DNA of 64,000 bases from a virus (IMGVR_UViG_3300009503_000019:57042-121041), one strand, 5' to 3'. Numbered from the stretch's first letter, positions 1 through 64,000 are shown. The notes: generated by a model not told the origin, from the letters alone. Made by a program: numbers and translations.

Positions 1-2
1 TA

Positions 3-299
3 GAAGAAGCAGAATTATTAAAAATTGCAGCAGAACAATTGTCTGCTCCCCCTAAACCAGAATTACCATGGTCTTATAGACATCCTGTATTAGCGAATGC
101 TTCAGCATTAGCGACTATGGGGCTATTGGCGGCATCTCCATTCGCAATTCGAAAATTTATAACAAAAGAACCTGAAGAAGCATGGGGATTGCTTGCTAGT
201 GGGCTTCTTGCAGGTGTTGTAATCGGAGGGTTACGTGGACATCTCCAATCTCGCGAATTGGAAAGATATAAAAGAATGAAAAAATTAGGAATAACATGA
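3..299 (+). CDS. K-x-A leader family membrane protein, 5'-truncated
   Basis: Frame is open from position 3 (EEAELLKIAAEQLSAPP...), so the TTG start at 39 in the track is not the real start; carries the family motif ELLKIAA and two Gly/Ala-rich hydrophobic helices. Confidence 0.8.
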   Translation, partial: EEAELLKIAAEQLSAPPKPELPWSYRHPVLANASALATMGLLAASPFAIRKFITKEPEEAWGLLASGLLAGVVIGGLRGHLQSRELERYKRMKKLGIT

Positions 300-304
300 G
301 AAAT

Positions 305-332
305 TTGCTTTTTAAATTTTTTTTGATATCAT
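305..332 (+). promoter_or_regulatory. sigma70-type promoter
   Basis: TTGCTT-16-TATCAT with extended -10 TGn, upstream of GGAGG and ATG 354. Confidence 0.5.
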
Positions 333-353
333 TATCAAAAATGGAGGTTTGCG

Positions 354-839
354 ATGTATTACTTAGAAGACTTAATCGAAGAGGCAATGCTTAAAGAAGC
401 CGCGGCACTAGAACTTCTAGAAGAAAGTGATTATCTATATAAACTTGCAGCGGCTGAAGCTAAAGCAGAAGAAGAGGAAGAATTAGCGGATGAAGAACCT
501 ACTGAAGAGGAACTTGAGGAAGAAGAGGAAGAAAAAAAGGCATTTGGAGGTCTAATGAGAGCTCTTAAATTACGATTACTCAGTAGATTAGCTCCGGATG
601 TAGAAACTTTTGCAGAAGCTTTAGGTCGACGTGCCGCTAGAAGAATGGGTCCAGAACAGTTTAGGGCATTAGGGATGAGAGAAATTGGTGAAGCTTTAGG
701 CAGACCTGCGAGAACGATAGGAAGAGAATCCTGGTGGTCTAGATACGGTGCTCCTATAGGAATTGGACTAGGTGGTGTTGGAGCGGGATTAGGTGCAGCA
801 GCTCTTATAGATTTATTATCAAAACCACGTGGATTATAA
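354..839 (+). CDS. K-x-A leader family protein (putative internal head protein)
   Basis: Leader MYYLEDLIEEAMLKEAAALELLEESDYLYKLA, poly-Glu tract, Arg-rich middle, C-terminal GIGLGGVGAGLGAAAL followed by KPRG. Confidence 0.85.
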   Translation: MYYLEDLIEEAMLKEAAALELLEESDYLYKLAAAEAKAEEEEELADEEPTEEELEEEEEEKKAFGGLMRALKLRLLSRLAPDVETFAEALGRRAARRMGPEQFRALGMREIGEALGRPARTIGRESWWSRYGAPIGIGLGGVGAGLGAAALIDLLSKPRGL

Positions 840-859
840 TATTGATAATTCATTTAAAG

Positions 860-888
860 TTGACAAAAGATTTTTTTTATATTAAAAT
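860..888 (+). promoter_or_regulatory. sigma70-type promoter
   Basis: TTGACA-17-TAAAAT upstream of AAGGAGG and ATG 920. Confidence 0.65.
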
Positions 889-919
889 TGACAACAATAA
901 AATTTAAGGAGGTTAAAAA

Positions 920-1753
920 ATGGCCGGAATAGATGAGCTTATAAGGACAATTTTATCCGAAGGTGATGCTGAACTTCAGAAACTTGCTGAAGACTTAAAT
1001 ACAGAATTACTCGCTCAGAAAAAAAATGAAGAAAAAATTCTGAAATCTTATGAGAAGCAGGGACAAGCATTTGCAAGAGGATTTATCAATGAACTTCGTA
1101 AAAGAGGATTTGGTAAACTTGCTCAGGGAATAGTTTCTCCTGCAGTTACGCCTGAATCAAATGTTGAAAAACAACCTGAGCCTGCCGCTCCAACAGTGAA
1201 TGAACCTACGGGTGAAGCTCCAGAAGATGTTGGAGAAGCAATAGAAACAATGATTGCAGCACCAGAAGCTGCATCGGATGTTGCGGGAGAGAATGTAACT
1301 GCAATAGAAGGACAGATGGAAACAACTCCTGGTGGAGAAACTCAACCAGTCGATGAGGCTGCTCTTGATGCATTAAATACTCTTATTCAAGGTGCTGTAT
1401 CACAAAGTCCAGAAGCCGCATCTGCTGTTGCATCTACATCGCCATCTGCAGAACAACAGGCGCAGTCTCGAACTTCTAGCATAGAAGCTGCTCTTAGCGA
1501 TCTAGCTTCTCAACTTGAAGTTACTTCTCAAGCCACTACACCGGAAGAAGTTATAGACCAAGCAATAGGAGAAGGAGAATCTGCACCTTCTTCAGAAGCT
1601 GCACCAGCCACACCAACCGGAGGATTAATAATGGATCCTACAACTGGATTATTGGTTAACCCTGCTACTGGCGAAGCTTATGATCCACTAACTGGAATGC
1701 CTGTAGAAGCATCATTCTATGATCCTTGGTTGTACCCATTTTATGAATATTAA
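920..1753 (+). CDS. Acidic Ala/Pro/Glu-rich head-associated protein (scaffold/core candidate)
   Basis: Strong RBS; LQKLAE and FGKLAQ motifs, long acidic low-complexity region, three [DN]PxTG repeats near the C-terminus; lies upstream of the capsid gene. Confidence 0.6.
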   Translation: MAGIDELIRTILSEGDAELQKLAEDLNTELLAQKKNEEKILKSYEKQGQAFARGFINELRKRGFGKLAQGIVSPAVTPESNVEKQPEPAAPTVNEPTGEAPEDVGEAIETMIAAPEAASDVAGENVTAIEGQMETTPGGETQPVDEAALDALNTLIQGAVSQSPEAASAVASTSPSAEQQAQSRTSSIEAALSDLASQLEVTSQATTPEEVIDQAIGEGESAPSSEAAPATPTGGLIMDPTTGLLVNPATGEAYDPLTGMPVEASFYDPWLYPFYEY

Positions 1754-1774
1754 TATTAAAAATGGAGGCTAGCC

Positions 1775-2020
1775 ATGTATAGAGACGAAGCACTTTTTGA
1801 GGATCCGCTGGTAAAAATAGCGGAAAAGGAATTAAAATTTCCTACAATAACAGAATTTGAAAAAATCGCCGCTGGATATCGCTTGAAGTTAAATGCTCAT
1901 GATCTTAAAACAGCACAGAAAATTGCTTCTATGATAAAATTCTTTTCAAAACATCCAAAAGTTGCTACCGTAGTTCGCGATGCGGCAACTATTGGTTTGA
2001 TTAAGTCTAGAAAAAAATAA
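1775..2020 (+). CDS. Small K-x-A motif protein
   Basis: GGAGG RBS; LVKIAE, FEKIAA, KTAQKIAS motifs. Confidence 0.75.
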   Translation: MYRDEALFEDPLVKIAEKELKFPTITEFEKIAAGYRLKLNAHDLKTAQKIASMIKFFSKHPKVATVVRDAATIGLIKSRKK

Positions 2021-2038
2021 TTTATAAGGAGGTTTAAA

Positions 2039-2389
2039 ATGATGTACTACGACGACATAAACGCTCTTTTAGAAGAGGCAATGATAAAAGAAGCAGCTGC
2101 TGAAGAGCTGCTTGCTGAAAGTGAAGAGCTTTATAAATTGGCTCAACTTGGAGAACTTTTAGGGATTCCTGCTGCAGAAGTTTTATCTCGTGCAAGACAA
2201 GAGACTGTTCCAATTACGCAACTTGTAGGATATGAAACAAGACTTACTCCTAGTGTAACACAAAGAATGAGAGCAGCTTTAGCAAGATTAATAAGAGCTA
2301 AGGCGTTCTTACCTACTGCAGTCGGTCTAGGAGCTCTCGGACTTGGTGCTGGAGCAGGATATTTAGCAGCTCGTCCACGTAAGAGATAA
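2039..2389 (+). CDS. K-x-A leader family protein
   Basis: Leader ...LLEEAMIKEAAAEELLAESEELYKLA; C-terminal KAFLPTAVGLGALGLGAGAGYLAARPRKR. Confidence 0.85.
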   Translation: MMYYDDINALLEEAMIKEAAAEELLAESEELYKLAQLGELLGIPAAEVLSRARQETVPITQLVGYETRLTPSVTQRMRAALARLIRAKAFLPTAVGLGALGLGAGAGYLAARPRKR

Positions 2390-2398
2390 AAATAATTA

Positions 2399-2806
2399 AT
2401 GCATTCTTCTATCTTCTACACTAGAGCGTTGATGAAAAGCGCAGCAGCGGAAAAACTTCATATTGAAAGTATATTGCTTTATAAATTGGCTGGAGAACTT
2501 TATCGCGAAGAAACAGAAGCATTATTAAAATCAATAGGAATTAATCCAGAAACTGTTGTATATCATCCTCCTCTAGGCGAACTTTATAGACAAGAAGTTG
2601 CCCCTGTAATTCAAGCACGTCCACAAGAAATATTATCTGCCGAACAAGAGATAGCTGAACTTCCGAAAACTATCGAAACTGCTCAACAGGCAGGTAAACT
2701 TAGAAGATTAATTAAATCCAAAGCATTCTTACCGGCGGCAGTTGGTCTCGGAGCTTTAGGACTTGGTTTAGGTGGGAGCTACTTATTATCCCATAGGAGA
2801 TATTAA
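2399..2806 (+). CDS. K-x-A leader family protein
   Basis: ALMKSAAAEKLHIESILLYKLA; C-terminal KAFLPAAVGLGALGLGLGGSYLL is a near duplicate of 2039..2389. Confidence 0.85.
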   Translation: MHSSIFYTRALMKSAAAEKLHIESILLYKLAGELYREETEALLKSIGINPETVVYHPPLGELYRQEVAPVIQARPQEILSAEQEIAELPKTIETAQQAGKLRRLIKSKAFLPAAVGLGALGLGLGGSYLLSHRRY

Positions 2807-3417
2807 TGTATTATTCTAATTTCAATACTGATATTAATTCTTTAAAAGAATCTCTTATTCTTGATGAGCTTCAAAAGGAATTGATAAAAGAAGCACAATG
2901 GGAATGGTTAAAACAGTTAGGACGTCGTGTTTCAGGCGGTTTTGCTCGATATTTTAGAGGAGCGTCGCCTGCAATTAGAACATCCGCAGAGGAAGCTGCA
3001 CGACAAAGAGAATTATATGAACATTTCATAAGAGGTCTTCCTGGAGCAGAAGCAACTCGTAAAGGACGGATAGGACGTGCTTTTGAAAAAGCAAAAGGAT
3101 TACTACGACGAAAACAAAAAGTTCCAGAAGCTCCGGCAGCAAAAGGACCAGGTGAACGTTATTGGGGAGAGGTTGCACCTGTGATTCAACCACGTCCTGC
3201 GGAGAGAATTGAAGAAGCATTTGAAACTGCATTAGCTAGAGAGACTGCAACTCAGCCTACTGCAACAGAAGTGGCTCAAACTGTGACTCAAACTGCTCCA
3301 GTAGCAGAAACTACTCAAGGTCGAAGATGGATTGGTCCAGCAATTGTTGGTGGTGGATTGGCAGCAGGTGGATTATTAGGATATGGTTTAAGTAGAAGAA
3401 GGAGAGAAGAAGAATGA
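2806..3417 (+). CDS. K-x-A leader family protein
   Basis: MYY start, ELIKEAQ, Arg-rich body, EVAPVIQxRP shared with 2399..2806, C-terminal GxxG helix followed by RRRR. Confidence 0.85.
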   Translation: MYYSNFNTDINSLKESLILDELQKELIKEAQWEWLKQLGRRVSGGFARYFRGASPAIRTSAEEAARQRELYEHFIRGLPGAEATRKGRIGRAFEKAKGLLRRKQKVPEAPAAKGPGERYWGEVAPVIQPRPAERIEEAFETALARETATQPTATEVAQTVTQTAPVAETTQGRRWIGPAIVGGGLAAGGLLGYGLSRRRREEE

Positions 3418-3689
3418 TGCCTTATAGAGATTTAATTTTTGAGGCAATGTTAAAAGAAGCGGCAGCATACGAACTTCTGAGAGAAAGTAATTATTTGTAT
3501 AAACTCGCAGGTGGATTCTGGGCTAGAGCTGGCGAATACTTATCAAAAGTTCCAGAATACTGGCAGAAATTCAGAACTTCTAAATATTTCTGGCCTACTG
3601 TTGCAGGTGTTGGGGGATTAACCGTTGGTGGACTAGGTGGTGCAGTGTATGGACTCAGTAGACCCAGGAAACGATATATTGAAGAATAA
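3414..3689 (+). CDS. K-x-A leader family protein
   Basis: EAMLKEAAAYELLRESNYLYKLA; C-terminal Gly-rich helix followed by RPRKR. Confidence 0.85.
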   Translation: MMPYRDLIFEAMLKEAAAYELLRESNYLYKLAGGFWARAGEYLSKVPEYWQKFRTSKYFWPTVAGVGGLTVGGLGGAVYGLSRPRKRYIEE

Positions 3690-3708
3690 AATTAAGGAGG
3701 TTTAAAAA

Positions 3709-4086
3709 ATGTACTACGATGAGTTTGATCTTTTGATAGAATTAGAGAAAGAAGCAGCTTTAGAAAAAATAGCACAAGGTAAACTTAGATCAGTTTTACG
3801 CAAAATTCCATTGCTTGGTAGATTAGTAAAAGCCCCGCCTCGTCCTTTAACCAGAACAGAAAGATTAGCTGCAAGATTGGGGGCATTTGCAACAAGACAT
3901 CCATATCTTTCTTTAGGAATTCCAGCAGCTGGATTAGGCCTTGGTGTAGCAGGTGGATATCTTCTTGGTAGCAGAATGGGAGGTATTGGATTAGCAGCGG
4001 GTCAAGAACCTCTTACAACTGAATTAGCAGCTGATCAGGAACCTCTTACAATAGAGGATTTGGGATATTATCTCGGTGAGATTTAA
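3709..4086 (+). CDS. K-x-A leader family protein
   Basis: MYYDEFDLLIELEKEAALEKIAQ; basic body; Gly-rich hydrophobic helix. Confidence 0.85.
   Translation: MYYDEFDLLIELEKEAALEKIAQGKLRSVLRKIPLLGRLVKAPPRPLTRTERLAARLGAFATRHPYLSLGIPAAGLGLGVAGGYLLGSRMGGIGLAAGQEPLTTELAADQEPLTIEDLGYYLGEI
3991..4056 (+). repeat. Two imperfect 33-bp tandem units inside CDS
   Basis: ttagcagcgggtcaagaacctcttacaactgaa / ttagcagctgatcaggaacctcttacaatagag encoding LAAGQEPLTTE / LAADQEPLTIE. Confidence 0.85.
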
Positions 4087-4547
4087 TGATAGTTCCTAAG
4101 AGAATAAATAAATATTCTCATATCGCTCTTCTCAAAAAAATTGCACAAGCAGCGGAGACTGCAACAATAACAACAGAAAAAGCATTGAAGAAACCTACAC
4201 CTCAAATATCACATCCTAAAATTTCGCAGCAAAAACCATCTGCTCAGAAGAAATTTGAAAAGATGGGTTCATTCGAGAATATTGCTATTAAATATGCTAA
4301 TTTCTTGAATAAAGTTGGTTCTTCTATATTACCCACATTAAATATCAATATTGACAATGAAATGAAAAAAGAAGCGATTAAATGGTGGCCCTGGATGAAA
4401 CGATTGGGATTACTTGGAGCAGGATATTATCTTGGATATAGATCCGCAAAGAGCAAATATGGTCCGCAGCCCCCACCAGAAATGGCGAATCCCCTTGAAA
4501 GTGGTTATTTTCTTACACCTGAAATGGAATATGGAGGTATGAAATGA
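4086..4547 (+). CDS. K-x-A motif protein with C-terminal Gly-rich segment
   Basis: KKIAQ, EKMGS, IKYAN, NKVGS, KKEAI motifs; RLGLLGAGYYLGY. Confidence 0.75.
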   Translation: MIVPKRINKYSHIALLKKIAQAAETATITTEKALKKPTPQISHPKISQQKPSAQKKFEKMGSFENIAIKYANFLNKVGSSILPTLNINIDNEMKKEAIKWWPWMKRLGLLGAGYYLGYRSAKSKYGPQPPPEMANPLESGYFLTPEMEYGGMK

Positions 4548-4876
4548 CAGGACCAGAAAAAATAAGAACTTTATTTAAAGTAGCTTCACAAGTGATAATT
4601 AAACTTGCAAATGAGAATAAACAATTGAAAGCTAAATTAGATTATTATGAGAAAAGGGCTAAAGCGGAGAAAATAGTGGATAAATTGATTCGTGCTGGGC
4701 ATCTTTCAGAATTTCAAAAAGAAGCAAAGATAAATGAATTGATGAAAGATGATCTCAAAGCATGGGAAAAAGCAGCTTCTTTAGTATCGACAATGACTTC
4801 GTTAGGAGAAACCGTATCTCCAGTTCAATCAAATGATGCAGAAAATGAACTCATTAAAGCTTTATTGAGTTCGTAA
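4544..4876 (+). CDS. Coiled-coil head assembly protein (scaffold candidate)
   Basis: ATGA coupling; FKVAS and IKLAN motifs, heptad-like helix; directly upstream of decoration and capsid genes. Confidence 0.55.
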   Translation: MTGPEKIRTLFKVASQVIIKLANENKQLKAKLDYYEKRAKAEKIVDKLIRAGHLSEFQKEAKINELMKDDLKAWEKAASLVSTMTSLGETVSPVQSNDAENELIKALLSS

Positions 4877-4897
4877 AAAAAAGAAGGAGGTTAAAAT

Positions 4898-5314
4898 ATG
4901 GCGCTGACAGAACTAAAACTGAGACTTTTAAAAGCAGCAATAGGTGTTACCGAAGAAAAGGTGAGTTTAAGTACAGCATTTAATGAAGGTATGGCTCTGG
5001 TATATGATGCAACTGCCGGAGCCTGGAAAGCAGGTAATGCAACTGATGGAAAGGTTCCACTCAGAGTAGTCTATTTTGGCTATGCATCAGATCGACCGGA
5101 TGTTATGCAACTCGGGCAGTGTAAAACAATTGCCGCTCCATGCGTGATAACCGTTAGTGTAGACAACGTTATAACTGCAACTGGTAGAATTCCAACTGCA
5201 GGAAGTGGAATTATCATAACTGGTGGTAAATATGCAGCTGTGAGTGGTACTGAAGTTCCATGTGGAATGTGCCTCGGCGTGAAAGGCGATGAATACGAGA
5301 TTGAACTCTATTAA
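4898..5314 (+). CDS. Putative capsid decoration/cement protein
   Basis: 138 aa, Gly/Ala/Val/Thr beta-rich, immediately before the major capsid gene, strong RBS. Confidence 0.5.
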   Translation: MALTELKLRLLKAAIGVTEEKVSLSTAFNEGMALVYDATAGAWKAGNATDGKVPLRVVYFGYASDRPDVMQLGQCKTIAAPCVITVSVDNVITATGRIPTAGSGIIITGGKYAAVSGTEVPCGMCLGVKGDEYEIELY

Positions 5315-5326
5315 GGAGGTGAAACA

Positions 5327-6298
5327 ATGTACGGAAATACAATGAGATTATTCTTAAATAAATTAGACACAGGTTTATCAAAAGAGGCACAAGGAGCCCT
5401 TGCAACAGTAATAAGAAGAAAAGTTCGTGAAAGAGGTATATCTCCAAGAGTTATTCCTTTTGAAACAATAAGTCCAGGAGATGTGAGAATTCAGAGAGAT
5501 CTTGATAGAGATATTATCTATTTTGTTGGTGAAAAAGAAGCTGATTCTTATGCAATGGTTCTTACTCTTGAAGGTAAACCCGGTATAATTGAGCCCAGAG
5601 GTACAAGATTTAGGGTTGATTTCTATCAGTTTGCAACTCCGAAAGTCAAAAAGCATGAAATCAATCTTCTTTCCTATACATATTCATTTGAAAAATGGTT
5701 AGAAGAAAATGTTGTATATGATATTGAAGAAGCTTACGATACCAAATTCTTAACACTTGCTTTGAGATCGGCTGAAACGACAAATCAGATTGTTCAAACT
5801 ACAAGTGCAAAATTTACACTTAATGATTTAATTGATCTTCAAAAAGTATTAACTCAAACAAAGAAGGCTTCTGATGCTAATATTGTAGTTATGAATAAAA
5901 CTACATTCCTTGAGTTCTTATCACAGGGTACAACAGTATTCGGTGATGTTCTGCAGAAGGAAATTGTAATCAATGGATACAAATATCAAACTCTACTTGA
6001 TACTGCATTTGTCGTAACTGAAAATAATGTTGTCGTTCCTCCAGGAATAGTTTATGCATTTGCAAAACCTCAGTATCTTGGTGTAGTTCCAGTTCTTCAT
6101 GATATAAAATTTTTCATCAAGAAAGAAGGACCAGAAGTTGAATGGAATACATGGTCAATACTCGGAATGAACATTGCTAATGCTTATGGGGTTGCGGTTT
6201 TAATTTATGGCTCTAAAGGTTGGTCTGTTAAAAATGGTAAAATCACATATACAGTAGACACTGTTGATTACACCGAACCACCATATCCTGAGAAGTAA
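5327..6298 (+). CDS. Major capsid protein (HK97 fold, probable)
   Basis: 323 aa, AAGGAGGTG RBS, sits after scaffold/decoration and before neck genes, followed by a strong terminator; IRRKVRE..SPRVIP N-terminal pattern. Confidence 0.75.
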   Translation: MYGNTMRLFLNKLDTGLSKEAQGALATVIRRKVRERGISPRVIPFETISPGDVRIQRDLDRDIIYFVGEKEADSYAMVLTLEGKPGIIEPRGTRFRVDFYQFATPKVKKHEINLLSYTYSFEKWLEENVVYDIEEAYDTKFLTLALRSAETTNQIVQTTSAKFTLNDLIDLQKVLTQTKKASDANIVVMNKTTFLEFLSQGTTVFGDVLQKEIVINGYKYQTLLDTAFVVTENNVVVPPGIVYAFAKPQYLGVVPVLHDIKFFIKKEGPEVEWNTWSILGMNIANAYGVAVLIYGSKGWSVKNGKITYTVDTVDYTEPPYPEK

Positions 6299-6321
6299 AT
6301 TGTTGTTCTTTTGTATAATTG

Positions 6322-6349
6322 AAGGAGGGGTAAATCCCCTCCTTTTTTT
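6322..6349 (+). terminator. Rho-independent terminator
   Basis: AAGGAGGGG-TAAAT-CCCCTCCTT hairpin followed by a T run, just after the capsid stop. Confidence 0.85.
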
Positions 6350-6376
6350 CTTTTTAAACAAAAATAGGAGGTAACA

Positions 6377-6745
6377 ATGGCAATAAAAATACAAAGTGCA
6401 GTAAAATATTTAATATCATTAGGGGAAATAATTTTTAATCCTGGAATAATTTATGAACTTTCAGACGAATTTTATAATAAACATAAAGATGTACTGGATA
6501 ATCTTGTTAAGAATGGGTTATTAAAAAGAATAGATATACCAGATATTCCTTCAGCATCATCTGAGACTGATGAATCATCTAAAGAGGAACCAAAAGTTGA
6601 AATAGAAACTAAAGTAGAAGAGAAAAAAGAAGAAGAATCTATACCTAAATTAGAAGTGGATGCAGAAGTTGTAGATGAAGTTGCAAATCTTTCTGTTGAG
6701 GAAGATTCTTCAAAAAGAAGAGGAAGAAGAAAAAAGGCGGATTAA
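6377..6745 (+). CDS. Hypothetical acidic protein with basic tail
   Basis: GGAGG RBS; ends KRRGRRKKAD. Confidence 0.7.
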   Translation: MAIKIQSAVKYLISLGEIIFNPGIIYELSDEFYNKHKDVLDNLVKNGLLKRIDIPDIPSASSETDESSKEEPKVEIETKVEEKKEEESIPKLEVDAEVVDEVANLSVEEDSSKRRGRRKKAD

Positions 6746-6800
6746 CATGTATAATTATTTTCTAATACAATTTTCAATATTATGAAATAAGGAGGTTAGC

Positions 6801-7070
6801 ATGTATAATTATTTTCTAGCACAAGCTTTAATTAAAGAAGCAACGGCGTTAGAGCTTTTAAGGGAAGCGCGATTATTAAAATTAGCTGCTCGTGAAAGTT
6901 CTCTAACTCCTGAAGAAAAACTTCGTCTAATAGGACGTGGTGCATTATATGGAGGCCTAGTAGGACTTCCAGTTGCAATATCTGGCATAGTAGCTAAAGA
7001 TCCAGAACTTGCAGCAATACCTATAGGAACTGCAATTTTAGGTTCTATTGTATCAAGATCACTATTTTGA
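6801..7070 (+). CDS. K-x-A leader family membrane protein
   Basis: ALIKEATALELLREARLLKLAA leader plus two Gly-rich hydrophobic helices. Confidence 0.85.
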   Translation: MYNYFLAQALIKEATALELLREARLLKLAARESSLTPEEKLRLIGRGALYGGLVGLPVAISGIVAKDPELAAIPIGTAILGSIVSRSLF

Positions 7071-7095
7071 TTAAATTTTAAATATTTAATATAAT
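7067..7095 (+). promoter_or_regulatory. sigma70-type promoter
   Basis: TTGATT-17-TATAAT just before ATG 7102. Confidence 0.55.
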
Positions 7096-7101
7096 TATTC
7101 T

Positions 7102-7509
7102 ATGACATTAGAAGAATTGATAACAAAAATTCGTGATTTTTTGAGAGATTATTCAGAATTAAATGAACTGTTGGATGCTAGAGAAAATTCAGATGAATTA
7201 TTAAAAATGTCTGTAGAATTTATTTTAAATGATTTTAATCAACAGCCTCCTATTACTAATTTTGATATAGATGGGTTCCCTTCTATACCTCATTTAATAA
7301 TGGGTGCATCTGCACATGCATTGCAGAGTGCTATGGTATGGTATTCAAGAAATAGAATTAATATTAGTGATGGTGGGATCAGTTTATTATATAAGGACAA
7401 AGCAGGGGAATATGCAAATATAGTATCAGGTTTTATGGAACAATATACTAGATGGAAAATGATGTATAAGAAAGGAATGAATTTAGAACAATTCTATGGC
7501 ATTGGATAA
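7102..7509 (+). CDS. Head-tail adaptor/neck protein (putative)
   Basis: 135 aa helical protein at the usual position after the capsid gene. Confidence 0.5.
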   Translation: MTLEELITKIRDFLRDYSELNELLDARENSDELLKMSVEFILNDFNQQPPITNFDIDGFPSIPHLIMGASAHALQSAMVWYSRNRINISDGGISLLYKDKAGEYANIVSGFMEQYTRWKMMYKKGMNLEQFYGIG

Positions 7510-7538
7510 TTAAACTTAAATTTTATATAATTATTTGT

Positions 7539-8300
7539 ATGAAATTTACTTCAATTAAAGTTTATTATTCATATCCAAATAATACCGTAATTTACTGGGA
7601 AGTTTCAAATGTACAAGGAGCTGTTAAATTTGCAATTGAAAGATCTCTATCTCCACAGAATGGATTTGAAACTGTAGTGGAAAATATTGAACAAAATTAT
7701 TATATAGATTCGTTGCCGATTATTAATAGAAATGTTTATTTTTATTATAAAGTGCGTGGAAAAGATGATTCTGGGGAAGTAATATCAGAGCCAACAGCGT
7801 TACCATTTCCTCCAGATCCAATATTGAAATCAGTACTGAAAATGGAGAATCACTGGTTAAGAAAATTTGTTCAGAGACCTATTAGAGTTTATATTAGAAA
7901 AAAATATGGAAAAAGATGTCTTTATTGTTGGGATGAATTGAAACAAAGAGTAACCAGAGAGAAATGTGAATATTGTTTTGGAACAGGTTTTGAAGGTGGG
8001 TATTATTCTCCTGTTGATGCATATATACAAATTATGCCTATGCCGAAACAGCAAGTTCCTTCGCCTGTTGGAATTCAAATGATAAACGAAATAGAGGCAT
8101 GGATGACTAATTATCCATTAGTTTCATCAGGAGACCTGATAAGTGAGAAGGCAATGTCTTATAAATACAAAATTACTCAAGTGTATCCGACATTCTGGAA
8201 AGGATATATAGTGAGACAACAGTTAAGATTACATATGATAAACCTGGAAGATATTGAATATGAAATTGATAAATTAAAAATAATTGAGGAATTGAAATGA
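7539..8300 (+). CDS. Head closure/neck protein with Zn-finger insert (putative)
   Basis: N-terminal beta-sandwich-like region; CLYC...CEYCFGTG; position in the neck module. Confidence 0.55.
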   Translation: MKFTSIKVYYSYPNNTVIYWEVSNVQGAVKFAIERSLSPQNGFETVVENIEQNYYIDSLPIINRNVYFYYKVRGKDDSGEVISEPTALPFPPDPILKSVLKMENHWLRKFVQRPIRVYIRKKYGKRCLYCWDELKQRVTREKCEYCFGTGFEGGYYSPVDAYIQIMPMPKQQVPSPVGIQMINEIEAWMTNYPLVSSGDLISEKAMSYKYKITQVYPTFWKGYIVRQQLRLHMINLEDIEYEIDKLKIIEELK

Positions 8301-8674
8301 TAAAAAGAGAAGAATGGCTTAAATTATTAGCTACTGCAATAGAAGGAAAATTGATATCATTATTGCAAGCACAAGGATACAGAAATATTGCTCATTCCGT
8401 ATCAGTGAAAGTTAGAAATGGAGAGATTGTTATTAATATTACACATCCAGCATTTGAGTATTTAGATCGAGGAGTACGACCATTCCAGATGAAACCTCAC
8501 GATAAAGCAGTACCAATAAAAAAAGGGTATACCATAATTTTTAGAAAAATTACACCCCAATCGCTTCAAAGAGGACGATGGAGACATCCTGGAATAAAAG
8601 CTCATAAATTTATTCAAAGAGCAGTGAATGATGCAATTAATCAAATGGTAAAGATTTATGGGAGGCCTGAATAA
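8297..8674 (+). CDS. Neck/tail completion protein (putative)
   Basis: Basic protein with WRHPGIKAHKFIQRAV; coupled between neck genes. Confidence 0.45.
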   Translation: MIKREEWLKLLATAIEGKLISLLQAQGYRNIAHSVSVKVRNGEIVINITHPAFEYLDRGVRPFQMKPHDKAVPIKKGYTIIFRKITPQSLQRGRWRHPGIKAHKFIQRAVNDAINQMVKIYGRPE

Positions 8675-9270
8675 TGCAGATAACAGATATCATTAAAGAT
8701 AATATTTTAAAAATCCTAAGAGAAGCTTTTATACGACATCCGGAATATCCTTTTAATTCAGATCCATTAGAAAGTAAAGTTATTATATGTGATTCTTATG
8801 CAGCAACATTAGAAGATGTTGAGAAAAGACCATTGATTGTATTAATGCGCCCAGGATTATCAATTGCAGAAGTTGGAGGTGCCTCTAAATTTGTAAATAG
8901 AAAAACTGGGGCATATCAAATAACTATAAACGTAGGAACCACAATTGAAATAAATTGTGTTGCAAAGAGCGGAATTGTAGCAGAAAGATTAGCTTCTTTC
9001 ATAGCTTTATTATTTATAGTAAATAAAGATGAATTAAGAAAATATGGGTTCCATAAAATTCAATCTGTCGGTATATCTGGAGAAATGCCTCAAGAATTTA
9101 CAGAACGAGAAGAAAAGGTTATTGTTTCAGTATCTATACAAACAATATTGATGTTAACATTCGAAGTTGTTCCTGAAACACTGGAAATTAAAGAAATTGG
9201 GATTGAAGTTCAAGCTAAACCTTCATTACAAGAACCTGCTTCAATCATTGATAGAATTAAGATTAAATGA
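8674..9270 (+). CDS. Tail terminator/completion protein (putative)
   Basis: 198 aa, position before the sheath gene. Confidence 0.45.
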   Translation: MQITDIIKDNILKILREAFIRHPEYPFNSDPLESKVIICDSYAATLEDVEKRPLIVLMRPGLSIAEVGGASKFVNRKTGAYQITINVGTTIEINCVAKSGIVAERLASFIALLFIVNKDELRKYGFHKIQSVGISGEMPQEFTEREEKVIVSVSIQTILMLTFEVVPETLEIKEIGIEVQAKPSLQEPASIIDRIKIK

Positions 9271-9271
9271 T

Positions 9272-9300
9272 TTGACTTATTTTTTTGTTTTTGATATTAT
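9272..9300 (+). promoter_or_regulatory. sigma70-type promoter
   Basis: TTGACT-17-TATTAT with extended -10 TGn. Confidence 0.7.
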
Positions 9301-9322
9301 TACTTAAAATAATTATTGGAGG

Positions 9323-9748
9323 ATGAAAATGCATTTGTATCTAAGATCGCGAATAAACCAGGCAAAATTAGAAAAATTAGCCCAATTTGCACCAGAAGTA
9401 TTTCTTACTCCTAAAACAAGAAGTGTGTTTCGTGCATTAGCAGAAAGATTAACACGAACTACTCCCACTCTTGCGGAAGAATACTTTAAACCAATGCATA
9501 GAATTTGGTATGACACAATGAGAAAGATCCCTGCACCATATGATTGGTTAGGGGCTTCGGAACGAGCTATGAGACATAGAGTGTTTTCAGAAGTCGAACG
9601 TGCACCTAAAATTTTAAGAGAAGCATTTGGAATTCCTTTTGAAGAATCAATGGAATTGACTCATAGAATTGATCCAGAGATTATTGCAGAAAGATTAAGA
9701 CAAGATTTATTAAGAACTTTTGCAAGGAGATATCCATGGCTAAAATAA
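9323..9748 (+). CDS. Arg-rich K-x-A motif protein
   Basis: GGAGG RBS; KLEKLAQ at residues 15-21 followed by a basic helical body. Confidence 0.75.
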   Translation: MKMHLYLRSRINQAKLEKLAQFAPEVFLTPKTRSVFRALAERLTRTTPTLAEEYFKPMHRIWYDTMRKIPAPYDWLGASERAMRHRVFSEVERAPKILREAFGIPFEESMELTHRIDPEIIAERLRQDLLRTFARRYPWLK

Positions 9749-11862
9749 CAGCACCACATATTGAGATTTATGAGTATTATCGTGTCGTTGCACCTGCTGT
9801 AGGACCAACCCGACTCATGGCTAATATTGTTGGTCCTCTTTATAAATTGAAAAAAAACGAATACAAAGCTCCTTATGATGGTAATTCAGATGTGTTGATT
9901 ACATTCACTGTGGAACCTAATACGGAATTTGATGAATCCTATGTATCATTCAAATTAAGAACTTTATATGGAACTGAATATGACTTGCCTATTGCTAAAT
10001 ATGATTTATCCAATTATCCATCAGTTGCCACAGATTCTGGAATATCAGTGACTGCAAGTGGCGGAATAGCAGTTAGGCCAGATGATTTTATTGAAATTAC
10101 CGATCCTATTCCATTAAAAGGCAAATATAAAATCACAGCAGTCACATTCGATGGAACAAAATATACAATTACTTTAGATGGTTGGATTACTGGATATACA
10201 TGTTCAGTTAAAGCAAAAGTATTGGTATTGAATCCTGTTAGAGAAGCGACTGCTCAATATAGAATCAAAGCATATCAGGGATTAAATGAGCATCCTGTTT
10301 CTATTCCATTCACAGGAGTTACTGCTACATTAGATACAACTGCGAATACAGTTTTAACATTTGCATTGGCTAATGATATCAAACATATTATTGATGGAGA
10401 TACGGTTTATATAACGAGTAGTACAGATACTCATTTAGCAGTCGGTTCCTACAAGATAATTCAAAAAGCGTCTGCTACAACATTAACAATTCAACATGTT
10501 GCAGGAGTAACTGGATCTTCTACAGTTGCAGGATATTTCATTTATGGCAGCTCTGTGTCCACTGGAAAAATATATTCTAATTCCAGAGCACTGGATAAAT
10601 CTCAAACTGATATTATTACAATTAATTCTGTACAGGATTTAGAGAACAGATTTGGGGAAGTTGATCTGGATAATCCGTTAGTATTTGGCGTTTATATGGC
10701 AATGCTTAATGGTGCTACTCCCTGTTATGCACAGGCAATTCCTTCTAATGATGAAAGTGGCTACGCAGCAGTTACTGATATATGGGATAAAAGAGATTTT
10801 TACGTAGTAGCTCCTCTTACAGATTCTGATACTGTTATTAATAATTATCATACTAAAGCAGTTGCTCTTTCTGCACCAGATGTTGCAAAATGGAAACGAA
10901 TAGTTGCAGGAAAATCTGTTCCAAAAATAACATCTATATTTACAGGAAATAATACAAATATGACTGGCGGACTTGTCAAAGTTGATGATTCATCTTTCAG
11001 TGTAACATTCACATCAACTACTAATATTCCATGGGATAAAGTTGTTGTTAATAAGACGAAATTTAAAATATCAAATTGTTCAGATTCTCATTTCAATGGT
11101 GAATATTTGATAACTGCATCTTCTCCGGCAGATAGAAAAATCACATGTTCTGGCGCAATAGGTAAAGATCAAACTACACTTACATTCAATTGCTCACTAA
11201 TTAATCCAATGTCTACTGAAGAGCAAGTAGATACTTTAGCATCTTATGGAGAAATTTATGCATCAAGATTGATATCTATAATAATTGGTGATGTTTATAC
11301 ATCAATCAATGGAACTGACACAGCAATTCCTACTTATTATGCTGCAGCGGGATTAGCTGGTATGGTAGAAGGATATGCTCCACATGTTCAATTTAATGGA
11401 TATCCCATTGCAGGAATAACCAAAGTTGAGAATACATGGGATATATTTACGGAAGATCAATTATCTACAATTGCAGGTGGGGGAATAATAATTCTTGTTC
11501 AGAAAACTCCTACTTCACAACCATACATTAGAAATCAGTTAACTACTGATGTTAGCGATTTACTCAAAAGATCTTTATCTGTAGTAAAATCAGTGGATTA
11601 TTTCAAAAGACTTATTTATGATAATGTGGTAGATTTCTTGAAAGGATGGAATGTTGTTGCTGAGGCAATTGAGGGATTACAAATAAAATTACAGGCAGTT
11701 ATAAACTTTGCAAGAAGTTTCAATGTGCCAAAAGCAGGAACTTTAATAGTCAGTGCTAATATTGATCAGATTGTTCCACAGGATAATGCAATATCAATCA
11801 CAATTTCGGCAGTATTTCCTAAGCCACTTGAAGTAATTAGAATTGAATTATATATAAGTTAA
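9736..11862 (+). CDS. Contractile tail sheath protein
   Basis: 708 aa Thr/Val-rich, LENRFGEVDLDNPLVFG, C-terminal YIRNQLTTD...LSVVKSVD, followed by a tube-sized gene. Confidence 0.85.
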   Translation: MAKITAPHIEIYEYYRVVAPAVGPTRLMANIVGPLYKLKKNEYKAPYDGNSDVLITFTVEPNTEFDESYVSFKLRTLYGTEYDLPIAKYDLSNYPSVATDSGISVTASGGIAVRPDDFIEITDPIPLKGKYKITAVTFDGTKYTITLDGWITGYTCSVKAKVLVLNPVREATAQYRIKAYQGLNEHPVSIPFTGVTATLDTTANTVLTFALANDIKHIIDGDTVYITSSTDTHLAVGSYKIIQKASATTLTIQHVAGVTGSSTVAGYFIYGSSVSTGKIYSNSRALDKSQTDIITINSVQDLENRFGEVDLDNPLVFGVYMAMLNGATPCYAQAIPSNDESGYAAVTDIWDKRDFYVVAPLTDSDTVINNYHTKAVALSAPDVAKWKRIVAGKSVPKITSIFTGNNTNMTGGLVKVDDSSFSVTFTSTTNIPWDKVVVNKTKFKISNCSDSHFNGEYLITASSPADRKITCSGAIGKDQTTLTFNCSLINPMSTEEQVDTLASYGEIYASRLISIIIGDVYTSINGTDTAIPTYYAAAGLAGMVEGYAPHVQFNGYPIAGITKVENTWDIFTEDQLSTIAGGGIIILVQKTPTSQPYIRNQLTTDVSDLLKRSLSVVKSVDYFKRLIYDNVVDFLKGWNVVAEAIEGLQIKLQAVINFARSFNVPKAGTLIVSANIDQIVPQDNAISITISAVFPKPLEVIRIELYIS

Positions 11863-11886
11863 AAATAAATGAAGGAGGTATAAAAA

Positions 11887-12585
11887 ATGGCATTAGTGCC
11901 TAGTTGGGATTTTAAAAATTTTCATGTTTATCAAAAAGCGAAACCTGTATTTGTCAACTACGAAAGTGTATTAATATGTTCTGCTCCTGCAAATAATGAA
12001 GATTTAGCTAATGGTGAACTTGTCCCAATTGGATTGGTTGAGAATTTTGGAGTTGGATTTGGATTGCAAATGCAGAGAATATTCGAAATTGGTTCTTCTC
12101 TTAATTACATAGTTCCAGGAAATGCTATGGGTTCAGGTTCAATTTCTACTGTGATATATGGTGGACCTTCTTTGTTATCACTTTTATATGCTTCATATAA
12201 AATGTCTTTTGCTAATACCGATGTGGTAATAGCTTCAACAATACCTGATGGTTATGATTTATCAAAACAATTAAAAGAACCACCAGGGTTTCCTATTTTG
12301 CATACTGATCAGCAAACATATCCGAATAAATATGGATTCTTTGGGTTCGATTTAGGGTCTAATTTGTTCAATAGACCATTCGGATTGATGGTAATATTTC
12401 ATGATATAAATAATACACCTTTGGGAGCTATTTTACTTGAAGATTGTTATGTTTCAGGTTCTCAATTTGGAATGAGTGCGGGTGCCGTTGTTTTGATGGA
12501 AACTGTGACATTTACTTTTGAGCGCTCTACACCTTATACATTAGCTGCAATGGCAGGAGTTGAAGCTGCAGGCGCAATTGTATGA
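11887..12585 (+). CDS. Tail tube protein
   Basis: 232 aa right after the sheath; QRIFEIGS and LLEDCYV...ETVTFTFE pattern. Confidence 0.75.
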   Translation: MALVPSWDFKNFHVYQKAKPVFVNYESVLICSAPANNEDLANGELVPIGLVENFGVGFGLQMQRIFEIGSSLNYIVPGNAMGSGSISTVIYGGPSLLSLLYASYKMSFANTDVVIASTIPDGYDLSKQLKEPPGFPILHTDQQTYPNKYGFFGFDLGSNLFNRPFGLMVIFHDINNTPLGAILLEDCYVSGSQFGMSAGAVVLMETVTFTFERSTPYTLAAMAGVEAAGAIV

Positions 12586-12603
12586 TTGTAATCAATAAAA
12601 TAA

Positions 12604-12957
12604 ATGATTACGATTAATAAAATAAATGAACCAAAAACAATTTCTCCTTCTGCATTTACTCGTCCTGTAATATTCATATTTAAAGGTAAGATGTTGACAT
12701 TACAAATTAGTGAAAAAAATAATGATTTAATTGTAAATCTACAAGCACCTTTAAATATTGATAATTTTTTCTATGAGCAGATTCCTATGATGATAATTAA
12801 AGGTCTTTCAGATATTATTCCTGAGACCATACAAGTGCATATTTATATTCATTCAGATATTAAAGGACATTCTATAGTATTTGAGAATGCGAAGAATCAT
12901 CCTTTTTATGATATGTTAAAAGAAAAAATTACAAAAAAATTATTATCTATGTTTTAG
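12604..12957 (+). CDS. Hypothetical protein
   Basis: 117 aa ORF, converges on the next gene. Confidence 0.6.
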   Translation: MITINKINEPKTISPSAFTRPVIFIFKGKMLTLQISEKNNDLIVNLQAPLNIDNFFYEQIPMMIIKGLSDIIPETIQVHIYIHSDIKGHSIVFENAKNHPFYDMLKEKITKKLLSMF

Positions 12958-13253
12958 TATAATTTTCTTATGATTTTTCCATTTAAATTTTTTGTTTTTA
13001 TTTTTGTAATTCTTGTATTAGCTATTATTGTATCAGATATCTCTTCAAAAATATTATAAAGTTGTTCTTCAGTATATTGAGATATATCAATTATTTTATT
13101 TAAATTAGGGTTGTTAAACAAGAATTGTAAGAAGATTTTATTATTTTTTAATATTAACATTGTATTTAATTCTTCATCTGTGATTAAACATCTAAAATAT
13201 TTGATTTTAGGATTATTTTTTAATTTTGAGACTAATTCTATTATTTTTTCCAT
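12954..13253 (-). CDS. Hypothetical protein
   Basis: 99 aa K/I/N-rich ORF downstream of RNase HII. Confidence 0.6.
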   Translation of the reverse strand: MEKIIELVSKLKNNPKIKYFRCLITDEELNTMLILKNNKIFLQFLFNNPNLNKIIDISQYTEEQLYNIFEEISDTIIANTRITKIKTKNLNGKIIRKLY

Positions 13254-13270
13254 TTTAATTCCTCAGAAAG

Positions 13271-13906
13271 TTAAACCAGATTTTCAATTAGATATATTCT
13301 ATGCCATTTAGATGGTCCATATTTTAATATATCTTGAAAGTGTCTTTTCGATCTATAACCTTTATTTGATATAAAATCATATCTATTTTTCATACTTTTA
13401 CCAATTTTTATCATTAAATAATCTCTAAATACTTTTGCAATAATTGACGCAGCAGCCACTTCATAATAATTTTCATCTGCCTTAGGAAGAGCAATAGTCA
13501 ACCCATTTATTCTAATAGGAATATTGTGGAAATCTATAGTAATTCTTGCAGTGATTTTGTCATTATGCTTCAAAAAATTTAGAAAAGGTCCTAATGCTTG
13601 TATCATTGCTAATTTTGAACACCAATTGAGATTCTTATAACTATTTATTATGTCAACAGATACTATACCAAATGAATATAATCCATTATTTATTAGCTCT
13701 TTAGCTAATTCTAATCTCTCTTTAGGAGCTAATTGTTTTGAATCTTTTAAGTGATTTGCAATTTTTTTATTAGGAGAATAGGCGCAGGCAATTAAGGGTC
13801 CTGCAATTGCACTGACCCCTACTTCATCTACGCCTATTCTCAAATCAAAATGAGTATATTCAAATAAGTCATACAAGGCTTCGCATTCCTGCTTTCTTGG
13901 TTTCAC
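13271..13906 (-). CDS. rnhB: Ribonuclease HII
   Basis: GVDEVG..IAGP, DSKQL, KAD...VAAASIIAKVFRD, NKGY, HR motifs; GTG start. Confidence 0.88.
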   Translation of the reverse strand: MKPRKQECEALYDLFEYTHFDLRIGVDEVGVSAIAGPLIACAYSPNKKIANHLKDSKQLAPKERLELAKELINNGLYSFGIVSVDIINSYKNLNWCSKLAMIQALGPFLNFLKHNDKITARITIDFHNIPIRINGLTIALPKADENYYEVAAASIIAKVFRDYLMIKIGKSMKNRYDFISNKGYRSKRHFQDILKYGPSKWHRIYLIENLV

Positions 13907-14369
13907 GAACTTTATTTAATATTTCCATTTTCTCAAACAGCATATCGAAATCTTTTATATCAGAAGGCTTTCCGATGAAAATGCAGTAATCATATATTCT
14001 GTAAGTTGACTCTACACCAAAGTCTGTTTTTAGCCTTTTTTCATCTTTAGTGACAATAGCTATTTGCTTACCATCAGTTGCAACATAAAGATCTTTATCA
14101 GTATTAAATCTGAAATTTTTTGGAATCAATAATTGTTCTTGGAACATCATATCCGCATTTTCTTCTAATACAAATACTCGCCATTCTCCACTTTTCGGAG
14201 CAACTAACATAGTTATTTCTTTATTCTTGTCAGAATATTTGATAGGCCATGCCGCAGATTGTTTTTCAGGAATAGCAGCAACTAGCCAGCATCTTGGAAA
14301 ATTGGGGATTTTTACACCATAAATTGGTTTCAATTTAGGTTCTGTTGATTCTTTTTTCATCATCAGCAC
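13869..14369 (-). CDS. Hypothetical protein
   Basis: AAGGAGGTG RBS, 166 aa. Confidence 0.7.
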   Translation of the reverse strand: MLMMKKESTEPKLKPIYGVKIPNFPRCWLVAAIPEKQSAAWPIKYSDKNKEITMLVAPKSGEWRVFVLEENADMMFQEQLLIPKNFRFNTDKDLYVATDGKQIAIVTKDEKRLKTDFGVESTYRIYDYCIFIGKPSDIKDFDMLFEKMEILNKVRETKKAGMRSLV

Positions 14370-14474
14370 CTCCTTAAAAATTATTTTATTTTATTTCATT
14401 TTCAATTGTCAATTAAAATTTGAATTTTTGGGGTTTCTTCATACAATGTGTTTTATAACAAGATTTTGAAAAAT

Positions 14475-15878
14475 TTATATTGTGAATTCCTTCCCCTTTT
14501 CTGCATGCCATGAAATAAATGATGGTTGTCTGTATGCTCCTGAAGGCAATTGCTCAATAGTTCTTATTCTTGCAACTCGTCCAACATATTTTTCAGGATG
14601 CTTCCACATATCTATTTTCTCTTCTCTCGTAAATCCCGTTCCTACTGCACCTACAATAGGACCATTAGGAGTTAATGAATATCCAAATCCACCTGCGGCA
14701 ATTCCTTTCATACTTCCTTTTGCAGGTAGAATTTCTCTCACATAAACATCCACATCTTTTTTGAATTTCGCTTTCAATGGTTTTTGCCAGTTAGTTAAAT
14801 TCTGTATAACTATACCTTCAATAGTTTCAGGAACTTTGCCAGATTTTATACGTTCCATTAAATCTAATTTTTCATGTGGCTCAATTGCATATTCCGGTAC
14901 TTCTATGCCAGGAATTTTGGATTCAATTTCATGTAATAATTTCAATTTTTCTGCATACGGCAATTGAGATACATCTTTTCCTTTATATTTTTCAATATCA
15001 AATACAGTAGTTCTTGGAATTGCTCCTAATTGATTTAATATTGCACGAGAAGTCCATGTATTTGAATTTGTATATTTAATAATTTCATTTATAGGAATAA
15101 ACCTGCCTGTTTTTTTACTTACTAAAAATAATTCCCCTCTAGCAACTGTTCCTTTTAACTCTGGAGCATGTATATTAAATAAATGTGGAATTTTATATGT
15201 ATGTTCTATCAATCCAGTTTCAGACAATACTGAATCTCTAGGAGAAAATATTTTTAATTTACCATTAGGTTTAAAATAATATACAACTTGTACACCATCG
15301 TCTTTTCTGGAGAATAAATAATTAGGGTCATGTACATATTTCTTGGCGTCTTCAATAGAGATTTCTTTAAATTTTGGTCTATCATCGGGAACATCCGGTA
15401 ATGAAGATCTATCGTCAGTGACATCCATAAAAAGCCATTGATTACCACTAGTTCTTTTTAGTAAGTATTCTCTTACAGTATTTCCACGATATATATTAAA
15501 TCTAATTTCATTATCATCAGCATGTAGTATTTCAGCATTATCTCTCTCTACAATTCTAACTGTTCCTTCGCCATATCCTGGACCAATTTCTCCTTCAAAA
15601 TTGAAATAATCAATATCATGTGTAAATGTTTGATTTGCTAGTCTGGGCTGCCCGCGTGTAGGTAAATACCTAACTGCCCATGAATGGCCGTGTCCTGTTT
15701 TTGGATCTCCTAATCTGACATCATAATGTTTTCCTGCTCTTTTTGCTTGATGCTCCTGTATAACAAATTCCCATATTTCAGGCTGAGTTACAGGCCTGAT
15801 TCTATGCGTAGTTGTAGGCAATGGAATGCCTGGAGCGAATTCTTTTTTTCCTGCAGAATATTTTAATAATGTGTCCAT
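14475..15878 (-). CDS. LigD-type 3'-phosphoesterase fused to ATP-dependent DNA ligase
   Basis: FVIQEHQAKRAGKHYDVRL (LigD PE motif); KDDG, RGELF, EGIV, AKFK, VGTGF and YRQPSF ligase motifs; start moved to ATG 15878. Confidence 0.85.
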   Translation of the reverse strand: MDTLLKYSAGKKEFAPGIPLPTTTHRIRPVTQPEIWEFVIQEHQAKRAGKHYDVRLGDPKTGHGHSWAVRYLPTRGQPRLANQTFTHDIDYFNFEGEIGPGYGEGTVRIVERDNAEILHADDNEIRFNIYRGNTVREYLLKRTSGNQWLFMDVTDDRSSLPDVPDDRPKFKEISIEDAKKYVHDPNYLFSRKDDGVQVVYYFKPNGKLKIFSPRDSVLSETGLIEHTYKIPHLFNIHAPELKGTVARGELFLVSKKTGRFIPINEIIKYTNSNTWTSRAILNQLGAIPRTTVFDIEKYKGKDVSQLPYAEKLKLLHEIESKIPGIEVPEYAIEPHEKLDLMERIKSGKVPETIEGIVIQNLTNWQKPLKAKFKKDVDVYVREILPAKGSMKGIAAGGFGYSLTPNGPIVGAVGTGFTREEKIDMWKHPEKYVGRVARIRTIEQLPSGAYRQPSFISWHAEKGKEFTI

Positions 15879-15934
15879 TTTTAACAATCTTAACAAAAAT
15901 TGAATTATTTTTCAAAATAAGCGATAATAATAAC

Positions 15935-17290
15935 ATGCACTTTTTAACAATATTAGACACACCATGTATGACCTTTCAGTTATTAAAAGAAGGGCATAAA
16001 ATCACTATTCTTGCTTTAAAAGATTTTGAAAAAACAAAAGAATTATATAAAGATATAAAAAATGTGAAAATTATAAATAATGCTAGTGATATTCCTTCAG
16101 ATGTGGACTTTGCAATATTCGTAGGTGCAACTAATCGTGAATTTATGGTTGCATCACAATTAAGAAAAAGAATTCCTGGTTTACTCGCTCCTTTAGAATT
16201 AATTCAACTGGAATTGGATAGAGAACTTGGTAAGAAAGTCGCTATGTCTTTAGGTTTAAATGTTCCTAAATACGCACAAATGAAAATTTCAGAAGCTGTT
16301 AATTATGTTAAGACCAGAAAAGTGCCTCAGGTCATAAAAGCAATAAAAAATAAACCCACATTCAGTACTACTATATGCAATACTATAGATGATACGATCT
16401 TTTCATTGATTAAACTGCAAAAGATTTTAGGAGATGTTGATGTAGAGGTAGAAGATAAGATTTTTGGTACTGAAATAGGTGTTGAGAGTTTCTTTAATGG
16501 TAGAACATTCATGAAACCAATAAATATCAGTTTTGAACATAAACATCCATATGATGGGGATATGGGACCATTAAGTCCTGAAGCAGGAACACTCATGTAT
16601 TATGAATTTCCTTCTTTATTGTATATGGAAACTTTATATAAAATTGAACCATTATTAGCGCGATTTGGCTATCATGGTGATTTCGCAATGGGAATGATGC
16701 TGGAATATGAAACAAATAAACTATACTTTCTTGAATTTACTGTTCGATTTGGATATCCAGAAATAATGATACAATTATCTGCAATGAAGAATATGACATT
16801 GTCGGAATTATTCTTAACAATTTATAACGGAAAGCGTGATACTTTAGATATAGAAGACAAATTTATTAATGGGATTTGTTATCAAACTGGAGGAGCTCCT
16901 ATACCTGCAGGTATGAAAGTGGGAGAGGGGCATTTAATTAATTATAAAAATAAAGGATTAACAATTAAAGATCTATACAATCCGCCAGAAAATACATATT
17001 TCGTAGATATAGAAAGAATTGATGATTATATCGCGGCAGCTGCTGCGCCTATGCCACTGGTTGCAACGGGTAGCGGATATACTGCAGCAGAAGCAGTTTT
17101 AAATTCTTATTTAAATATTCAAAATTTTTCAATTGTCTATGGATTTTATAGAACTGATATTGGAAGAAAAATGATTGAGGAAGGTTGCAAACATGTATAT
17201 GAAGCAGGTTATATGGACAATAATAGATTCTCAAGATTTTATGTTCCTCAGTTTGATGTGAGAAGTTTATTAAAGAATTTTGTAATATGA
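15935..17290 (+). CDS. PurD-like ATP-grasp enzyme
   Basis: LELDRELGKK, VIKA, EDKIFGTEI, EHKHPYDGDMGP..PEAGT, LEFTVRFGYPE; start moved to ATG 15935 to avoid head-to-head overlap with the ligase. Confidence 0.75.
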   Translation: MHFLTILDTPCMTFQLLKEGHKITILALKDFEKTKELYKDIKNVKIINNASDIPSDVDFAIFVGATNREFMVASQLRKRIPGLLAPLELIQLELDRELGKKVAMSLGLNVPKYAQMKISEAVNYVKTRKVPQVIKAIKNKPTFSTTICNTIDDTIFSLIKLQKILGDVDVEVEDKIFGTEIGVESFFNGRTFMKPINISFEHKHPYDGDMGPLSPEAGTLMYYEFPSLLYMETLYKIEPLLARFGYHGDFAMGMMLEYETNKLYFLEFTVRFGYPEIMIQLSAMKNMTLSELFLTIYNGKRDTLDIEDKFINGICYQTGGAPIPAGMKVGEGHLINYKNKGLTIKDLYNPPENTYFVDIERIDDYIAAAAAPMPLVATGSGYTAAEAVLNSYLNIQNFSIVYGFYRTDIGRKMIEEGCKHVYEAGYMDNNRFSRFYVPQFDVRSLLKNFVI

Positions 17291-17928
17291 AAGATTATTT
17301 TTTACTAATGGCAATGCAATGCCCAGAGGAATTTGGTTTATATATTAAAAATAAATTACCTTCTTTATTATCTAGACTACTTAAAGATACAATTATTAAT
17401 ATGCATATTGAAGAAAATGAATTACCTGAATATGTAGTTAAAGAGGAAGTTCCAGCCGAAGTAGATGAAGAAAAAAATAAAATTGATATTTATATTCCAA
17501 TAATAAAACAAAAAAATAATCCCGATGAAGAATTATTATTAACAGTTTATCATGAGCTATTTCATATATTTTCTTATCATATTTCTTTTTATAATAGACT
17601 TGAATCTGTATTAAAAGGATATATAAGTGATTTTCTGGGAATTACTAAAGAAGATATTGAAGAATTTTTACTTGATGTTGAACAATTCGATATCAAAGAA
17701 TTCATCAAATACGCAGGATTAGAAAAGAGCTGGAATGAGGATTATTTAAAAGAATGTGCGGAACTTGATAAAGATAATGGTATTTTAAAATATATTAAAA
17801 ATGATTTATTAAGAGGAATAATTGAAGATGCGTTTGCAGAAACATTTGCAAGAATGATGATAGGATTGAAAATAGATATAAATTGCCTTCCATTTGAAAA
17901 ATTATTAAAAAAGATAAATTTCTATTGA
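17287..17928 (+). CDS. Zincin-like metallopeptidase domain protein
   Basis: VYHELFH plus downstream EDAFAETFA; ATGA-coupled to the ATP-grasp gene. Confidence 0.6.
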   Translation: MKDYFLLMAMQCPEEFGLYIKNKLPSLLSRLLKDTIINMHIEENELPEYVVKEEVPAEVDEEKNKIDIYIPIIKQKNNPDEELLLTVYHELFHIFSYHISFYNRLESVLKGYISDFLGITKEDIEEFLLDVEQFDIKEFIKYAGLEKSWNEDYLKECAELDKDNGILKYIKNDLLRGIIEDAFAETFARMMIGLKIDINCLPFEKLLKKINFY

Positions 17929-17960
17929 CAAATAATTTTTTATTTTTTAAATTGTTATTA

Positions 17961-18242
17961 ATGAAAGAGAAATTGTCATCAGCACAGGATGCCATAAAAC
18001 AGTTTTGCTTATTCTGTTTGAATATTGAGAGGAAAACTCATACTTATTATACTTCAGAGTTAGTAAAGAGATTATGTAATGCTATTGATTGCCCATTCTG
18101 GCCCGATAATAATCCTTTGAGACATCCTTTAAAAGCAATAAAATTAAAATGTAAAGATTGTAGTCCTTATGGACATGAGTCTGATGGATGTTTTCAATGT
18201 TCTATATATGAATGGCTAAGATTGAGAGAAAAAGCAGGCTAA
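17961..18242 (+). CDS. Cys-rich putative Zn-binding protein
   Basis: CLFC, C..IDCP, CKDC, CFQC; ATG 17961 preferred to TTG 17925. Confidence 0.65.
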   Translation: MKEKLSSAQDAIKQFCLFCLNIERKTHTYYTSELVKRLCNAIDCPFWPDNNPLRHPLKAIKLKCKDCSPYGHESDGCFQCSIYEWLRLREKAG

Positions 18243-18514
18243 TATCCTCTCCTTCTCCACTCAAGAGCTCTAGGATGTTGTGAATGATAGGCACTTCGTT
18301 TACGACCTTTCTCAGTGAGTTGCATTGTTCCTGGTTTCAAATAACCAGTTCTTTGTAATTGCTTCACGGCAATTGCATATGCTTGTTCTCTTGTATATTC
18401 AGGATGCTCTTTCATTATTCTAGCGGCAACGTGATCAACTAATTCAGGAGTAGGATCTCCTCTTTCTCTACCCGCTATCTTTTCATATACTACTTTAAAA
18501 ATCCTATTCCACAT
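18239..18514 (-). CDS. Arg-rich K-x-A motif protein
   Basis: AAGAAGGA RBS before ATG 18514; MWNRIFKVVYEKIAGRERG... basic body. Confidence 0.8.
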   Translation of the reverse strand: MWNRIFKVVYEKIAGRERGDPTPELVDHVAARIMKEHPEYTREQAYAIAVKQLQRTGYLKPGTMQLTEKGRKRSAYHSQHPRALEWRRRGY

Positions 18515-18585
18515 TTTATCCTTCTTCAATAAATATATTATTATTTTATAAGATACAAATATTAAAGTCAAATTTCAGTTTAGAT

Positions 18586-18614
18586 TTGACAAAAATTTTT
18601 TTAAATTATATAAT
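18586..18614 (+). promoter_or_regulatory. Consensus sigma70 promoter
   Basis: TTGACA-17-TATAAT, six nt before ATG 18621. Confidence 0.85.
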
Positions 18615-18620
18615 CAAAGC

Positions 18621-18857
18621 ATGGAAGTATTTAGTTATATTATTACTGGGATTATCTCAATATACGCTGGTGTTTTAATATATTTAATTAGACATTCAAT
18701 AACAAATAAAAAAGAAATAGATGAACAGATCAAAAATTTAGAAAAACAAATAGTAGAATTACAGACATGTTTAAAAGACACAAAGCAAATCATACAGGAT
18801 TTAAGAGAAAAAATAGAGAAGGTTGATGAAAGACTATGGAAATCTACAAAGAAATAA
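18621..18857 (+). CDS. Small membrane protein (1 TM plus coiled coil)
   Basis: N-terminal hydrophobic helix then heptad repeats. Confidence 0.7.
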   Translation: MEVFSYIITGIISIYAGVLIYLIRHSITNKKEIDEQIKNLEKQIVELQTCLKDTKQIIQDLREKIEKVDERLWKSTKK

Positions 18858-19018
18858 AAAATGAGTTATTAAAATTATATTCAAGTGTGGACATGTTAGA
18901 GAAACTTGTAGATTTGACCATTGTTAATTCCGGAAAATTTCATAAAAAGAAAACCATTCATTTTAAAACAGGAAAATCAAATAATTGTAAAAAAAATGGA
19001 AAAGGAGAATATAAATGA
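18836..19018 (+). CDS. Hypothetical protein
   Basis: 60 aa, overlaps both neighbours in operon fashion. Confidence 0.5.
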   Translation: MEIYKEIKNELLKLYSSVDMLEKLVDLTIVNSGKFHKKKTIHFKTGKSNNCKKNGKGEYK

Positions 19019-19368
19019 TAGCTATCATACCTCCTTATCAAGAGACTATAACATGTCAGGCTAATCAAACAACAACAAAGACTTATAGAACTAATAGGAT
19101 AGTAAGAGATTTTTGTATTTATATTATTTCAAAAACTTCTACTACTGCAACAATAAATATTAAATATGGAGATACAGTGAGAGATACAGGTAGTTATACA
19201 ACTGCACAAAAAATAGTTCATGTTTTTACTGAAAATGCTACATTTCCTGCATTAGCAAAAATGGATGGAACAGATTTAGGGTTATTTGATCTTGTTATAG
19301 AGATTACTCCAGGAACAACAACAGACTTTATTATTCTTATTTTTGGATCTCCTGTAAGAGACTTTTAG
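19015..19368 (+). CDS. Thr-rich beta protein, possibly structural
   Basis: 117 aa, Thr/Ile-rich, AAAGGAG RBS. Confidence 0.65.
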   Translation: MIAIIPPYQETITCQANQTTTKTYRTNRIVRDFCIYIISKTSTTATINIKYGDTVRDTGSYTTAQKIVHVFTENATFPALAKMDGTDLGLFDLVIEITPGTTTDFIILIFGSPVRDF

Positions 19369-19647
19369 ACAATCACTGATCTGCAAAAATAGGGGTATAA
19401 AATTACGAACATTATTAGAATCAAAAAAATAAGTATATTGAAAAATGTATAGTTACGTGAAAAATTAAGAATCAATTTTATATTAATCAAATAACTTACA
19501 AAATTTATATAATTTTTTCCGATATGTTAACCATTTTTGCCTTCGAAATTTCAACGATCTCCGGCGACCCCCTAGTAACCCCCTTACCCGGTATTCAAAA
19601 ATCAAAAAATAAGCAAAATTGTTTATTTTCTATGTTTAGAAAATTAC

Positions 19648-20430
19648 TTATTGTGAGAATAAATTTAAGTTAGCAAATTCAATTCTATTTTTTAATCGCT
19701 TAATTGCTTTTTCAAAATAATTATCATTTTTCTCAATGCATATCCATCTTCTTTTTGTTTCTTCACAAGCAAGGGCTGTTGAACCACTTCCAGCAAATGG
19801 ATCCAATACTAAATCATTTTCATTTGTTAGATATAAAATCCAGGTTTTTAATACATTCACAGGTTTTTCTGTGGGATGAAATCTATTTTGATTTTTATAA
19901 GATGCTTCAATATATGCTTTTTCCTGTCCTAGTTGATAATTAAAAATGTAGCCTTTCTTTGGAGAAGCCTCTCCTTTTACAGCCCAAAAAGCTGAGACAA
20001 TGTTTCTCATGAAATCAATGCGACGTGCCCTTGGAGTCGGATTCTTCAGTATATATCCAATATCCATCATTATATCCATATTATTTTCTTTACATAATTG
20101 ATATAGATAATTCATTCTTAATCTGTCAAAAAAGATGATTATACTTCTATAAGGTTTTAATATACGAATACATTCTAAAAACCATTTTTTTGTCCATTCA
20201 AGATATTCTTGTTCAGATTGGAATTCATCCCAGTCCCATCCAATTTCAATATCTGATCCACGATATTTTCCTTTATCTTTTTTTCTACGAATAATTGTTT
20301 GTTCGCGAATAAAATATGGTGGATCAGTTAAAATCATATCAATACTTTCAGAAGGTAATGTTGGTAGAATTTCAAAGCAATCTGCTTTATAGAATCTTCC
20401 ATTATTAATGTCGACAACGTTCTCTTTCAT
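19648..20430 (-). CDS. DNA N6-adenine/N4-cytosine methyltransferase (beta class)
   Basis: ILTDPPY, HPTEKP and VLDPFAGSGST in beta order. Confidence 0.92.
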   Translation of the reverse strand: MKENVVDINNGRFYKADCFEILPTLPSESIDMILTDPPYFIREQTIIRRKKDKGKYRGSDIEIGWDWDEFQSEQEYLEWTKKWFLECIRILKPYRSIIIFFDRLRMNYLYQLCKENNMDIMMDIGYILKNPTPRARRIDFMRNIVSAFWAVKGEASPKKGYIFNYQLGQEKAYIEASYKNQNRFHPTEKPVNVLKTWILYLTNENDLVLDPFAGSGSTALACEETKRRWICIEKNDNYFEKAIKRLKNRIEFANLNLFSQ

Positions 20431-20453
20431 TGTATCTCCTTATTGTTATTTAT

Positions 20454-20981
20454 TTAGAAATTGAATCGTAAAAATAATCCTGCTTGCCATCGTTTATCAC
20501 TATCTATTTGGCCATATCCTCCCAGGTCAATATCTTTGAACATGAATGGAACATATTCAATCCTGGGTGTTATAATCCATTCTGGAGCAAGTGATATATT
20601 TACACTTACATTACCTCGTAATAAGCTGAATACCCTTTTTGGCTTCAACTTCGGACACTCCGGACATTTAATCTCCAACTGGGGAAGCGTTGCACTTATT
20701 GGTTCTGGGCATTTTGTAATTCCAGACGGAAATGTTATGGTAGCAGTAATTTCTCCTGAATAAGGTTTCTCCCGCCATTTCACAATATATTTCGTTTTCC
20801 ATTTATAAACTACTTGTGTTGCAGGTTGTGGACTAACCTGTTCAATTGGGCATACTTGTTGATTCCCTGATATCTGCGGTGGAGTTATTGGTTGAGGAGA
20901 TTTGCATAATTCATACTGAATATACAAAGCAACAATAAGTAAAATATTTAAAATTATTGAGGTTATCAATATTTTTTTCAT
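20454..20981 (-). CDS. Envelope-spanning protein, spanin candidate
   Basis: N-terminal TM, Pro/Gln linker with Cys, C-terminal amphipathic beta strands ending WQAGLFLRFNF; in the endolysin operon. Confidence 0.55.
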   Translation of the reverse strand: MKKILITSIILNILLIVALYIQYELCKSPQPITPPQISGNQQVCPIEQVSPQPATQVVYKWKTKYIVKWREKPYSGEITATITFPSGITKCPEPISATLPQLEIKCPECPKLKPKRVFSLLRGNVSVNISLAPEWIITPRIEYVPFMFKDIDLGGYGQIDSDKRWQAGLFLRFNF

Positions 20982-20991
20982 TTTATCCTCC

Positions 20992-21078
20992 TTAACAATG
21001 TTTAATCAAAACAATAATTCCAATTATCAATATCCAAATAAGAGTTCCGATTAATACACCAATTGAAAGTCCTCTCAT
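20992..21078 (-). CDS. 28-aa single-TM peptide, holin candidate (not in ORF track)
   Basis: MRGLSIGVLIGTLIWILIIGIIVLIKHC; GGAGG RBS; ATGA overlap with the amidase stop; its TAA is followed by the RBS of the next gene. Confidence 0.7.
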   Translation of the reverse strand: MRGLSIGVLIGTLIWILIIGIIVLIKHC

Positions 21079-21722
21079 TTTTTTGTTCCTCCACTTTGAA
21101 TCCATTGATTTATTTCTATGCATGATTTCCATATTGCTTTTGCAATAGCATCAATCCATGTACCGTCTTTAAGTAAAGAAAAATGTATAACATTGTCAAT
21201 GAAAGCGGGTTCGTATATGAACGCAGGGCATTTGAATTTCTTAACTATATCATATCCTCTATCACCTTCTTTCAAATTCCATATTGTATCTTTTGATTCA
21301 TCAAAATCTTTAACTGAAATACCTAAAAATTTCATTGTATTATTTGAGAGTATTTGTCCATAAGCGGTTTCAATTTTAGTTAGTTCATTTTGTGAAATTA
21401 TTTTATCATCAAGATATCCCAGAACACTCATTATAAGTGCATAATTCCCTTTGCCACTGTTTAAATGGCACTGAATATATAGATCATTTTCATTAAAATT
21501 TTGATTTACCCAGTTTCTTCTTTTCCAATAATCCCCAACAAGAATATTTTTTGTTGGATCTGATATAAATACTTCAATTGAATGTTCTGTTTTCAACAAT
21601 TCATATGCTTTTTTGGCATACATTAATGCAAAATCAGCTTCATAAAAACCTTGATAAAATGCTCCTTTATCGTCCTTATTTGAATCTTTATACAAATGCC
21701 CTATGTCAAGCGCTACTTTCAT
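21075..21722 (-). CDS. N-acetylmuramoyl-L-alanine amidase endolysin (Amidase_3)
   Basis: VALDIGH...GA....E, IQCHLNS, PAFIYEPAFIDN. Confidence 0.88.
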   Translation of the reverse strand: MKVALDIGHLYKDSNKDDKGAFYQGFYEADFALMYAKKAYELLKTEHSIEVFISDPTKNILVGDYWKRRNWVNQNFNENDLYIQCHLNSGKGNYALIMSVLGYLDDKIISQNELTKIETAYGQILSNNTMKFLGISVKDFDESKDTIWNLKEGDRGYDIVKKFKCPAFIYEPAFIDNVIHFSLLKDGTWIDAIAKAIWKSCIEINQWIQSGGTKK

Positions 21723-21764
21723 AATTGCAACCTCCTTATTCAGAGAAAATTATATCAAAAAAAA

Positions 21765-22121
21765 TTATTTTTTAAACAATTTATTTAAAGTTTTTTTAAA
21801 ATCTTTTAGAGAGCTATAATAGTCTTCTCCTTCAGCTTCTACATTGTCTTTAGTTCGTCTTAATAAAATTTTATTGTGCCAATCGTTTTTTTGATATCTT
21901 ACATCCGGAACAAAGAAGTATACATATTTATCATTCTTTTTGACATATCCCCAGATAAAATAATGTCCAACACTATGTTTATCTAATTTGGCTCCTTTAG
22001 GTAGATTCTCTCTGACATGATTTAGGAATAATAATGCGAATTTTTTAAAATCTCTTGTTGTTTTGACGCCACTTTTAAATTCCCAATTCAAATAATCTTC
22101 AAGTTTTTTTGGAAGCTTCAT
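21765..22121 (-). CDS. Hypothetical protein
   Basis: 118 aa, operonic. Confidence 0.7.
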   Translation of the reverse strand: MKLPKKLEDYLNWEFKSGVKTTRDFKKFALLFLNHVRENLPKGAKLDKHSVGHYFIWGYVKKNDKYVYFFVPDVRYQKNDWHNKILLRRTKDNVEAEGEDYYSSLKDFKKTLNKLFKK

Positions 22122-22997
22122 TTATGTCCTCCTATACGGGCATCCATGTGTATTTATAATATTTATTCCTTTTCTCATATAATATTTTATTGGTTTATCT
22201 TCTAAAATATTGCCTAGAGATTTTCTTAAGAAAGAACATGGATAAACATTACCAATAGCATCTATTGTAAGAAATCTCTTTGTACCATAACATTTATTAC
22301 ATGTAAATCCATCTACAGCTATTTTTTGGTATTTATGCATAAAAATATCTTTTGCAATTCTATATACTTCTTCTGGAAAAATCATTTTTTCATAATATTC
22401 TTTATTTACAGGTTTCAATGTTAACAGTAATAATGTTGCATCATATATTCTTGCAATTTCAACAATAGTATTCAAAAAAGGTATTGTATCCTTTTTGACA
22501 ATAAAATTTATTGCTGCATCTATATTTTTTTCATTTAAAAATTTTAAAGATTTTACCAAATTTTCTATTCCTGTATGGAAGGATACACTTATTCTGTCAA
22601 ACATATTTAATTTATTTCCAAATTTTTGTAATTTCAATCCATTTGTAGTCATACTTACTAGCATATTTTTTGATTTCGCATATTTAGCAAGTTCTATTAT
22701 ATCTTTACGAAATAATGGTTCTCCCCCTCCGAATGTTATTTGCCATACATTTTCTGCGGCTAGTTTACTGATAACTTTCTTCCATTTTTCAGTCGATAAT
22801 TCATTTCCATTTTTTTCCATATAACATTCTTTACAATTTAATTGACATTTGTTAGATACTTCTAAATGAACGAATTCAGGTGACGGCCATGTTTTTGGAA
22901 TCTTTAGTCCTAATTTTTTTGTTTCTTTTCGGTTTAGTCTTATTATTACATAATCTCTTCTGAGTACTAATCCTTCCGGCGTTAATTTTATTTGCAT
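22122..22997 (-). CDS. Radical SAM protein with short SPASM/Twitch-like C-terminus
   Basis: CQLNCKEC, TFGGGEP, MTTNG, C..C....GNVYPCS...LGNI, terminal GCP; start moved to ATG 22997 (AGAGGAG RBS). Confidence 0.9.
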   Translation of the reverse strand: MQIKLTPEGLVLRRDYVIIRLNRKETKKLGLKIPKTWPSPEFVHLEVSNKCQLNCKECYMEKNGNELSTEKWKKVISKLAAENVWQITFGGGEPLFRKDIIELAKYAKSKNMLVSMTTNGLKLQKFGNKLNMFDRISVSFHTGIENLVKSLKFLNEKNIDAAINFIVKKDTIPFLNTIVEIARIYDATLLLLTLKPVNKEYYEKMIFPEEVYRIAKDIFMHKYQKIAVDGFTCNKCYGTKRFLTIDAIGNVYPCSFLRKSLGNILEDKPIKYYMRKGINIINTHGCPYRRT

Positions 22998-23496
22998 TTT
23001 CTCTCCTCTTAAGTATTTCAAATAATAATCCAGAATTATACCATATAGTTTCATCATGAAATAATTTTTCTGGAATTGGAATAACGTTTTCATCTAAAAG
23101 AGAAACTGAATATATTGCATCCTCTTCGTCGAGAAAAATACGCCAATCATTTATTACCCAAAATGCAAGTTTAATTAATTTTTCATTATCTCCTTTTTTA
23201 ATTTTAAAAATTTTTCTTATATTTTCAAGCATTTCAGGATATTTTTTCAGATAATAAGCAAAATTTATAGTATTGCAAAAATCTTCATAATGAAAACCTC
23301 CTCCACCAAAATCTTCGCATAAATATAAATCATTCACTATTTGTTTCATCTCTTCTGGATCTAATTTGAATAAATCTACGATAAAATCAGTTGCACAACC
23401 TGCTTCATCCATATAATCATGAATAGCAAAATATTCTCCATATAAGTATAAAGCAATTTCGGAACAATTTATCTGTAATGCATTCTCTATTTTCAT
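22876..23496 (-). CDS. Hypothetical protein
   Basis: 206 aa acidic; C-terminus overlaps the radical SAM start by 122 nt. Confidence 0.65.
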   Translation of the reverse strand: MKIENALQINCSEIALYLYGEYFAIHDYMDEAGCATDFIVDLFKLDPEEMKQIVNDLYLCEDFGGGGFHYEDFCNTINFAYYLKKYPEMLENIRKIFKIKKGDNEKLIKLAFWVINDWRIFLDEEDAIYSVSLLDENVIPIPEKLFHDETIWYNSGLLFEILKRRENANKINAGRISTQKRLCNNKTKPKRNKKIRTKDSKNMAVT

Positions 23497-23771
23497 TTCT
23501 TCCTTCTCCTTTGTTTCTTTTTTTTTCCTCCAATTATTAACAATTCATCATAAACCATATATTTTCCTAATACAGATGCTATACTTTTAGATTTAATATT
23601 TTTTTTATATTTTATTTGAATAAGTCTTATTTCTTTTAATAAAGGATGAATAGCAATAAGATCCCATTTGCCATGAGAACCAGATGCTCTTATAACAATA
23701 TATCCTTCTTTTTCAAGTTTCTTTTTGATTAAATACTCGTATCTTCTTCCTTTTAAATATCTACTTTTCAT
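23493..23771 (-). CDS. Hjc-type Holliday junction resolvase (PD-(D/E)xK)
   Basis: KGRRYEYLIKKKLEKEGY.VIRASGS...DLIAI...IQIK. Confidence 0.85.
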   Translation of the reverse strand: MKSRYLKGRRYEYLIKKKLEKEGYIVIRASGSHGKWDLIAIHPLLKEIRLIQIKYKKNIKSKSIASVLGKYMVYDELLIIGGKKKKQRRRKK

Positions 23772-23772
23772 T

Positions 23773-24255
23773 TCATTGCAAATTACTTTTATCTACTTTT
23801 TCTTCTAACATGTTAGAAAGAAATGAGAATTTTCCTGCAGATTTATCGCATTGTGTTCTTTGTTCCCTAATGATTTCTCTTTTTTCAGGATCCAAAATCA
23901 TCATACAAGAGTATGATTGGACTTGTCCTGAATTGTCAATAAATTCTAATGTTACATATGCACCATCGTCATAGAATTCCCATTCTCCTTTTTTATCATT
24001 GAAAATACGAATTCGGGCTTCACCCACCATAATAATTAACTCTGGAATATGTTTATTTACATATTGTTGTAATGCCATTGCACCTAATTCCTTTGTTTCT
24101 TCATTTTGCATAATTTCACGGGTAGAAACTATTTTTAATTCCCCATTTTTTAACATAAATAGTACAGGTTCAAGATATCCATCTCTTTTGTATAAAGATT
24201 TAGCTTGTTCAATAACTGTATCGAATAATTCAAGTGCTTTCTGTTCTTCCATCAT
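23773..24255 (-). CDS. Hypothetical protein
   Basis: 160 aa, GGAGG RBS. Confidence 0.7.
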   Translation of the reverse strand: MMEEQKALELFDTVIEQAKSLYKRDGYLEPVLFMLKNGELKIVSTREIMQNEETKELGAMALQQYVNKHIPELIIMVGEARIRIFNDKKGEWEFYDDGAYVTLEFIDNSGQVQSYSCMMILDPEKREIIREQRTQCDKSAGKFSFLSNMLEEKVDKSNLQ

Positions 24256-24506
24256 TCTTCCTCCTTTTTATTTCTTCTTCTTATGTTTTTTAATGTTAAT
24301 TCAATTGTATGCTTCACATCTTCAGTTAGATATTTATCACGTAATTCATTATAATGTTTCATAATACTAAGAATTTTTTCTTTGCTTAATCCACTAATCT
24401 TGGAAACGAATACAATATCAAACATATTAGTTATTCCCGACTGTCTAATTGTTTCGTATGCGATAAAATCTGACTTTGATATTTCATTGATATCAAGTTC
24501 CTTCAT
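24252..24506 (-). CDS. DUF5049-like small protein
   Basis: YETIRQSGITNMFD; start moved to ATG 24506 (AAGGAGG RBS). Confidence 0.65.
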   Translation of the reverse strand: MKELDINEISKSDFIAYETIRQSGITNMFDIVFVSKISGLSKEKILSIMKHYNELRDKYLTEDVKHTIELTLKNIRRRNKKEEE

Positions 24507-25509
24507 TTTTTTCCTCCTTATCTTTATCCAATGAAAAATCACAAAATTTATTTCCTTCCTTTTCCGCAATCTCTTCCAGTTGAGACAAAAATAATTTTTT
24601 CCCTTTATACAAATATCTTCCCCTTTCTGCTTCTTCAATATAACCTTTTCTGATAAAATGGCTTATTCTGTCAAAAGCGACAGAAAATCCTTTTCCATAG
24701 ATTATTTTTTCATAGATTGTTTGTAAAGGAATATTTATTTTATTTTTAATAGTTTGAATTTTTACAATTTGATGATCCTCTTTTCTTTCTTCAATTTCTA
24801 ATTGAAGTGAGATGAAACACCAATGTCTTAGAGCATGTCCTCCAGTAGGAATAGTCGTTGGGATCATCCCTCTTATGAAAGCACTACGAACTTGATTAAC
24901 GATTATAAGAGGAACTTTATATTCGTCTAATATTCCAATAGTCATCCGTAGCTCGGGACCAAGTTTTCTTGCAAATTCCCCTATTTGCTGGGATAATTCA
25001 ACATCTCTAATATTTTGCTGAAATTGTGCATCTGGAATTAATGATGATATTGAATCAATTATAACAATATCTGCAATTTTTTGTTTAACTGCAGCTCTAA
25101 TTTTAGAAAATACTTTTGAAATTTGTAATTCTTTTAAAATTTTTAATTTCTTTTTGGAAATATCTATTCCTATATCTATTACTGCTTGCTTGGTTAATGA
25201 TTTTTCTGCATCTACGACCATAACAGTTTTATTAAGGTCATTTATCCAGTGTTTGGACCATGATAACCATAATGTAGATTTGCCTGCAGATTCTTCTCCC
25301 AACATTTCAATTATTTTACCAACAGGAATTCCTCCACCTAATACGTCATCTATTCCGATATAACCCGTAGGGATTGTTTCCAACTCAGTTAACGCGGATA
25401 AATCTACAAGGTTTTCAATCTGTTCTTCTTGCTCTGCTGTTGCTAATACATTTGTTTGTTCTTGATATGTCGTTTCTGCTTTAGGTATTTTCCTTTTTCT
25501 GCCTCTCAT
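24493..25509 (-). CDS. recA: RecA/UvsX-family recombinase
   Basis: IPTG..GIDDVLGGGIPVGKIIEMLGEESAGKST, VDAEK, IIDSIS, IVNQVR, TGGHALRH. Confidence 0.92.
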   Translation of the reverse strand: MRGRKRKIPKAETTYQEQTNVLATAEQEEQIENLVDLSALTELETIPTGYIGIDDVLGGGIPVGKIIEMLGEESAGKSTLWLSWSKHWINDLNKTVMVVDAEKSLTKQAVIDIGIDISKKKLKILKELQISKVFSKIRAAVKQKIADIVIIDSISSLIPDAQFQQNIRDVELSQQIGEFARKLGPELRMTIGILDEYKVPLIIVNQVRSAFIRGMIPTTIPTGGHALRHWCFISLQLEIEERKEDHQIVKIQTIKNKINIPLQTIYEKIIYGKGFSVAFDRISHFIRKGYIEEAERGRYLYKGKKLFLSQLEEIAEKEGNKFCDFSLDKDKEEKNEGT

Positions 25510-25747
25510 TGTTTCCTCCTATTATTTTTTTACTCAATTCTTTTATACCCTGCCAGCATTCTTTACACAACCATATTCGCATCAAAGAACTTCTCTTATA
25601 AAGAACATACCAAATGAAAGTTGCCACTTCTCCACAAATAGAACATTCCATCTCCTTTTTTGTTTCAGGATCATATTCTATTATATATTCTTGAATTCTA
25701 AATTTTTCATCTTCTTTTCCTATCATTCTTCTGTAAATAATTTTCAT
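25481..25747 (-). CDS. Small Zn-ribbon protein
   Basis: CSICG...LCKEC. Confidence 0.65.
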   Translation of the reverse strand: MKIIYRRMIGKEDEKFRIQEYIIEYDPETKKEMECSICGEVATFIWYVLYKRSSLMRIWLCKECWQGIKELSKKIIGGNNERQKKENT

Positions 25748-25748
25748 T

Positions 25749-26084
25749 TCAGTCCTCCTTCAATAATTTTAAAAACTTGCCATGTCCTTCTTTAAAAATA
25801 AATGGTGCAATTTGACAAGCACCAGTATCACAATATCCACAGAACCCATGAGAATAACAAAATTGTTCTTCAGATATTTCAACTCCGCAACAAAGACAAT
25901 AGAATTTTCCAGTATTTTTTATCCAGACATCACATATCTTTTCTTCAGGATCAGTTCCACCACCAGCTGTATGATAACCCATTTTTGTTAAAACTTTTTC
26001 TATTTTTTCATATCTATCTTCAGGAGATAACAAAGGAAATGTCAAAATTATAAATTTTTTATCTTTTGTAAATTCTATTTTCAT
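25749..26084 (-). CDS. Cys-rich hypothetical protein
   Basis: YCLCCG...FCYSHGFCGYC. Confidence 0.65.
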   Translation of the reverse strand: MKIEFTKDKKFIILTFPLLSPEDRYEKIEKVLTKMGYHTAGGGTDPEEKICDVWIKNTGKFYCLCCGVEISEEQFCYSHGFCGYCDTGACQIAPFIFKEGHGKFLKLLKED

Positions 26085-26102
26085 TCTATAGTCCTTTCAT
26101 TG

Positions 26103-26187
26103 TGCCCGAGGCCGGACTTGAACCGACACGGGAGGCATCTCCCAGAGGATTTTAAGTCCTCTGTGTCTTCCATTCCACCACTCGGGC
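26103..26187 (-). tRNA. tRNA-Leu(UAA), class II, CCA not encoded
   Basis: GCCCGAG/CTCGGGC acceptor, TGG D-loop, GAGGA-CTTAAAA-TCCTC anticodon arm, GGGAG/CTCCC variable arm, GGTTCAAGTCC T-loop. Confidence 0.95.
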
Positions 26188-26194
26188 ATCTTAT

Positions 26195-26587
26195 TTATTC
26201 TTTTAATTTTTTTATTTCCTTTTCAATAATTTTATATTGTTCTAGAAGTTTTTTACCTGAAGTTGCTATATTAAGTTCAAAGAGTTTACAAGAATCAGGA
26301 TCATTCACATTAATACATGAATAAATTCGCATAAAGCAATTGTCTGAATAATTTTCACAGCATATTGTCCATGTTGAATAACTTTCAGTACCGCTAGTAT
26401 CACCTAATATAGCACATGAATGATTTGCATATTTATTGTCCTGCAAGAAGCCAAGATTACTAATCAGTAAGTTATATTTTAAATCAGCAAAGAAATCAAA
26501 TATTACAATCAATAATATTATTGAAACTACAATAAGTGCAATTTGTATTAGTCTGTATTTTCTTTTACTTACGGTTATTTCTTTCAT
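26195..26587 (-). CDS. Membrane-anchored Cys-containing protein
   Basis: N-terminal TM; six Cys in the exported part (SCA, ICCE, NCF, SCI, SCK). Confidence 0.7.
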   Translation of the reverse strand: MKEITVSKRKYRLIQIALIVVSIILLIVIFDFFADLKYNLLISNLGFLQDNKYANHSCAILGDTSGTESYSTWTICCENYSDNCFMRIYSCINVNDPDSCKLFELNIATSGKKLLEQYKIIEKEIKKLKE

Positions 26588-26614
26588 ATTTTTCCTCCTT
26601 TTTTATTTTTTTCC

Positions 26615-26824
26615 TTAGTAACAATTTGTTGTGCAAATAGTTCCGTAACAACATGTCTGACAGGTTGTGCATCCGTAAATGTCGCAGCATCTTTCGTAGC
26701 AACAATCCCCTGAACACCAGCTGGTACAGGTCATATCGCCGTAATATACCTGGGAATTGTCTTTTGCAAATGAGAATAAACTGATTGCAATTGCTAAGAA
26801 AATTATTTTTGCTAGCTTCTTCAT
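26615..26824 (-). CDS. Secreted 12-cysteine miniprotein
   Basis: AAGGAGGT RBS; signal peptide MKKLAKIIFLAIAISLFSFA; 12 Cys in the last 37 residues. Confidence 0.85.
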   Translation of the reverse strand: MKKLAKIIFLAIAISLFSFAKDNSQVYYGDMTCTSWCSGDCCYERCCDIYGCTTCQTCCYGTICTTNCY

Positions 26825-26826
26825 AT

Positions 26827-27045
26827 TTATTTACCTCCTTCATTATTATTTTCATAATCTTTAGAATTTTCTTTCATAGATGATGCAACTGCCATACCAA
26901 ACATTGCTAAAGGGAGATAAGATTTTAATGAACCCATCTCCCTATTTGTATTTTTGATAATTTGTTCCTCTTTCATATCTTTTTTATGATTCAAATTAGA
27001 ACTAATTTTTTTGATTCCTTTAGTATACTTTTTATATTTAGACAT
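26827..27045 (-). CDS. Hypothetical protein
   Basis: 72 aa with AAAGGAGG RBS. Confidence 0.65.
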   Translation of the reverse strand: MSKYKKYTKGIKKISSNLNHKKDMKEEQIIKNTNREMGSLKSYLPLAMFGMAVASSMKENSKDYENNNEGGK

Positions 27046-28594
27046 TAGACCCTCCTTTCATTAATTTCGTATAATAGCCATACAATTTTTTTATCACATT
27101 CTGTCTTTCTTTCAAGAATTTTAATATTACTTCCTCAATAGTGTCTTCACATACTAAATCGTAATAATACACATCTGTTTTGGTTCCATATCTATAAATT
27201 CTATCTTCCGACTGAATCCTTGCTTCTACAGAGAATGAATTAGAATAATAAATAACATTGTTTATCTTCTGTAAATTCAATCCGAACTTCCCAATTCCTA
27301 ATGGAATAATCAGATGCTTCTTTTCTGCTAAGGCTTGCTGTATTTTTTCATCCCTCTTTTTAGGACTATCTTCTGAAGCAACTCTTATAGAATTTTTAAC
27401 GATATTAGAAATTATTTTTCCCTCATATACATAATTATGCCATATTAGAAATTGTTGATCGGGTTTAGATTTTAATATCTTTATCAATTCCTGTTCTTTG
27501 GGACTATGAAAGTATTCTACTCCATCTTTTTTGTACTTGAATCCGGAGCATATACAGGATAATGTAGTAGTCCACATTGTGATATCTTCTTTTGTGAATT
27601 CTTTTCTCTGTTTAATCTTTTCAATTAATTCATCATAATGTTTTTGTTGAATTTCATTTAGCTTAACGGGAATTTCAATATATTTCTTTTCAAATTTCAT
27701 ATCAAAGCATTTCTCTTTTTCTATAGAGATAATATAAGGTTTTAGAATATTCATTATTTCTTTTCTTGCAAATGATTTATCAATATATTTATAGACAACA
27801 AATGATCTAATTTTTTTTAATTCTTTTTTGAATGTATATCTTTCTCTAAAATGGTCATAATTCCATCCTAATGCGTCAGTGACCATCAGCGCTTGAGGAA
27901 ATATGTCGCATACAGACTGTGTTACTAATGTTCCGGTTAACAATACAAGATAATCAACATATTTCCTCAATTTTACAATTTTTCTTGTTCTTTTTGTTAA
28001 ATAATTTTTTATCTTTGTAGATTCATCCAGAACAATCATTTGTACAGGGGGAATATTATTAATTATTTCATAATTCGCCAGAATCACATCTCCTTTATCA
28101 TCAGGATAGAATGATATTTTTAAATCGGAATTTTTTCTTATCTCCCATTGCCACTGTTTCAATAAAGTTTTAGGAACTATTATCAAAGCTTTGAGTATTT
28201 CTCCAGATTCTATTAAATAAGAAATTGCATCTATCGTTGCTTTAGTTTTACCAATTCCCCGATCTCCTAAAACAATAATCTTTTTCAATTTTATAATTGC
28301 TGATGTAATTATCTTTTGATGATTGAATGGTCTTATTTTTGTTTTATATTCAATTAATTCTTTATTTTGAAATAGATTTTCAATGATTTTTATTCTTTCT
28401 TGTTCAATTTCAATCTGTCTTTCTAAATCGGGTGGATACAAGGGAAGATTTAGTTTTAATGCTATCTCTTTGTATATTCGCCAATGATTTGGAAATAAAT
28501 ATTTATTTTTATAAAAAAATCCACCATAACAATTTTTTATTCGTTCGTCTTCTTGAAAAATTAATGCTTTACTTGTTTTATTCATCGAGATCAT
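27038..28594 (-). CDS. SNF2-family (SF2) helicase
   Basis: GDRGIGKT, VLDESTKIKN, LLTGT, FGLNLQ, QSEDRIYRYG. Confidence 0.88.
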   Translation of the reverse strand: MISMNKTSKALIFQEDERIKNCYGGFFYKNKYLFPNHWRIYKEIALKLNLPLYPPDLERQIEIEQERIKIIENLFQNKELIEYKTKIRPFNHQKIITSAIIKLKKIIVLGDRGIGKTKATIDAISYLIESGEILKALIIVPKTLLKQWQWEIRKNSDLKISFYPDDKGDVILANYEIINNIPPVQMIVLDESTKIKNYLTKRTRKIVKLRKYVDYLVLLTGTLVTQSVCDIFPQALMVTDALGWNYDHFRERYTFKKELKKIRSFVVYKYIDKSFARKEIMNILKPYIISIEKEKCFDMKFEKKYIEIPVKLNEIQQKHYDELIEKIKQRKEFTKEDITMWTTTLSCICSGFKYKKDGVEYFHSPKEQELIKILKSKPDQQFLIWHNYVYEGKIISNIVKNSIRVASEDSPKKRDEKIQQALAEKKHLIIPLGIGKFGLNLQKINNVIYYSNSFSVEARIQSEDRIYRYGTKTDVYYYDLVCEDTIEEVILKFLKERQNVIKKLYGYYTKLMKGGSNV

Positions 28595-29366
28595 CTATAT
28601 CCTCTATATCTTCTTCATTGATTTCATCTTCACTAATATCTTCTTTTTCTTTTGAGGATTTTTTCTTCGGGAAAGGCTCATCTTCCTCTTCCACTTCTTC
28701 TGATTCTGTTTCTTTATCTTCAATACTCTCTTCAGCTTCAGCTTCTTCTTCCTCAATTTCTTCTTCAAAAGATTTTTCTTTAACAGATTTATTTTTTGGT
28801 TCTTCTATTCCCAAAAGCAATTTTAATTCTTCTAACATTTCAGCAGCATCAGCATAAATTTGCTGAGGAGGAATTTTTTCGGATTCTTTCGATTTTATAT
28901 TGTATATAATTTTTCGCGGATTATCTTTGCTGCGTCTTGATTCAATAACGATAATGTATTTATCTATTTTTTCTAAATCTACTTGTTTTTCTATTTCTTC
29001 CAGCAAATCTGGAGAAATAGGAACTACTGCAAGTGGATAGTCTTGTCTTTTCAAATCTCTAGCAACTGCGAAATATTTAGCAATTGGTTTGTTGACCCTA
29101 CAAGATATACATATTTTATCTTCTCTTAAGGTAGTAGTTTTTGAATCAAATTTTCCACATACAACAAATGGACAGCTGATTGATTGATTCTTCCCAAATC
29201 CTACCCAATGAACCATAGCAAATATAGGGTCGCTGACAATCCTTATTTTAATTTGAGTCGGAGATACCGCATTGGCTTTTACTCCAGGAAATATAAATGG
29301 AATTTGTGTTTTAGGACGCACTTGCTTTTTTGTTGGTTGTTTTGGTAAGTTTTTCCATCCTTTCAT
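28578..29366 (-). CDS. Single-stranded DNA-binding protein (gp32-like)
   Basis: IRIVS...VHW...SCP...CISC Zn site and a long acidic C-terminal tail, within the replication operon. Confidence 0.65.
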   Translation of the reverse strand: MKGWKNLPKQPTKKQVRPKTQIPFIFPGVKANAVSPTQIKIRIVSDPIFAMVHWVGFGKNQSISCPFVVCGKFDSKTTTLREDKICISCRVNKPIAKYFAVARDLKRQDYPLAVVPISPDLLEEIEKQVDLEKIDKYIIVIESRRSKDNPRKIIYNIKSKESEKIPPQQIYADAAEMLEELKLLLGIEEPKNKSVKEKSFEEEIEEEEAEAEESIEDKETESEEVEEEDEPFPKKKSSKEKEDISEDEINEEDIEDIDDLDE

Positions 29367-29668
29367 GATAACCTCCTTCTAAAATTATTTTCTAATTCTA
29401 TAATTGTTAAAATACGAGATTGGGTATCAAACATATAACTTAAGTTTTTCAATAATATATTTAATTTCGACTTAAATTCTTTATTTGTTGTAAGTGCATA
29501 TTGATAACTTACATATGTTCTTAATGCTTGTATATTTTTAAATACTTCTTTCATCTGATTTAAATCTGTGGTTTCAATTTTTATTTCTTTCATTTTAATA
29601 ATTATTTTTTTCAATATTTCTTCATTATTACCAGTTTCAATTTTTGATTTTTCATTTACGATTTTCAT
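29363..29668 (-). CDS. Hypothetical protein
   Basis: 101 aa, operonic. Confidence 0.65.
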   Translation of the reverse strand: MKIVNEKSKIETGNNEEILKKIIIKMKEIKIETTDLNQMKEVFKNIQALRTYVSYQYALTTNKEFKSKLNILLKNLSYMFDTQSRILTIIELENNFRRRLS

Positions 29669-29671
29669 GCT

Positions 29672-32029
29672 TCACTCTCCTATTTTTATTTCATCTATTT
29701 TTTTCAATTTATCTAAAGAATACCCTATTGAACAATCGATAACAAATGGAAGGGTCAATTCAATTTTATATATTTCTTTTAACATATTTTTTATTTTTTC
29801 AGTTTCAGATTTTAAGATTTCTATCGTTTGCTTTACTGAATTTTCTGGTATTTCGAAAAGAAATCCATCATGTACTGCCATACAAAAGTATCCTTTTATT
29901 TTTGGGCGTAATTTAGAAATAATGAATAAAGCTAAATCTGATGCAGTAGATTGTACCATATAATTGAATGCATATCTTGTCATTTCTGATAAAGATGAAG
30001 GGGAATATTTAAGAATATCCATTTTTCTTGTTCTTCCAAATGGATTTTTCACCATGTTTTTGGTGTTTATTTCATTAACTATTTCCCTTTTCCATGCTAC
30101 AATATAAGAAAACATAGAACGGAATTTATCATAAAATTTAGTTGCAGTGTTTTCTGATACTTTCAATCTATTTGCTAATGACTTAATTCCCATACCATAC
30201 ATCAATCCAAATACAATAGTTTTAGCTTTTTTTCTTTCTTCTTTAGAAACTTCTTCATATTTCTTTTTCCATACTGTAGCCGCTGCCCATGTATGAACAT
30301 CTATATTATTTTTGATTAAATCAATCATTTTTTTATCATTAGCTAATAATGCATATGTTCTAACTTCAATTTGTGAAAAGTCTAAATTCATAAAAATATG
30401 TCCCTCTCTCGGAACGATATATGGATATATTGCTGGAGGTAAATTTTGCATATTTGGATTAGATGAACTGATTCTACCAGATACTGTCCCATAAATATAA
30501 TATTCTCCATGTATGCGATCATGATTATTACCATTTAATCGTTCTAAAAAAGGATTAACATATGTTGATAAAATTTTAAATAATTTTCTATAATTTGATA
30601 CTAATTTCAAGAATGGAATTTTAGATTTTATATTCTCAACCGTTTCCTCATTCATACTGGAAATATCAAGATTATATTTGGATAATATAGGTGAGTAGTA
30701 TTTTGTTAAAAAATCTTTCAATTGGATATGAGAATTTATGTTAAATTCTGGTATCTCTGGTATTTTCTTCTTATATTTTGACTTTTCCTTTTCAAATAAA
30801 TAATTTCTATATGCTTGCACTTTGGGCAATGAATTTATTTTTTCTAATATTTTTTTAATCTTATTTTCTAATTTTTGTTTGAATATTTTTAATCTTTCAT
30901 AATCAATTTTAATACCAGTTTGTTCTAATTCCGGAATTAGAGAAACTGCCCATTTATTTGAAATATATTTATATAAATTAATCTTATTTTCTTTTTTAGC
31001 AAGAAGATAATATTTTTTAAATAGACTTAATGTATAAAAAGCGTCTAAAGCACAATACTTTATTTTAGTCTCGTCAATTTCAGGAATAGTTTTCAAGCTA
31101 TCGTCTATGTCCCATTTTTCAATGTTATTATCAATTGCAATAGATTTTAATGAATAAGAATCTCTACCTTCTTCAATTAAATGAACTAATGGAAGTAAAT
31201 CATATATAGGTCCTGACACATTTATGTATTTCTTTAAAAATGGGACATCATATTTGGCATTGAAACAAATTTTTTTGAGTTTTGAATTGAATATTGGTTC
31301 CAATTCTTTAATGTCTATATAATTGAGATTGAAAAAATATGCAATTTTTGCTTTATTTGCTGGAACTATGCTCAATGCATAAATTTTATCTCTTTGTATA
31401 TCTAATCCCGTTGCTTCTATATCAAAAGAAAACATTTTATGTAATAAAATTTGCTTAATAGCTTCAGGAACTCCTTGTGGGGAAACATTTACTATTTGTA
31501 ATCCTTCCTCTGGAGATTCTTTTTTTTCATATAAAAATCGTTCCAAATCTTTAATAAAAATAGTTATTAATTCTGGATTTCTCAATATTTCTGCAGGATG
31601 ATATGTAAAATATATTTTAGCATTGAATTTGTTTTCGGTTTCTAATCTCAATTTTTCTATTTTCTTTGGTTTTTTTAAAATGAATTTCGCTGCAGTTGCT
31701 CCTAAATAAATTATTTTTTCAGGCTTAATTGTTTTTATTTCTTCTAATAGAATAGAAGAACAACACTCTATTTCTTTTGGTTTAGGAGTTCTATTTTTAG
31801 GCGGTCTACATTTTATCACATTAGTAATATACATTAAATCTTGTGATATTTTAAAGGATCCAAGAACTTGTCTTAAAAGTGTTCCAGATTTTCCCACAAA
31901 TGGTTTCAATTGAATTTCTTCAGACGCTCCGGGTGCTTCACCTATTATCATAATCTTTGCATTAGATGGTCCTTCGCCAGGAACTATTCTTTGAGATAAT
32001 CCACAAGGATTCTTACATTCTATTTTCAT
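29672..32029 (-). CDS. polA: Family A DNA polymerase with N-terminal family-4 uracil-DNA glycosylase domain
   Basis: UDG: IIGEAPG..E...PFVG, TNVIKCRPP.NR.P, TYHPA; exonuclease: FDIE, FNAKYD, YCALDA; polymerase: SGRISSSNPNMQN, DFSQIE, RKKAKTIVFGLMYG, VHDG. Confidence 0.93.
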   Translation of the reverse strand: MKIECKNPCGLSQRIVPGEGPSNAKIMIIGEAPGASEEIQLKPFVGKSGTLLRQVLGSFKISQDLMYITNVIKCRPPKNRTPKPKEIECCSSILLEEIKTIKPEKIIYLGATAAKFILKKPKKIEKLRLETENKFNAKIYFTYHPAEILRNPELITIFIKDLERFLYEKKESPEEGLQIVNVSPQGVPEAIKQILLHKMFSFDIEATGLDIQRDKIYALSIVPANKAKIAYFFNLNYIDIKELEPIFNSKLKKICFNAKYDVPFLKKYINVSGPIYDLLPLVHLIEEGRDSYSLKSIAIDNNIEKWDIDDSLKTIPEIDETKIKYCALDAFYTLSLFKKYYLLAKKENKINLYKYISNKWAVSLIPELEQTGIKIDYERLKIFKQKLENKIKKILEKINSLPKVQAYRNYLFEKEKSKYKKKIPEIPEFNINSHIQLKDFLTKYYSPILSKYNLDISSMNEETVENIKSKIPFLKLVSNYRKLFKILSTYVNPFLERLNGNNHDRIHGEYYIYGTVSGRISSSNPNMQNLPPAIYPYIVPREGHIFMNLDFSQIEVRTYALLANDKKMIDLIKNNIDVHTWAAATVWKKKYEEVSKEERKKAKTIVFGLMYGMGIKSLANRLKVSENTATKFYDKFRSMFSYIVAWKREIVNEINTKNMVKNPFGRTRKMDILKYSPSSLSEMTRYAFNYMVQSTASDLALFIISKLRPKIKGYFCMAVHDGFLFEIPENSVKQTIEILKSETEKIKNMLKEIYKIELTLPFVIDCSIGYSLDKLKKIDEIKIGE

Positions 32030-32364
32030 GATTTACCCTCCTTCAATATTTTTTTAATGTAATCATGCATTAATTCTATTCCCTTGTCTGGATTACTTTT
32101 ATATTCATCTATTAGAAGTTTGATTATTGCTTTTTCATTATTGATATTTATTTTTCTATGAAATAACTCTTCTTCTTGAGGGATAACTTCTAATTTTCCA
32201 TTATTCAATTTGATTTCATAAGATTTATTAATGAGCTTAAAAGGGCACTTTCCCAATGAGATATTAACTTTTTTATATTTTGCAATTTCCAACATTAGTT
32301 CTGTAACCAGCCGTAATTCTTTTAGTTTCAATCTATAGTATTTTTTCAATAATGTTTTAATCAT
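32026..32364 (-). CDS. Hypothetical protein
   Basis: 112 aa, ATGA-coupled on both sides. Confidence 0.7.
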   Translation of the reverse strand: MIKTLLKKYYRLKLKELRLVTELMLEIAKYKKVNISLGKCPFKLINKSYEIKLNNGKLEVIPQEEELFHRKININNEKAIIKLLIDEYKSNPDKGIELMHDYIKKILKEGKS

Positions 32365-32516
32365 TTTTTGCCTTTAAGTTTTGTTTCTAATATTTCAGTG
32401 AGCCATCTTGCAAAAGATTGGTAATTTTTTGCAGCTGCCTCTTTAGCTTGTTGATACAAGTCAGAAGCCAGCCATACGGATACCTTCACTTTTTGTTTCT
32501 TTTTGTTTTTATTCAT
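32361..32516 (-). CDS. Ribbon-helix-helix DNA-binding protein, 51 aa (not in ORF track)
   Basis: MNKNKKKQKVKVSVWLASDLYQQAKEAAAKNYQSFARWLTEILETKLKGKK; ATGA overlaps at both ends; GGAGGTG RBS. Confidence 0.8.
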   Translation of the reverse strand: MNKNKKKQKVKVSVWLASDLYQQAKEAAAKNYQSFARWLTEILETKLKGKK

Positions 32517-33358
32517 TTTGCACCTCCATAAAATATTTTTATTAATTCCCTAAAATTCTTAGGGATATCTATCCATTCATCAGGATCTCTATCTATTTTT
32601 AATGATACTATTTCAAATTTATATTTTAGTTTGTCCTCTAATTCAGTTTGTATTTTTTGCCCTGCATTGTCATTATCAAACATTAAAATTATTCTTTTAG
32701 GACAATTCCTAATTAAAGTTAAATTTTTTGTTTTTGGCCAATATGTGCCAAAAGAGCATATAGCTGGAAATCCGTTATCTGCCAGTTTTAACATATCAAA
32801 TAATCCTTCTACTAATATTATTGTTTTTGACTTTACATAGAATGGATATAAATATTGAGAAAAATGTTTATTATTTATTGTTTTTTCTTTAGAAAATATC
32901 CAACTATGAGGGTATCTTATTGCATACCCAACTAATTTGTTACCAAATAGTATTGGGAAATAGATATTTCCTGAATATGTTAACTTTATTCCAAATTGTT
33001 TTAATGTCTTTGGAGAAATACCTCTTATTGGAAAATTTATTTCTTTCAATCCTTCAGGTGGGGATATTTCTTTTAATTCAAAATCTTTTACTAATAATAA
33101 ATCTTTATTATAAGGAGTTAATGGTTCAGGAGTTTTTGAATAATTTGTATATTTTAATTTGAATAAATCATTTATCTTTCCATGTATATTACAACCGAAA
33201 CAATGATAATGCCCATTACGATAAATAAACATTGAAGGAACAGTATCTACATGGTTTGGATTTAAACATCTCAATCTTATATAACTCCTATCTCCATTCA
33301 CTTTGTATTCTATATTATGTTCTTCCAAATATTCTATTATTGTTTCTAACCTATCCAT
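32513..33358 (-). CDS. dnaG: DnaG-type DNA primase
   Basis: CLNPNH...HCFGC Zn finger; TOPRIM LVEGLFD, MFDNDNAG, DPDE. Confidence 0.88.
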   Translation of the reverse strand: MDRLETIIEYLEEHNIEYKVNGDRSYIRLRCLNPNHVDTVPSMFIYRNGHYHCFGCNIHGKINDLFKLKYTNYSKTPEPLTPYNKDLLLVKDFELKEISPPEGLKEINFPIRGISPKTLKQFGIKLTYSGNIYFPILFGNKLVGYAIRYPHSWIFSKEKTINNKHFSQYLYPFYVKSKTIILVEGLFDMLKLADNGFPAICSFGTYWPKTKNLTLIRNCPKRIILMFDNDNAGQKIQTELEDKLKYKFEIVSLKIDRDPDEWIDIPKNFRELIKIFYGGAK

Positions 33359-34724
33359 TTTTAATAATTACTTTATGATGTAAGAAATCAGCTTCCATAA
33401 CCATATGTTTAATTGGTGCAATGTTACGTGATTTGATTGTATAGAATTTGAAAATTCTGATATCTGGTATAACATCTTCTTCCTCAGGAGTTAATTCTGG
33501 TTTCCATGAGAATGCAATATCACATGCTTCAGTTATAGCACGAGAATATCTTGTATCTTGCATTTTTTCATCCAATTGTGCCGCAGTTACAACTGGTATT
33601 TCAAGATTCTTTGCCGCCATTTTTAGAGTTTCTGCTACATTTTTTAATTTTTCCCAATAAGGTAAACTTTCCTGAAAAGGTATATACAAAAAATCTAAAT
33701 AATCAATATATAAGATGTCACATTTTTTCTCTTTTTTGAGTGAATTTGCTTTGTCAATTAATTCATTAACACTTAACTTATTCTGCCAGGTAGGAATCTC
33801 AAGAACATTTTGCCTGAAATATTTTTTTTGAAAAATTTTTTTTAAGGTTTCACTAAAATCTTTGAATGATAATTCACACATTTTTTTAACATTTTTGTCA
33901 TACCATTCAAAAATTTCTTGAGTATGCTTAGGAGTAAATACAAAAGAAATCAAAGATTTTTGAATTGTTATTTTGTCTTCAAGTGTTAAAGAGCCATTTC
34001 TCAATTTACCTACTGGAATTCCAGATATTGAAGATAATAAACGACCAATCCATTCACGTTCTGATAATTCGAGATTTACATAAACTGGGGAATATCCCAT
34101 TAAATAATTATTAATAGCTAAATTCTGCATTAATGTTGATTTTCCCGTACCTTTTACGGCCGCTAAAACTACAAATTCATGTTTGGAAAATCCATTTATT
34201 TTTTCATCTAAATCTTTAAAACCAGTAGGAACACAAAATTTTGTGTCACGAAGTTGTTCATCTACTCTTTCTAAATTAAGATCTTTACCTAACGATGTTG
34301 ATGTCAATTCTGGAGTATACAAATGGATATCTGATGCAGAAGTTAAAAATAATTCCTTTGCTTTTTTAATTTTATTATCACTTAGCAATTCGATCATTTT
34401 TTCTAATGTTTTTCTTAATTGAATTCCTTCATAATAATCGTTCAATTTTGCAATAATTGTGTTAAATTCTTCTTCCGATACTATTTCTTTTTCTAATGCA
34501 TCAAAAAAGGCATTTAACTCATCAAGTTTTATGTTACTTTCTGTTTCCAATATTGATTTCAATACTGATAATGAAGGCAATTTATTATTTGTAATCAAAT
34601 ACATTTTAGCTGTTTTATATACTTCATTTGCTATCTTGTCAGTGAACAAATGATGTTGTAGTTTAGAAAACAATTGTTCATTTGATAGTCCTAATTTGAG
34701 TGCAGCTATCTGCAGATACAACAT
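33351..34724 (-). CDS. dnaB: DnaB-family replicative helicase
   Basis: PTGFKDLD, LAAVKGTGKST, VNLELS, YIDYLD, AAQL, KSRN. Confidence 0.88.
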   Translation of the reverse strand: MLYLQIAALKLGLSNEQLFSKLQHHLFTDKIANEVYKTAKMYLITNNKLPSLSVLKSILETESNIKLDELNAFFDALEKEIVSEEEFNTIIAKLNDYYEGIQLRKTLEKMIELLSDNKIKKAKELFLTSASDIHLYTPELTSTSLGKDLNLERVDEQLRDTKFCVPTGFKDLDEKINGFSKHEFVVLAAVKGTGKSTLMQNLAINNYLMGYSPVYVNLELSEREWIGRLLSSISGIPVGKLRNGSLTLEDKITIQKSLISFVFTPKHTQEIFEWYDKNVKKMCELSFKDFSETLKKIFQKKYFRQNVLEIPTWQNKLSVNELIDKANSLKKEKKCDILYIDYLDFLYIPFQESLPYWEKLKNVAETLKMAAKNLEIPVVTAAQLDEKMQDTRYSRAITEACDIAFSWKPELTPEEEDVIPDIRIFKFYTIKSRNIAPIKHMVMEADFLHHKVIIKNG

Positions 34725-34771
34725 TTTTTCACCTCCTTTTCATTATGTATATCAATCTCTTTCATTCTCAT
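34706..34771 (-). CDS. 21-aa leader ORF ahead of the helicase (not in ORF track)
   Basis: AAAGGAGG-N6-ATG, MRMKEIDIHNEKEVKKCCICR, overlaps the helicase start. Confidence 0.45.
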   Translation of the reverse strand: MRMKEIDIHNEKEVKKCCICR

Positions 34772-34777
34772 TTTTAG

Positions 34778-34832
34778 CCTCCTTTAAGGAGGACAACAGT
34801 TGCAATATAATACAAGAGAAAACATTTGTCAA
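34778..34832 (-). promoter_or_regulatory. sigma70 promoter with SD-sequestering hairpin for the replication operon
   Basis: TTGACA(34832-34827)-17-TATATT(34809-34804), followed by CCTCC-TTAAA-GGAGG. Confidence 0.65.
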
Positions 34833-34951
34833 GAGGGCCTTGAAATTTACGCCTCAAATTTCAATAAGTGAAAATATATTTTCACTGGTAATAAAAATAA
34901 TTTAATTTTTGATTTGATTTATTTTTTTAAATATGATAATAGATAAATACA

Positions 34952-35419
34952 ATGATTGTAAGAATGGGAAAATTATTACGATTGCATAATTTAGTCAAAG
35001 ATTCGCAATCTCAAAAAGTATGCGTTTTAGTAGTAGGAACAAAAAATCCGCAGAGTGACCCAAATGATCCAAAAAGAACAGGTTTAGACAATCCTAGATT
35101 CTGGTATACTGTTAATTATGGTATTAGTGGAAATCCTCAGGGAAATGATGTTATTCAAATAAAATTTGTATCAACAATGAATATGTATGGACTTAGGGGT
35201 CAAGGAGCATTTACAGGAACTATAGATGAAGCTGGACTTTATGCATACAATGAAGGTGATTTTAGCGGAATAGATATTCCTAATACGCCAGTTTCACAAT
35301 TTTTGAATTTATCCCCAACACCAGCACTTTTTGCATATTCTTTAATCAATCCTGCTATATCTTGGAATTCATCGCAGAATATTGATATAACTTTTGAATG
35401 GATTATAGTTTCAGACTAG
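34952..35419 (+). CDS. Tail fibre collar/baseplate attachment protein (putative)
   Basis: TIDEAGLY motif and ITFEWII end; first gene of the fibre cluster. Confidence 0.55.
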   Translation: MIVRMGKLLRLHNLVKDSQSQKVCVLVVGTKNPQSDPNDPKRTGLDNPRFWYTVNYGISGNPQGNDVIQIKFVSTMNMYGLRGQGAFTGTIDEAGLYAYNEGDFSGIDIPNTPVSQFLNLSPTPALFAYSLINPAISWNSSQNIDITFEWIIVSD

Positions 35420-35429
35420 GAGGTTAAAT

Positions 35430-36320
35430 ATGAGAAGAAGTGCAAAAGCAGGTTTACCAATACCAACTGTAGGAGAGGATGTAGATTTATGGGGAGATTA
35501 CCTTAGTACATCTTTAGATATGATAGATAATTTTTTAGGTGAAATTATCGATGCAAGAGGAGGATTTACTCAATTAAATGAGAGATTTAGTGCAATTGAT
35601 ACGAATATTAATTCTGCTATTGATGCAATAAATTTAGCATCACAAATAAGCGATTATAATTTATTGACGACTTTATTTAGGCTTTTGGGGTATAAGAAGA
35701 ATTGTGTAAATGAATATTTAGCAGGAAGTTCATTGACTTATGAAAATGGAATAATTAGTTTAAAACCTCCAGTAATTTTTAATGTAGAAACTGCAACAGG
35801 AATATATTTATATAAAACTGAAAAAGAATATAATTTAGCTGTTACTCCTGGCGGAATACAAGCAATAAATTTAATTGTATCAGGTTCACAATCAAATCCA
35901 GAAATTACATTAGAATCACAAATTATTAGTGAAGATTTTATTCCGTATGAAGATGGAAAAGTAAGAATAGCATATCTTATTGAATCATCTTTTTATAAAA
36001 TTCCTTCTAATTTGATCTGTACGTATGAACGAGATGATGTTATAAATTTAACTGGTAATTTATTCAATCAATGGCAATATGTTCATCAATTAGGATATCA
36101 ACCTAAGAGAATTGATATATTGGTAAAAGTGCAATCTGGTGATTCTGGACCTTCTGCATGGATTAGACCTTCTTCAGATATAATGGTACCTGTTGTTAAT
36201 ATTCATACAATATCATTTTCCATTTTTCCTAAAGTTACAGGGAGTACTTATTATATTTATTATGATGGAACTAATTATTATAATAAAATTCTTAAAGGAA
36301 AAATTGTAATAGAAGCATGA
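35430..36320 (+). CDS. Tail fibre-associated protein (putative)
   Basis: GLPIPTVGE..DLWG N-terminus followed by DARGGFTQLNERF anchor-like segment. Confidence 0.5.
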   Translation: MRRSAKAGLPIPTVGEDVDLWGDYLSTSLDMIDNFLGEIIDARGGFTQLNERFSAIDTNINSAIDAINLASQISDYNLLTTLFRLLGYKKNCVNEYLAGSSLTYENGIISLKPPVIFNVETATGIYLYKTEKEYNLAVTPGGIQAINLIVSGSQSNPEITLESQIISEDFIPYEDGKVRIAYLIESSFYKIPSNLICTYERDDVINLTGNLFNQWQYVHQLGYQPKRIDILVKVQSGDSGPSAWIRPSSDIMVPVVNIHTISFSIFPKVTGSTYYIYYDGTNYYNKILKGKIVIEA

Positions 36321-39300
36321 GAAAAATAATAGCAGATTTTTCTCCTAATACAGCGTCAACTCTTAATGAAGTTCAAAAAATTTTATTGACTAATGGTTTA
36401 ATTACTCAGCCAGTAATTTCGATGGGGCAAAATGACATTTATATTGGAAACTTTACATTTATGAATAATGGAATTATTATTGAATCTGATCCTACAACTA
36501 TTCCAAAACCAAATTATCCAAAGTTTTATATTTATGCATATTCGGATGCTAATCCAAATAGTTCAGTGAATTTTATCTGTACTGATAAAGATTATAAATT
36601 TTCTAATGAAGTTAAAGTTGCTTATTATGACGGATTGAATTTTCATGTTGAAGATACAATTGATTTAAAAGATATAATTAAATATGTAAGAAATGTAGAA
36701 AAATATAGAGGATTTGTGTCGGATGAAGAGATTTATTATGATACATCTGCGCAAGAATTAATAATTCCTCCAGGAAAAATAATTTCAAGAATAGGAAACA
36801 AATCAATAAGCAATTATACATATGTCTCATTACCTTTGTCATATTTGTTTCTTACTGCAAGTAATAAAAATTCAAGATTATCAGTTAGATTATTCTATAA
36901 TAAATTAGATAAGATTGATATTGAAGGAATTTACCATTCTCCTGAATTTCAATTAACTCAAGGATACGCGATAAGATCCGAATCAGTATCTTACACATTA
37001 ACTGGCAAAAGTGAACCTGTTGATTTTAGAAAAGCTATTTTTCTTACAACATCTCAAGATTGTGTAATTTACGATTCAATAGAAAATTCAGTAACTACTA
37101 TAAGACCTTTGCCTGGTGAAATTCCGGATGATGTGAAATGTATATATAATGAAAGAGTATTCTTTGTGAATTATGCTCAAAATTTAGTGAAGATCAAATC
37201 ATATCCTCCTGATTTTTCTGAAAACAATAGTACATATTTAGAATTATCTACAACAGAACAAATGCAATATTGTTTCATTAATCCTATTACTAAAATAATT
37301 TATTTGGCTAACCAATATGGCACTAAAATTTATTTATATAAAATTTCTTATGATGATAATTATAGTATGAAATATCAGAAAAAAATAATTATCGATACCA
37401 ATAAGACGATAACATCAATAAAAGGTGGATATAACGATAGAAAAATTATACTTTTTATTAAAGTATCAAATGAATTGATTCTTTATAAAATCGAAATAGA
37501 TGAATTTGATAGTTGGAAAATAATTCCATTGATGCAAGTAGATACTTTTAATTATATAGTTAAAAATTCGCTTGATGGTGATCTTTATTGCTGTATTGTT
37601 CCTTATAAAACTAAAGATTTAATTGTTTTAAGAAATGATGAGTTATATATAAATGCGTGGGGAATTCTAGGAGCGGGTACTGGAGATATTATAGCACTCA
37701 ATGGATTAGAAATAATAAACAATCACATATATTTGCGAGTTAATTATTCTAGTGGTCAATTTTTGCACGAAATTATCAAGACTGACAAGAATCAAATTTA
37801 TGAAGATCATATATCAAATCCTTCATGGTTAACGCGTTCAGGTGCAATGCTATTAACATATAATCCATCAACTATCTCTCAAATAATGCCAACTTATCAT
37901 CGATATTTACCGCGCTACTATGAAGATAATATACTGGCAATAATATATCAAGATATTGGAAAATATGATTCAGCTATTAATTTCAATCCAGTTGTTAAAA
38001 CAAACAGAATTAGTTCTGAAGACGATAATTTCTTCATAGGTAAAACTCAAAGTAAAAATTTATGCTTAGATTTATCTTTAATTTTAGATGAATTGTATTC
38101 AAATTATCCTCAATCTAAAATAGATTTGAGAATATCAAATGGTATTTATATTGATAAACAGATTATTTTGAGAGGAAATACTACTTTTGAAGGAACTTTT
38201 TATATAAATCAAGACAAAATTGGAAATTTAGATGTTTTTAATGCATATACTATTGGAACTGCCCCTATATCAATAATTTCATTGCAAAATAATTATTATT
38301 ATTTAGATGTAAACTTACCGTCGCAAACGGAAATAAATAAAATTGGGCCAAATGATTATTTTTATGGATACAATTCTTCAGGAAATATTGTTGTAAAATA
38401 TAAAATTATTGAACGTGTTTCTAAAAACAGATTTTTAGTTTTTAGAGAACTATATACGGGAGATCCATCTTCTTATAGATTGATTATTAAAAATATTAAA
38501 TTCAAGAATTCAAAAATAATTTCAGCATTTACATCAACAACGTCTTGTAGATTTTGTAGTACCGATGTTGGTATAGAATTTATTAATTCTTTTATATCAA
38601 ATAGTCTGATAAAAGGAAATGAAATAATAATTAAAGATTCTACTTCAGATCGAATTCAAATTGATATTACTAAAACAGAAAGATTTGAAATGGAAAGTTC
38701 AAAAACTGTAAATACAATTACTCCATTGATTACAGGAAGTCCAATATATCCAATAACAATAATTATGAAGAATAATGATTTATTTGCTTATAATACATAT
38801 GATTCTGTTTTTAATAATTTCAATTTTGATAACTCAAATATCAAAAAAATAATTTTAGAAAACAACAATATTTCTGATGCAATCAATGATAATTTGTATA
38901 CTTATATATTAAAACTTACTCCACAACGAGGAAATATAAGAGAAGGTTCTGTCCCAGCATTAGCAATTACTCAACAAAATTTTTATAGAGTTGTGGCAAA
39001 AGATAAAAGTAGTGCAAATACATTTGGCACTCCTTATTATGGAACAGATGGTTTATTAAAAGCAATTCAAGATGCTAATGCTGGAGATATTATTGTGTTG
39101 AATCAAGGAGATTTTAGTTTTTCTACTAATACTTCTGTAAATATAACTAAGCCAATTTCTATAATAGGAAATAAATATCGAGAAGATTCAAATTATAGAC
39201 TATTTCCTCGTATATATAGACTAACTATAAATTGGTACCCAACAACAGATTTTCAACACAGTGTGGAATTTAAACATTTACACATTGCACATACCGGAAT

Positions 39301-40129
39301 TACTAATGGATTTTTAACTTTAAAAGGCGTTGCTAATGCTAATTGGATACATAATATTAACTTTATAGAAAATATATTTGAAAATGTTTGTGTATTTATA
39401 ATTGATTCTCAATCATATGCATTAAAAATTAGTGGTATTCACATGTACGATTGTTATGGACAAAATGCAGTTTTAATAACAAATAATCCTAATAATGCGG
39501 CGGATATAAATATGAAAGAAATATTGATGAACAATACTCGTATATATAGAAGTTCGTCTACTGCTGATTCACCATCGTTTATATATTTTTATCCATGCAA
39601 TTTATATATTTCAAGAGTAATATTAAATGATTGCGTAGCTGAAGTTAATGGGAGTGGTAATTATAATACATTAATTCAATTGAATTCACAAGCTAATCAA
39701 AGTATTCCATATATGGCTTTAAATGGATGTTTTATAATTACAATACCTACCACTTATTTTCCTTTTTATCAAATATATACGAAAAATGTTGTTAACATAT
39801 ATATCACTAATTGTTCTTTTTATAGTTATGGATCAAATCAAAATATAAATCGATTTAGATTAGAAAATTATAGAGTTTGTACATGCATAGGAAATAATAT
39901 TATGTCATGTGGAAACAATTATAATTTTTCTACATTGTATCCCTCAGGTCTTTTTTCGTTTTTCTTTGCAATAGGAAATAATACAAGTGGTAAATTTTTA
40001 CAAGGTGGAGGAGTAAATGATTATTTCGTTGCAATTGGAAATAGACATGATGTTGTGTTACAAAGTTGGTATGATTCTAACAATGTGTCTTCTCAATCTA
40101 TTGTTACTAATAATTTATATAAGACGTAG
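36317..40129 (+). CDS. Large tail spike/fibre with C-terminal beta-helix (putative receptor-binding protein)
   Basis: 1270 aa Asn/Ile/Tyr-rich; LLKAIQDANAGDIIVLNQGDF entry into beta-helix-type repeats. Confidence 0.65.
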   Translation: MRKIIADFSPNTASTLNEVQKILLTNGLITQPVISMGQNDIYIGNFTFMNNGIIIESDPTTIPKPNYPKFYIYAYSDANPNSSVNFICTDKDYKFSNEVKVAYYDGLNFHVEDTIDLKDIIKYVRNVEKYRGFVSDEEIYYDTSAQELIIPPGKIISRIGNKSISNYTYVSLPLSYLFLTASNKNSRLSVRLFYNKLDKIDIEGIYHSPEFQLTQGYAIRSESVSYTLTGKSEPVDFRKAIFLTTSQDCVIYDSIENSVTTIRPLPGEIPDDVKCIYNERVFFVNYAQNLVKIKSYPPDFSENNSTYLELSTTEQMQYCFINPITKIIYLANQYGTKIYLYKISYDDNYSMKYQKKIIIDTNKTITSIKGGYNDRKIILFIKVSNELILYKIEIDEFDSWKIIPLMQVDTFNYIVKNSLDGDLYCCIVPYKTKDLIVLRNDELYINAWGILGAGTGDIIALNGLEIINNHIYLRVNYSSGQFLHEIIKTDKNQIYEDHISNPSWLTRSGAMLLTYNPSTISQIMPTYHRYLPRYYEDNILAIIYQDIGKYDSAINFNPVVKTNRISSEDDNFFIGKTQSKNLCLDLSLILDELYSNYPQSKIDLRISNGIYIDKQIILRGNTTFEGTFYINQDKIGNLDVFNAYTIGTAPISIISLQNNYYYLDVNLPSQTEINKIGPNDYFYGYNSSGNIVVKYKIIERVSKNRFLVFRELYTGDPSSYRLIIKNIKFKNSKIISAFTSTTSCRFCSTDVGIEFINSFISNSLIKGNEIIIKDSTSDRIQIDITKTERFEMESSKTVNTITPLITGSPIYPITIIMKNNDLFAYNTYDSVFNNFNFDNSNIKKIILENNNISDAINDNLYTYILKLTPQRGNIREGSVPALAITQQNFYRVVAKDKSSANTFGTPYYGTDGLLKAIQDANAGDIIVLNQGDFSFSTNTSVNITKPISIIGNKYREDSNYRLFPRIYRLTINWYPTTDFQHSVEFKHLHIAHTGITNGFLTLKGVANANWIHNINFIENIFENVCVFIIDSQSYALKISGIHMYDCYGQNAVLITNNPNNAADINMKEILMNNTRIYRSSSTADSPSFIYFYPCNLYISRVILNDCVAEVNGSGNYNTLIQLNSQANQSIPYMALNGCFIITIPTTYFPFYQIYTKNVVNIYITNCSFYSYGSNQNINRFRLENYRVCTCIGNNIMSCGNNYNFSTLYPSGLFSFFFAIGNNTSGKFLQGGGVNDYFVAIGNRHDVVLQSWYDSNNVSSQSIVTNNLYKT

Positions 40130-41392
40130 AAAATCTCTATCAATTATAGTATCTGCATCTATGTAATTCTCATCTGGAATATTTGTGTAATTGCTTAAAT
40201 CATATTTTGCACTTGGCCAATTAATATTTGAACTAATATCAGTAATTTCGTCGTTAGCTTTGAATATATTTCTGATTATCAAATATACATGTAGTGGTTC
40301 TATTTTTTTTAAATAATCATATGTTTCTATATTTATAATTCCGCCTTCATAATAAGCCATTACAATATTTTGATTCCAGTTCATTTTGAAAATTTCTACA
40401 TTGTTAGCATCTTTCAATTCTTTAGCAAATTTATAATCAAAATTGAATTTATATGTTTCAACTTCATATAAATTTCCACCAAAATCAACAATATTTCTTT
40501 CTTTCCCCACAATATAACCGATTAAAAGTAAATTGTTATCTTTATAAATATGAATCACATCCCCATAATTAAAATTTTCATTTGTATAAATATAAATTTT
40601 ATCAGGTTCTATAACTTTGATTTTTCTTGAAAAACTGAATTGATTTATATTCATAAAATCTTCTTTTTTCAAATATAATAACAAATTATCTTCTAAAGAA
40701 GTTCTGATTTTTAAATTTGGGTCTAATGATTGAAATCTTTTGAATATATCTTCTCCAAAATCATAATTTAAGCCAGCTATGAATCCCACTGCATCTTTTA
40801 TATTTGTTTTATTTTTTTGTTTTATTTGAAACACGTACTTACCCAAAACTTTTTTATAATAATCAAATGAATCTCTATTTATTGGTTCCTGTATTAAATT
40901 TCCTAATGCTTTATAAACTAAATCATCATGCAATTTTGCACGATATAGCATTATTTGTTTACCATATAAATTGTTACCATCAATGATTGATTTCCTTAAT
41001 GCAATTTGAGTAGATTTATCATCATAATCATATACAAAAAAATTAGGTTTATTGTCATCTCCAATAGTAGGTATTTCGGTATCAGTATTTATATAAATTC
41101 TGACTAATTCAAATATGGGAAGATTGTAAGGAATTATCCCATATTCTACTCCATCTTTGGTTATTGTTGAAATAGTAGAAGGAATATCTATAATTAACCA
41201 GGATGTCTTTTTTCCATAATAAAAATCATGCAGTGTTTTAGTATTTATTAATACATGGGATTCTAACATTAAGTATTCACAACAAGTATCATATGCTTCT
41301 AACCATTTTGCAAAGAACTCCAAATCTTCATGTTGAGCAAAAAAGGGAGCTATTCTTGTAATTATTTCCTTATATCCAGGAACATCTGCCAT
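40115..41392 (-). CDS. Putative baseplate wedge protein
   Basis: 425 aa; converges on the fibre cluster; function assigned from context only. Confidence 0.4.
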   Translation of the reverse strand: MADVPGYKEIITRIAPFFAQHEDLEFFAKWLEAYDTCCEYLMLESHVLINTKTLHDFYYGKKTSWLIIDIPSTISTITKDGVEYGIIPYNLPIFELVRIYINTDTEIPTIGDDNKPNFFVYDYDDKSTQIALRKSIIDGNNLYGKQIMLYRAKLHDDLVYKALGNLIQEPINRDSFDYYKKVLGKYVFQIKQKNKTNIKDAVGFIAGLNYDFGEDIFKRFQSLDPNLKIRTSLEDNLLLYLKKEDFMNINQFSFSRKIKVIEPDKIYIYTNENFNYGDVIHIYKDNNLLLIGYIVGKERNIVDFGGNLYEVETYKFNFDYKFAKELKDANNVEIFKMNWNQNIVMAYYEGGIINIETYDYLKKIEPLHVYLIIRNIFKANDEITDISSNINWPSAKYDLSNYTNIPDENYIDADTIIDRDFLRLI

Positions 41393-41423
41393 AATTGTAT
41401 TTTATGAAAAAAAAATATTTAAA

Positions 41424-42332
41424 TCAAAGTAGTATTCTTAATCTTGGTTCTTTAATTTCAAATTCATCTGTTTTATCTAATGCTTTTTTAATATCATCTT
41501 TTACAGTATCAATATCTTTATTAATCCATGTTTTTATTTCAGCCAGAGTTGAATCTATGAGATTATCTATTTCCGGTTCTCCTATAATATTAAGATTTCT
41601 TAAACTATCTAATCGTCTTTGTATAATACCATATAAATTTTCATTTATTGTTCTTTTTCTATTTAATAAATCATTATAAAGTTCTTTAATTTCATTTGTT
41701 ACGTGTAAAGAAATTGACTTTACAAAATCATGTATTTTATTCATTATTTCCTTACGGAATTCTTCTATATTTTTAATTTCTAATTGAGTATCGACATCAA
41801 TTCTATATACAAGAATTTCAAATCTAATTTTTCGCTCTAATTCTTCTTTAGTTTTGTAATAAGTTTTTATTTTTTCAATAAATTCTTTTCTACGGTCATC
41901 AGTCCAGTTATTTCTTTTTTGTAATTGTTTTGAATATTCTTCATATTCTTTTAATGCTTCTTTTTTCATTTCTTCATAATGTTCTATAAATATTCTTTTA
42001 TATTCTTCAAATTCTTTTTTTACATCATTGAGTTCTTTCATTAATCTATCAAAATTTGTAATTGGAACGAATGCAGTATCACCAATCGGAAATTTTATTG
42101 AATAAAAAGACAATATTCTTCTTGCTGCGGCATCAAGATTCACAAATGGTGCGACATATTTTTTATCAACTAAATATTTAGTACCGAGTTTCATCAACGT
42201 TGATAAATCTTCTTCTTTAAGTCCTAAATCTTCTGCATCAAGTTTAGTTTGAGCATTCCATTTGAATATATTTAAATCAACCAGCACTCCGCTTTTGAAC
42301 AGATTTATCTCTTGAATTTCTTTTTTTACCAT
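41424..42332 (-). CDS. DUF3150-like coiled-coil protein
   Basis: GVLVDLNIFKW...DLGL...LGTKYLV...FPIGDTAFVP. Confidence 0.55.
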   Translation of the reverse strand: MVKKEIQEINLFKSGVLVDLNIFKWNAQTKLDAEDLGLKEEDLSTLMKLGTKYLVDKKYVAPFVNLDAAARRILSFYSIKFPIGDTAFVPITNFDRLMKELNDVKKEFEEYKRIFIEHYEEMKKEALKEYEEYSKQLQKRNNWTDDRRKEFIEKIKTYYKTKEELERKIRFEILVYRIDVDTQLEIKNIEEFRKEIMNKIHDFVKSISLHVTNEIKELYNDLLNRKRTINENLYGIIQRRLDSLRNLNIIGEPEIDNLIDSTLAEIKTWINKDIDTVKDDIKKALDKTDEFEIKEPRLRILL

Positions 42333-42864
42333 CGGCGCCTCCTAATTTAATTTTTTTATCTATTTTTTCAAACTGTTTATCAAAATCATCCATTTTCCTG
42401 GCAACTGCTGGAACTTTCCCGATTAAAGTTTGAAATATCAATAATTTTATCATTCTCTCTCTGTTCATATTCAAAACAATGCGCAATTGCTCGGCATATT
42501 CTCTTGAATATCCAAGAGCGGTAACATCTGATACTAATACTTTGAATTTTATCTTCGAAATAGGTGGAACATTTTTGAATATTTTATTTATAATTCGTTC
42601 ATCATATTCTTTAACTGTAATATTATTATACATTTGTTCAATTAATTTAAATCTTAAAAGATTTAGGCTCGCACCTATATAGGCACGAGCTTGAGTTCTA
42701 ATAAGATTTTTGTCTTTATAAAATTCTGGGAATAAGTCAAGAAAATCTTCTTCTTTAAGTTTCAAAAATTTCAATATTTTGTCATAGATTTCATCAAACT
42801 CATCCTCTGTAATCCAAAACACATAACTACTTTTATCATCCGCAGTAACATTTTTCACAGGCAT
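42277..42864 (-). CDS. Hypothetical protein
   Basis: 195 aa, AAGGAGG RBS. Confidence 0.7.
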   Translation of the reverse strand: MPVKNVTADDKSSYVFWITEDEFDEIYDKILKFLKLKEEDFLDLFPEFYKDKNLIRTQARAYIGASLNLLRFKLIEQMYNNITVKEYDERIINKIFKNVPPISKIKFKVLVSDVTALGYSREYAEQLRIVLNMNRERMIKLLIFQTLIGKVPAVARKMDDFDKQFEKIDKKIKLGGADGKKRNSRDKSVQKRSAG

Positions 42865-43003
42865 TCTTTTCCTCCTTATTATTCAACAGTCTTACTGGAC
42901 AATTCTTGAACTTGTCACTACAATAATTTAATTTATACAGATATTTACAATCTCCAATGATTTGACCATTTTTAATAACAATCAAAAATTTTTTTCTTTT
43001 CAT
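42836..43003 (-). CDS. 55-aa Cys-rich protein (not in ORF track)
   Basis: MKRKKFLIVIKNGQIIGDCKYLYKLNYCSDKFKNCPVRLLNNKEEKNACEKCYCG; ATGA-coupled to 43000..43191. Confidence 0.55.
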   Translation of the reverse strand: MKRKKFLIVIKNGQIIGDCKYLYKLNYCSDKFKNCPVRLLNNKEEKNACEKCYCG

Positions 43004-43191
43004 TTCTTATCTTCCACAATAGCAACGTCTTCTTTAATTTGAGGCTCTAGATAGTATTCTGCATGTTTATGAACTTTCATTTTTCCAATATTTTTGGTTA
43101 TTTTTTGAATAACGTCACATTTTTTCCCAATAAAACCCATTCCTTCGGCAGTAACTTTCCCATCTTTAATTACGATTTTGATTTTAGGCAT
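43000..43191 (-). CDS. DUF2997-family protein
   Basis: KIKIVIKDGKVTAEGMGFIGKKC; adjacent to DUF1257 and Ycf46-type AAA. Confidence 0.75.
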   Translation of the reverse strand: MPKIKIVIKDGKVTAEGMGFIGKKCDVIQKITKNIGKMKVHKHAEYYLEPQIKEDVAIVEDKK

Positions 43192-43207
43192 TGATTCCTC
43201 CTTTTAT

Positions 43208-43510
43208 TTAGTCGACTTCAACTTCCAATATAATTGAATCTTCTGTTCTTGTCTCTCTAAAAATATATCCATTTACTTTAAATATTGATGATTTCACTTC
43301 TTCACAAGCGTATTCATTCAATATTTTATTCACTTTAGAGTGATCTACTGAATCAAATGTGATTTTATCCTTTGTAATTTTTATAGGACGATATAAATCC
43401 CCTTCAATACAATTCTTTGATGAATTGTAAGTATATCCCAGCTTTTTGCATACTTTTTTCAAAATATTTGTGTTTTTTATCTGAACATCTACATTTACTG
43501 TCTGTGACAT
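43208..43510 (-). CDS. DUF1257 (Ycf35-like) protein
   Basis: MSQTVNVDVQIKNTNILKKVCKKLGY...YACEEVK...GY...E. Confidence 0.75.
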   Translation of the reverse strand: MSQTVNVDVQIKNTNILKKVCKKLGYTYNSSKNCIEGDLYRPIKITKDKITFDSVDHSKVNKILNEYACEEVKSSIFKVNGYIFRETRTEDSIILEVEVD

Positions 43511-43542
43511 TTTTAACCTCCTTTTTTTTAAAATTTATATCA

Positions 43543-45210
43543 TTATTGCAAATCTTTCAAGTCTTTTGAAGAAATTTCTTCTGACGCAGTTAGATCTTCC
43601 TTTACAATGGAACTTGCAGGAATTGCTATTTTCTCTGCATCTTTCTTCAATATCTTGATTTCAGCGTCGTCCGCAATACCTTTTGTTTCCATAATGCTAT
43701 TAATTAATACCTCATTAGTTAATTTACTTTCTTGGCCATTTAAAATGCATACACAATGTTTAATAACGGCATCTTTAATTGCAGATTCTATTTCTGCTCC
43801 AGTAAGTTTCTTGGATATTGCTTTTTGAGCCAGGGTATTGATATCTAAATTAGATTTGTCTACTTTATATTTATCCAAGTGAATGTTAACAATTTCTCTT
43901 GCTTCAGTTAGAGAAGGGAGGTCAACAAAGAATATCTGATCAAATCTCTCTCTTCTTTTAAGAGGTGCAGGTAAATTAGATACGCTATTGGCAGTAGCAA
44001 TAACAAATACCTTTTTCTTTATTTCTTGCATCCATGTTAAGAACATTCCAAATACTTTCGCAGTAGTTCCTGCATCTGAAACATTTGAACTTTGAACACC
44101 TGCAAATACTTTATCAATTTCATCAATGAATAGAACGATAGGAGACATCAATTCTACTCTTTTGAGAATATTTTTCAGATTCTGTTCGGACGCCCCCACA
44201 TACCTGTGGAATATTTGAGAAGGATCAAGAATTACCAATGGCCAGTTGAATTCTTTAGCAATTGCTTTAGATACATATGATTTTCCAGTTCCAGGTATTC
44301 CGAAAAGCATAATTCCTTTAGGTAATGGAAGATTATGTTGTTCTCTAACTATATCATAATTCTCAATTATTTTTTTTGTATTTAATATGAATTCTTTCAA
44401 TTTATCCATTCCACCAACATCTTTTAGTCTAGGGCATTCTTCTAAATCTATAGGGATTAAACCATTCTTAATAAGAATTTCCTTTTTAAAATTCAACAGG
44501 TCATTGATGAATTCTTCACATGTTTCAGATACAACAACTGCATGAGACAAACCATGCTCTTGTTCTATTGAAGAACATCCTTTTAAAATATCTTTAACGA
44601 TATTGATATTGTCAGAAATCCATTTTGCTTTATGTCCGTGGATTTCTGATTTTGCAATTGATAAAACTACTCGTTTAAAACTTTTTTCACTATATTCAAG
44701 AACATAATCCAGAACAATAGCATGATCATTTAATCCTTTTGGTAATTCTCCATATCCACCATACATCACAACGGCTAATCCTCTTTCAATAGCTGCTGTA
44801 AAAATATCTACAAATTCTTTATGTTCATACCATTGATCTGGTGCTTGCATAATAAGAATTATAGGGTCACCTGTTTTCTCAGCTTCTAATCCGAGTTCTG
44901 CAATAATTTCTACTATAGATTTTTGATAAAATTCATCTCCTTCTCTAAAAGGAGACAAAGCATCCCATTTTTTTATAATTCTAGTCTTCTTTATATTAGC
45001 GGGAATAGCTAGAAAAATATCTTCGAGAATTTCCCTCAATATCGTTCCTCTTACCCAAATAAATGGTGGATCACTTCTTAAGAAATCTGCAAATTTCTTT
45101 CTAAAAATTTCTCTTTCACTTTTTACTTCCTGTTCAATCTTTGTTAAACTTAATTCTTCTGTTTTATGTTCTTTTATTTCTTGTTCAGAACCATTGGCCT
45201 TTTTTGGCAT
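43543..45210 (-). CDS. Ycf46-type AAA+ ATPase
   Basis: DVGGMDKLK, PKGIMLFGIPGTGKS, LFIDEIDK, LTWMQE, IATAN, RFDQIFFVDLP; start moved to ATG 45210 (AAAGGAGGTG RBS). Confidence 0.88.
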   Translation of the reverse strand: MPKKANGSEQEIKEHKTEELSLTKIEQEVKSEREIFRKKFADFLRSDPPFIWVRGTILREILEDIFLAIPANIKKTRIIKKWDALSPFREGDEFYQKSIVEIIAELGLEAEKTGDPIILIMQAPDQWYEHKEFVDIFTAAIERGLAVVMYGGYGELPKGLNDHAIVLDYVLEYSEKSFKRVVLSIAKSEIHGHKAKWISDNINIVKDILKGCSSIEQEHGLSHAVVVSETCEEFINDLLNFKKEILIKNGLIPIDLEECPRLKDVGGMDKLKEFILNTKKIIENYDIVREQHNLPLPKGIMLFGIPGTGKSYVSKAIAKEFNWPLVILDPSQIFHRYVGASEQNLKNILKRVELMSPIVLFIDEIDKVFAGVQSSNVSDAGTTAKVFGMFLTWMQEIKKKVFVIATANSVSNLPAPLKRRERFDQIFFVDLPSLTEAREIVNIHLDKYKVDKSNLDINTLAQKAISKKLTGAEIESAIKDAVIKHCVCILNGQESKLTNEVLINSIMETKGIADDAEIKILKKDAEKIAIPASSIVKEDLTASEEISSKDLKDLQ

Positions 45211-45233
45211 ACTTGCACCTCCTTTATTTATAT

Positions 45234-45899
45234 TTATTTCCATTTTCTAAAATCAATATAATCTTCATTGAAACGATATCCATAGATCTTTTTTGCATAT
45301 TTTGAAAATTCATTCAATTTCTCATTTATCCACTCTTTATCTACTTCAAATAAATCTTCGTCATCAGGTTCAATAAAATTATTGCCAATCTTTATTCTTA
45401 CATTCATATATACACTGGTAACTCCATTGAAAATTGAGAATTTATCATCTTTATCATCTGTCCCAGAAAATCTGGTATTATGCAATTCTCCAGGATGAGA
45501 ATGAATAATTAAAATTGGAACTCCTATTAAATTTTTTGTTGAATATGTTACAGAAGCTGCGGACGCTTCTTGTTCTGGTAATTCTAATAAGTATTCACCA
45601 TTTTTTTCTGTAATTATAACGACAGCTTCCGTATCATATTTATGTTTTACTTTTTTTAAGAAAACTAATGATGTTAATATCAATTTTGCAGGAATATTCA
45701 ACGGTTTTTGAATAACAATTTTTTCTTCTAAATCCTCGATCTTTGCAAATGGATTTATATTTATTTTTTTGATAATGTACATCAATTCATTTTTAATTAC
45801 TTGAAATATTCCATTTCTGGCCATAATCACATTTATTTTTCCTTCTTCAGCATCTTCAATTCTTTCAATGTGTTTGAAATTATCTTTTTTTATTGGCAT
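45234..45899 (-). CDS. JAB/MPN-domain metallo-isopeptidase (PRTRC protein A-like)
   Basis: EAVVII...IHSHP...FSGTDDKDD. Confidence 0.8.
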   Translation of the reverse strand: MPIKKDNFKHIERIEDAEEGKINVIMARNGIFQVIKNELMYIIKKININPFAKIEDLEEKIVIQKPLNIPAKLILTSLVFLKKVKHKYDTEAVVIITEKNGEYLLELPEQEASAASVTYSTKNLIGVPILIIHSHPGELHNTRFSGTDDKDDKFSIFNGVTSVYMNVRIKIGNNFIEPDDEDLFEVDKEWINEKLNEFSKYAKKIYGYRFNEDYIDFRKWK

Positions 45900-45933
45900 T
45901 AAAACACCTCCTTTTTTGAATTTTATATGATTT

Positions 45934-45941
45934 TTATAACA
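45934..45941 (-). promoter_or_regulatory. Extended -10 element TGTTATAA
   Basis: The same 8-mer precedes minus-strand units at 14453-14460, 48425-48432, 52379-52386 and 59479-59486. Confidence 0.6.
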
Positions 45942-45955
45942 AAAATTTCAAATTT

Positions 45956-47500
45956 TTAAGGTGAAATTATAGTCAATGATTCAAGTTTAAAGACTGTAAC
46001 CATTGAATACAATTTATTTTCTATTTTATCTGGTAATTCTAAAGTAGATTCCCCTTCTATATAATATTTTTTTCCATCTAATGTTTCTATTTCTGCATTA
46101 AATTGTTCGAATGGAAAATATACGGTTACATTTCTAAAATTTGTATTTATAATAGTCATTATATCATCAGCTTCTACAATGCCACCTGGCGGAATTGAAT
46201 CTAGATAATCAGAAATTAATGTTTTTAAAGTATTTATATTGATTTTACCTTTAATTTTAATAGTTAATTTCACTTTTGCTACTTGTACTAACCTGACTTT
46301 CATATCCATATTAACTAATGAATTCTCATCAACATAAGACTGAATTTGTGTAGCAGAATAATTTTTTAAATGAACAGTTATAGAGCTTAATCCAGTAGTA
46401 GCAGGTATCGCTATAATAAGCTTTTCATCAATAGTATTCCGTTCTTTAGGATCAGTAACAATATCATAATAATATGTTCCTTGAGAAAAAGAATATAATT
46501 CTCCGTATCCAAATCTATAAGCTCCAAATGTGCCATATCCGAAAGGCATTCCTTTAGAAAATCCTTCTACATAGTCAACATCATAAATCATTTTTCCTGA
46601 TATTATAGTTCCATCATCCTTTTCTAATTTGAAATTTGGATCATTAAAATCGATAGTTAATTCTAGGGCATAATTACCATTATATTCGAATTCAGTAACC
46701 GGGATTTCTGTAGTTCCTTTATATGAAAGTTTGCCTGTATCATAATCTAATTTATCAACATAAATATCCGCAGAATTTGCATATACGGATCTAACAATAA
46801 CTTCATCTTTGAAAGAGACTGGAATAACATTTTTGCAACTAAATGCATTTTTAATTCGTGATACGATAGCAGGTTTTGTAATAAATTCTCTTGTATTTAA
46901 AGCATCTATGATTTGTTGATAAAATTCTTCATTAGTTACTTTTTTTGTGCCTTGAGAAAATGGATCATTGGATATTTCAACATAAGGATAAGGGAAATTT
47001 CTTATTTCTACTATACTATCTGCAGGAATATTATACTGATCCCCTTCTTCAAATGCTTCTAGTATTATCGGGACATAATAGAATTTTTTATTTTCATCAT
47101 AATAACTGCTCATTTCTTCTTTGGAAATTGATTGCGATTCTATTGGATAAAAAGATAATCCAGTATTAGAAACAAATTCATTCAAATATGATATATATAT
47201 CGATATTGGTTCTGCAAAATAAATTCTTACCAATCCTCTTGCTTTTGTAGAAGCTTGACGAGTAACAAAAAAATTTGATGCGTATTTATCCATTAACTCT
47301 TCAGGCATTGTGGAATAGTTAGATAAGAATGACATTTCTACACTTTGATTAAACATGTTGAGATAATGAGAAATCAAATATGCCGATGCACTTACAAATA
47401 AATCATAATAAGGAGTTCCGGGTCTCAAATCTAAGGAAGGAAACTTCTCTTTTAATAAAGTAACAATGACTTTTTCTATTTCTTCTACAGGTATAATCAT
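45956..47500 (-). CDS. Baseplate J-like wedge protein
   Basis: FPSLDLRPGTPYYDL, ASNFFVTRQ..TKARGLVRIYF, EAFEEGDQYNI; ATG 47500. Confidence 0.75.
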   Translation of the reverse strand: MIIPVEEIEKVIVTLLKEKFPSLDLRPGTPYYDLFVSASAYLISHYLNMFNQSVEMSFLSNYSTMPEELMDKYASNFFVTRQASTKARGLVRIYFAEPISIYISYLNEFVSNTGLSFYPIESQSISKEEMSSYYDENKKFYYVPIILEAFEEGDQYNIPADSIVEIRNFPYPYVEISNDPFSQGTKKVTNEEFYQQIIDALNTREFITKPAIVSRIKNAFSCKNVIPVSFKDEVIVRSVYANSADIYVDKLDYDTGKLSYKGTTEIPVTEFEYNGNYALELTIDFNDPNFKLEKDDGTIISGKMIYDVDYVEGFSKGMPFGYGTFGAYRFGYGELYSFSQGTYYYDIVTDPKERNTIDEKLIIAIPATTGLSSITVHLKNYSATQIQSYVDENSLVNMDMKVRLVQVAKVKLTIKIKGKININTLKTLISDYLDSIPPGGIVEADDIMTIINTNFRNVTVYFPFEQFNAEIETLDGKKYYIEGESTLELPDKIENKLYSMVTVFKLESLTIISP

Positions 47501-47584
47501 CAAAAAAAATTATAGATATTTTTTTATTTTAATTCAAATAAAAAAAATAGGTTGTGATAGGAATAAGGAATGTTTTACTTCAAT

Positions 47585-48364
47585 TTATTTTTTCTTCAAT
47601 TGATTTTTTAGCTTCTTCAACTCTTCTAGATTTTTAGGATCATCCGCAATCTTAACTCCATTTGGAATTGGGATTTTCCTCCACTTTATTGCAAAATAAA
47701 CTTCTTTAGATGGAGGATTTTGGATAGCAACTGTTCTGCCATTAGGATCAGAAAAACTAATTCTCTGTTTTTCTGGAATTTCTACTTTAATTATATGATG
47801 ATTCATTGTAGATAAATAGAAACGAGTTCTCACTTCGTTTGGAAGATTAAAATGATACTTCTCTTTCAAGGTTTTTATCATTGATTCTGATACCGGTTTA
47901 TCATCGGGTAATTTGAATGTGGGTTGAATTATGATGATATCTCCATAACTGGCCAATTTCGTAATATTTTTTGTGAGACATTCTTCACAAACGGGGACAG
48001 TGATCTCCATACCATTAAATAGATGATTTGTATATTCTTTCGTTTCCATGATGTAGATTTTTGTCAAATTTCCGGTTTTGTGATTGGATAATTCCGCCTT
48101 TGTCTTGACTATTGCCCATTTATTTCCGCATTTTTCGCATTTGAAATATCGAGGCATTTCTTTTCTGCAGGTGGGGCATATATATTCAACTACACCTGCA
48201 GAAAGAACAGCTCCACTCAGTTTTACCTTTTCTCCGGTTAAACCGGAGAAAAGGATTAATTCTAAATCGTCCCCAGAAAATTCTTTCTGGAGACTAATTT
48301 TTGTTTCCTGGTCCCCATAGGACCAGTACCTTCCACATTCTTTACAATGATATACTTTTGTCAT
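47585..48364 (-). CDS. Double Zn-ribbon hypothetical protein
   Basis: CKEC...CPTC and CEKC...CEEC; start moved to ATG 48364 (AAGGAGGT RBS). Confidence 0.7.
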   Translation of the reverse strand: MTKVYHCKECGRYWSYGDQETKISLQKEFSGDDLELILFSGLTGEKVKLSGAVLSAGVVEYICPTCRKEMPRYFKCEKCGNKWAIVKTKAELSNHKTGNLTKIYIMETKEYTNHLFNGMEITVPVCEECLTKNITKLASYGDIIIIQPTFKLPDDKPVSESMIKTLKEKYHFNLPNEVRTRFYLSTMNHHIIKVEIPEKQRISFSDPNGRTVAIQNPPSKEVYFAIKWRKIPIPNGVKIADDPKNLEELKKLKNQLKKK

Positions 48365-48447
48365 TTTTACCTCCTTTTTTACTTTTTTTAAAAAAATCCT
48401 TATTCCTATCACAACCTAAATTATTTATAACAGATTTTTTCAAAGAT

Positions 48448-48476
48448 TTGACTTTAGATTTATTAAATTATATAAT
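48448..48476 (+). promoter_or_regulatory. sigma70-type promoter
   Basis: TTGACT-17-TATAAT just before ATG 48483. Confidence 0.8.
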
Positions 48477-48482
48477 TTTCTT

Positions 48483-48833
48483 ATGACATATTTAAAACAT
48501 GCTCAATATTTACCATATTATCCTTATCAACCCGCTCCTCCTTCAACACCACCATTGACAGCTCAAGATTTGTTACATGATTTAATAGCAGGTGGATTAT
48601 TAAGTGCAGGAGCAATTGGGGCATTATCTTTTTTTCAAAGACGAGCTCTTCAAGGAATTCCTTATGTTAAAGGTCCAGAAATAGAACGATTAGCTAGGAG
48701 AGCAGCTCTTATAGAAAAATTATATGGCCCAGCGTTATTATTAGTATTATTGCCACCGGCATTTGATATTGCATATAGAATATTAAATAGAAAGAATATA
48801 AATCAACCTATACAAGGAGGATTTATGATATGA
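48483..48833 (+). CDS. K-x-A motif membrane protein
   Basis: MTYLKHAQ start; two hydrophobic helices flanked by Arg. Confidence 0.75.
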   Translation: MTYLKHAQYLPYYPYQPAPPSTPPLTAQDLLHDLIAGGLLSAGAIGALSFFQRRALQGIPYVKGPEIERLARRAALIEKLYGPALLLVLLPPAFDIAYRILNRKNINQPIQGGFMI

Positions 48834-49882
48834 AAATAGATTTTCTTGATGATTATGATAAGGAAATATTAAAGAAAATAGCATCTTCTGAAAAAATTCC
48901 TGATATAGTGTATCAAGCTACGCCTAAAAATTATAGGAATCTCCCACCTGAAAGTTATGGATTAATTATTGTTGCTTCTGATGATAAAATCCATAAAAAA
49001 TTTCCTTGTGCAGATGGAGCTTCTACATGGTTATCTATGCAGTATTTTGTCAGAACTCGACAAAATTTACATCCTGAAGCACAAAAAATTGCTGCTTCTA
49101 TGCTTAAAAAGAATTGTAAAAAATATGATATTAAGCCCCATCCTATTATTGAAAAACTAGCTCAAGATGATATTTCCTCAAATGTTTATCATGAAAAAAC
49201 TGAAACACCTCCGCTTGAAGGTGATTTTTTACTTCCTGAAAAAGGCCATCTTCCTGTAAAAGGAAGGGATGATTTACAAAAATATATAAATGCATTTGAT
49301 CAAATAACCGCACCATATTCTTCAGATGAAAAAAAGAAAATTGCATTTAATATAGTGAAACTTTCTAAAGGATATGATGTAGAAGTTCCAGATAATATAA
49401 AATCTCTTGCAAAATCCCATGCTGAGGAAACTTTAAAAGAAACAATGAAACCTACGGAAATTAAGACCGCAATGAATAAATTTCTTGCACATAAACTTGA
49501 CTTATTACCTCGAGATAGAGTAGACGAAGCAAAAAAATTATTTAAGAAAGCAAGTATTCTTAAAATAAAAGTTCCTCCAGATATAAAAGCATATGCAAAA
49601 AGAGGTTTCAGTGTTCTTTCTAATGAAGGATTCGAAATCAGAGCAAGTATATTGGAAGAAAGAGGAGAGTTTGAAGCTTTACCCTTGTTAGATTATATTT
49701 ATAAAAAAGCATATGAATCCTCTTCTAATGAAGCCGAATTAGAAAAACTTGCAAGGGCATTAGAACAGTTTGATTATCGATATCGATTATTTGAATTATG
49801 GGATAGAGAAATTCCCGATCCATATTTGACATTGAGTTCGATAGAATTTCCGAAACTAGAAAAAAAAGAAGAAAAAAAATAG
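48830..49882 (+). CDS. Protein with multiple K-x-A/S motifs, probably head-associated
   Basis: LKKIASS, QKIAAS, IEKLAQ, FKKAS, YKKAY, LEKLAR. Confidence 0.65.
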   Translation: MKIDFLDDYDKEILKKIASSEKIPDIVYQATPKNYRNLPPESYGLIIVASDDKIHKKFPCADGASTWLSMQYFVRTRQNLHPEAQKIAASMLKKNCKKYDIKPHPIIEKLAQDDISSNVYHEKTETPPLEGDFLLPEKGHLPVKGRDDLQKYINAFDQITAPYSSDEKKKIAFNIVKLSKGYDVEVPDNIKSLAKSHAEETLKETMKPTEIKTAMNKFLAHKLDLLPRDRVDEAKKLFKKASILKIKVPPDIKAYAKRGFSVLSNEGFEIRASILEERGEFEALPLLDYIYKKAYESSSNEAELEKLARALEQFDYRYRLFELWDREIPDPYLTLSSIEFPKLEKKEEKK

Positions 49883-50044
49883 TTATTTCTTTTTATTATC
49901 ATAATAATATAAATCATAACTATTATTTACATTATTGTTGATAAAATCAGTTATTGTTCCATCGAAGTTATTTTGATAATGATTCTTTTCACATCTATTA
50001 TTTTTTTTAAGTTTACTTAGACAGTAAATACATTTTTTGGACAT
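49883..50044 (-). CDS. 53-aa Zn-finger-like protein (not in ORF track)
   Basis: MSKKCIYCLSKLKKNNRCEKNHY...; AAAAGGAGGT RBS. Confidence 0.65.
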   Translation of the reverse strand: MSKKCIYCLSKLKKNNRCEKNHYQNNFDGTITDFINNNVNNSYDLYYYDNKKK

Positions 50045-50081
50045 ACTCAAACCTCCTTTTGGATTACAATTATCTTATAAC

Positions 50082-50681
50082 TTAATTTATGATTTTATCT
50101 TCAGAATCGGATTCAGGAAATAGCTTTATAGGTTGAGTCATTACTTCAGCACCTGCAAGTAAATTTAAATAGTATATACTACCTTTTAATTTTGAAAGAT
50201 AAATATATTCATTATTTTTATATTGAGTATATTTTTCAATGATGTCTCCTATTTCTGCATGTTCTAATAGAAATTCATTTTTCATTAACAATAAAATTGT
50301 TCTTAACATTGAAAAATATATTTTTGTAGCTTCCTCTTCAGAAGTTGTTGGAAGAAATGGATTAGTTTCCCTCATTTTTAAGAATTCTTCGATAATTTTT
50401 TTAATTGTGGAATTATCTTTAAGCAATTTTAATATAGTTAAACACAATATTACCAAAAATTCTGATGGAGAAACTTCATCATCCGCGGGTATATTATTGA
50501 ATTCTTCTTTACTTATTCCTTTAATCATTAATAAAACAGTATTAGATATAAAATTAAGAACTAAAGAATGAGGAACTTGTGAAAATTTCTTTACTGCAAT
50601 ATCTGAAAAATCTTTTAATTGATCTTCAATATGTGTATCTATTTCTTTTATAGTCATATCTATTAATTCTGTATTAGTCAT
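50082..50681 (-). CDS. Hypothetical helical protein
   Basis: 199 aa, AAGGAGGT RBS. Confidence 0.7.
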   Translation of the reverse strand: MTNTELIDMTIKEIDTHIEDQLKDFSDIAVKKFSQVPHSLVLNFISNTVLLMIKGISKEEFNNIPADDEVSPSEFLVILCLTILKLLKDNSTIKKIIEEFLKMRETNPFLPTTSEEEATKIYFSMLRTILLLMKNEFLLEHAEIGDIIEKYTQYKNNEYIYLSKLKGSIYYLNLLAGAEVMTQPIKLFPESDSEDKIIN

Positions 50682-50703
50682 GGGTATAACCTCCTTTTCC
50701 TTA

Positions 50704-51630
50704 TCAAATAAATGTCAAATATTTATAAAAGACATCAAGTATTTCTTCGCAGGAAGGCTTATGGATAGATTCTAAGTTCTTCAAACTGTTGCTTTTAATA
50801 CACATCCCATCTCTTATAAGAGTCCATTTAAGATCAGGAAATTTTTTGTTCAATTCTTCACAGAGTTCATTAGCTTTTGCAATTGGTTTTTTCAAAATTA
50901 TTCCTGTAGCACCATTATTAGATGAATAAATAATAGCCATACAATTTTTGATATGTTTAAAAATGTTTGATGATATATTATGATTTGAGGAATTTAATGC
51001 TACAAAATAATCTTTAATTTTCACGAATCTTATGAATTTTAAATAAATCTCTTCAAAAGAAAGTGTTTCTTTAGATAACTTTTCACTTAATTCCGGTTCA
51101 ATTGTAGCCACAACAATATCACACATTGAATTCAGTAATTTAGGATTTTCTTCAATTCTATTCGCTAATTCTATAAAGATTTTTAATAATTTTGGAGCCG
51201 GAACCTGTTGTGCTCTTAATGCATATATAGTATGAATTAGAGAACTCTGTTGCTTCTGGAAAGGAGCAAGTTGTCCTTTATCAGCTCGATAGCAATAATC
51301 TACTAGGTCAAAATCTTTTTCATACAATTCAGGATATTCTTCATATAAAACTTGATAAACTAATTTACAACTAGTATAAGGACCTGTTATATCATGATGA
51401 TCAATTATTGCACCTTCCATATCTACTGCAATATAATCTTTATATTTAGTATTTTTATTTTTTTGCCAATCATCAATAGTAGTAAAAATAATTTTTGTAT
51501 CTGGTATTTTCTTTAGAATTAAAAACATTGAGCACAAGTTATCTAAATCTGGATAAGTATGAGTGATCGCTTTTTTGATTTGTTCTAACTTTTTTAATTC
51601 ATCTTTTACTTGTTGCAACTTTTCTATCAT
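50704..51630 (-). CDS. DHH/MYG1-like phosphoesterase
   Basis: ITHTYPDLD, VDMEGAIIDHH, TSCKLVY. Confidence 0.6.
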   Translation of the reverse strand: MIEKLQQVKDELKKLEQIKKAITHTYPDLDNLCSMFLILKKIPDTKIIFTTIDDWQKNKNTKYKDYIAVDMEGAIIDHHDITGPYTSCKLVYQVLYEEYPELYEKDFDLVDYCYRADKGQLAPFQKQQSSLIHTIYALRAQQVPAPKLLKIFIELANRIEENPKLLNSMCDIVVATIEPELSEKLSKETLSFEEIYLKFIRFVKIKDYFVALNSSNHNISSNIFKHIKNCMAIIYSSNNGATGIILKKPIAKANELCEELNKKFPDLKWTLIRDGMCIKSNSLKNLESIHKPSCEEILDVFYKYLTFI

Positions 51631-51665
51631 GTTATCACCTCTTTCACATTATACCATAAAAAAGA

Positions 51666-52343
51666 TTAAAATGGAATTTTCCGTAAATGCTTGAACTTCC
51701 TTTCTTCCACCTGATGCTTAGTTTCGACAGAAATTGGTTTTTCTTCTTTTTGCTCCTTCCTTTGTTTTGGAGCTTGTGTTTCTCTTTGCTCAACCTCTTC
51801 AGGTTCCTCTATTTGTCCAGTTTCTGTGGATTTTTCTACTGTGGATATTGTAGATTCTGTTTCTTTTTGTTTTTCTTCTTGCAATTTCTTAGGTCGGCCT
51901 CTTTTTCTTTTCACAGTGCCTTCTGTAACTCCTTTTACTTCTTCTTCTTTTTCTTTCTTTTCAAAAGAAGTTTTTTCAAAAGAAACTGGAGTTATTATTA
52001 ATACTGAATCACTTAAAATTCTTCCAATATCATTATCAAAATTCATAGGAACGGTACTGTTAATCTTAAAATTTTTTGATAAATAATGTATTAAACTCCC
52101 ATTCAGTTTGACGCTATACGGTAATGGTCTTTCTAAATATTCTTTTATTGATGCAATCATTGCATCAGATAATTTTGCATAATCTTGTTTTTCCAAAAGC
52201 TCTTTATCTATAGTGTATCCTTTTAAAATAAAAGCTATTGTGCCATCAGTCAAGATAATATTCCCATCAATATATCCATAATGAATTTGTTGAGTGAATA
52301 CTTTCAATATGGGTTTTATTTCTTTAAGAAACTCTTCTGACAT
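51666..52343 (-). CDS. Hypothetical protein with AT-hook and charged tail
   Basis: KRKRGRPKK; start moved to ATG 52343 (AAAGGAGGTG RBS). Confidence 0.7.
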   Translation of the reverse strand: MSEEFLKEIKPILKVFTQQIHYGYIDGNIILTDGTIAFILKGYTIDKELLEKQDYAKLSDAMIASIKEYLERPLPYSVKLNGSLIHYLSKNFKINSTVPMNFDNDIGRILSDSVLIITPVSFEKTSFEKKEKEEEVKGVTEGTVKRKRGRPKKLQEEKQKETESTISTVEKSTETGQIEEPEEVEQRETQAPKQRKEQKEEKPISVETKHQVEERKFKHLRKIPF

Positions 52344-52428
52344 AATTGCACCTCCTTTTCTCATAATTTTTAATAAGATTATAACAAAAAAAGTTGAAAT
52401 TTGTAAATGATTCTGTTATTTTTCTTTT

Positions 52429-54186
52429 ATGCCATGTGATATTTCAATATTTTTAGCGATATTTTTAGATGAACTTGCAGAGATAGTAAAAACTCTTACA
52501 GATATTGCAAGATATATGACTGATTTCATGAAGAAACCAGGAGATATTGTCAAAAATGTTGCCGAGGATACTAAAGAAACTACCCTAAATGAACTGTTGA
52601 AAATAATTTCAGATACTGTAGCAGGAACAATTGCCACATTATCTGAATATGTAGAGAATGAAGTTAAGAATTTGTATCAAAAATATGTTGGAAAATATTT
52701 AGATGAGTACATGGCATGGATACAACTTGGACTCATGGGTATAGATATGATTCCTATTATGATTGCTTATACTGTTACAATTATTCAAGGGTTATTAAAT
52801 AAAGAAATTGAATATTTAGATAGAATAATTAAAGATTTAAACACTATTATCAATGCATTACAGAATATAAAAACTCCGACTAAAGCACATGATGAATTTA
52901 TCAAGAGAACAGCAGAAATGGTAATTGAATTATTAGGTAGTGCCAGTAGTGATATAATGGATGCAAAAGTTCTTGCAGATTCCTGTGAAACTTATGAAGA
53001 ATTATTAAGAAAATTAGAATCTGCTCGTAGACGTCTTAGAGCATCTATTTCTTTATTAGATTTAAAAAGATTTGGATATTATGTTGATTCCTTTGAAGTA
53101 GTAAATGGAATAAAAGATCCTACGGGAAGATTTAAGGAAACAATGAAAAATTTTTGGGAAAATGCTTTAAAAGCTCATTTAAAACAAGAATTGGATATTT
53201 ATAAAAATTTTGGTGCTAAAATAGTAAATGCAGTTGAAGATATTACAGTTACATTCGGTAGAGATTATTTTCCGAATCATATGAAACTTATTGGGCAGCT
53301 CAGAATATATAGTATGCTACGAATTATTGCACTATATCAAATAAAATATGTTGATTGTAAATTCGAAAAGGTAAGATTAAATTTGAAACAAGATGATATA
53401 CTTATGAAGGCTATCGAACAATTAGCTGACGTTACAGATGCTCCATATAAATATTGTTATATATTTCCAGCAGTATCAGCAGAAGTTACAGCAGTATTAG
53501 AATTATTAAGAGATCCTCGTTCAGAAATAACTCAGGATTTAAAAGCACAAATACAAAAAACTAATCTTGAACCTTATATCTATTCTGATGGCTATACTCG
53601 TGTAACGGACCAATTAAGAAGGTTACCGGTAATAGCAAAAGCTTTCAAATCGATAGATAGAAGCGTACGAGATTTAACCTCTATCCGTAGAGTAGTCCAA
53701 TACCAATTGAATTGGGCAACTAGTTTGGCTTTGGATTCATCTCGTCTTGCATCATTATCTAACGAACAATTGCTTCAAATAGAACAATTATTATCAAAAC
53801 TTGGGGTATCTCCAGCACAAATGCAATCATTTTTGGCATCCGAAGGAATGAACACTACAATGCAAACAATAGGTTATTCTATGTATGCGGTAAATACTTT
53901 ACTAGATTGTTTAAAAGTATCTCCGAAAGCACTTGTAGATAAAGTTGAGCAAAAATTAAGACCCAAAATTATGCAAGCTAAAACATTCAAAGATTCCCCA
54001 CTTAATTCTATGCAAGCTACTAAGAAATCACTTAAAGATGCATATAATGATTTAAAGAAAGCTTTAGAAGATGCAAAGAAATGGGCTAAAGAAACTTTTC
54101 CTGATAAAGCTGCAGGTATTACTCAGGCGGCACAAGCAGCAACTCCGCCAGACTCATTTGCAAAATATGCTTTTCCAGGTGAATAG
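52429..54186 (+). CDS. Large helical hypothetical protein
   Basis: 585 aa ORF; exact start uncertain (no clear RBS). Confidence 0.7.
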   Translation: MPCDISIFLAIFLDELAEIVKTLTDIARYMTDFMKKPGDIVKNVAEDTKETTLNELLKIISDTVAGTIATLSEYVENEVKNLYQKYVGKYLDEYMAWIQLGLMGIDMIPIMIAYTVTIIQGLLNKEIEYLDRIIKDLNTIINALQNIKTPTKAHDEFIKRTAEMVIELLGSASSDIMDAKVLADSCETYEELLRKLESARRRLRASISLLDLKRFGYYVDSFEVVNGIKDPTGRFKETMKNFWENALKAHLKQELDIYKNFGAKIVNAVEDITVTFGRDYFPNHMKLIGQLRIYSMLRIIALYQIKYVDCKFEKVRLNLKQDDILMKAIEQLADVTDAPYKYCYIFPAVSAEVTAVLELLRDPRSEITQDLKAQIQKTNLEPYIYSDGYTRVTDQLRRLPVIAKAFKSIDRSVRDLTSIRRVVQYQLNWATSLALDSSRLASLSNEQLLQIEQLLSKLGVSPAQMQSFLASEGMNTTMQTIGYSMYAVNTLLDCLKVSPKALVDKVEQKLRPKIMQAKTFKDSPLNSMQATKKSLKDAYNDLKKALEDAKKWAKETFPDKAAGITQAAQAATPPDSFAKYAFPGE

Positions 54187-54936
54187 TTAAATTTTAAATG
54201 GATTAGCATGGATATAAGGATCAAATTGTTTTATATTTTTTACAGGAACACTTACTAATCCAGTTTTTGAATTAATAGAATATAATGCTCTAAAAGATCC
54301 ACCACGCTTCATTGGGGATAAATCTAACCTTATTTGACCCTCTTGTGGTATTGATAAAGTTAATAATGGATTCGCGGTCAAAGGCAATAATATTTGTTTT
54401 AATCTATTTCTTGCATCGTTTATATCAATTTTTTTGTTTAAATGTCCAATAATATAAAATCCTCTACCTCCAGAAAATCGTATCTCTACGTCTTTAACTT
54501 CAGGGAAAGTTTTTAATAATGTAGCCACATCTTCAACAACTTTTTTTGTTGTATTAAAATCAACATTTTTAGGATCAATATCAACAACATACATAGTTGT
54601 TTTATCTCCTAAAGTTTTATGGAATTCAACGGTTCTTCGTTTAATCCAGTAACCGAAATCATTCGGATGTTCAAAGTTCTTGAATGATTCAATTTTAATT
54701 TTTTTATTCTTTTCTTTCCTTTTTAATACTGGATAATTGGGTTGAAAATGCTGAATAACAATGACATTATGACCGGCTAAATCTTCCAGAAGTCTTTTAT
54801 GAACCTCCGGAGATAGGTAATAATGGAATATGTCTGCTTTTGTTAATTTTTTATCTGGAAGATTTACAAGAGGAGTATGCCATTTTTCTATTTCACGGAT
54901 TAATGTTCCAATGGTTTGTGCAAACTTTCTTAACAT
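54187..54936 (-). CDS. LigD polymerase/primase domain (AEP superfamily)
   Basis: VVDIDP, FSGGRGFYI, RLDLSPMKRGGSFRALYS...TGLVSVPV. Confidence 0.8.
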   Translation of the reverse strand: MLRKFAQTIGTLIREIEKWHTPLVNLPDKKLTKADIFHYYLSPEVHKRLLEDLAGHNVIVIQHFQPNYPVLKRKEKNKKIKIESFKNFEHPNDFGYWIKRRTVEFHKTLGDKTTMYVVDIDPKNVDFNTTKKVVEDVATLLKTFPEVKDVEIRFSGGRGFYIIGHLNKKIDINDARNRLKQILLPLTANPLLTLSIPQEGQIRLDLSPMKRGGSFRALYSINSKTGLVSVPVKNIKQFDPYIHANPFKI

Positions 54937-54941
54937 TCATC

Positions 54942-55340
54942 TTAAACTTGGAAATTTTCTTGCACAGAATAAGCTTCTATTTCGTAAGGGATATTATAAT
55001 AGGCTTCATAGAGATTGAATCTTGTTTCTTTTTTGAAAAAGAAATTTATGAACCATGCCCAGTAGTATTTTATTCCGAATTTTAATAATCCATCGTTAGT
55101 CTGTTGTCTCAAATGAGTAAATTCATGAAGAAATAATCTTTTTGTAAGTATTCTGGATGAAATAATATATGGTTTTATAGTAATTGCAGTGAAATCCATT
55201 TTTGCAAGTGCAATCCATGCAATAATTGCTCTACATAATCCTGCCTCTTTAATTAATTCCCCAAATGAACATATTTTATAATTTTCCCAATCATCAATTG
55301 ACTTAGGTTTACATACTACATAAAAAAATCTTTTACTCAT
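54942..55340 (-). CDS. HExxH (DUF4157-like) metallopeptidase domain protein
   Basis: FLHEFTHLRQ...YYNIPYEIEAY. Confidence 0.65.
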   Translation of the reverse strand: MSKRFFYVVCKPKSIDDWENYKICSFGELIKEAGLCRAIIAWIALAKMDFTAITIKPYIISSRILTKRLFLHEFTHLRQQTNDGLLKFGIKYYWAWFINFFFKKETRFNLYEAYYNIPYEIEAYSVQENFQV

Positions 55341-55545
55341 TTTTCAGTCTCTTCAATAATTGTTGCCTTAACATCGGTAAATGCCCAATTCTTAACAATT
55401 GATGCACGACAATTTTATATGCTTCTTCATCTGAAATGTTTTTGAATGTTTTTTTTAGTCGCATCAATGTTTCAGCAACTTCTAGTTTTTCGGCCGGAGT
55501 TAATTGAATCTGGTTTAAATCTATTTCTATTTCTTTATCATTCAT
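55333..55545 (-). CDS. Hypothetical protein
   Basis: 70 aa preceded by TTGATT-17-TATTAT (55581-55553). Confidence 0.65.
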   Translation of the reverse strand: MNDKEIEIDLNQIQLTPAEKLEVAETLMRLKKTFKNISDEEAYKIVVHQLLRIGHLPMLRQQLLKRLKNE

Positions 55546-55587
55546 AGATAAAATAATACAAAAAATTTAATAAAAAATCAAATAGTT

Positions 55588-55965
55588 TCAAATAGCTAGT
55601 GAAAATGTTTTTGATCGGCCTGCTTCTGAAATAATATTTATTTTAATTGTAGCTTGATTTTCATTAAAGGTTATTGATACTAATTCTAAAGAATATAATC
55701 TTTCATCATCTGTCAAATCAAAATTCATACTCTGATCTCTTTTTATTGCTTCCTCTATTACCTTTAAGGACGATGTGAATAAATTCTTTAATTCTTCTTC
55801 AGCATTCACATTATATTGCAATGTTTCATTTATAATTTCTGTATTAATAATCCTATAAATCACTTCCTGAGCAAGTTTTTCTATTCCTTTAATTGTTTTA
55901 TTTAGCATTTGTAATTGAATTTTCCCAGTCGCAGGATCTACATATATGAACTGTAAACTATTCAT
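55588..55965 (-). CDS. gp25-like baseplate wedge protein (putative)
   Basis: IKGIEKLAQEVI...DERLYSLELVSI...INIISEAG pattern and size. Confidence 0.6.
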   Translation of the reverse strand: MNSLQFIYVDPATGKIQLQMLNKTIKGIEKLAQEVIYRIINTEIINETLQYNVNAEEELKNLFTSSLKVIEEAIKRDQSMNFDLTDDERLYSLELVSITFNENQATIKINIISEAGRSKTFSLAI

Positions 55966-56567
55966 TTTAAATTCAATATAAACAAATCAGCTTCAGGATC
56001 TCGTCTATCCAAAGGCAGCTTGATAATAATCTGAATATTAGGATCAATCTTATGAATTATATCAATTACTTTTTGTGGCTGATAATAAGAAACCCCTGCA
56101 TCATCTATTCCTGGTTTGTGATAAAATCTATCCTCATTCCATGTATCGAATAATACTAATCTTTCAGCCATATCAATCAGTTTTGATATAAATATTGATA
56201 ATACATCATATTTCTGGGTTCTTTTATAATCATCAAAATATGCGGTCACACCCCATGCTACCACAACATCACCCTTTGGTAAAACTATATTTTCTTTAAT
56301 TATATTTGCATAAATAACCTGGAATGGTAATTGTGCATTTTTCATTGCTAAATTTCTATTTGATTCGATACCAAGATAATTAAATAGCTTTCCTTTATTT
56401 ATCAAATATTTAGGTAAATCTAATGTTCCACAACCAACATCAATTAAAGTCTCATTATCAATCAAAAATTTATTTGTAATCTCGAATCTTACATTCTGTT
56501 GCTCTTTACTCAGCCATAAATTCTCAGCAAAATTTGCTTTTTTCTCTATCGTTTTCATTATTAACAT
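55962..56567 (-). CDS. Class I SAM-dependent methyltransferase
   Basis: LIDVGCGT, YLGIE, GDVVVA. Confidence 0.8.
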   Translation of the reverse strand: MLIMKTIEKKANFAENLWLSKEQQNVRFEITNKFLIDNETLIDVGCGTLDLPKYLINKGKLFNYLGIESNRNLAMKNAQLPFQVIYANIIKENIVLPKGDVVVAWGVTAYFDDYKRTQKYDVLSIFISKLIDMAERLVLFDTWNEDRFYHKPGIDDAGVSYYQPQKVIDIIHKIDPNIQIIIKLPLDRRDPEADLFILNLK

Positions 56568-56578
56568 TATATCATTTT

Positions 56579-56938
56579 TTATGGTTTAAGTCTAATCTTT
56601 TTCTCTAATTTCTTCTGAGATATTTTTTGTTGCTCAGTTTTTGGACTTTGAAATATAGTCTTATCAATTGTTCCTTTTGGAGTTAATGGTAATTGTGAAA
56701 TAAGTTTTTTACTTAATTCTTTTCGACGTTCCGCTGTCATTTGAGTTTGGTCTCCATGTATAAAATTAGCTCTTACCTGACCAATAAGATTATTCACTGT
56801 ATCTGAAATTTCTTTTGTAGATATAGAAGATTGAGCGATTATTATTGATAATGATAATAAAAACTCATCTTCTCTTTTAAAATAATTAATTAAGAGGTTT
56901 TCTTCTATAGTTCCTGGATAAATCTCTCCACGTAACAT
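56579..56938 (-). CDS. Tail assembly chaperone, C-terminal (GT-like) part
   Basis: Frame is open back to the A9 slippery run of the upstream gene in the -1 frame. Confidence 0.65.
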   Translation of the reverse strand: MLRGEIYPGTIEENLLINYFKREDEFLLSLSIIIAQSSISTKEISDTVNNLIGQVRANFIHGDQTQMTAERRKELSKKLISQLPLTPKGTIDKTIFQSPKTEQQKISQKKLEKKIRLKP

Positions 56939-56974
56939 CTTCGGATAAAGATAAATATAGACTTTGTACCAGAA

Positions 56975-57001
56975 ATCTGGTATATCCGCTATTTTTTTTT
57001 A
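56975..57001 (-). promoter_or_regulatory. -1 programmed frameshift site
   Basis: ATT AAA AAA AAA TAG followed 6 nt later by hairpin TACCAG-ATTT-CTGGTA (56982-56967). Confidence 0.7.
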
Positions 57002-57387
57002 ATATCTTCTTTTAAAAGATTTTCACACTCAGTTCTAAAAGTCGTTACTAAGTCTATTAATTTATCCACTATAGGAACTGGTAAATTCTTTACTTTCTCA
57101 AATCTTGTATCAAATGCTAAATTAGACCAATCGTCATTGCCAAATTGTTTAATTGAATATGCTAAATATTTAAGCATATATTCATTCGCACTGATTGTAG
57201 TTGCAGGAGTTATTTCATTTAATTCTTTTGCAAGTAAACTTTGAAAAACTACAGTTAATCCAGAAGTTATTTTGTAAGTCTTCCATACTCTTTGTCTTAA
57301 TAACATCGATTCCAAAGACATATCTTCAGGAAGTTTTTCTTCCTGAATCGCCTTCTCTTCTTTTTTCTCTTTTGTTTCTTCCGTCAT
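56989..57387 (-). CDS. Tail assembly chaperone (G-like)
   Basis: 132 aa, AAGGAGG RBS, ends at a slippery run; LAYSIKQFG...LPVPIVDKL pattern. Confidence 0.65.
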   Translation of the reverse strand: MTEETKEKKEEKAIQEEKLPEDMSLESMLLRQRVWKTYKITSGLTVVFQSLLAKELNEITPATTISANEYMLKYLAYSIKQFGNDDWSNLAFDTRFEKVKNLPVPIVDKLIDLVTTFRTECENLLKEDIKKK

Positions 57388-57499
57388 TTTCTTCGTCCTC
57401 CTTCTCTTTTTTATCTTTAGGTTTAATAACTTTCACAACCAGCATATCTATTTCTTTTATTAATGCCATGGATGTAGTATAAAACAAAAAAAATAAAAA

Positions 57500-58700
57500 A
57501 TCAACGGGAGCTCTGAAAAAGTGAATAATTATAATTGAAGGTTTGATAATAATTTCGTTATTTAATAAAATATCAAGTATCATGATGATACGGTCAGCAA
57601 AATATAGTTTGAGATTTGCAACCATTAAGAAAAGAAGATTATTAGAAGAAACCTTTAAACTTTATAAAAACTATCTCCAGAAAACAATAAACTTAATGTG
57701 GGAAAGAAAAATACCTGTAAAAAAATTTGTGTCAACAAAAGATATTGACTGGATGGATAATCTGGGTGGACAATATAAACAGCTCATATATAAGCATGCT
57801 TCACAAATAGTAAGAAGTGTGAGAAGAAAGAAAAAGAAGAAGAAATCTAAATTTAAGATGAAAAAACCTGAAATTAAAAATCTAACTATATGTTTTGATG
57901 AAAAATTTGTTGAAATCTTACCATCAAACAATTCTTTTGATAGATGGATAAAAATAAGATTACCATTTATTAAAGAAGGCAGGAAAAGAGAGCGGATAGA
58001 AATTTTCATTCCATTAAAAGAACATAAACATAGTTTGAAATTCAAAAACTGGAATTTGAAAAAGACAATTGCAATAAACCTTGATAAAAACTGGATAGGT
58101 CTTATTTTTGAAAAAAAAGAACCGATGCCTAAAGAAGAAGGAAAAATAATTGGAATTGATATGGGATATAAAAATTTATTAATAACATCAGAAGGTCAAT
58201 TCATAGGTAAAGATTTTGATAAAATTTATGAAAAAATAGCAAGGAAAAAGCAGGGTAGTAAAGCATTTAAAAGAGCATTGATTGAGAGAGATAATAAAAT
58301 TAACTAATTGATAAATAAAGAGATCGATTGGAAATCGATAAAAATAATAAAAATTGAAAACCTAAAAAACCTTAAACATAAAATCAAGGGGCGTTTTAAG
58401 AGAGAATTTAATAATAAATATCAAAGATTTGTTTATAGGCAGGTTATTGACAAGCTGGAACGAAAGGCTCAGGAGGAAGCTGTGCGAATCCTGAGAGTTT
58501 CTCCAGCATATACGTCAATAACCTGTCCTGCTTGCCAGTTCAGGCACAAAAAAAACCGAGTTGCCGACCGCTTCAAGTGCTTGAACTGTGGCTATGTTAA
58601 TCATGCTGATGTTGTTGGTGCGATTAACATAGCCAATGGGGAGCCTATGGTCCCCCATGCAGAAAAAGCTCTTTTTCAGAGAGCACCATCAATGGGAGCT
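57500..58700 (+). mobile_element. Non-autonomous TnpB-only IS200/IS605- or IS607-like element
   Basis: tnpB without tnpA, bounded by ATCAA[C/T]GGGAGCT direct repeats and CTCTGAAAAAG inverted repeats; exact ends uncertain. Confidence 0.6.
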
Positions 58701-58766
58701 GGTGAGGACTCGAACCCCACGGGGCCTGGACGTTGCCCTTCTCCGGGGAAACTCCGGTTCCCCTGA
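57582..58766 (+). pseudogene. tnpB: TnpB RNA-guided nuclease interrupted by one in-frame TAA (58305-58307)
   Basis: RuvC-I IIGIDMGYK, RuvC-II IKIENLK, CPAC/CLNC Zn finger, RuvC-III HADVVGAINI; the two ORFs in the track are in the same frame. Confidence 0.85.
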
Positions 58767-58833
58767 CCCAAAGGAGCCCTCTCATCTTTGGGCTTGAGAG
58801 AAGGGTCGCCCCAATTCACCCTGCCCAGCTCCC
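58693..58833 (-). ncRNA. 141-nt oversized tRNA-like structured RNA of unknown class
   Basis: 64% GC by count; 9-bp GGGAGCUGG/CCAGCUCCC acceptor-like stem, UGGGG-UUCGAGU-CCUCA T-arm, AGGGU/ACCCU D-like arm, CUCUCA/UGAGAG anticodon-like arm, long structured variable region. Confidence 0.8.
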
Positions 58834-58842
58834 AGAGAGGGT

Positions 58843-59394
58843 TTAATCTACTAATTTATACCATTTGGTAGCATCGTCCCATTTTAATTTTTCTGTGGAG
58901 ATTGGATCGGCATATTTTAGTACATACGGAGAAGGAGGTATTGATATTTCAGCTTCTTCAAGGGGTTTTCTGGTTTTTGCAACCATTGCTTCAAGGCCTC
59001 CTACTTTAGCGAGGGCCAGCATGAATCTTTCATATTCTTCCCGTTTCTGCCAGTAAAAAGCAAAGAATCCATCCTCCTCTTTTCTAAGAAGAATTGTCAT
59101 AAGCGCTCCTGCGTAGATGATTCGCCCAGGTAGCACATAACCTAGTTTGAATTCTCGAACACGTTCTTTGAAATACCTTTCTGCAAGTGCATCTTCTATT
59201 TCTTCAATTGAATTGGATTTTACGAGAAATTGGCCTTGGGTCCCATACTTATAGCTTCCTGTAATCCCAACAAGAACTTCAGACTTCAATTCTGCACTAG
59301 GATCAGGGGTCTTGACGATTACTCCTAGATCTACTGCTCCTCTTTTACGAGTCCACGCATAAATTCTGAACAAAACTTTTCCAACTGTTACCAT
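58843..59394 (-). CDS. Hypothetical protein flanked by two T-loop RNAs
   Basis: 183 aa, AAAGGAGG RBS, visibly more GC-rich than neighbouring genes. Confidence 0.8.
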   Translation of the reverse strand: MVTVGKVLFRIYAWTRKRGAVDLGVIVKTPDPSAELKSEVLVGITGSYKYGTQGQFLVKSNSIEEIEDALAERYFKERVREFKLGYVLPGRIIYAGALMTILLRKEEDGFFAFYWQKREEYERFMLALAKVGGLEAMVAKTRKPLEEAEISIPPSPYVLKYADPISTEKLKWDDATKWYKLVD

Positions 59395-59408
59395 TTTTTC
59401 CTCCTTTC

Positions 59409-59444
59409 TGGATGATAGCGAGGATTCGAACCCCGCTTCATCCC
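59409..59444 (-). ncRNA. tRNA minihelix-like T-loop hairpin in the 5' leader
   Basis: GGAUGAAGCGGGG-UUCGAAU-CCUCGCU(A)UCAUCC-A: 13 bp with one bulge and a canonical T-loop. Confidence 0.7.
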
Positions 59445-59554
59445 AATTTTTATTTTATAGAAATTCCTTATAAATAATTTATAACAGAGATTTTATATAA
59501 ATTTTGAAAATCAAATTATTTGATTATTTTGATAATTTTTAATAAACTAAATTT

Positions 59555-62497
59555 ATGCCTGATGGAGACAGAGGAGATTATTTTTCATTTAGATTAGAAC
59601 CTGAACTTCAGAACACTGCCGAAATATTCCGTTCTGCTATTAATGATTTAAAAAATCAACTCACGTTATTAATGACTGATTTAAGTAGCACTATACGTCA
59701 ATCTTCAATGATAAATATGCAAACTAAAATGGTTATGTCTTATACACAGCCATTCCCACCAGTATCTACTCAATTACCTATAACTCAATTATTGCAAAGA
59801 TTAGAAGAAAGCCGAATGATGGAAATACAAGCAGTTCCTGCACAAACACTCCCAGGAAGGGCATGGCAATTTCTTCGTGCTATGACTCCTGTTCAACCTG
59901 TAGTACCGCCATTGATACCAACAATGGGAATAACTCCGCCTCCGGTAGACCAATTATCATATTCAGTTGCAAGAAATGTTGCACAGCAATCATTATATTG
60001 GCAGGTATATGGCGCACCCTGGACTGCAAGAGTAGCAACAAGAGCACTTCAATTTGGTGCGCAATTCGCAGAATTCGCTGGATTATTCCCATTAATATCT
60101 ACAATTGCAGGTCCCTTTACTATTCCATTAATGATAGGAAGTGCATTTATTCCGGGATTAAATCAATATATGTTTCCTCTTAGTTCTGCAATAAGTGAAA
60201 TGGTCGAAACAAGGAATTTTATTGCGAATCTTGGAATGCGGGTTCCAAGATTAGGAGTTGCAGGAGGAGTAGGATTCACCCCTGAAGAAATAACTCAGAT
60301 CAGAAGAGGTCTTACGGAAGTTCAACAAAGATTTCGTGATATTCCAGGTGCAGGACGGTATGGATTGGAATCAATAGCAAGAACATCTTTTGAAGCATTA
60401 GTTATGGCAGGCCAAATCAGTCCTGTTGCATCAGTTGCAGATATATTAAGATCCATAAATCAACTCACCAATGTTTTATACGACTTAGCAAGAAGATATG
60501 ACACTACAGTAGAAAAAATTTCACAAGCTCTTATAGAAATAAGAGGACAAGTACCAACAGCTAAGTTAGAAGATATTGGAGCAGCATTAAGAGCAGCTCA
60601 ACCTTTATCTATGCTTCCTGGAGTAACTATGTCTGATGTTATTCAAAATATAATTAGAGGAGGACAATTAGCGCCAACACTTCGTATTCCCGTTTCTACT
60701 GCAATGATGCTCGGTCAACAATTAGCAACTATTCGTTATGGATTACCTTTTTTCCGAGGAATTCAATATTCTCCTGAATTTGAACAATTATTGTTATCAA
60801 CATTCGTTGATCCTAGAATGAGATTCGCCTTATTAGGACAAATGCGAGGAGCGCGAGGAGATATTATGAATATGATGACTGCGGGGGCAGCTCCTATGGT
60901 TACTTCACCTGATGCATTTTTCAAATTTATGGCAACAAGTGATTTACAATTAAAAAATGTAACAACAAATGATTTAATAGATGTTCAAATGAATTTTTAT
61001 ACTCAAATGTTGAAAAATCTTGGAGGTTCAATATCACGAGATACCTTAGCAGGAATACTCAGAACATTTAATCCTAATGTAAGCGAAGAAGAAGCACGCA
61101 GATTAGCAGATAATTTTTTGTATGCACGTGAAATAGCTCCGATGGCTCAAGTATGGGCACGAGAACAACAAAAATTAAGAGAAGCTGCACGACAATATAG
61201 GATGGCTAGAATATTAAGTGGAGGTTCAATAGATATTGCGGCTCTTTTTCTAAGTCCAGAACGTGCAGCAGAATGGGCACAAGACGTCGCTTCTGGAGCT
61301 ACACAATTTTCAGACTGGATAAGAGCGGGCGAATCAGCAGTAAAAAGATTTTTCAGAGAAACAATTGCAGAACCTTATAAAGAGCTTGTAGCGGTAGAAA
61401 TTGAACCACGACTCGAACAAATTTCAAGTATAAAAACAAAAACAATTCAAAGAATTGCAGGACCATTACCATTTGAATATATGAGTAATATTCCAAGAGA
61501 GCACATCGCACTTGTACAACAATATGGTGCTCCTACTTTAGCACAAATATTTGCAGGTAGAGAGGACAAATTACGAATGCTTCTTGAACAGGCCAAAAAA
61601 TTAGGCATTCAAGCAGATGCTAGTACTGTAGCACGAAATTTCTATGTAGAATTGTTACAAAAAGAACGTCCTATTGAAGTAGGTCGTGAAGAAAAAGAAA
61701 AAATTGCATATGCTATTGAACGTTTAAGACAAGCTGGGAAATTAACTCGAGAAAACTTAATAAATATGTTGCGTACTTTTCAAATATTCAAAAATATGGA
61801 TGAGGCTACTTTAATAGGAAAAATATCTGGATACATCACGGTTTCTGGTGAAAAATTACCATTTCATTTAAGTCCTATTGATATAATAGAACAAGAATTA
61901 GTTAATAAAAAAGAAAAGGCAGCCGAACTTCTCGGATCTTTTGGAGAAAAACTTAGTGCTGCTTTGTTAGGAATGGAAGAAAAACCTTATATCAAATCTT
62001 TTGCAAGAGCAATAGAAAAGTTGGATAAAACAGATCAATATGCATTATTATTAGCTCTCGAATATCACGAACAAAATGATAAGAAAAAACAAGAATTCAT
62101 TAAATCTACAGCAAATGCATGGCGTGTGTCAGAAGAAGAAGTTAAAAAATTGATAGAATTAGGACAAAAAACTTTGAGTGAAACTTTTGGTCAAAATTGG
62201 CAATTTGCAGTTGCGGCTTATACTCAACTGCGTCCAGAAATTGGGCCTTTATTATTACGTAGAGGAACATATTTGGCTTATACAAGTTATTTAGCACCAG
62301 GAGCAGTATTAACTGGGACAACTGCACCTGAAAAAAAAGAAGAAGAAGAAAAAGCATCTAAAATGGTGGCGTGGCAGGATGTTCGTGATGCTGCGAATAA
62401 AGTTATTGAATCGTTGCAAACGTTCAGCAAATCTCTGGAACAAAAATTTAGTCGTACATCTGGATCCCACGAAGAGAAAAGCAGTGCGAAGAGATAA
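59555..62497 (+). CDS. Tape measure protein (putative)
   Basis: 980 aa Ala/Gln/Leu/Arg-rich helical protein without Cys, with a hydrophobic segment near residues 165-215, followed by hub-like genes. Confidence 0.65.
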   Translation: MPDGDRGDYFSFRLEPELQNTAEIFRSAINDLKNQLTLLMTDLSSTIRQSSMINMQTKMVMSYTQPFPPVSTQLPITQLLQRLEESRMMEIQAVPAQTLPGRAWQFLRAMTPVQPVVPPLIPTMGITPPPVDQLSYSVARNVAQQSLYWQVYGAPWTARVATRALQFGAQFAEFAGLFPLISTIAGPFTIPLMIGSAFIPGLNQYMFPLSSAISEMVETRNFIANLGMRVPRLGVAGGVGFTPEEITQIRRGLTEVQQRFRDIPGAGRYGLESIARTSFEALVMAGQISPVASVADILRSINQLTNVLYDLARRYDTTVEKISQALIEIRGQVPTAKLEDIGAALRAAQPLSMLPGVTMSDVIQNIIRGGQLAPTLRIPVSTAMMLGQQLATIRYGLPFFRGIQYSPEFEQLLLSTFVDPRMRFALLGQMRGARGDIMNMMTAGAAPMVTSPDAFFKFMATSDLQLKNVTTNDLIDVQMNFYTQMLKNLGGSISRDTLAGILRTFNPNVSEEEARRLADNFLYAREIAPMAQVWAREQQKLREAARQYRMARILSGGSIDIAALFLSPERAAEWAQDVASGATQFSDWIRAGESAVKRFFRETIAEPYKELVAVEIEPRLEQISSIKTKTIQRIAGPLPFEYMSNIPREHIALVQQYGAPTLAQIFAGREDKLRMLLEQAKKLGIQADASTVARNFYVELLQKERPIEVGREEKEKIAYAIERLRQAGKLTRENLINMLRTFQIFKNMDEATLIGKISGYITVSGEKLPFHLSPIDIIEQELVNKKEKAAELLGSFGEKLSAALLGMEEKPYIKSFARAIEKLDKTDQYALLLALEYHEQNDKKKQEFIKSTANAWRVSEEEVKKLIELGQKTLSETFGQNWQFAVAAYTQLRPEIGPLLLRRGTYLAYTSYLAPGAVLTGTTAPEKKEEEEKASKMVAWQDVRDAANKVIESLQTFSKSLEQKFSRTSGSHEEKSSAKR

Positions 62498-62539
62498 GCC
62501 GTGGAGGTATAGTATGGTACAAGAAATAAGGAGGAAAAA

Positions 62540-63559
62540 ATGCCACAAATAAGAGCTCCACAAGGACTTAGTGGTTTATTGTCAGCTTTTTTAAGTCTTT
62601 TTAAAAAAGATGAATCAAAACAAGCTATTAATACGGCAGCAATGAAACAAAAAATAACAGAATTCGAAAATATAAAAGAAGATGCACCGCCGAATCAAAG
62701 AACAGATAATCAAGGAAATGTTAAACCACCTTCTGTTGTTCAAGATCAAAAATCAATAGAAATAAAAATTTTTGATCCCTTAAAAGATTTAATAAATCAT
62801 CTTCAAAATGAAACGGCTAAATATACAACTAATTTAACAGATAGAGAACAACGTTTAAAGGAATTTAAAATGCGATTCAATTTGCCCCAGAATACTAAGT
62901 TTTGTTTCAAATTGGGAATAAGTCTTTATATTCCCAGTACAAAATCAGATTTTTCAATAGATACGGTAGTTCATATTTTATATAATGATTTTTTTGTAAA
63001 TTCTATATCAATTAATGCATCTGAATATATACAAGTCGTTCAAAGTTATGATGATGTATATTTTTTATTTCATGGACATGCGGCAGAAACAATTAATTTA
63101 AGTGGTTATTTAATTGAACCTTTTGGAACTATAGAAGGGGAAAATTATTATCACGGGCAACATTCTTTATTCACTCGTCTTTATTATTCAATTTTGTCTG
63201 GTTCTAGTTTAAATAATTTAATGAAACAATATGCTCCAGCTGAAGGAGAGAGTTTGACGAAACAATTATTGGCTATGGTAATTTTGGATTTAGGAAAAAG
63301 AACTATAATTGGGACTTTAGCTAATTTTTCATCTGGATTACATGTAGCATCTCAACATGTCTATTCATTTACATGTACATTTATTCCCTTTGGAGCAATA
63401 TCTATGGAATTTGGCGAAAGAATTGAATGGTTAATCAATTTACCAGTAAAAACAACAGAACCTATATGGAAATTACGAGATTTTCTTAGAAAGATTCTTC
63501 AACTTGAGCCTGAACTTGCATTAGAAGAAGATTCTATAAAAATAGGAGTAGCTAAATGA
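62540..63559 (+). CDS. Baseplate hub/tail tube initiator-like protein (putative)
   Basis: FFVNSISINASEYIQVVQSYD...FHG.AAETINLSGYL tube-like fold pattern; follows the tape measure. Confidence 0.5.
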   Translation: MPQIRAPQGLSGLLSAFLSLFKKDESKQAINTAAMKQKITEFENIKEDAPPNQRTDNQGNVKPPSVVQDQKSIEIKIFDPLKDLINHLQNETAKYTTNLTDREQRLKEFKMRFNLPQNTKFCFKLGISLYIPSTKSDFSIDTVVHILYNDFFVNSISINASEYIQVVQSYDDVYFLFHGHAAETINLSGYLIEPFGTIEGENYYHGQHSLFTRLYYSILSGSSLNNLMKQYAPAEGESLTKQLLAMVILDLGKRTIIGTLANFSSGLHVASQHVYSFTCTFIPFGAISMEFGERIEWLINLPVKTTEPIWKLRDFLRKILQLEPELALEEDSIKIGVAK

Positions 63560-64000
63560 TTCCGTATATAACATTCGAAGATTTTATTGTATTTTTAGAA
63601 GGAGTTCAAGTACCTGTTTCTAATATAGAACTTGCATTTGGACGAGGGTCTTCGATGTGTAGAATAGCTATTATGCCAAATACGATCTCAAAAAAAATAT
63701 ATCCTTTGACCAGAGTTCATGTTTTTTATAAATTTGAAAATCAATATCGATTATTATTTGATGGAAGAATAATAGATACCGGATATTTAAGAACTCCAGA
63801 AAGAATACAAACTCAATTAACTGCATCTGATTTTAGTTACTTTCTTGGACTCATTCCTATTTTCTTCTTCAGTTATGATACTTCTCATATGATGGAAGTA
63901 ATATTAGGTGGAAACATTATTCAAGCACCGTTTGGAAAAATAAATACTCAACTATTTCAATTAGTAACAGATGAAAATAAAAAACTTACTATTTATAAAA
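63556..64000 (+). CDS. Baseplate hub protein (gp27/late control D-like), 3'-truncated
   Basis: ATGA overlap; MIPYITFEDFIVFLEGVQVPV...YRLLFDGRII..., open to the window edge; absent from the ORF track. Confidence 0.6.
   Translation, partial: MIPYITFEDFIVFLEGVQVPVSNIELAFGRGSSMCRIAIMPNTISKKIYPLTRVHVFYKFENQYRLLFDGRIIDTGYLRTPERIQTQLTASDFSYFLGLIPIFFFSYDTSHMMEVILGGNIIQAPFGKINTQLFQLVTDENKKLTIYK

Follow-up and report, generated by a model that had tools for sequence, protein, structure and literature searches.

Small paralogous proteins with a common K-x-A leader around the capsid gene of a hot-spring phage: putative precursors of internal head proteins

The genome of an uncultured 121-kb hot-spring phage contains eight to nine related small genes placed around its capsid gene, and their products begin with a common leader. 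The locus has been characterized through in silico analysis of the window, i.e. the whole analysed stretch of 64,000 nucleotides, of the adjacent upstream region and of related phage genomes.

Leader family and paralog architecture

All eight open reading frames of the original prediction (starting at window positions 3, 354, 2039, 2399, 2806, 3414, 3709 and 6801) are present at these coordinates on the plus strand; the leader ascribed to all of them is strong in six and degenerate in two (2806 and 3709). A leader HMM detected six strong copies in the genome, at genome position 56987 and at window positions 354, 2039, 2399, 3414 and 6801 (E 1e-11 to 5e-18), and four further copies in the relative L003, while the next match in all six frames of the genome had an E-value above 2. 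The genes at 2806 and 3709 have kept the architecture, but their degenerate leaders were missed by the HMM, and the count is therefore six strong and two weak copies. The consensus of the strong copies, M-Y-x..EAM[LI]KEAAAxELLxE[SA]..L[YL]K[LI]A, comprises about 30 residues with two Lys-x-Ala sites. A Shine-Dalgarno sequence lies ahead of most MYY starts, which places the leader at the true N-terminus. The family is rare, with only 10 clusters among 1.84 billion representative proteins.

Across 16 distinct leaders, those of relatives included, the invariant positions are M1, K14, A16, A18, L21, E24, L28 and K30, a set that takes in the lysine of both K-x-A sites and the alanine of the first; the alanine of the second site is conserved at 90% or more. 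Judged from these leaders, K-x-A is their most conserved feature. Of the leader residues that are identical, about half are encoded by different synonymous codons, which points to old duplicates under selection at the protein level. At the level of sequence, the existence of a leader family under purifying selection is shown. The proposal that the leader behaves like a shuffled cassette was not borne out, as the differing codons and the common Gly-rich hydrophobic segments indicate diverged paralogs and not a DNA cassette.

Nor are the bodies behind the leader as unrelated as they had been thought to look. They share one or two Gly-rich hydrophobic segments, mostly C-terminal and in most cases followed by a basic tail, and some of them also share internal blocks; on this comparison, the paralogs are old, diverged duplicates of one architecture. 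The leaders are mostly acidic (pI about 4.1-5.0), and most bodies are basic (pI about 10-12). A G-x-G-x-x-G-x-G pattern is visible in the paralogs, with a hydropathy of 1.3-1.9. For the proteins at 354, 2039 and 2806, Pfam listed no Gly-zipper family at E up to 0.1, PHROGs gave no match at E up to 0.01, and the phiKZ internal head protein family (Pfam PF12699) was unmatched. At E up to 0.1, Pfam returned no family at all for 2039 or 2806, and for 354 only matches far below the cut-off to unrelated families. Among the paralogs and the other head-module proteins scanned, no Pfam match reached the family cut-off, and phiKZ_IP was absent from the weak ones. The predicted structure of a paralog is of low confidence (pLDDT 55).

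Table 1. Genes of the paralog array and its surroundings (window coordinates unless stated otherwise)
Feature	Position	Strand	Characteristics
Paralog 1, C-terminal part	1..299	+	Gene cut by the window edge; full gene genome 56987-57340, 117 aa, whose true start precedes the window by 55 nt; protein begins MEDLILQALIKEAAAEKLLEEAELLKIAAE; leader with K-x-A (residues 11 and 26), followed by ELPWSYRHPVL and a pair of hydrophobic segments
Paralog 2, 161 aa	354..839	+	Leader, poly-Glu stretch closed by a third K-x-A (KKA, residues 61-63), basic body with Gly-zipper helix; predicted charge -22 for the propeptide and +8 for the remainder
Acidic Ala/Glu/Thr/Pro-rich head-module protein, 277 aa	920..1753	+	Without leader; contains LQKLAE and GKLAQ; ortholog in L003
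81-aa protein	1775..2020	+	5 K-x-A vs 1.5 expected; C-terminal FFSKHP..hydrophobic..SRKK
Paralog 3, 116 aa	2039..2389	+	Leader K-x-A at 17 and 33; basic body ending AVGLGALGLGAGAGYLAARPRKR
Paralog 4, 135 aa	2399..2806	+	Leader variant ALMKSAAAEKL..LYKLAG; C-terminal module close to that of paralog 3
Paralog 5, 203 aa	2806..3417	+	Degenerate leader, single K-x-A at residue 28; internal block in common with paralog 4; Gly-zipper and RRRREEE tail
Paralog 6, 91 aa	3414..3689	+	Best leader match, E 4.5e-18; predicted mature part 59 aa, pI 9.9
Paralog 7, 125 aa	3709..4086	+	Degenerate leader MYYDEFDLLIELEKEAALEKIAQ, RHPYL motif, Gly-zipper, acidic tail
153-aa protein	4086..4547	+	N-terminal LLKKIAQ; C-terminal Gly-rich hydrophobic helix and basic tail; conserved out to L004, a relative with 63% MCP; possibly an older member of the paralog architecture
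Scaffold-like helical protein, 110 aa	4544..4876	+	5 K-x-A vs 1.8 expected; weak similarity to a head-maturation-protease PHROG, over the C-terminal part of the latter
Small protein, candidate decoration protein	4898..5314	+	Immediately 5' of the capsid gene; assigned purely by synteny: a gene of ~140-190 aa at this position in 7/7 relatives inspected, in phage G that of the capsid decoration protein gp26
Major capsid protein, HK97 fold family	5327..6298	+	Related to phage G gp27; GLSKEA at residues 16-21
122-aa protein	6377..6745	+	Downstream of the capsid gene; acidic middle, basic KRRGRRKK tail; conserved in L003, L004 and L007
Paralog 8, 89 aa	6801..7070	+	Leader K-x-A at 12 and 27; two Gly-rich hydrophobic segments; ortholog L003 10112-10435

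The K-x-A motif and the upstream protease

The abundance of K-x-A relative to residue composition had been set beforehand as a refuting test of the proposed cleavage system, and its outcome did not refute the proposal. In the head module 51 motifs were counted against 23.9 expected from per-protein shuffles, whereas the rest of the genome contains 140 against 149.8 expected; the longer form hydrophobic-x-K-x-A occurs 39 times in the 3,176 aa of the head module and 63 times in 35,000 aa elsewhere. Within the paralog bodies the motif is missing (0 vs 3.9 expected, P = 0.015), a depletion that is modestly significant in this phage and not significant in L003. Four neighbours had also been described as repetitive in K-x-[AGS]. 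Individual enrichment in K-x-A was found for the proteins at 1775 and 4544, but the loosening to K-x-[GS] has to be abandoned, K-x-S and K-x-G reaching 0.81 and 0.73 of expectation in the relatives.

The same question was put to the wider family with 34 non-redundant distant IMG/VR loci carrying the protease, in which 400 a-x-b pairs were compared between head-module and control ORFs. K-x-A is the top pair of all 400 in the head-module ORFs (1255 vs 621, z 25) and flat in the control ORFs of the same loci (382 vs 365), and it exceeds 1.5-fold in 32 of the 34. Enrichment is limited to the one-residue spacing between K and A (2.0-fold) and does not show for A-x-K, R-x-A, K-x-S or K-x-G in these loci. 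The family logo around the motif reads [ED][ED]-[LMF]-E-K-[TVIL]-A-[SEA], with Ser as the most frequent residue after the alanine (3.3-fold). Conservation of K-x-A extends to the N-terminal region of most capsid proteins (G.EK.A; here GLSKEA) and to that of the proteases, with K27 and A29 kept at 90% or more.

A prohead protease had been expected outside the window, and its gene was located directly upstream of the array (genome 55787-56983, 398 aa), ending 4 nt before paralog 1. The protein has no match in Pfam and a weak one in PHROGs. A fold search with its model (pLDDT 82) places T4 gp21 and six herpes proteases at the top of the list (Z 7-10, residues 39-226): residues 39-212 align with T4 gp21 (5JBL) with a Z of 10.2 and an rmsd of 3.3 over 133 residues, and residues 47-226 align with herpes assemblins with a Z of 7-9. 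Among 40 protease homologs, H100 and S154 never vary and H180 hardly does, and the protease contains an inserted C-x-x-C...C-x-H cluster that is likewise invariant. According to the model, the upstream protease has the gp21/assemblin fold with a conserved candidate catalytic His followed by Ser.

The originally proposed cleavage at K-x-A is supported by the comparison, in which the motif appears to behave like a cleavage motif of the head protease, but the support does not extend to K-x-[GS] sites. It is statistical in kind, and a conserved K-x-A could alternatively be a binding or helix feature. The following observations count against the cleavage reading. Between K and A, the first leader site and the capsid protein of this clade have Glu, whereas the wider family prefers T/V/I/L; and the capsid protein of phage G has R-V-A at the equivalent position, with a deposited chain of nearly full length. 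Two findings from cultured relatives speak in its favour: phage G gp20, gp21 and gp22 have short N-terminal leaders ending in K-x-A, and in Salmonella phage Arash the proteins encoded between the protease and the capsid gene were detected in virions (PMC10585845). The coverage of about 100% given for K-x-A-rich proteins of Arash, however, at face value argues against wholesale removal of fragments.

Relationship to known maturation systems

The internal proteins IPI, IPII, IPIII and Alt of phage T4 carry a capsid targeting sequence that is removed by the prohead protease gp21 (PMC3012670, PMC9026906). The hot-spring phage resembles T4 in (i) several small basic proteins with a common N-terminal leader ending in the presumed motif of the phage's own protease; (ii) a protease of gp21 fold (Z 10.2); (iii) genes located in the head module. 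The differences relate to the leader (~30 residues with two sites here, ~10 residues with one site in T4), the motif (K-x-A with a presumed P1 Ala and a leader end K-[LI]-A, in contrast to L/I-x-E) and the cargo, which here consists of a single paralog family bearing Gly-rich hydrophobic helices and in T4 of soluble proteins.

In phiKZ and SPN3US, head propeptides are cut by gp175 and gp245 at (S/A/G)-x-E or A-x-E, and the ejection proteins gp53 and gp54 are paralogous (PMC5694885, PMC7411985, PMC10052503). Tandem paralogs, common N-terminal propeptides with several copies of a three-residue motif, a self-cleaving protease and a site also in the capsid protein (the propeptides, the self-cleavage and the capsid site being predicted here) are features common to both systems. 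However, there is no sequence relationship, the specificity differs, and the products in the present phage, as predicted by computation, would be much smaller. The array is probably a system of a known kind, like the T4 internal proteins and the phiKZ/SPN3US propeptides, but with another specificity, K-x-A, that is apparently undescribed.

The maturation and release sites of herpesvirus assemblin have the form (V/L/I)-x-Ala | Ser. Its likeness to the phage protease concerns the fold (Z 7-9), the invariant His and Ser, the site (Ala, then most often Ser) and the short terminal peptide that would be severed from an internal capsid protein. In contrast to assemblin, the lysine two residues before the alanine and the preceding hydrophobic-Glu pair belong to this phage family only, the severed peptide would be N-terminal, and the phage protease contains the C-x-x-C...C-x-H insertion. 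In adenoviruses, the precursors pVI, pVII and pX/mu undergo maturation by the adenoviral protease within the capsid. The likeness here is a functional analogy only, i.e. capsid-internal precursors trimmed at a short motif; virus lineage, protease fold and motif are all unrelated. The adenovirus products, one peptide that acts on membranes and small basic ones associated with DNA, serve as a working analogy for the mature products of the array.

Proposed role of the array and alternative explanations

The array probably reflects an expansion, specific to this clade, of small internal head proteins that are synthesized as precursors and lose their leaders at K-x-A to the prohead protease (rough probability 0.6). 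Each precursor would carry a mostly acidic, helical pro-leader of ~30 residues with two Lys-x-Ala sites and co-assemble into the prohead, where the phage's own serine protease, encoded directly upstream, would cut after the Ala of K-x-A; this cut, suggested by the K-x-A-[S/E/A] logo, would parallel the Ala-Ser cut of herpes assemblin. The cut would free basic products of 53-173 aa (pI about 10-12) with one or two Gly-rich hydrophobic helices and, in most, an Arg/Lys tail, and the mature peptides would remain associated with the DNA and possibly exit together with it. Conservation of the leader beyond the two sites may reflect targeting, or the need to keep a greasy basic body soluble and inactive.

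That conservation (EAM before the first site, AAxELLxE between the sites) goes beyond what protease subsites need, and it leaves room for a tentative second explanation, in which, as originally proposed, the leader is mainly a capsid-targeting tag, its helix docking on the capsid protein, scaffold or protease, and cleavage at K-x-A only releases the cargo. In the herpes scaffold, the C-terminal tail attaches to the capsid protein, and assemblin cuts this tail off at Ala-Ser; by analogy with it and with the T4 capsid targeting sequence, the leader could act likewise, and the strongly basic capsid N-arm (IRRKVRER) just after GLSKEA could pair with the acidic leader. However, the extra conservation is equally explicable by the solubility of the hydrophobic, basic body. 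The tags of T4 and marine T4-like phages are borne by unrelated cargo, whereas every leader carrier here is a paralog of one architecture, so that portability of the leader is hypothetical.

It is unlikely that the paralogs are assembly-only, scaffold- or chaperone-like proteins that are degraded or expelled and do not occur in the mature virion. Their genes do stand among scaffold-like genes, the acidic helical N-termini resemble scaffolding domains, and the neighbours at 1775 and 4544 carry K-x-A along their whole length, as in chopped-up proteins. In the paralogs, however, the motif is limited to the leader, a pattern that fits survival of the body; the basic, hydrophobic bodies differ from known scaffolds, and for a scaffold a set of 8-9 paralogs would be out of the ordinary.

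Proteins of the infected cell's membrane (holin-like, exclusion or assembly-site) with an N-terminal cytoplasmic amphipathic helix, K-x-A being a by-product of Ala/Lys/Glu-rich helices and the protease unrelated, would account for the one or two potentially membrane-spanning segments of each paralog, the positive tail of most and the lack of a family match placing them in the virion, but are quite improbable, because the genes of the array are intermingled on one strand with those for protease, scaffold, decoration and capsid proteins, K and A are invariant leader positions, and an enrichment specific to spacing, K-to-A direction, Ala and head modules is unlike a composition artefact.

For internal head proteins with removable leaders, a bolder form can be drawn, which is speculative and on present grounds rather doubtful. 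The head would hold an arsenal of pro-peptides; removal of the acidic two-site leader by a prohead protease with a hitherto undescribed K-x-A specificity would arm small, basic glycine-zipper peptides. Ejected together with the DNA, these peptides would become embedded in the host membrane, forming or widening an entry path. The leader would then be a portable capsid-loading tag, and the family may have arisen from a split-off and multiplied hydrophobic C-terminal tail of an ancestral long protease. An HMM built on the C-terminal tail of the relatives' long proteases has its best match in this genome, a tentative one (E 0.007), in the 81-aa protein at 1775..2020.

As a separate observation, the acidic protein at 920..1753 was likened by eye, without scoring, to acidic proteins encoded downstream of the protease in distant relatives; the block seen in common is G-x-x-F-A-x-x-F-x-x-E-L.

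Leader family and paralog bodies

All eight ORFs of the predicted paralog array are present around the capsid gene; the window edge truncates the first of them, and its true start at genome position 56987 restores a complete leader. The leader is an N-terminus of about 30 residues with two K-x-A sites, and the remainder of each protein is here called the body. A leader HMM was built from the six strong copies of this genome and four from L003, a close relative. In a six-frame scan that covered this genome as well as two related loci, this profile recovered the six and the four copies (E values of 1e-11 to 5e-18) and no further copy below E = 2. The two other ORFs, at window positions 2806 and 3709, retain the overall build, with diverged leaders. 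Most of the MYY starts are preceded by good Shine-Dalgarno sequences. Among 1.84 billion representative proteins, the whole-family profile found only 10 clusters, which belong to this phage and a few close relatives.

In 16 distinct leaders the residues M1, K14, A16, A18, L21, E24, L28 and K30 are invariant and A32 is conserved in at least 90%, which places the two K-x-A sites among the most conserved parts of the leader. For about half of the identical leader residues the codon differs from copy to copy, indicating old duplicates kept alike by selection at the protein level. The original prediction of a shuffled DNA cassette is thus at odds with the synonymous sites, and their divergence also rules out recent gene conversion as the cause of the likeness and any nucleic-acid-level reason for the conservation. 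A signal peptide is ruled out as well, since the leader is acidic rather than hydrophobic. The complex prediction for the capsid protein with leader residues 1-40 reached a score of 0.01 against a mark of 0.32, which speaks neither for nor against binding.

The bodies, previously regarded as unrelated, turned out to share several features: (i) one or two Gly-rich hydrophobic segments in every member, e.g. AVGLGALGLGAGAGYLAA; (ii) an Arg/Lys tail in most paralogs (RPRKR, RRRREEE); (iii) internal blocks, namely EVAPVIQxRP, common to the proteins at window 2399 and 2806, and RHP[YV]L, common to four members. Division of each paralog at its last N-terminal K-x-A gave mostly acidic leaders (pI about 4.1-5.0), and most remainders were basic (pI about 10-12); the leader at window 354 includes a poly-Glu stretch ending in a third site, KKA, and therefore has a net charge as low as -22. 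The bodies contain no K-x-A, against 3.9 expected (P = 0.015), a modest depletion, and the same count in the L003 bodies (0 versus 1.0 expected) is not significant. The AlphaFold2 model of the protein at window 2039 is all helical, with a pLDDT of 55, and comparison of the paralogs with Pfam, PHROGs and the ESM Atlas (look-alike search) gave nothing usable. The G+C content of the array (window 1-4000) is 40%, compared with 25-31% for most of the window; the abundance of Ala, Gly, Glu and Arg in the paralogs presumably accounts for the difference.

The adjoining prohead protease

The prohead protease that had been expected outside the window is predicted directly upstream of the array, where 4 nt separate the end of its gene from the first paralog. 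An AlphaFold2 model, built with a 40-homolog alignment, has a pLDDT of 82. Residues 39-212 of the model match the T4 prohead protease gp21 with a Z score of 10.2 (rmsd 3.3 over 133 residues), and residues 47-226 match the herpesvirus assemblins with Z scores of 7-9, whereas unrelated entries reach 6 at most. H100 and S154 are invariant in the protease and 39 homologs. The same alignment shows an invariant cluster, C164-x-x-C167...C178-x-H180, which is inserted in the gp21/assemblin fold and is possibly a zinc site. Such a Cys/His cluster is not known from T4 gp21 or the herpesvirus proteases.

More than 150 homologs of the protease were collected, mostly from phage-sized contigs of 100-200 kb, and a Pfam domain was found in none of them. 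The clade comprises more than 400 IMG/VR hits together with cultured phages: Salmonella phage Arash (gp222, 39% identity), Vibrio phages D69, D148 and D181, Bacillus phage G (gp19), Rhodococcus phage E3 (gp77, annotated as prohead protease) and the cluster C mycobacteriophages. In the literature searched, no paper deals with the specificity of the clade; in the papers on Arash (PMC10585845) and phage G the protease is annotated or found in virions, and its cleavage is not analysed.

K-x-A as a candidate cleavage motif and the proposed maturation

The occurrence of K-x-A was analysed in 80 protease loci of IMG/VR, nearly all with a homologous capsid gene 3-5 kb downstream, from which 34 non-redundant loci were taken, with no close relative of this phage among them. 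The head-module ORFs, from 4 kb upstream of the protease to the capsid gene, were compared with the other ORFs of the same loci. In the head modules K-x-A tops all 400 a-x-b pairs (1255 versus 621 expected, z = 25), whereas in the control ORFs it is flat (382 versus 365 expected). After removal of the protease, K-to-A is enriched at the one-residue spacing only (974 versus 482); other spacings give 0.7-1.0 of expectation, and the related patterns A-x-K, R-x-A, K-x-S and K-x-G give 0.85, 0.91, 0.81 and 0.73, respectively. The excess is more than 1.5-fold in 32 of the 34 loci. In the present genome K-x-A likewise exceeds composition, as had been anticipated, and does so in the head module only.

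The motif logo reads [ED][ED]-[LMF]-E-K-[TVIL]-A-[S/E/A], with Ser after Ala enriched 3.3-fold. Most capsid proteins carry the motif near the N-terminus, as G.EK[IAT]A around residues 22-27 (GLSKEA here, GLVKEA in Arash), and so do the proteases, in which K27 and A29 are at least 90% conserved (LHKLAS here). The phage G protease, gp19, contains eight K-x-A, and gp20, gp21 and gp22 of phage G start with short leaders ending in K-x-A. Assemblins cut after Ala and before Ser, which makes cleavage on the C-terminal side of the K-x-A alanine the natural reading; by this analogy we infer that the protease cuts at this putative scissile bond. The pattern parallels that of A-x-E in SPN3US/phiKZ, which litters the propeptides, is also present in the capsid protein and marks the self-cleavage of the protease (PMC10052503). 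The Arash proteome lists 116 "virion" proteins at very high coverage, without cleavage analysis, and for Gp223-Gp225.1, encoded between the protease and the capsid gene, it shows only detection (PMC10585845).

In the proposed maturation the paralog precursors would enter the prohead, where the protease would remove the acidic leader at the second K-x-A site and halve it at the first, leaving small basic peptides with Gly-rich hydrophobic helices. In T4, the prohead protease of the gp21 fold acts inside the assembled prohead; since proteases of this fold act there, the substrates must be inside if the K-x-A sites are used. The mature peptides might serve to neutralise the charge of the DNA or to line the shell, or they might be inserted into the host membrane during ejection. 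Conservation beyond both sites (EAM.., AAxELLxE) suggests a role for the leader besides that of presenting a cut site: it may serve to load the protein into the prohead, or to keep the greasy basic body both soluble and harmless until inside.

T4 and phiKZ-like phages already exemplify the general principle of a leader, a protease and internal proteins, and the logic of the array is that of the T4 internal proteins, which have a capsid targeting sequence, and of the phiKZ/SPN3US propeptides. However, the proposed motif is K-x-A rather than the L/I-x-E or A-x-E of those systems, the leader is long and has two sites, and the cargo is hydrophobic, the clade of this phage having multiplied small hydrophobic, basic proteins behind the leader. 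If K-x-A is the cut site, it would be the substrate code of a large prohead protease clade that is so far uncharacterised, and propeptides and mature N-termini would become predictable across the phages that carry these proteases. The array could be informative on how greasy, DNA-binding or membrane-active peptides stay harmless until inside the capsid, and the leader could supply a thermostable loading tag in capsid engineering.

By eye, phage G gp22 (L086:6866-7612) resembles a cell-wall amidase whose C-terminus is LysM-like. It starts with MYKIA, five residues ending in K-x-A, and so may be a head-packaged, protease-trimmed lysin.

Distribution of the array and neighbouring genes

With a capsid protein of 86% identity, L003 has a syntenic set of six leader genes that differs in gene number and in the bodies. 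Such an array is absent from the intermediate relatives L013 and L007 and the distant L038 and L078, which encode K-x-A-rich acidic proteins or proteins with an N-terminal K-x-A followed by Gly-rich hydrophobic segments. Judged from these sequences, the array is a local invention.

Many distant proteases are 500-680 aa long (e.g. L038:10001-11683, L078:10001-11734 and other IMG/VR loci). Their C-terminal tail consists of K-x-A, a hydrophobic helix, a basic loop, F-V-x-K-H-P-x-L and a hydrophobic helix. The motif [KR]HPx[LIVMF] occurs in 15 of 34 protease tails; the other ORFs have 17 such motifs in 336,000 aa. The short protease described here has no such tail, and adjoining small genes carry KHP or RHP motifs. 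Resemblance to the tail is seen in the protein at window 1775 (FFSKHP...) and in the paralogs with RHPYL, but only at E 0.007-0.6; the top three matches of the tail HMM in this genome and L003 are small head-module proteins (E 0.007, 0.01 and 0.12), and the reverse HMM gave E 0.3-0.6. At such values, descent of the bodies from a split-off C-terminal tail of a long protease is a lead, not a result.

Features of the head module and its surroundings (single contig of 121,041 bp, with the window as its last 64 kb; window position = genome position - 57,041)
Feature	Genome position	Window position	Strand	Remarks
Pyruvoyl-dependent arginine decarboxylase	46036-46506 (L001:6036-6506)			Pfam PF01862, E 6.5e-34
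663-aa ORF	47911-49902			
Large terminase	52587-54155		+	PHROG 675, E 1e-73
166-aa protein	55290-55790 (L001:15290-15790)			directly 5' of protease
Prohead protease (predicted), 398 aa	55787-56983 (L001:15787-16983)		+	two unassigned genes separate it from terminase
Major capsid protein		5327-6298	+	PHROG 2522, E 5e-12; 3' of array
122-aa protein		6377-6745		directly 3' of capsid gene

The head-module genes, including the array, all lie on the + strand. The capsid protein profile matches phage G gp27 (PDB 6WKK) with E 3e-24; scans for close relatives of this protein gave two metagenome loci only, and none in IMG/VR or the GTDB genomes. The 663-aa ORF was considered as the portal and not confirmed (BLASTP against Arash gp218, E 0.16; no match in PHROGs). 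The arginine decarboxylase gene, about 10.5 kb upstream of the window, is a metabolic gene unusual in a phage. The 122-aa protein, with an acidic middle and a KRRGRRKK tail, is kept at the same position in the relatives L003, L004 and L007. The 166-aa protein has one hydrophobic segment, and, judged by eye, the protein is conserved at this position in the distant relatives L038 (8829-9311), L078 (9426-10001) and L007 (9462-9890), which would give the head module a second conserved protein of membrane-like character.
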